From IMG/VR virus record IMGVR_UViG_3300045988_028806, positions 1-19,254 of that record: a DNA stretch of 19,254 nt. The stretch is one strand, 5' to 3'. The translations under genes were made by a program, and so were the position numbers. The notes beneath the pieces are model-generated. The model was not told the DNA's origin, made no database searches, and saw nothing but the letters and a program-made list of their open reading frames with translations. Origin of the DNA: a virus. Shown here piece after piece: positions 1-19,254 of the stretch (positions within the stretch are counted from its first letter, which is position 1; each line of letters opens with the position of its first letter).

Positions 1-230
1 GAGGGGAGGGGTCCCAGCAGCTATCCTTTTTCCATAACTGCTCTATTCTGTGTTTCGCATTGTTGTTGCTTTGTGTGTTTTTGTGTTGCTGTTGCTTTCT
101 GTGTTTTTTATCTCTGCTTTCTTTGTGTTCGTTTTTTTGTCTTGTTTTGCTTTTATTTTTTGTGTTTTGGGTGTGTTGTTTTTTGTGGTGTGGTATGATG
201 TGAGTATCAACCGATAGGGAGGTAATAAAA
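1..230. repeat. Left inverted terminal repeat (230 bp)
   Basis: Checked base by base: 1-230 equals the reverse complement of 19025-19254 with no mismatch. Identity ends at 231, where the right copy has one extra A. The terminus reads 5'-GAGGGGAGGGG. Confidence 0.97.
191..199 (+). promoter_or_regulatory. Extended -10 promoter candidate TGGTATGAT inside the left ITR (drives the left early genes)
   Basis: TGnTATGAT box lies upstream of SD GGGAGG (217-222) and ATG 230. The same 9-mer recurs at 751, 2175, 16388 and, mirrored, in the right ITR. Confidence 0.5.
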
Positions 231-460
231 TGAACACCGTTGTTTCGTTTGATTGGTGGCACAATTCCATAACAGTGGCATTCACTGATTGCAATACCGT
301 GCATTATTTTTCGATGGGTAATGCCGTTACTGTCAAGGGTGTGAGGGAGCGTATGCGTCGTGAGTTGCGTAGGGAGGCTGGCGTGGAATTGTCTAATCTG
401 AGGTTTTGGAAAACTGATGGTTCTGTTGAGTATTATCGTGCGAATAGGGAATGTGAATGA
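230..460 (+). CDS. Hypothetical early protein (76 aa)
   Basis: ATG 230 with SD GGGAGG 217-222 (7-nt spacer). The stop overlaps the next start (ATGA at 457-460). No motif recognised. Confidence 0.6.
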   Translation: MNTVVSFDWWHNSITVAFTDCNTVHYFSMGNAVTVKGVRERMRRELRREAGVELSNLRFWKTDGSVEYYRANRECE

Positions 461-693
461 TTATGAAAGAGTATACGTATATTGTCGTTGACTGGAATGG
501 CCGTGACTATTTTCAAGTGGAAGCGCCGATTCGTAATTACCATGTTGCCCACGCCAAAGACTCTTATGAAGCTTTGCGTAGAGTTTTACAGCTTGAGGGC
601 GTAATACTTCGCGCTTATGTCAACCAATTCGGAACCGAACGTGTGGTTGGTGGTGGTGGCTATGTGTCTTACTATTACAAGGTGGTGTATTGA
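457..693 (+). CDS. Hypothetical early protein (78 aa)
   Basis: ATG 457 is translationally coupled to the upstream stop, with AGGGA about 8 nt upstream. No motif recognised. Confidence 0.6.
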   Translation: MIMKEYTYIVVDWNGRDYFQVEAPIRNYHVAHAKDSYEALRRVLQLEGVILRAYVNQFGTERVVGGGGYVSYYYKVVY

Positions 694-694
694 C

Positions 695-763
695 ATGTTC
701 GCTTCTGTCCTTGTTATTTGCGCGTGCGTTGTTGGTGTTGTTGTCATTTTTGGTATGATTTAG
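695..763 (+). CDS. Possible 22-aa hydrophobic mini-ORF (MFASVLVICACVVGVVVIFGMI)
   Basis: Hand translation. ATG 695 has AAGGTGG (679-685) 9 nt upstream and stop TAG at 761-763. It is too short for the ORF track. The product is one uninterrupted hydrophobic stretch. Confidence 0.25.
   Translation: MFASVLVICACVVGVVVIFGMI
751..759 (+). promoter_or_regulatory. Extended -10 candidate TGGTATGAT
   Basis: Exact copy of the ITR 9-mer. An in-frame GTG at 766 lies 6 nt after the TATGAT hexamer, so it is a possible leaderless start for the next gene. Confidence 0.35.
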
Positions 764-777
764 GAGTGGTTGTTTTG

Positions 778-972
778 ATGGCTCTTCGGTTTATTGGATG
801 CACGATTGTGTTTTTAGCGCTTGCGGTGGGAATCTCTCTCGTCGGTGTCGGCTTGTGTGATTCCGAGCGTGATGACTTCCGTGATGTAGTGTCTTTTGTC
901 GTCATTGTCGCAACCTTGTGTTTGGTTGCCGCCGCTCTACTGCTTTTTTTGCGGTATATAATTAGGGAGTGA
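778..972 (+). CDS. Small two-TM membrane protein (64 aa from ATG 778; 68 aa if the leaderless GTG 766 is used)
   Basis: Two hydrophobic segments (ALRFIGCTIVFLALAVGISLVGVGL and VVSFVVIVATLCLVAAALLLFL) flank an acidic loop. AGGAG lies at 762-766. The ORF-track start at TTG 718 is unlikely because its N-terminus is W/C-rich. Confidence 0.55.
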   Translation: MALRFIGCTIVFLALAVGISLVGVGLCDSERDDFRDVVSFVVIVATLCLVAAALLLFLRYIIRE

Positions 973-977
973 TTGGA

Positions 978-1199
978 ATGTGTTATGGTGATATTCGAGT
1001 CGGGAAGTTCGATAGCCCCCACATGGGGGGTGATGTGCGTATCGAATACTGTACTCACCAACATTTGTTCTACATTGCGTACGGTTTGACTATAGGAACC
1101 GCGCGATGTGGTTATGACCCTACGAAGGCTACTGAAATGCGTGCTATGGTGTTGGACGCTATGGATATTGCATCTAAACCGCTTAAGGATAGGAGTTGA
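978..1199 (+). CDS. Hypothetical early protein (73 aa), tandem paralogue of 1201-1428
   Basis: ATG 978 has SD AGGGAG (964-969) 8 nt upstream. About 10/30 identities to the next ORF across GDVRIEYCTHQHLFYIAY / GDVVLWYSPQCHMFALRY, and the C-termini are similar (SKPLKDRS / CTPLEERE). Confidence 0.55.
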   Translation: MCYGDIRVGKFDSPHMGGDVRIEYCTHQHLFYIAYGLTIGTARCGYDPTKATEMRAMVLDAMDIASKPLKDRS

Positions 1200-1200
1200 T

Positions 1201-1428
1201 ATGTCTCTAGATAAAAAGTATAAGGTTGCCGTATTTCCATCTCGATACGTGGACGGTGATGTTGTTTTGTGGTATTCGCCTCAATGTCATATGTTTGCAT
1301 TGCGGTATGTGGCGGACAGTGAGGGTATGAAAACGCGCTCGTACTGCGACGACTATTATCGGGACGTTGCGTCCACTGTTATCGATGGAAGACGCATTGC
1401 CTGCACCCCATTGGAAGAGAGGGAGTGA
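1201..1428 (+). CDS. Hypothetical early protein (75 aa), tandem paralogue of 978-1199
   Basis: ATG 1201 has AGGAG 7 nt upstream, directly after the stop at 1199. The longer 1108 start would overlap the previous gene. Confidence 0.6.
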   Translation: MSLDKKYKVAVFPSRYVDGDVVLWYSPQCHMFALRYVADSEGMKTRSYCDDYYRDVASTVIDGRRIACTPLEERE

Positions 1429-1440
1429 CCATGTATTTTC

Positions 1441-1662
1441 GTGGTTGGATACATTCATGGACATGTGGCACGTGCCCGGACGCTGATAGTTATTGGCGGT
1501 TGCGCGCTTTTCGGGCTGGCATACGGCACAAGCGGAGTGCCCACAATCCGCCGAAACGTTGCTCTAATCGACAGCTGTGGGCGGTCATGTGGATTTATGG
1601 TGATAGTGATTTTCTTGGCGGATTGGAGTTTTAAGCATGAAATCGAAGAATTTGAATTTTGA
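1441..1662 (+). CDS. Possible small membrane protein (73 aa, GTG start)
   Basis: Two hydrophobic segments. Hand count gives codon-position-1 G at about 40% in this frame against about 25% in the competing frame (1431-1634). Overlaps the next gene by 26 nt. The frame choice is uncertain. Confidence 0.4.
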   Translation: MVGYIHGHVARARTLIVIGGCALFGLAYGTSGVPTIRRNVALIDSCGRSCGFMVIVIFLADWSFKHEIEEFEF

Positions 1663-2167
1663 TAAAAGCAAAAAACGTACAAACTGGTTTGACGATGGCG
1701 TGCTGGATGATGACCGCGTGCGAAGGGTTATTCGTGGGCGTCGCCGTAATCTGCACTTGCGCGAATATAATCGCGGTGAGGGCGATTGGGAGACGTTTTG
1801 CCGCAGTGTGGCGCTACTGAAATCTTTTTACAAACCTCAAGGCGGGCAGGTGGCGTTTGCTGATGGCATCGAACATGCGGCAAATATTTGCTTATCACTA
1901 TCCCATAGCACATCTCGTGTCGGCGCGTTGGCGCGAACTCAGGATATCGAAATGCTTGGCGGCGTTATTTATGCCCCGGCTATGGTGGCGTGGTGCGCCG
2001 TCTGTCATGTCAAGGGTGCGACGTGTTATGAAATGTGCAAAATCTGGGATGGCAACGAATTTGCCCAGACTATCGTCAAAATCGCGTGTCGTTGTTTTGA
2101 CAATCTGACAGACGTGCGGTATACTGATGAAGATATTGCAAGAATGTCACAGCAGCAACAACAATAA
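1637..2167 (+). CDS. Hypothetical early protein (176 aa): basic N-terminus, Cys cluster, QQQQQ tail
   Basis: ATG 1637 with GGAG about 10 nt upstream. Cys at residues 120, 123, 130, 134, 151 and 153 (WCAVCH..CYEMC..CRC). Confidence 0.7.
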   Translation: MKSKNLNFDKSKKRTNWFDDGVLDDDRVRRVIRGRRRNLHLREYNRGEGDWETFCRSVALLKSFYKPQGGQVAFADGIEHAANICLSLSHSTSRVGALARTQDIEMLGGVIYAPAMVAWCAVCHVKGATCYEMCKIWDGNEFAQTIVKIACRCFDNLTDVRYTDEDIARMSQQQQQ

Positions 2168-2184
2168 GATAAGGTGGTATGATC

Positions 2185-2499
2185 ATGGCATACATCAAGA
2201 GAGCCAAGCATTACAGTGTCGTGCGCGGCATCACGCGCGGTGAGAACGGTGAACTCGTTGACATTGAGGTAGTCGTGAATGGCGCGTGCCGTACTGCTGA
2301 CATGGCTATGAAAAAAGCCCGCAAAATCAACAAGGACATGCTACCTATGTCTGCCGAATATCATGCGCAGGCAACGCGCATGGACGAGGCGATTTATTGG
2401 GCTAATTGCGAATTTGGAGATGATACCATTATCGACTATCCGGGGCCGGTTAACGGCAACGTGGTCGAAGATGATATTATCGCCGAGGAAAATAACTAA
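2185..2499 (+). CDS. Early protein (104 aa) with acidic C-terminus; possible analogue of phi29 p6 dsDNA-binding protein
   Basis: ATG 2185 has SD AAGGTGG (2171-2177). It is the same length as phi29 p6 (104 aa as I recall), has the same acidic tail, and sits directly upstream of the SSB gene. By-eye sequence similarity is weak. Confidence 0.55.
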   Translation: MAYIKRAKHYSVVRGITRGENGELVDIEVVVNGACRTADMAMKKARKINKDMLPMSAEYHAQATRMDEAIYWANCEFGDDTIIDYPGPVNGNVVEDDIIAEENN

Positions 2500-2526
2500 T
2501 AATCCCTATAAGGAAAGGCAACACAC

Positions 2527-2964
2527 ATGGCTAACAACGAACTGACCGTAACGAACGGCAACAACTTTTCCGCAAACGGCACTAACGCCGTATCCCACTT
2601 TTTCGATACCTCCTCTGTGGATGGCAAGATGGCGCTGTACAACGCCATGCAAACCGCCGACAGGGTAGACGAACACCTTAACGAGCCGCTGCACGTCACC
2701 AACGTGCTGGCGCAGGCCATTGAAGTCGCCAATCAGGAGACTGGCGAAATCAATCCGTCCACCCGAGTCGTCATTCACGCGGAAGAAGGCGACTTTGCCG
2801 CCGCTTCTCCCACGCTGGCGCATGCTTTTGGTAGTCTGTTCGCCATTTTCGGCACGCCGAACACATGGAATCAGCCACTTGCCCTAAAGGTAGTGGAAAA
2901 GAAGAGTCGCCGTGGCTATAAATTTTTCGACCTTGAACTGGTGTCGGAAAAAGGCCGCAAGTAG
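2527..2964 (+). CDS. Single-stranded DNA-binding protein, phi29 p5-like (145 aa)
   Basis: By-eye matches to remembered phi29 p5: FDTSSVDGKMALYNA vs FDTETLEGQIKIFNA; RVVIHAEEGDFAAASPTLAHAFGSL vs TTIFAADGSLYSAISKTVAEAASDL; LKVVEKKSRRGYKFFDLELVS vs VKVVQGTSSKGNVFFSLQLS. SD AAGGAAAGG lies upstream. Confidence 0.8.
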   Translation: MANNELTVTNGNNFSANGTNAVSHFFDTSSVDGKMALYNAMQTADRVDEHLNEPLHVTNVLAQAIEVANQETGEINPSTRVVIHAEEGDFAAASPTLAHAFGSLFAIFGTPNTWNQPLALKVVEKKSRRGYKFFDLELVSEKGRK

Positions 2965-3026
2965 ACAACTTGTCCACATCATATGATAACATGGTAACGT
3001 CCTTGTAGGGATGTTGCCGCCAGACT

Positions 3027-3063
3027 CACCCCCGTCGTTTCCATCCTTGCGGCGGGGGTGTTT
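3027..3063 (+). terminator. GC-rich hairpin, weak intrinsic terminator or attenuator candidate
   Basis: CACCCCCG (3027-3034) pairs with CGGGGGTG (3053-3060), followed by only TTT. It lies in the 122-nt gap between the SSB and terminal-protein genes. Confidence 0.4.
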
Positions 3064-3086
3064 CATACTTACACAAGGGAGAGGTT

Positions 3087-4034
3087 GTGGCAAAACGTAA
3101 AAAAACCAACCGACGCGCCAACAACCTGAAACGCAACGCCGCAATCAGGTCGGCACAGGTACGCCGAGAACAATCAGTCAGAGACTACAGTACCGGACGC
3201 CTCCCCAAGCAAATCACCGAAACATTTCTAGGAAAACTCAGCGCCCAACAGCTCGAACAGGTGGCACGCCGCATTGGGCAGGAGTTTGGAGAACAACAGC
3301 AAGCCTTAAAGGCGCGAGATAATGAGCCGTATCAGGTTGTTCCCAACGTCCATGTCACGAAACTTGACCGTGAGATGGCATCGCGGCTTCCGATAAGCGA
3401 TGCGGAAATCGTCGCCGCCCCGTCGAAACGTCGGAAAACATTGCGGCAGCAGCAGCGCCGTCGTATTGAAGCACGACAGAAAATCAAGCGTGCTCAACAA
3501 TTCGAGGCGCTGAGTATGGCTAGTTATACCGTGGGTGAAATGCGTGAAATGGAACGTGCGGGGGAATCGCCGTTCGACGTGTTAGGGACTCACACGGTCG
3601 GAGGTTCGGCACGTGACGAACTCATGCGAAGCCGTGCGAACGTGTTCGGCTCAGAGCGCGGGATAAGCCATGCGCGCGTGATGATTCGAGAGGGGAATCG
3701 GAAGAGGCTTGAACGGGAGATGCTTGAATACGCCGGACTCGTAGGGCGTGCGCCGTTACGTGCGGGAACTAGGCAGATTTCCAAGAGCGAGGGTGTTTCG
3801 GATTTTGATAAGGCTGCCCAGCAACTCGAAGCGTTCGATTCTAACGTCGCCCAAAAATTCGCATCCCTGTCGAGCCGTCAAAAACGATGGCTGATAAACA
3901 ACACGAATTTCAGCGTTGTTGTGCGTGAGGCAACATGGTATAATGATAAAGCACACAAATGGGAGACTAAAGCAGACGCGGGAGATGTAGAGACACGACT
4001 TGATGAATGGATGACCAGCGCGGCAAGACACTAA
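3087..4034 (+). CDS. Terminal protein candidate (315 aa, very basic)
   Basis: GTG 3087 after SD GGGAGAGG. It sits immediately upstream of the protein-primed DNA polymerase, as phi29 gene 3 does. The N-terminus is K/R-rich (MAKRKKTNRRANNLKR). I see no convincing sequence similarity to phi29 p3, so the call rests on synteny and composition. Confidence 0.55.
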   Translation: MAKRKKTNRRANNLKRNAAIRSAQVRREQSVRDYSTGRLPKQITETFLGKLSAQQLEQVARRIGQEFGEQQQALKARDNEPYQVVPNVHVTKLDREMASRLPISDAEIVAAPSKRRKTLRQQQRRRIEARQKIKRAQQFEALSMASYTVGEMREMERAGESPFDVLGTHTVGGSARDELMRSRANVFGSERGISHARVMIREGNRKRLEREMLEYAGLVGRAPLRAGTRQISKSEGVSDFDKAAQQLEAFDSNVAQKFASLSSRQKRWLINNTNFSVVVREATWYNDKAHKWETKADAGDVETRLDEWMTSAARH

Positions 4035-4048
4035 AAAAGGATGGAATT

Positions 4049-5509
4049 ATGAAAGAGCGTCGAACGGCGGCAACAGACGGCGCAACACTATTGACGGACG
4101 ACGGTATAACGCCATTGATGGTGAACGCCGTTATCCGTCTCACTATGCTTGATCATCACACGCGCGTATGGTGCGCTCATGGATGGCAGGACATCAAGCC
4201 TATAGCGGCTGAGTTATTGAGGCGTCTTCCCTTGCAATCGAATCCAGCAAAGGATGGGGTCTGGGGTACTTTTAACATTCGTGGTCATTTCTACAGTTTC
4301 CGGGTACGTATGGGCGGTATCACTGTGGATTTTCTGGACGTGCGCAATATTACACGCGATGACGGACTGAATGTTTCACGTGAAACGTTTGGTGGTGTGA
4401 ACGACTTGGAAACCACGTGGAACATCGCGCAGGAATGCGACGACCTAAAACTCAAGGGCAATACCATAGCGTCAATGGCTATGACTGACTATATTGACGG
4501 GGATTATGCTGATTTCAAGCGTCACTTTCCACCATTGACTCAGGCCGACTATCGTCGAATGCGCCCCTCCTATTATGGCGCGATAGTGTACAGCAGGGCG
4601 GGCGAATACCGAGATTGCAGGAGTTGGGATGTGAATAGCCTCTATCCGAGTATCATGCGCGACTTTGCTATGCCCGTAGGCTCACCCATATGGTATGAAG
4701 GAAAATACCATGATGATGCTGATTGCCCGCTGCATATCGATGTTGTCTCGTTCGATGCGCGACTGAAATCGGGAAAAACGGCGACGCTCACAAACATCCT
4801 ACCAGTATGGGGGTATGAGGGCGAACGTCTGGACAGTACGCTAGGCGTCGTCACCATGCCGGTGACTGACGTGGATTGGCAAACTCTGACGGAAAACTAT
4901 GACGTGCATGTGTGGGAGCATATCGGCGGCTGGAAATTCCGCAAATCACATGGACTCTACCATGCGTATGTGGACAAATGGTTCCACGTGAAACAAACCG
5001 AAACCGGCGAGCGTCGGCAGATGGCGAAACTATTGTTGAACTCGTTGGTGGGAAAATTCGGAGCTTCGCTTTACCGGCCTATGCTGCACCCGAAGCCTTC
5101 CGGCGACGGCGGCGTGGATTTTACCGTGGACAAACCCGAGTCGGCCAACTCACTCGCATGGCTACCGACCGCCGCATATGTCAACGCCTACGGTCGGCAA
5201 ATACTGTCCCGCGCGATGAACGCGAACGCCGACCGCGTACTTTACGCCGATACGGACAGCATGATATTGGAGGGATTGGACGCACCCGTGGGCGTCGAGA
5301 CGGACGATAGGAAACTGGGCGCGTGGAAAAACGACCACACCTATGAAAAACTTCGCATTCTTGGTAATCGCAAATATTGCGGCGTAGAGGAAGACGGCAG
5401 TACGGTGATGCGGTTGAGTGGCGTGCATCGAGCCGCCCCTATCCCCTACGACGATTTTCTGCCGAGGTCGCGCCATGTCAACGATGACGGCTGTTTTTTT
5501 GTGCTATAA
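4049..5509 (+). CDS. Protein-primed family-B DNA polymerase (486 aa)
   Basis: Motif A WDVNSLYPSIM (from nt 4628), motif B KLLLNSLVGKFG (5027-5062), motif C LYADTDS (5240-5260) and a KxY-like GNRKYCG. All are close to phi29 DVNSLYPAQM / KLMLNSLYGKF / YCDTDS / KTY. Start ATG 4049 has AAAAGGA 7 nt upstream; the ORF-track start 4007 overlaps the upstream gene. Confidence 0.92.
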   Translation: MKERRTAATDGATLLTDDGITPLMVNAVIRLTMLDHHTRVWCAHGWQDIKPIAAELLRRLPLQSNPAKDGVWGTFNIRGHFYSFRVRMGGITVDFLDVRNITRDDGLNVSRETFGGVNDLETTWNIAQECDDLKLKGNTIASMAMTDYIDGDYADFKRHFPPLTQADYRRMRPSYYGAIVYSRAGEYRDCRSWDVNSLYPSIMRDFAMPVGSPIWYEGKYHDDADCPLHIDVVSFDARLKSGKTATLTNILPVWGYEGERLDSTLGVVTMPVTDVDWQTLTENYDVHVWEHIGGWKFRKSHGLYHAYVDKWFHVKQTETGERRQMAKLLLNSLVGKFGASLYRPMLHPKPSGDGGVDFTVDKPESANSLAWLPTAAYVNAYGRQILSRAMNANADRVLYADTDSMILEGLDAPVGVETDDRKLGAWKNDHTYEKLRILGNRKYCGVEEDGSTVMRLSGVHRAAPIPYDDFLPRSRHVNDDGCFFVL

Positions 5510-5510
5510 T
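5502..5510 (+). promoter_or_regulatory. Consensus extended -10 promoter TGCTATAAT overlapping the polymerase stop codon
   Basis: TGnTATAAT is an exact consensus. The predicted TSS is near 5517, at the 5' edge of the structured ORF-free region. Confidence 0.5.
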
Positions 5511-5516
5511 GGCTAG

Positions 5517-5680
5517 TAGCGGGGTGTGCGTCCCGAGCCGATTCGATGGCCCGGCCGGTGGGCAAATCGGTAAGGCGATCCGGTCGGATGTAGACGTGCG
5601 TAGCCAACGCCCATCGACGGCGAGGGAACCCGCACAGCCTAGCAATTCCGGCACGGCAGCGTGATTGCTGCCGTGCCATC
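5517..5680 (+). ncRNA. Candidate structured RNA (pRNA-like: three-way-junction domain plus 3' hairpin), or else a structured late-operon leader
   Basis: No plausible + strand ORF here. Hand-folded long interrupted helix 5521-5549/5611-5640 closing hairpins 5551-5587 and 5598-5610. A separate perfect 11-bp hairpin lies at 5650-5660/5667-5677. See findings. Confidence 0.35.
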
Positions 5681-5697
5681 TACCTTAAGAGGTGACT

Positions 5698-6039
5698 ATG
5701 GACGACACTGAAAATGATGACAAGCCGGACACCACGCCCGATGTTGAGCCGAACGCGACCGCCGACGACAATACGCCGAACCCGGAGCCTGAAACGCAGG
5801 GCGACAACGAACCCGAAGATGCGGGCGACGACAAGAACGCCGACATGGCCGACCGTATCAGCGCATTGGAGGCAACCGTGGCGGAACTGTCCAAAACCGT
5901 CGAAGCGATGCGCGACGCAGCCGCCGACCACGTGCTAAACGACGGCCCAGACGACAATGCGACGCCGGAATCGGCTGAAATGACCGACGACGACTATAAC
6001 GGAACCTACAGTACGTTCGACGACCTATACGAAGACTGA
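5698..6039 (+). CDS. Scaffolding protein candidate (113 aa, extremely acidic, central coiled coil)
   Basis: ATG 5698 with SD AAGAGG 5 nt upstream. It lies directly upstream of the capsid gene, as phi29 gp7 does. D/E-rich, with the helical segment ADRISALEATVAELSKTVEAMRDAAA. Confidence 0.6.
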   Translation: MDDTENDDKPDTTPDVEPNATADDNTPNPEPETQGDNEPEDAGDDKNADMADRISALEATVAELSKTVEAMRDAAADHVLNDGPDDNATPESAEMTDDDYNGTYSTFDDLYED

Positions 6040-6061
6040 TAATCAGAAAGGGAAAGATATC

Positions 6062-6964
6062 ATGCCTACTACCCCGGTGGTGACGCCGAAGCAGCAGCTT
6101 CGACCGCTCACCGAATTCAACAACGCCCAGATTCTCAACATGATTCGTAACGAGGCGTCGCCAGAGTACCAGAGGCGAATGCCCTCAGCCACTCAGATGA
6201 ATATGGACAGGCAGATGGCTACGCTTATGTCGTCCACCCAGCTTAAGAATGAGTTTTACGCCGCATTGGTGAACCGTATCGGCGGCACTTATGTGAACAC
6301 GTGGCGTTGGAATAATCCGCTCAGTGTTTTCCAGCGTGCATCGCAGGCGTATGGCGACACGTGGCAGGAAATCGCCGTGGGAATGCCGCTTGCGCAGGTC
6401 TATGACCCTAATGCGGAATACCTCGGCGCGGATAACTTCCGCAAGTGGAAAATCGACGTGGATTCGCTCTATCACCGTCTGGACTTTGCGCACTGGTATC
6501 CCGCGACCACGGACGACAAGACGCTTCAGCGTGCCTTCACTTCCGAAAACGGTCTGGCCTCGCTCACTTCGCAGATTCTCACATCCTGTTACAATGCGGC
6601 TGAAGTTGACCTTTTCGAGTCTTTGTGCCACCAGTTCGTTGAATATGCGAAACTCGGTGGTTATTGGCGCGTCCACATGGACAACGACCTGAACAACATG
6701 GGTACGCCCGTGACATGTTGCGTCAGATTCGCGCGTGGGCCGACACGCTTAAATTCGTTTCGACCAAGTACAACGCGCGACACATGCCGACCTTCGCACG
6801 TCCAGACGAACTCGTTTTATTCTGCTCGCCGGAAGTCAAGTCGGCGCTTGACGTGCAGGGCCTCGCGACCGTCTTCCAGCGTACGGACGCCGAACCGACC
6901 ATTGACCGGATTATCGTCATTCCACAAGACAGGTTCGGCATGGATGGCGTGCAAGCCATCCTGA
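6062..6964 (+). CDS. Major capsid protein, N-terminal part (phi29 gp8-like); meaningful only to about 6709, R/S-rich out-of-frame tail after that
   Basis: By-eye matches to phi29 gp8: NEFYAALVNRIG vs NDFITSLVDRIG; NNPLSVFQRA vs NNPLKKFKKG; ILTSCYNAAEVDLFE vs IINAIYNSAEVDEYE. After ..DNDLNNMGT the translation turns into junk. Confidence 0.85.
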   Translation: MPTTPVVTPKQQLRPLTEFNNAQILNMIRNEASPEYQRRMPSATQMNMDRQMATLMSSTQLKNEFYAALVNRIGGTYVNTWRWNNPLSVFQRASQAYGDTWQEIAVGMPLAQVYDPNAEYLGADNFRKWKIDVDSLYHRLDFAHWYPATTDDKTLQRAFTSENGLASLTSQILTSCYNAAEVDLFESLCHQFVEYAKLGGYWRVHMDNDLNNMGTPVTCCVRFARGPTRLNSFRPSTTRDTCRPSHVQTNSFYSARRKSSRRLTCRASRPSSSVRTPNRPLTGLSSFHKTGSAWMACKPS

Positions 6965-7788
6965 CCACCGACAAGTTCCTGATTGACATCCCGGTCATCA
7001 ACGAAATGACCCAGCAGACCAATCCGGTCAACATCAACTCGGTTAACCACTATCTGCACGTGCAGCACATCATCTCAGTGTCCGGCTTCGCCCCGGCAGT
7101 GATGTTCTGGACTGGTGCGGCGTCCACTGCGAAGACGGTGGCACCTACCGGCACGACAGCCAAGACACCGACGTTCCAACTCAAACTCGCGATGTACGGC
7201 GGTGGCACGTCCACCCCGTCGAATGTGGCGCGTGGCGGAGCGGTGCAGGTCATTGCCGACACGTCCATCACTAACGACGGTACGGCTACGTTCCGCTCGG
7301 ATGCGGTCGAATATCGCATCGGCGACACTGCCAAGCCGAAGAGCGATTACACGTATGTCTCGCCTACCGGCGTGCTCGTGGTCGGCCTTGACGAACCGAA
7401 CACCACCATCCCGGTAACGGCGACCGCCTTGTACACGAATCCGGCGACGCCGGAGGTGCCGGGCACTGTATCCGCGGCTCTGGACGTGCCAGTGGTGGGT
7501 GACGGTGTTATCGGATTCAACCCGTCGATTATCGCATCCATCGCTGTGACCGTTCCGGGCGTGACTGTTGGGCATGTGGCGCAGGCGACCGCCGTGGCGA
7601 CCATGATTGACGGGCGTACCGCCGACGTGACCGCACAGGCCGCATGGACAGCCGGCACTTCGGCGAACGCCACCGTGTCCGAGTCCGGTGTGGTGACTGG
7701 CGTCAAGGCGGGCAGCTCTGACATCACCGCCACGCTGTTCGGTGTGTCTGGAAAAGAGAGCGTGACCGTGACTGCCGCCGCCGCGTGA
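6664..7788 (+). CDS. Major capsid protein, C-terminal part (gp8-like core continues from about 6706) with Ig-like (Big_2-type) C-terminal domains
   Basis: [17 protein letters not shown] vs phi29 [41 protein letters not shown] vs [48 protein letters not shown] vs [20 protein letters not shown]. The C-terminus ..[29 protein letters not shown] is a typical Big_2 signature. Confidence 0.85.
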   Translation: [374 protein letters not shown]

Positions 7789-7794
7789 TATAAT
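7786..7794 (+). promoter_or_regulatory. Consensus extended -10 promoter TGATATAAT overlapping the capsid stop codon
   Basis: Exact TGnTATAAT, with its TG supplied by the TGA stop (7786-7788). Same arrangement as at 5502-5510. Confidence 0.45.
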
Positions 7795-7840
7795 GAGAAG
7801 GTAGCCGGTTGGCTACTCTCTCTCACGGTGTGATGCAGGA

Positions 7841-7881
7841 CAAGGCCCGGAGCATAATCCACGTGATTGCTCCGGGCCTTG
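7841..7881 (+). terminator. Perfect 13-bp GC-rich hairpin after the capsid gene (U-tract-less terminator, attenuator or RNA stabiliser)
   Basis: CAAGGCCCGGAGC (7841-7853) pairs with GCTCCGGGCCTTG (7869-7881). The stem extends inside the loop through AATC/GATT (7856-7859/7865-7868). A smaller hairpin GTAGCC-GGTT-GGCTAC lies at 7801-7816. Confidence 0.5.
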
Positions 7882-7899
7882 CCATACCGGAGGATGATG

Positions 7900-10227
7900 A
7901 TGATTGACGACGCGAATCCTTATGTGGAGTCTAATTTTTCTTGGGCGGAATGGACGCCAAACACGACACTGAAACTTTGCCGCGTACCGTGGGATGCTTC
8001 ATATCGCGATATTGTGCGGTTTGTTTCACGTGAAACGCAGCAAGAATGGTTTGATAAATTGGATGGCGTGGAATGCAGGCCGGCCACCATGCATATTTTC
8101 AACGCGCCCGCCCGCGTCGAACTGCCGTTCAACGAGGCGTCGAATTGGAATTATTTGATTGCCTATAACGATTATCCCGGTTTGGAGGGGCCGCGCGCAT
8201 GGTATTATTTTGTCCAGCGCGTCGAATACATCAACGCCCATTGCACGCAATTGGTTTTGATGCTGGACGTGTGGCAGAGTTTCCAGCATGACGTTACATT
8301 CGGCAGCTGCTATGTGACGCGCGGGCATATCGGCGTCGCCAACGAACATCAGTGGAACGACTTCGGGCGCACCTATTTGGCACTCCCGGAGGGTTTGGAT
8401 ACTGGCAGTGAGATGGTCACGACATCACAGGAGTATCGAAGCATTATCGAAGGCCAACATTATGATATGGACGGTGGAGGCGTTGACTGGGTTGATTACG
8501 GGCTGATTGTGGTCAGCACGACAAATCTCACCGACGACCCCGGCAACACTTCCACCCCGAAATTAACCACCGCGACCGGTGCTATCTTCGAGCAGGAGAC
8601 GGACGGCTGTTCCGTCTATTATTGTGAGAATCGAATGGCGTATGTCGCCAACATCATGGCCCTTGGCACGCTGTTTCCGTGGGTGACGCAAGGCATTTGC
8701 GCAGTGTACATGGTGCCGAAGATTCCACGGGATTATGTGAGTCGATATGGGCATAGGGTTACGGAGATTTACGGACAGCCAGTGTCAGAGGAATATGGGA
8801 ACATTTATTCTTTCAACTCCTCTCTTGATTCGGATTTGCGCTATGAAGACGTTATGGCCATTGCGAACTTTCGTGACAAATTCAATATCCCTACCCGCTA
8901 CCGGAATCTGCGCAAACTCTACTGTTATCCGTATTGCGTTGTTGAATGTGGCTGCCTGAACGGCACTGTTATCACTTATCGGCCTGAAGATATTCAATCC
9001 GACACACTTACCATTCGCGAAACCTACACTTACGCGCCAAGTGGCGCGAGAATCAATTTTTACGTTCCCGGCTATAATGAAGCCGGGGCGGGCACTACGG
9101 TTCCGCTGAGCATCAACGGCAAAGATATGGGACTGCCGATAGACGGTGGTGAAATGCTTAACGCCAGTTTCGGCATCACCAATCTGCCTCATTTTTCAGT
9201 GGTCAACAATGGGGGCGCGTTGGCGATGGCGAACAGTGCGTACACTCGCGCCTATGCGCAGGAATCGGCTCAATGGACTAGGCAGAAGGCTTTGACTTCG
9301 GCAAACGTAGCCAACTCCAATGCTGCACTACAGCGCGAATACGCCGCACGGCAAACCAATTGGGCAAACGAAAACAGGACTGCAACCAATGCCATCACGG
9401 CGAACTCGCTCAATCAGTCTCTTGCCATCGGGCAGAATCAAACCAGTCAGATGGCTAATCTCCAAGTGGAGCAGAATATCAAGAGCAACAATCTCAATGG
9501 TATGGCCGGTATCATTGGCGGAGGGTTGAACGCCGTCGCATCCCGCAGCCCTCTAGGCGCGGTGAACGCGGTTGGCGGCGCGTTCCTCGGCTCCGCACGG
9601 ACGGATATCGCCAATTACGGCGTCAATTCGTCGGCTGCTGTCTCCAATTCCACAGCGGCGGCGAATACGGCGAATCAGATTGCCACCAATGCGGCGGCTA
9701 CATCGCAGGCCAACGCCTACGCAAGCGGAGCGACTGGACTGAACAATCAGCTGAACGCCGTCGTGTCGCAGGCGAATTACGGACTGGCCTCATATGCGGC
9801 TCAAGGCGACTACCAGAGCGCCATCGCCGGGATTAACGCTCAGGTGCAGCAGATGCAACTAACTCCGCCAACCACTTCGGGGGCGCTCGGTGGTGACATG
9901 TTCAACTTATCGAACGGCATAATGGGCGTGCTGGTGAGGTTTAAGACGTGTGCGCCGAGCGCGTTAAGGGCCGCAGGTGAGTACATGTTGCGCTACGGGT
10001 ATTTTGTGCAACGATTCTTGACACCTCCCGCTTCGCTGGAATGCATGGATAAATTCTCGTTCTGGCAGATGCAGGAGGCGTATGTGAAGGGCGCGTTGCC
10101 GGAAGAATACCGCTTGACCATCAAAGGCATGTTTGAACGTGGTGTGACGGTTTGGAACAAGCCCGAGTATATCGGTGTGACCGACTGGGCGGACAATAGG
10201 CCGATTCCGGGCATTGGTTACGAGTGA
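7900..10227 (+). CDS. Tail knob protein, phi29 gp9-like (775 aa)
   Basis: By-eye matches to phi29 gp9: [29 protein letters not shown] vs [40 protein letters not shown] vs [26 protein letters not shown] vs [25 protein letters not shown] / GVTVWNKPE vs KYGYKINR / GITLWHTD. Three in-frame ATGs (7894, 7897, 7900) follow GGAGG 7889-7893, and 7900 has the best spacing. Confidence 0.9.
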   Translation: [775 protein letters not shown]

Positions 10228-10233
10228 TATGAT
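10225..10233 (+). promoter_or_regulatory. Extended -10 candidate TGATATGAT, 6 nt before the portal ATG (leaderless mRNA candidate)
   Basis: TATGAT hexamer at 10228-10233, spacer GGCGAT, ATG at 10240. No SD precedes the portal gene. Confidence 0.4.
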
Positions 10234-10239
10234 GGCGAT

Positions 10240-11190
10240 ATGAGTAGGTCTAAAAAGAACCGAGTTGGCGGCGCGTTGCACCCACGCGGCAATTACGCGA
10301 AAACACGCGCCGTCACGCTTGATGACATGTATCTTCATTTGCTGATGGAACTCGCATTGAACCGTTTCAGTTGGCGCGGATTACCGCCCACTGTGGACGA
10401 ACGTTGGTTGGAAATATGCCTGTGCGAATATGGTTGCGCGTTGTTTTTCGAAGACAAGCGTATCGGCAGGTTCCTCGTAACGCAGGCGGGCTATCAAGGT
10501 AAGTTGAATGTGTACAATAATCCGACACGTTTCGAGCCGGTAGGAGTCAATTACCACTACAGGCAGCTTAAGGCCGGTTCGGAATGTATTCCAATTTGGG
10601 ATAATCGAATGCGCGTCGGATTCAAGCCGACATTATGGCAGTACGCGCGACGCCTCGCTGACATTGACAAGGCGTATGACGTGAACTTGGAGAGCTTGAA
10701 GCTGCCGACAATCATCACGGCCGACCCTCGCACCAAGCTCACCGTTCAAAACATGCTCCAGCAACGTCAGGACGGTCAGGATTATATTATCGGATACGAC
10801 TCGCTTGACCCCGGTAGCTCGTTCCAACCGTGGCCTAATACGACCCCCTATCTTTTGGACAAGTTCGTTCAGCAAAAAACGCAGGTGACTAATGAGGTGT
10901 TGGGGTATCTCGGCATTCAGTCGTCCGGCACAGAGAAAAAGGAACGGCTCATCTCCGATGAGGTGGCACAAGCCAATGAGAAAGTCGACGTGTTCCGGCT
11001 GAGTTTTCTTAAGGCGCGGCAGGCTGCGGCGACTGAGATTAACCGATTGTGGCCGCAGCTGAACGTGTGGGTCGAGTATGCGGACGCGCAAAGCTCCGGC
11101 GTGCCCAACGCACTTGACGCTAGCGCTTCGGGTACGACGGATATTGACATGCCCGCCTCTTATGACGCGGGTATCGGAGGTGTATTGTAA
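10240..11190 (+). CDS. Portal / upper collar connector, phi29 gp10-like (316 aa)
   Basis: By-eye matches to phi29 gp10: [16 protein letters not shown] vs [37 protein letters not shown] vs [32 protein letters not shown] vs EKKERMVTDEV. Similar length (316 vs 309 aa). Confidence 0.92.
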   Translation: [316 protein letters not shown]

Positions 11191-11984
11191 TGGTACAGGA
11201 TTTTAGCGCCTACGCGATGATGACGCCGGGGGAGTACACCGAAACCCTCGGCAATCTTATCGCATTAGGCTACGATACGGACGACAAGCTGCATCTCAGC
11301 GCCGACTATTACCCGATTTACGATGAGGGCCATCGCGCAGAGTTGAATGAGAAGATTATCCGCCATTACGCACTTAGGGAGATAGGACAGGAAACCGCGC
11401 AACAATTCGTTTTCTACTTGGGCATGACGATGGCGGAAATCATGCCTTATTTTAACGAGCGCTATCGGACGCTGGACTTGGAATATAATCCGCTGGATTC
11501 CATGGACATGACGACGGACAGTGAGAGCGGCAGCGAATCCCAGTCGTCCGGCGAAGCGTCCAGCACGCAGGACTCCACCGGCAGCAGTACCAGCAAGTCG
11601 GACAATTCCAGTACCACCACGTCAAAGAGCTTCGATAGTGACGTGCCGCAGACTGGCGTCGTGGGCGACTTCGCACGCTACGCGAGCCATGCCAACGAGT
11701 CGCAGGCGGACAGCTCGGGCACGGCGTCCAGTTCGCAGGATTCGACCAGTCACACCACCGCCCAAAGTGCCACCGACTATCAGCACGATTCGAGCAATTC
11801 CAAGGGCAAGAGTCATGTGACAGGGCGCAGCCAGTCGGCCATGAGCCTGATTCAGGAATACCGGAACGCCATTATCAATGTGGACATGGAAATCGTACGG
11901 AGTCTCGAACCATGCTTCATGCAAGTATGGGGTTCGTATGATACAATATTCAGCAACTGCCATAACTATGGAGAATGGGAGTAA
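11190..11984 (+). CDS. Lower collar protein candidate (264 aa) with a central S/T/D/Q-rich low-complexity insert
   Basis: The start overlaps the portal stop (TAATG), with GGAGG upstream. It follows the portal gene, as phi29 gene 11 does. The motif YPIYDEGHRAELNEKIIRHYALREIGQET..MAEIMPYFNERY matches my memory of lower-collar family proteins, but I have not verified this. Confidence 0.6.
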   Translation: MVQDFSAYAMMTPGEYTETLGNLIALGYDTDDKLHLSADYYPIYDEGHRAELNEKIIRHYALREIGQETAQQFVFYLGMTMAEIMPYFNERYRTLDLEYNPLDSMDMTTDSESGSESQSSGEASSTQDSTGSSTSKSDNSSTTTSKSFDSDVPQTGVVGDFARYASHANESQADSSGTASSSQDSTSHTTAQSATDYQHDSSNSKGKSHVTGRSQSAMSLIQEYRNAIINVDMEIVRSLEPCFMQVWGSYDTIFSNCHNYGEWE

Positions 11985-11986
11985 TC

Positions 11987-12622
11987 ATGGTTGCCATTAA
12001 CTCACTCATTCCGAGGCAACGGCTGTTCGATGGGGTGCCCACGTCCGTTCCGTTCACCTATCGGGACGGATTGACTACACTCCAATTAATTGAATGCTTG
12101 CGACACAATCTCGATATCCTCCAATGCGATCTGAGCAAGCTGGAGAAGACCACCACCGACCTCGCGGCATCTATGGACAAGGCCCTTGCGGATACCGTCG
12201 CACAGCTGAACAAGGAGATGGCCGCGTTGCGTGCGGAATTGCTCGCGCTGATTCACCAGATGGAGCAGCAGGGCGTGGCGACCTCCCCAGTGTACGGCAT
12301 CACACAACCACTCGGAGACGTACTGGGCGGCATGTATGATAATTCGCGCAATCATGGGCTGTTCTGGGGGGATTATGACGGCATGCGACTGACCGCGCAG
12401 GAATACGACGGGCTTACCCTCGGCGCACGCGAGTACGATTTGCGTGCCACCGCCGTGGACAATTGCGTGCCCGGCGACTTTCCGGGCCGCTCGCAGTTCC
12501 CCTACGGGGGGAGCATGCCCGAGAACCCACCCGCCGACATGTCGTTTATCACGCAGGCGGAAGCCGATGCGCGATATATCGAACGCAACCCAACCGCAGA
12601 CAATTTCGACAAGAAAGGATAA
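11987..12622 (+). CDS. Structural protein of unknown role (211 aa) with a central coiled coil
   Basis: ATG 11987 has GGGAG 5 nt upstream. The heptad-like segment LSKLEKTTTDLAASMDKALADTVAQLNKEMAALRAELLALIHQMEQQ is present. It lies between the collar and fibre genes. Confidence 0.6.
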   Translation: MVAINSLIPRQRLFDGVPTSVPFTYRDGLTTLQLIECLRHNLDILQCDLSKLEKTTTDLAASMDKALADTVAQLNKEMAALRAELLALIHQMEQQGVATSPVYGITQPLGDVLGGMYDNSRNHGLFWGDYDGMRLTAQEYDGLTLGAREYDLRATAVDNCVPGDFPGRSQFPYGGSMPENPPADMSFITQAEADARYIERNPTADNFDKKG

Positions 12623-12627
12623 TTCCC

Positions 12628-12930
12628 ATGACTGCAAGCAAACATACTGCAAATTATAATCTGAGCCAGTTCGCCGGTACCGACAGGCCCACGTGGCTCG
12701 GAGACTACAACGCCGACATGACGAAGATTGACGCCCAGCTGAAGAAGAACGCGGACGCCATCGCATCTGCCGAGGGCGGGCTTACGACAGTATCGCACAC
12801 CGGCGACCTCACCGGCACCGGTACGTCCACCTCTCCACTTGGAGTCGCAGGCACCATCGCCCGAGTCTCGCAAATCCCTGACGTGAGCGGATTCGCCACC
12901 ACCTCCGCCCTCACTTGCGGGCAAGGTTGA
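12628..12930 (+). CDS. Short tail-fibre-like protein sharing its N-terminal anchor with the 13055 gene; frame broken at its 3' end
   Basis: ATG 12628 with AAAGGA 8 nt upstream. KHTANYNLSQFAGTDRPTWLGDYNADMTKIDAQ parallels QHTGHYNLPTFGDNPNDRPSWRGDFTDAMTKIDNQ in the next fibre. The ORF-track start 12463 overlaps the previous gene. Confidence 0.65.
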   Translation: MTASKHTANYNLSQFAGTDRPTWLGDYNADMTKIDAQLKKNADAIASAEGGLTTVSHTGDLTGTGTSTSPLGVAGTIARVSQIPDVSGFATTSALTCGQG

Positions 12931-13036
12931 TAAAGCCGCTCAGCAGCCCACCACGCTCGGATTGACGGCGACCGAACTTGATTCGATGTACAAGGACGCG
13001 CACGGCATCGTTCGCGTTGGTAGAGCTAAAGATTAA
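12887..13036 (+). pseudogene. Apparent 3' continuation of the short fibre gene in the +1 frame (no start codon of its own)
   Basis: Hand translation of frame 2 from 12887 reads ..SLAGKVDKAAQQPTTLGLTATELDSMYKDAHGIVRVGRAKD* with stop at 13034-13036. This is protein-like sequence that fills the otherwise unexplained 124-nt gap. Confidence 0.45.
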
Positions 13037-13054
13037 AAAAAGAGGAGGACAACA

Positions 13055-15031
13055 ATGTCTACCACTCAGCATACCGGACACTACAATCTGCCGACATTTG
13101 GCGATAATCCGAACGACCGCCCGTCATGGCGCGGCGACTTCACCGACGCGATGACGAAAATCGACAATCAGATGTACGCCAACGCCACCAACATCACCAC
13201 GGCGACGGCAGCGGCGAACAACGCGACGGCAGCGGCGAACAACGCGAAGACGGCGGCGGATGCTGCGAAGGCGTCTGCCGACACCGCCGCAAGCAAGGCC
13301 GACAACAACACGGCGATTCTCGCCGCGTTGGGAGCCGACAACACGGCGAACGCCACCGCCAATAAAACCAAGTGGGATAAATCAAGCGCGGACGCAGCCG
13401 CCGCCGCAAGCAAAGCAGACAACAATACGGCCATTCTCTCCGCATTGGGAGCGGATTCCACCGTCAATGCCGCCGCTCAAAAAACCAAGTGGGATAAGAC
13501 GGTGGACACAGCCGACAATAATGCTCAGGCGCTGACCGCACTCGGCAGCAACACCGCCGCGACCGCCGCGGCGAATAAGACCAAGTGGGACAACGCCGCC
13601 GCAAAAGTCGATACGCTGGCGAACGTCCGTGTGGACAGCAAGCTGGACTCCCATTTCATCATCCACGCGCACCGTGGCTCCTACCGCTTCCCCGAAAACA
13701 CCATGGAGGGCATCATGTGGGCGGTACGACACGGGTTCGTGCCTGAAATCGACGTGCAGCTCACTTCGGACGGCGTGCCGGTCATTCTTCATGACACTTC
13801 CACCGCCCGCACCATGACGGGAACGGCTGCTAACGTGTCCTCCATCACCTTCAAGGACTTTATGAGTCGTGAGGTCAAGGCGAAAGCGCATGGTGGCAAC
13901 ACCGGCAGGCCGGTGAGCATGGAACAGGTGCTCCAAGCCGTGGGCGATAGTCCGGTTGATTTTGAAATCAAATCATTGACCAACGCCACCACCGACGCAA
14001 TGCTGGCATTGCTTAGAAAGTATGATGCCACCGCAATTCATGAACTCACCTCGTTCAGCTGGGAGCAGTGCGTTCGAGCCGTGCAAGGCGGAGCGAAATA
14101 CGTTTCATGGACGTGGGATATGGACGCCATGCCGCATTCTTGGACTGAGATGAAGAATGCCGGTATTTTCTGCGGCAACCCACTCGAAAGCAGACTCACC
14201 TCTTCGATGGTCAGCGCCGCGCACTCGGCTGGCGTCAAGATTAATCCGTGGCTTATCAATGACCCCGTGGCATATGAGCGTGTCACTGCGCTCGGGGTGG
14301 ATGGCATCACCTCCAATTGGCCGGATTACGCTAGTGGACGGTTGGAGCGCAACTTCACGCCATTCAGCACCGGCCAGAACGTTTTCATGCGCCCGAACTA
14401 CGCCCCACAAGGCGGCGTGGTGTCACAGGAGATACCAGACGAGGTTAGAGCGAAAAGCTCGTATCTTGCACCGGACGGACTTTTCCAACTCGGAGACGCG
14501 GACGCTCAAATGCTAGTCGAATTGGTTGAATGTGGCACGGTAACCCTACCGGTCAGCATCGACCTTGAGGGTTTCGAGTCCCGAGTGCAGATTGGCGAAA
14601 ACGGCGACACAAAAAACATTGCAGTAATCGCCGTCAAGGAATCCACCCCCATCGGCCAATTCAATGACACGGCAACGGCTGGACAAGTCGGAATCATTGC
14701 GGGCGTTCGACGTAATGGTGCCACGTTCGGCGGTTTCTATCAAGACAATGCACCGACCGTCGCTTTCGACAACACCGCCCCGGTGACTCCATCGGTGCCA
14801 GACGACAAAGCCATTGGAGTGCATGCGTCTTTCGTGCTTGACCGCGACCATGCCCGAATCATTTGGGCGTATTCCAATGGACAGTCCGGCGATGTGAACA
14901 CGGGCAATAATAAGGGCGTCACGCTGCCCGACACCGATAAATACCGTCTGTTCGTCCGTCTTGCACGCAATTTCAAGAGTGCGTGGAAGATTAGGGTTCG
15001 CCCAACGGATGGTTATCTCTACGAGGTCTGA
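13055..15031 (+). CDS. Tail fibre / appendage protein with a glycerophosphodiester phosphodiesterase (GDPD) domain (658 aa)
   Basis: Strong SD GAGGAGG. The N-terminal anchor is shared with 12628. An Ala/Asn-rich repeat shaft is followed by GDPD signatures HAHRGSYRFPENTMEG, EIDVQLTSDGVPVILHDTSTARTM and INPWLINDP..LGVDGITSNWPD (aa about 200-425). A C-terminal domain of about 230 aa is unassigned. Confidence 0.85.
   Translation: MSTTQHTGHYNLPTFGDNPNDRPSWRGDFTDAMTKIDNQMYANATNITTATAAANNATAAANNAKTAADAAKASADTAASKADNNTAILAALGADNTANATANKTKWDKSSADAAAAASKADNNTAILSALGADSTVNAAAQKTKWDKTVDTADNNAQALTALGSNTAATAAANKTKWDNAAAKVDTLANVRVDSKLDSHFIIHAHRGSYRFPENTMEGIMWAVRHGFVPEIDVQLTSDGVPVILHDTSTARTMTGTAANVSSITFKDFMSREVKAKAHGGNTGRPVSMEQVLQAVGDSPVDFEIKSLTNATTDAMLALLRKYDATAIHELTSFSWEQCVRAVQGGAKYVSWTWDMDAMPHSWTEMKNAGIFCGNPLESRLTSSMVSAAHSAGVKINPWLINDPVAYERVTALGVDGITSNWPDYASGRLERNFTPFSTGQNVFMRPNYAPQGGVVSQEIPDEVRAKSSYLAPDGLFQLGDADAQMLVELVECGTVTLPVSIDLEGFESRVQIGENGDTKNIAVIAVKESTPIGQFNDTATAGQVGIIAGVRRNGATFGGFYQDNAPTVAFDNTAPVTPSVPDDKAIGVHASFVLDRDHARIIWAYSNGQSGDVNTGNNKGVTLPDTDKYRLFVRLARNFKSAWKIRVRPTDGYLYEV
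13289..13609 (+). repeat. In-frame tandem coding repeats (three units of about 32-39 aa) forming the fibre shaft
   Basis: The units are SKADNNTAILAALGADNTANATANKTKWDKS, SKADNNTAILSALGADSTVNAAAQKTKWDKT and ADNNAQALTALGSNTAATAAANKTKWDNA. Confidence 0.85.
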
Positions 15032-15043
15032 CGGACTATTTCA

Positions 15044-15084
15044 AGTGATAGCCATGCTGCTACAATGGTGGCATGGCTATTACT
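15044..15084 (+). promoter_or_regulatory. 14-bp hairpin that buries the tail-lysin start codon, with a TGCTACAAT extended -10 box in its loop
   Basis: ATAGCCATGC (15048-15057) is the exact reverse complement of GCATGGCTAT (15071-15080). The stem extends to 15044/15084 with one G-U pair. Loop box TGCTACAAT is at 15058-15066, and ATG 15073 lies 6 nt after the hexamer. Confidence 0.5.
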
Positions 15085-16341
15085 ACAGCACTATACGCGA
15101 TGTATGTTATCGGCACGGTTGAAAGCAATTGCGATTGGGGCGCGTGCAACTACGTTGACGCCATCACTGTGGGCATGATGCAATGGTACGGCAGTCGCGC
15201 CCGCAATCTCTTGGAACGAGGGCGCACCGCCGACCCGGACGGGTGGAACACGTTCGCCTCGGCGGCTCCCACACTGGCGCAGCAGGTGCAGGCGAATGAC
15301 ATCAACTGGACGGCACGCTACCTATCCACCGCCGAGGGTAATGCGTGGAAAACGTGGGCGCAGCGGGACGAAAACCACGCTTTCCAAGAGGCGCAATGGG
15401 AGGCGGATTGGGACGGGTATCAGTCAACTATGACCAATTTCGGGTTTCCTCCCAATAATATCAAGGAACGTATTATGTGGGCGTGCGCTTACCACCAGTC
15501 TCCCGCACGGGCGCAGCGCGTACTCGCGTCATGTTCGGCCACTGCCACGCTTGAGCTGATTTGCACGACAATCTTGGCGGACGGCGTGCTGGGGCAATAC
15601 CGCAATCGATACACCACCGCATACAATCTATTGAACGCATGGGATGGCACGTCTGCGCCGCCTGATTTTGGCCAGATCTCCGAACCGTCCGACACGCCGG
15701 GTGGCGACCAACCCGGCATCGACGGAAAGCCTGGCAGCACCGCGTGGATACAATTGCAAGGCGACAACCTTGTCCATCACAGTGGGGGAACTGCTTCCAT
15801 CTTCGTAAAAAGCTCCGCACAGACATGGATATATCGGACTTCCGAGTCCACAGAGCCGGGCGGCGGGCAAACCGGTGGCGGTTCAAGCTCGGGCAGCAGC
15901 GGCGAGGATGCGGCGCGTGTCGTGGAATGGATGCAGTCACGAATCGGCAAATACGCCTACTCGCAGGGGGCAGGACGGTTAGACCCGGATTCAAGCGGGT
16001 ACGGCGATTGCAGTTCGGTTTGTTGGCGCGCATATCTGGATGTGCTCGGTATCGACGTGGGCACATGGACGGGTCAGATGGCAGGCAAGGGTACGCGCGT
16101 ATGCGGTAGCTCTGACACAAGCGTGTCGGACGCCATTCGCATGGCACACGCCGCCGATTTGCTGTTGCTGGACTGGGGGGCGTACACGCAGTCATGGGAC
16201 CATGTGGAAATGTTCACGGGCGATGGCAAGGACGAAACATTATCGCATGGAGGGCCGGAGAACGGCCCGAATCTGTTCGCGGCGTCCGGTGAGATGAATA
16301 TGGCGAGACGGTGGGAGATACGCCGGTATATCATCAACTAG
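15073..16341 (+). CDS. Tail-associated peptidoglycan hydrolase (422 aa): N-terminal lysozyme-like domain plus C-terminal NlpC/P60 endopeptidase
   Basis: The C-terminus has the NlpC/P60 pattern (GYGDCSSVCWRAY ... WDHVEMF; Cys and His catalytic candidates). The N-terminus GTVESN..GMMQW resembles the phi29 gp13 lysozyme-like motif GNMQSES..GLVQW. A Gly/Ser linker joins them. The position matches phi29 gene 13. Confidence 0.75.
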   Translation: MAITTALYAMYVIGTVESNCDWGACNYVDAITVGMMQWYGSRARNLLERGRTADPDGWNTFASAAPTLAQQVQANDINWTARYLSTAEGNAWKTWAQRDENHAFQEAQWEADWDGYQSTMTNFGFPPNNIKERIMWACAYHQSPARAQRVLASCSATATLELICTTILADGVLGQYRNRYTTAYNLLNAWDGTSAPPDFGQISEPSDTPGGDQPGIDGKPGSTAWIQLQGDNLVHHSGGTASIFVKSSAQTWIYRTSESTEPGGGQTGGGSSSGSSGEDAARVVEWMQSRIGKYAYSQGAGRLDPDSSGYGDCSSVCWRAYLDVLGIDVGTWTGQMAGKGTRVCGSSDTSVSDAIRMAHAADLLLLDWGAYTQSWDHVEMFTGDGKDETLSHGGPENGPNLFAASGEMNMARRWEIRRYIIN

Positions 16342-16343
16342 TG

Positions 16344-16381
16344 CAACAATAGACCGGTGGATATCTACCGGTTCTGTTGTT
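16344..16381 (+). terminator. Long imperfect hairpin after the tail-lysin gene (terminator candidate)
   Basis: CAACAATAGACCGGTGG / CTACCGGTTCTGTTGTTG pairs over about 17 bp with one bulge, one mismatch and one G-U. T-rich sequence follows. Promoter box 16388-16396 lies directly downstream. Confidence 0.5.
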
Positions 16382-16387
16382 GTCGTA

Positions 16388-16396
16388 TGGTATGAT
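16388..16396 (+). promoter_or_regulatory. Extended -10 candidate TGGTATGAT, 7 nt before the ATPase ATG (leaderless mRNA candidate)
   Basis: Exact copy of the ITR 9-mer. The TATGAT hexamer is at 16391-16396, the spacer is GGATAGT, and the ATG is at 16404. No SD. The N-terminus from 16404 (MEKSL) matches the phi29 gp16 N-terminus (MDKSL). Confidence 0.5.
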
Positions 16397-16403
16397 GGAT
16401 AGT

Positions 16404-17501
16404 ATGGAAAAGTCTCTAAGCGAGGGCGATTATTACGATTACGGGCGCGTGTTGTCATATCACGCGCCTTGGATGTTCGTTATCGGCGCTCGCGGCCTCG
16501 GTAAAACCTATGGTGCTAAAAAGCTTGTCATAGGCGACTGGATTAAAAAACGATGGCAGTTCATTTATTTACGACGAACAGCCGAGGAGCAGAAGAATAA
16601 AGGCACGTGGTTTGCGGATATCGCAGAACAATATCCAGAGTTGGAGTTTAGAGTGTCCGGCAACCAAGCCGAATGTCACTGGTTGGATGATAGGGACGCT
16701 GTGACTGATAAGCATGAAAAGCAACGCCCCACATGGCACGTCATGGGGTACTTCATCGCCCTATCTCAGGCTGGACAGGTGAAATCGGTGGCCTACCCCA
16801 AGGTGCGAACCATTATTTTTGATGAAATCTTCCCGGATAATATGCGGTATTTGGGCGGCGAAGTAACCGCACTTGAAGAATTTTATAACACAGTTGACCG
16901 CTGGAGCGACAGAGTTCGCGTTATCATGTGCAGCAACGCCGTGACGTTAGCCAACCCGTATTTTTCGGCATTTAATATCAACCTCAAACCACAATTGGAT
17001 AATCACACGCAATATCAGCGATATTGTGACGGGTTTGTTATGGTGGAATTAGCTGATTACGGCGGGTTCAGCGCCAAGGTTGCCACGTCGAAATTCGGGC
17101 AGTTTTTGCGCAGATACGACGAAAATTATGCGAATTATGCAATCAACAACGATTTTAGGGACAACGCCAATACTCTCATTAGTGATTTTAATAACGCCGG
17201 ATATGCGTTCACATTAAAAACCAACGAATACGGTATTTTCAACATTTACCAGCAATTAAGCGACACCGACGAAGTATTGTATATCATCACGAAAAAACAA
17301 CCGAAAATCACCCGTAATTTTACGTTCGATTATCGACTTGTGGACAATAATTGCATAATGCTCAAGCGCTCCGACGATATGACGCAAAAAATATTGAATG
17401 CTTATCGCGTTGGTAAACTACGGTTCGAGACCCCGCAAATTAAAGCGGAGTTCAGCATGATTCTTGGCGGCTTGTTGCAGCAATCAGGTATAAGAAAGTG
17501 A
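16404..17501 (+). CDS. DNA packaging (encapsidation) ATPase, phi29 gp16-like (365 aa)
   Basis: By-eye matches to phi29 gp16: MEKSL..VLSYHAPWMFVIGARGLGKTY vs MDKSL..MLSYDRILNFVIGARGIGKSY (Walker A); QFIYLRR vs QFIYVRR; RTIIFDEI vs STIVFDEF (Walker B); VRVIMCSNAVTLANPYF vs VRCICLSNAVSVVNPYF. Confidence 0.93.
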   Translation: MEKSLSEGDYYDYGRVLSYHAPWMFVIGARGLGKTYGAKKLVIGDWIKKRWQFIYLRRTAEEQKNKGTWFADIAEQYPELEFRVSGNQAECHWLDDRDAVTDKHEKQRPTWHVMGYFIALSQAGQVKSVAYPKVRTIIFDEIFPDNMRYLGGEVTALEEFYNTVDRWSDRVRVIMCSNAVTLANPYFSAFNINLKPQLDNHTQYQRYCDGFVMVELADYGGFSAKVATSKFGQFLRRYDENYANYAINNDFRDNANTLISDFNNAGYAFTLKTNEYGIFNIYQQLSDTDEVLYIITKKQPKITRNFTFDYRLVDNNCIMLKRSDDMTQKILNAYRVGKLRFETPQIKAEFSMILGGLLQQSGIRK

Positions 17502-17509
17502 GGATAATA

Positions 17510-17872
17510 ATGACGCAAGCAGACATATGGTGCACCATTGCAGTCATATTTTTTATCAGTATCGACTACGTTACTGGCGTAACAAAAGCAATCATGCGGA
17601 ACAATCTGAGTTCGCGAAAGATGCGGGAGGGGCTAGGGCACAAGTTCGCCTATCTTATGCTTGTGCTGGTAGCATGGTTCATCGACGAAGTGAACCGGCA
17701 TATCGATTTAGGGCTACCAATGTCCGTATTCGTCTGCACGGTCGGCGGAGTATGCATGATCGAACTCACGTCAATCCTCGAAAACATCACCGAAATCAAT
17801 CCCGAATTAAAAAACGCGCCATTCATGCAAATTTTCGCCCAATCCACAAATAACAAGCATAAGGCGGAATGA
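17510..17872 (+). CDS. Holin (120 aa, three TM segments; phage_holin_4_1-like)
   Basis: ATG 17510 with GAGGA 5 nt upstream. The SIDYVTGVTKAIMRNNLSSRKMREGLGHKF motif is typical of that holin family. It lies immediately upstream of, and overlaps, the endolysin gene. Confidence 0.8.
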   Translation: MTQADIWCTIAVIFFISIDYVTGVTKAIMRNNLSSRKMREGLGHKFAYLMLVLVAWFIDEVNRHIDLGLPMSVFVCTVGGVCMIELTSILENITEINPELKNAPFMQIFAQSTNNKHKAE

Positions 17873-18753
17873 TGGACGGCATCCTATGGATAGGCTCGCC
17901 AAACCATTACGATGGACGCAATGGATACGCCGTGACACACATAACGCTGCATATCATGGTCGGCCATCTCGCCGGAACGGATAGTGTATTTTTAAACGCC
18001 AACTCGCAGGCAAGTGCGCACTATGGTATCGGCGCATACGGTGCAATCCATCAATACGTGCGCGAGCATGACGGCAGTTACAGCGACGCCAACTACGCAT
18101 CAAACAATTCGACAATCAGCATAGAACACGAAGGGGGTATGAACGGAATACCTTGTACGCAAGCATGCATGAACGCTTCCGCTCGACTCTGTGCCGACAT
18201 CGCACGCCGATATGGTTGGACACGCCTATGGCACGATGGTCTCAACGGTAACATATGGCTGCACCGCGAAGTGCCGGGCACCGACCATTACGGCTGTCCC
18301 GACCTAGCGCCAAACGGACTCGACATAAATTATGTTATCGACAAAGCAAATCAAATACTAGAAGGAGACGACGAAATGGCATTGACCGACGAAGATATTA
18401 TGAGATTCTGGACACACAAACTTCCAAACGGACGCGCAGCACGCGACATCCTCAGCGATGCAACCAGCGACGTGATCCGCATGCACGACACTGGACTTGT
18501 CGGTGGACAATGGCTGCATAAGCTTCCAAACGGCAGATACGCGCGCGATATCATAAGCGACGCAACATCCGACGTAATCCGCATTCACGACACCATGCTC
18601 CCACAACTCACCGCACAAGTGACAGCACTCACCGCAGCAGTCAAAGCACTATCCGAAGCAATGGGAGCCAACCCAGACACCATAGCACAAGTGGTGCAGG
18701 ACGCAGTAAAAGCTAAGCTGGACAGTCTGAAAATCACCGTGAAAGAACAGTAG
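17869..18753 (+). CDS. Endolysin: N-acetylmuramoyl-L-alanine amidase (Amidase_2 / T7-lysozyme type) with C-terminal tandem repeats and a helical tail (294 aa)
   Basis: SPNHYDGRNG..ITLHIMVGH..SAHYGIG..STISIEHEG..WLHREVPGTDHYGCPD fits the Amidase_2 pattern, including His/His/Cys zinc-ligand candidates. The start overlaps the holin stop (ATGATG). Confidence 0.88.
   Translation: MMDGILWIGSPNHYDGRNGYAVTHITLHIMVGHLAGTDSVFLNANSQASAHYGIGAYGAIHQYVREHDGSYSDANYASNNSTISIEHEGGMNGIPCTQACMNASARLCADIARRYGWTRLWHDGLNGNIWLHREVPGTDHYGCPDLAPNGLDINYVIDKANQILEGDDEMALTDEDIMRFWTHKLPNGRAARDILSDATSDVIRMHDTGLVGGQWLHKLPNGRYARDIISDATSDVIRIHDTMLPQLTAQVTALTAAVKALSEAMGANPDTIAQVVQDAVKAKLDSLKITVKEQ
18406..18594 (+). repeat. 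Two tandem 35-aa coding repeats in the endolysin C-terminus (putative wall-binding module)
   Basis: FWTHKLPNGRAARDILSDATSDVIRMHDT and QWLHKLPNGRYARDIISDATSDVIRIHDT, 105 nt apart. Confidence 0.85.
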
Positions 18754-18765
18754 CACGGCATAAGG

Positions 18766-18798
18766 AAAGCCCCTAGGTTATCAGCCTAGAGGCTTTTT
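18766..18798. terminator. Bidirectional rho-independent terminator between the convergent endolysin and right-end genes
   Basis: AAAGCCCCTAGG (18766-18777) pairs with CCTAGAGGCTTT (18786-18797): 12 bp with one mismatch and an 8-nt loop. It is flanked by an A-run on the left and TTTTT on the right, so it can serve either strand. Confidence 0.75.
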
Positions 18799-18802
18799 AC
18801 TA

Positions 18803-19024
18803 TTAGAAATTATATGCACGTTCCGCTCTAGCGAGTACATCCAAGTGTTGCTCAACACTATGCATAGGATTGACATTAAACGCCATCATATAGTTGTAGA
18901 TACGAGCTAGATTAGCGGTTGACATTGCAGTATGCGCATAATGCGCGAAGATACTGTTAGCGAGTGGATTATCTATATAATTGAACTCTGATACAGTCAA
19001 TTGGCGAAGAATGATAGTATTCAT
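18803..19024 (-). CDS. Hypothetical right-end early protein (73 aa)
   Basis: The only - strand gene. Its ATG at 19024 is preceded by the ITR-borne SD and promoter. It begins MNT like the left-end gene. The region is AT-rich. No motif recognised. Confidence 0.6.
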   Translation of the reverse strand: MNTIILRQLTVSEFNYIDNPLANSIFAHYAHTAMSTANLARIYNYMMAFNVNPMHSVEQHLDVLARAERAYNF

Positions 19025-19254
19025 TTTTATTACCTCCCTATCGGTTGATACTCACATCATACCACACCACAAAAAACAACACACCCAAAACACAAAAAAT
19101 AAAAGCAAAACAAGACAAAAAAACGAACACAAAGAAAGCAGAGATAAAAAACACAGAAAGCAACAGCAACACAAAAACACACAAAGCAACAACAATGCGA
19201 AACACAGAATAGAGCAGTTATGGAAAAAGGATAGCTGCTGGGACCCCTCCCCTC
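19025..19254. repeat. Right inverted terminal repeat (230 bp)
   Basis: Exact reverse complement of 1-230. Confidence 0.97.
19056..19064 (-). promoter_or_regulatory. Extended -10 promoter candidate TGGTATGAT inside the right ITR (drives 18803-19024)
   Basis: Mirror image of 191-199, by ITR identity. Confidence 0.5.

Follow-up and report, generated by a model that had tools for sequence, protein, structure and literature searches.

The question raised by this locus is whether a phi29-like phage from outside the Bacillus group carries a packaging RNA (pRNA), and whether that RNA is encoded in the gap between the DNA polymerase gene and the putative scaffold gene. The window, by which we mean the whole stretch of 19,254 nucleotides analysed here (IMG/VR record IMGVR_UViG_3300045988_028806), is a complete 19.3-kb phi29-like genome with 230-bp, T-rich terminal repeats at its two ends. 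As the first-pass annotation of the sequence had stated, it encodes homologues of both protein partners of a pRNA, the gp10 portal (PF05352 Phage_connector, 3.1e-42) and the gp16 ATPase (PF05894 Podovirus_Gp16, 8.7e-44). A type-B protein-primed polymerase, a phi29 MCP and an SSB are encoded as well, the N-terminus of the portal is basic (MSRSKKNR), and no tRNA or tmRNA was found in the window. Megablast of the whole genome against GenBank phages returned no match, after which relatives were found via their proteins; the closest cultured ones are Bifidobacterium phages.

Fold and boundaries of the RNA

The gap opens with an extended -10 promoter, TGCTATAAT (5502-5510, plus strand), which was located by pattern search and overlaps the polymerase stop codon TAA at 5507-5509; the predicted transcription start is at about 5517-5519. 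A consensus promoter box had already been noted at this place. TGNTATAAT occurs at three sites in the genome against 0.41 expected, all three at gene boundaries, and the position is kept in relatives. In close relatives the box reads TGYTATRAT (TGCTATAAT, TGTTATAAT or TGCTATGAT, with a single TGATATAAT in L029), and in distant lineages it reads TGCTATAAT, TGTTATAAT, TGCTATGAT, TGTTATGAT or TGCTATAGT. At the far end of the gap (5689-5700, plus strand), as judged from sequence and translation, a putative scaffold gene with an acidic product starts at ATG 5698 behind the Shine-Dalgarno GAGG, and the arrangement AAGRGGTGA-ATG at the scaffold start is conserved in relatives. The gap had been described as free of any plausible plus-strand reading frame, and we agree. 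The 51-codon ORF at 5509-5664 was considered as a coding gene and rejected: its ATG exists only in the window (TATAATGG, against TATAATAA or GA in relatives), and the relatives carry 1-nt indels within it.

RNAfold gives positions 5517-5691 a minimum free energy (MFE) of -88.7 kcal/mol (z -5.2), and none of 200 dinucleotide shuffles folds as well. When the whole genome was scanned on both strands in 165-nt segments, 5517-5681 of the plus strand was the most extreme of 468, with a z of about -6.5 in a scan whose individual z values are noisy because few shuffles were used. The computed fold confirms the two parts that had been drawn by hand on the plus strand, a structured three-way-junction domain (5519-5643) and a 3' hairpin (5650-5677).

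In the first of these, domain I, the 5' and 3' ends pair to form an interrupted A helix (5519-5549 with 5611-5643, seen in the MFE and in covariation), for which RNAfold returns the same blocks as the hand fold (5525-5530/5631-5636, 5531-5534/5624-5627, 5537-5540/5618-5621 and 5543-5549/5611-5617) and adds one more at 5519-5523/5638-5643. The A helix closes a three-way junction that holds a C/E arm and then a D hairpin. At the base of the arm the C helix pairs CCGGCCGG (5551-5558) with CCGGUCGG (5580-5587), again as had been drawn and with covariation in addition; above it a 7-nt bulge, UGGGCAA (5559-5565), lies on the 5' side only, followed by a short E stem-loop (5566-5579; AUCG, loop GUAAGG, CGAU). 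The 4-bp E helix of the hand fold (5566-5569/5576-5579) is absent from the MFE but finds its support in covariation, the relatives having AUCG/CGAU, CGCG/CGCG or CGUA/UACG at this place. The C and D helices are separated by a single-stranded junction, AUGUAGACGU (5588-5597), which is nearly invariant in the window's clade and of which AUGUA is kept in L091 too. The D hairpin (5598-5610; GCGU, loop AGCCA, ACGC) has the same stem, 5598-5601/5607-5610, in the MFE as in the drawing. After a single-stranded linker of 6 nt (5644-5649) comes the separate 3' hairpin, or 'domain II' (5650-5677), with 11-12 bp and a conserved loop, GUGAUU (5661-5666); the MFE pairs 5650-5661 with 5666-5677, making 12 bp with a closing G-U pair where 11 had been counted before.

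The window locus has a promoter, and its hairpin is followed by the tail AUCUACCUU, which contains no U-tract. We considered this hairpin as a rho-independent terminator and rejected it, as a GC-rich stem running directly into a U-tract is not what is found; the site is also absent from the terminator scan. With no U-tract behind the hairpin and the scaffold Shine-Dalgarno about 12 nt away, the RNA of the window is also the 5' end of the late mRNA, and a discrete RNA would need partial termination or processing.

Conservation, covariation and loop complementarity

The RNA is carried directly after the polymerase stop codon by about 80 close relatives, by a second clade of 82 loci (80 of them from IMG/VR; clade 2 in what follows) and by eight further metagenomic lineages. 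Among 77 relatives its mean pairwise identity is 91.9%, compared with 82.9% for the polymerase 3' end, 84.2% for the scaffold gene and 87.6% for the 5' end of the MCP gene. In every GenBank record that we examined, the RNA is without annotation.

Covariation among relatives had been named in the first-pass annotation as a check on the fold, and every helix does co-vary. Within the window's clade, double changes occur at 8 pairs, and the paired share of cells is 97.5%, falling to 30-43% once the partner is slid. Across lineages, in an alignment that was fitted to the covariance model, compensatory double changes are found at 45 of the 54 pairs, and 95% of cells are paired against 31-38% when slid; for clade 2 the figure is 18 of 38 pairs compensatory. 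The cross-lineage changes are spread over the whole fold: 8 of 11 outer and 13 of 15 inner pairs of the A helix are compensatory, as are 7 of 8 pairs of the C helix, 4 of 4 in the E helix, 4 of 4 in the D hairpin and 9 of 12 in the 3' hairpin, where 4 pairs are compensatory within the clade as well. Also within the clade, the A helix has GC/AU/GU switches at one pair and U/C changes opposite G, and the closing pair of the D hairpin alternates between UA, CG and UG. In L091, L090, L096 and phage Cp-1, the sequence of the C helix is entirely different and the pairing is kept. A minus-strand or DNA-level element was rejected, since conservation of G-U pairs is seen on the plus strand and the covariance models match that strand only.

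Two covariance models were built in this analysis, R1 (from the window's clade) and R2. Searched against the window, R1 gives one match only, the RNA on the plus strand. With default filters it missed L081, L095 and clade 2; R2 recovered L095 (E 0.0026) and, weakly, clade 2 (E 0.06), and gave nothing significant in phage Av-1, CI55P1, L082 or L084. R2 also left the RNA gap of L081 undetected, its sole match below E=1 in L081 being one at 5728-5780 (E 0.17), which sits about 2 kb downstream of the RNA gap near the end of the MCP ORF. At the genome ends neither R1 nor R2 returned a second pRNA candidate. Scans of viral contigs with P0012 and P0115 gave a single locus each. We conclude that 5517-5680 specifies a structured RNA of about 160 nt that is conserved, specific to one strand and preceded by an extended -10 promoter which is itself conserved.

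The bulge and the D loop of this RNA are complementary, and the complementarity is maintained by co-variation. Of the two kissing registers offered in the first-pass annotation, GGC (5561-5563) with GCC (5603-5605) is conserved, the GCC being present in every aligned close relative and the GGC in every one but L002 (GGA), whereas UGG with CCA is not conserved. From lineage to lineage the two loops change together: GGC/GCC in the window becomes GGCAA/UUGCC in L023, UGGCA/UGCCA in L091, GACUA/UAGUC in L090, GUCG/UGAC in L096, GCCA/UGGC in clade 2, CACA/UGUG in L081, UGGUUA/UAACCA in Cp-1 and GACA/UGUC in L087. The D-loop variant UUUGCCG, found in L023, L079 and L065, lengthens the complementarity with the bulge to GGCAA/UUGCC, that is, to 5 bp, or to 6 bp with the closing U. 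In a permutation test on 7 sequence classes, with loop boundaries set by hand, the cognate pairing was the unique best of 5040 permutations and was reached by none of 20,000 loop shuffles; L088, L089 and L095 were left out of it because their D arm is ambiguous, and in L088 the complementarity amounts to at most 2-3 bp. Within clade 2 the combinations number 53 for GCCA/UGGC, 6 for GCCA/UGGU, 3 for ACCA/UGGU and 0 for ACCA/UGGC. The last D-loop position in clade 2 could instead close a triloop. A complementarity of 2-5 bp with co-variation is as in phi29-type pRNA, with the qualification that the loops were delimited by hand and the three ambiguous lineages set aside. It could be an intramolecular tertiary contact instead of an intermolecular one.

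Comparison with known packaging RNAs

Like the Bacillus phages that carry phi29-family pRNAs (phi29, M2/Nf, SF5, GA-1, DLc1 and others), the phage of the window is a protein-primed phi29-like podovirus whose genome encodes the gp10 portal and the gp16 ATPase, and the likeness extends to the RNA itself. There is a domain I of about 120-125 nt whose paired ends close a three-way junction, an identical order of elements (A, C, 5' bulge, E stem-loop, C', junction, D hairpin, A'), a bulge and D loop that are complementary and co-vary, and a 3' domain II past a short linker. With the phi29 blueprint taken from the Rfam alignment and its structure line, phi29 has a C helix of 9 bp and a 9-nt 5' bulge where the window has 8 bp and 7 nt, and the two agree in an E helix of 4 bp, an E loop of 6 nt, the absence of a 3' bulge and a D loop of 5 nt. 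The E stem-loop of the window thus has the dimensions (4 bp, 6-nt loop) of phi29 CUGA-UUGAGU-UCAG, and the E loops UUGAAU of L090, L095 and L087 resemble phi29 UUGAGU. On this blueprint the bulge would be the counterpart of the CE or 'right-hand' loop of phi29, with GGC 5561-5563 as its proposed kissing triplet, and the D hairpin that of the D or 'left-hand' loop, with GCC 5603-5605. The earlier claim of a shared architecture is borne out by an element-by-element match to the Rfam alignment together with covariation in every helix.

In other respects the RNA is unlike that of phi29. It is GC-rich and has no detectable sequence or covariance-model similarity to phi29 pRNA; its junction strand is 10 nt long where phi29 has UUU, its D helix has 4 bp instead of 6, and its domain II is a single hairpin with the conserved GUGAUU loop. 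Its gene lies between polymerase and scaffold on the late strand, fused to the late mRNA, whereas the phi29 pRNA gene is at the left genome end under the early promoter A1, and the host is an actinomycetote (Bifidobacterium; Actinomycetota) for the window type as opposed to Bacillus for phi29. A scan with the Rfam phage pRNA covariance model had been suggested as a check and came out negative even at E<=10: RF00044 (Phage_pRNA), which scores phi29 at 145 bits as a positive control, has no match in the window at the gathering score and none at E<=10 in 5400-5800. As R1 and R2 do not match phi29 pRNA either, homology to the Bacillus pRNAs is argued from architecture only. A search of Rfam at gathering thresholds and at E<=10 gave no credible family for the RNA; the best match, to the S15-Halobacteria leader, reached 17.5 bits where the cut-off is 49 and was treated as noise.

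Two phages outside the Bacillus group bear on the comparison. For Cp-1, PMC6266182 cites Martin et al. (1996) as having proposed a pRNA; the record NC_001825 carries no annotation of it. R1 matches Cp-1 over its full length at 4656-4803 (minus strand; E 0.0014), an element to which RF00044 has no match and which may be the RNA proposed in 1996. Like the window RNA it has the same architecture, with a 7-nt bulge, AUGGUUA, a D loop containing UAACCA and an E loop, UCAAGG, that resembles GUAAGG, and it occupies the same genome position, between the replication module and the scaffold gene. It differs in a C helix of 11 bp and a D loop of 11 nt, and in lying on the opposite strand with a -35/-10 promoter and a U7 terminator of its own. 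The second is Actinomyces phage Av-1 (NC_009643), an actinobacterial phi29-like phage in which a 'packaging RNA' is annotated (misc_RNA 16295-16402). Unlike the window RNA, it is placed at the right end of the genome, where minus-strand ORFs overlap it; its fold is weak (136 nt, -16.5 kcal/mol), R2 does not match it, and it is not evidently in the same family.

The novelty claimed at the outset needs adjusting in this light. The genomic location does differ from the left end used by Bacillus phages, but it is not wholly new, because a pRNA had already been proposed in 1996 for Cp-1, where the equivalent site is used on the other strand. Besides the Cp-1 proposal there is the Av-1 annotation. 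In reviews up to 2024 pRNA is unique to phi29 and related Bacillus phages (PMC11476376, PMC5066667), a view that the RNA of the window challenges, and all 12 of the 'new' pRNAs of 2025 are once more relatives of phi29, GA-1 or DLc1 (PMC12670572).

Genomic layouts and the proposed function

How the RNA is wired into its genomes differs among lineages, and this bears on the explanations that can be offered for it. In the window and in L081, L088-L091, L095 and L096, the one promoter in the neighbourhood precedes the RNA and the scaffold Shine-Dalgarno follows it, with about 12-38 nt from the 3' hairpin to the start codon and no U-tract, so that the late genes are transcribed through it. Such an arrangement would suit a leader acting in cis at the 5' end of the late operon (scaffold and capsid), a structured UTR with a role in mRNA stability or in the control of scaffold translation, its bulge and D loop forming an intramolecular pseudoknot. 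We consider this unlikely in view of the other layouts. In clade 2, which includes the cultured phages BD811P2, BD811P3 and BP1, the RNA ends in a hairpin and U-tract and is followed by a second TGATATAAT promoter, a separate one for the late genes. The tail after the homologous hairpin is AUUUUAUUUU in clade 2 and UUUUUUAUUUU in Cp-1, and this shared hairpin with its U-tract is therefore an intrinsic terminator. The Cp-1 RNA runs antisense to the late genes, from a TTGACA-17-TGATATGAT promoter of its own to the U7 terminator; that of L087 lies directly past the gp16 gene on the other strand; and both are transcribed toward the end of a convergent gene. Clade 2, with BD811P2, BD811P3 and BP1, as well as Cp-1 and L087 have a promoter and terminator belonging to the RNA, and in these layouts leader function cannot explain its conservation. 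An RNA that is a stand-alone gene with a terminator, or on the opposite strand as in Cp-1, or next to gp16, excludes a purely cis-acting leader. A cis-regulatory 5' leader or riboswitch, which is always upstream of the regulated gene in the same transcript, was rejected for the same reason, the Cp-1 and L087 RNAs being upstream of no gene; none of the Rfam cis-regulatory families gave a match above noise. Leader function may nevertheless be an added role in the window's clade.

The same layouts bear on a processive antitermination or attenuator RNA like HK022 put, whose nascent fold would modify RNA polymerase or regulate transcription past the 3' hairpin into the late genes. The RNA is placed just past a strong promoter and ahead of a terminator-like hairpin and the late operon, the order in clade 2 is promoter, RNA, terminator, late genes, and the conservation of the GUGAUU hairpin loop suggests recognition by something. 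However, the Cp-1 and L087 RNAs run toward the end of a convergent gene and have no downstream target for antitermination, the late genes of clade 2 have a promoter of their own past the terminator, and a three-way junction with co-varying kissing loops differs from the two-hairpin design of put, all of which leaves antitermination a very improbable account.

It is also conceivable that the RNA acts in trans but has nothing to do with packaging, for example as a phage small RNA for host takeover, anti-defence or replication regulation whose likeness to pRNA is convergent. The missing sequence or covariance-model link to Bacillus pRNAs would fit this, as would the constant position adjoining the end of the polymerase gene. 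Yet the match to pRNA is element by element and includes the pRNA-specific co-varying loop pair; the family is found only in genomes with gp10 and gp16 homologues and has a physical link to gp16 in L087 and, it appears, in CI55P1; and the genome, which should need a pRNA, has no other conserved non-coding element with strong structure. We accordingly regard a non-packaging small RNA as improbable.

Taken together, the comparative evidence indicates that 5517-5680 of the plus strand most likely encodes the pRNA of a Bifidobacterium-type phi29-like phage. The packaging reading put forward in the first-pass annotation gains support from the covariation, the phi29 blueprint, the loop complementarity, the presence of gp10 and gp16 and the free-standing relatives, but not from the Rfam model, which has no match. 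The criteria used in the field for new pRNAs are a three-way-junction fold, paired co-varying loops, and gp10 and gp16 in the genome (PMC12670572), and the RNA of the window shows the fold, the co-varying loops and the two genes. By analogy with phi29, copies of the RNA would join head to tail through bulge/D-loop kissing pairs into a ring, and the ring would sit on the portal vertex of the empty prohead, with the C/E arm touching both the capsid and the portal's basic N-termini. The A helices would point outward and dock the gp16-type ATPase, which in this case would be one without a portal-binding nuclease domain, and the RNA would depart from the particle once the terminal-protein-capped genome had been packaged. 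In the window's clade the RNA is joined to the beginning of the late transcript for scaffold and capsid, and free RNA would need partial termination at the 3' hairpin or cleavage.

On a broader scale, we lean slightly towards the view that pRNA is an ancestral and general part of phi29-type packaging motors and not a peculiarity of Bacillus phages. A single divergent family, invisible to RF00044, would then extend across phages of Bifidobacterium (Actinomycetota), Streptococcus (Cp-1) and Clostridium-type and other gut Firmicutes, always adjoining the end of the polymerase gene and repeatedly re-wired (fused to the late mRNA, free-standing, antisense or gp16-linked), and in the window's clade the capsid mRNA would yield the motor RNA from its 5' end, by cleavage or termination. 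The results suggest that RNA-geared packaging motors are not confined to Bacillus phages; with the family present in hundreds of gut phage genomes, including those of cultured Bifidobacterium phages, such motors would be widespread. The family would also provide very divergent, GC-rich sequences with which to ask what role the RNA has in the motor, and new three-way-junction and kissing-loop modules for RNA nanotechnology. With its RNA fused to the late mRNA, the window's clade raises the question of how the RNA is released; if pRNA is made from the start of the capsid message, its supply would be coupled to that of scaffold and capsid.

A structured RNA between the polymerase and scaffold genes

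It is close to certain that a conserved structured RNA lies at 5517-5680 on the + strand, between the genes for the DNA polymerase and the putative scaffold. The minimum free energy (MFE) of 5517-5691 calculated with RNAfold is -88.7 kcal/mol (z = -5.2), a value that none of 200 dinucleotide shuffles matches, and in a genome-wide scan of 468 windows of 165 nt on both strands, with 12 shuffles per window, 5517-5681 (+) was the most extreme (z ~ -6.5). The MFE structure reproduces to the base the helices drawn by hand in the first-pass annotation, except for the short helix AUCG/CGAU (E in phi29 naming), which is absent from the MFE yet backed by covariation. Neither a tRNA/tmRNA search nor an Rfam search returned anything that accounts for the RNA. 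The promoter box placed just before it was also borne out: TGCTATAAT at 5502-5510 shares bases with the stop codon of the polymerase gene, and the genome has three TGNTATAAT sites including this one, against an expectation of 0.41, all of them at gene boundaries. The other extended -10 boxes are at 3936-3944, ~60 nt before the polymerase start, and at 7786-7794, where the box, which overlaps the stop codon of the capsid gene, precedes the tail-knob gene and a small hairpin (7795-7822). The boxes at 3936, 5502 and 7786 look like the promoter set of the phage.

The surrounding genome is complete and linear (19,254 bp), with perfect 230-bp inverted terminal repeats (1-230 and 19025-19254) similar in length to the 236-bp repeat of phage Cp-1; they are T-rich and contain short internal repeats. 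Nearly all inferred genes are on the + strand, and a 73-codon minus-strand ORF lies near the right end (18803-19024). Profile searches identified a phi29-type SSB (2527-2964), a protein-primed type-B DNA polymerase (4007-5509), a phi29-type major capsid protein (MCP; 6062-7788), a gp9 tail knob, a lower collar, a GDPD-domain tail protein, a holin and an endolysin, together with both proteins that had been named as partners of a packaging RNA (pRNA), the gp10 portal (10240-11190) and the gp16-type packaging ATPase (16377-17501; PF05894, 9e-44). The MCP gene consists of two overlapping frames (6062-6964 and 6664-7788) that break near 6704, and it lacks 13 nt (AGTTCGGAGACGG in relatives) present in all five aligned relatives; the MCP of relatives is a single protein of 570-580 aa, and the split is due to an assembly error or else marks a defective variant. 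No GenBank phage is related at the nucleotide level. The host is most likely a Bifidobacterium, since the nearest cultured phages by protein are the Bifidobacterium phages BD811P1-3, BP1 and BadAztec/BadAargau (polymerase ~35% identity) and one closely related polymerase from a metagenome bears the label Bifidobacterium breve.

Conservation and covariation

Among 80 close relatives in IMG/VR (capsid 93-98% identical) the element is present in every one and full length in 79, the copy in L055 being cut at the contig end. Its mean pairwise identity is 91.9%, versus 82.9% for the polymerase 3' end, 84.2% for the scaffold gene and 87.6% for the capsid 5' end. Within this clade 97.5% of cells are paired, as against 30-43% when the partner is slid, and two-sided changes occur in eight pairs, four belonging to the 3' hairpin. 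There are also several U/C changes opposite G, which fit a + strand RNA only.

Capsid and polymerase homologues led to more distant lineages (L081, L088-L091, L093, L095-L097 and L099; polymerase 36-74% identical), which share a common layout of polymerase stop, extended -10 box, ~125-nt multibranched domain, strong hairpin and scaffold gene. Their primary sequences are very different. A covariance model derived from the window's clade, R1, matches the window once and finds L091 (E 3e-13) and L089, L090, L088 and L096 (E 3e-5 to 6e-4), each at full length, on the + strand and at the homologous site only. Compensatory double changes occur in 45 of 54 pairs of the cross-lineage alignment and in all six helices; 95% of cells are paired versus 31-38% slid, a percentage that is inflated by fitting the alignment to the model, as the diversity of pair types is not. 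An independent RNAalifold consensus for a second large clade, clade 2 (82 loci, 80 from IMG/VR), has compensatory changes in 18 of 38 pairs. The loop of the 3' hairpin, GUGAUU (5661-5666), is conserved in L088, L089, L090, L095, L096 and clade 2. As it is constant among lineages whose stems share no sequence, it seems to be recognised by something, which suggests more than a terminator loop.

Likeness to phi29 pRNA and the complementary loops

Measured against the dimensions of phi29 pRNA in the Rfam alignment, the proposed three-way-junction architecture holds: topology and nearly all dimensions agree. In both RNAs helix A is followed by 1 nt, helix C (8 bp here, 9 bp in phi29), a bulge on the 5' side only (7 and 9 nt), a 4-bp helix E with a 6-nt loop (GUAAGG and UUGAGU), the C 3' strand without a 3' bulge, a junction strand, helix D with a 5-nt loop (UGGUU in phi29) and the A 3' strand; the window RNA continues with a 6-nt linker and the hairpin. 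The differences are in the junction strand (10 nt versus UUU) and in helix D (4 versus 6 bp). The E loop of L090, L095 and L087, UUGAAU, is a single base away from that of phi29. The portal N-terminus (10240-10270), MSRSKKNRVGG, is basic, as is that of phi29 gp10 (MARKRSN), which is reported to bind pRNA. On the other side, the Rfam phage pRNA model (RF00044), suggested as a check, gives no match to the window RNA, and neither R1 nor R2, a second model built here, reaches phi29 pRNA; this is evidence against pRNA membership in the narrow sense. Published covariance models fail on Cp-1 as well (PMC6266182).

The bulge ('right-hand loop') of a phi29-family pRNA pairs with the D loop ('left-hand loop') of the next molecule, and the two loops co-vary; this property is used to authenticate new pRNAs (PMC12670572). 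Such complementarity is found here, and its sequence class shifts from lineage to lineage. The GGC/GCC triplets noted at first pass hold for the window clade, three members of which have an altered D loop (GGCAA/UUGCC); the classes elsewhere are UGGCA/UGCCA (L091), GACUA/UAGUC (L090), GUCG/UGAC (L096), GCCA/UGGC (clade 2), CACA/UGUG (L081), UGGUUA/UAACCA (Cp-1) and GACA/UGUC (L087). With loop boundaries set by hand, the cognate assignment of seven independent classes ranks alone at the top of 5040 permutations, and no loop shuffle out of 20,000 reaches it; L088, L089 and L095 were left out because their D arm is ambiguous (2-3 bp only in L088). Clade 2 loci carry GCCA/UGGC (53), GCCA/UGGU (6), ACCA/UGGU (3) or ACCA/UGGC (0), and there the last D-loop base could instead close a triloop. 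We take this co-varying complementarity to be the decisive pRNA-specific feature, present in the window's family, whether inter- or intramolecular, a distinction not readable from sequence.

Gene arrangement and a putative role in packaging

Next to the 3' hairpin of the window RNA comes AUCUACCUU, and the scaffold Shine-Dalgarno lies 12 nt on. Since this interval has no U-tract and no space for a further promoter, the RNA physically forms the 5' end of the late mRNA, to which it is fused in the window clade. Some homologues elsewhere are free-standing genes. In clade 2, to which the cultured phages BD811P2, BD811P3 and BP1 belong, the GUGAUU hairpin is followed by AUUUUAUUUU and a second TGATATAAT promoter before the scaffold gene, giving in these three the order promoter, RNA, terminator, second promoter. 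In the Streptococcus phage Cp-1 (NC_001825; 4656-4803, minus strand; R1 match with filters off, E 0.0014) the RNA is flanked by the replication genes on one side and the scaffold gene on the other. It has a promoter of its own (TTGACA-17-TGATATGAT) and a U7 terminator, shares the junction architecture, and has loops that are complementary over 6 bp. The RefSeq record leaves it unannotated, and what is given there as a + strand 'terminator' (4659-4682) is the 3' hairpin of this RNA. In L087 (IMGVR_UViG_3300045988_093229), an AT-rich 15-kb gut phage, R2 matches 2908-3047 on the minus strand (E 3.6e-4), where the RNA comes straight after the gp16 ATPase gene (3049-4080, minus strand) and runs convergently with the polymerase gene. 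The 150-nt polymerase-gp16 gap of the Clostridium phage CI55P1 (4748-4897, +) holds an architecture that looks the same by eye, with UACCA/UGGUA loops, and gives no R2 match. That the RNA is conserved across the layouts of clade 2, Cp-1, L087 and CI55P1 can be explained by a trans-acting RNA, but not by a cis-regulatory leader or a put-like antiterminator.

Reviews confine pRNA to phi29 and its relatives among the Bacillus phages (PMC11476376, PMC5066667), and the pRNAs that recent searches have added all come from Bacillus phages (PMC12670572). The idea of a pRNA beyond this group, in a new location, is borne out in part, in that the RNA belongs to a divergent pRNA-like family, polymerase-proximal, abundant in gut phages, absent from Rfam and unannotated in all GenBank records examined. 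The location is not wholly new, because a pRNA for Cp-1 had already been put forward in 1996, as cited in PMC6266182. The record of the Actinomyces phage Av-1 annotates a weakly folding 'packaging RNA' elsewhere in its genome, at 16295-16402 (-16.5 kcal/mol). In Av-1 the gap at 4465-4615, which precedes ORF8 and the head gene, contains a strong hairpin resembling a terminator as well as a structured region (-58 kcal/mol for 151 nt), and may be a better place to look for its pRNA.

The best explanation is that the window RNA is probably the packaging RNA of the phage, a putative function in which a ring of RNA copies would sit on the portal, the ATPase would dock on helix A and the RNA would be released after packaging. 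In cultured Bifidobacterium phages the RNA occupies an unannotated 180-230-nt gap after the polymerase gene (~2795-3020 in BD811P2, BP1 and BD811P3; 2833-3010 in BadAztec1), which opens the packaging hypothesis to experiment.
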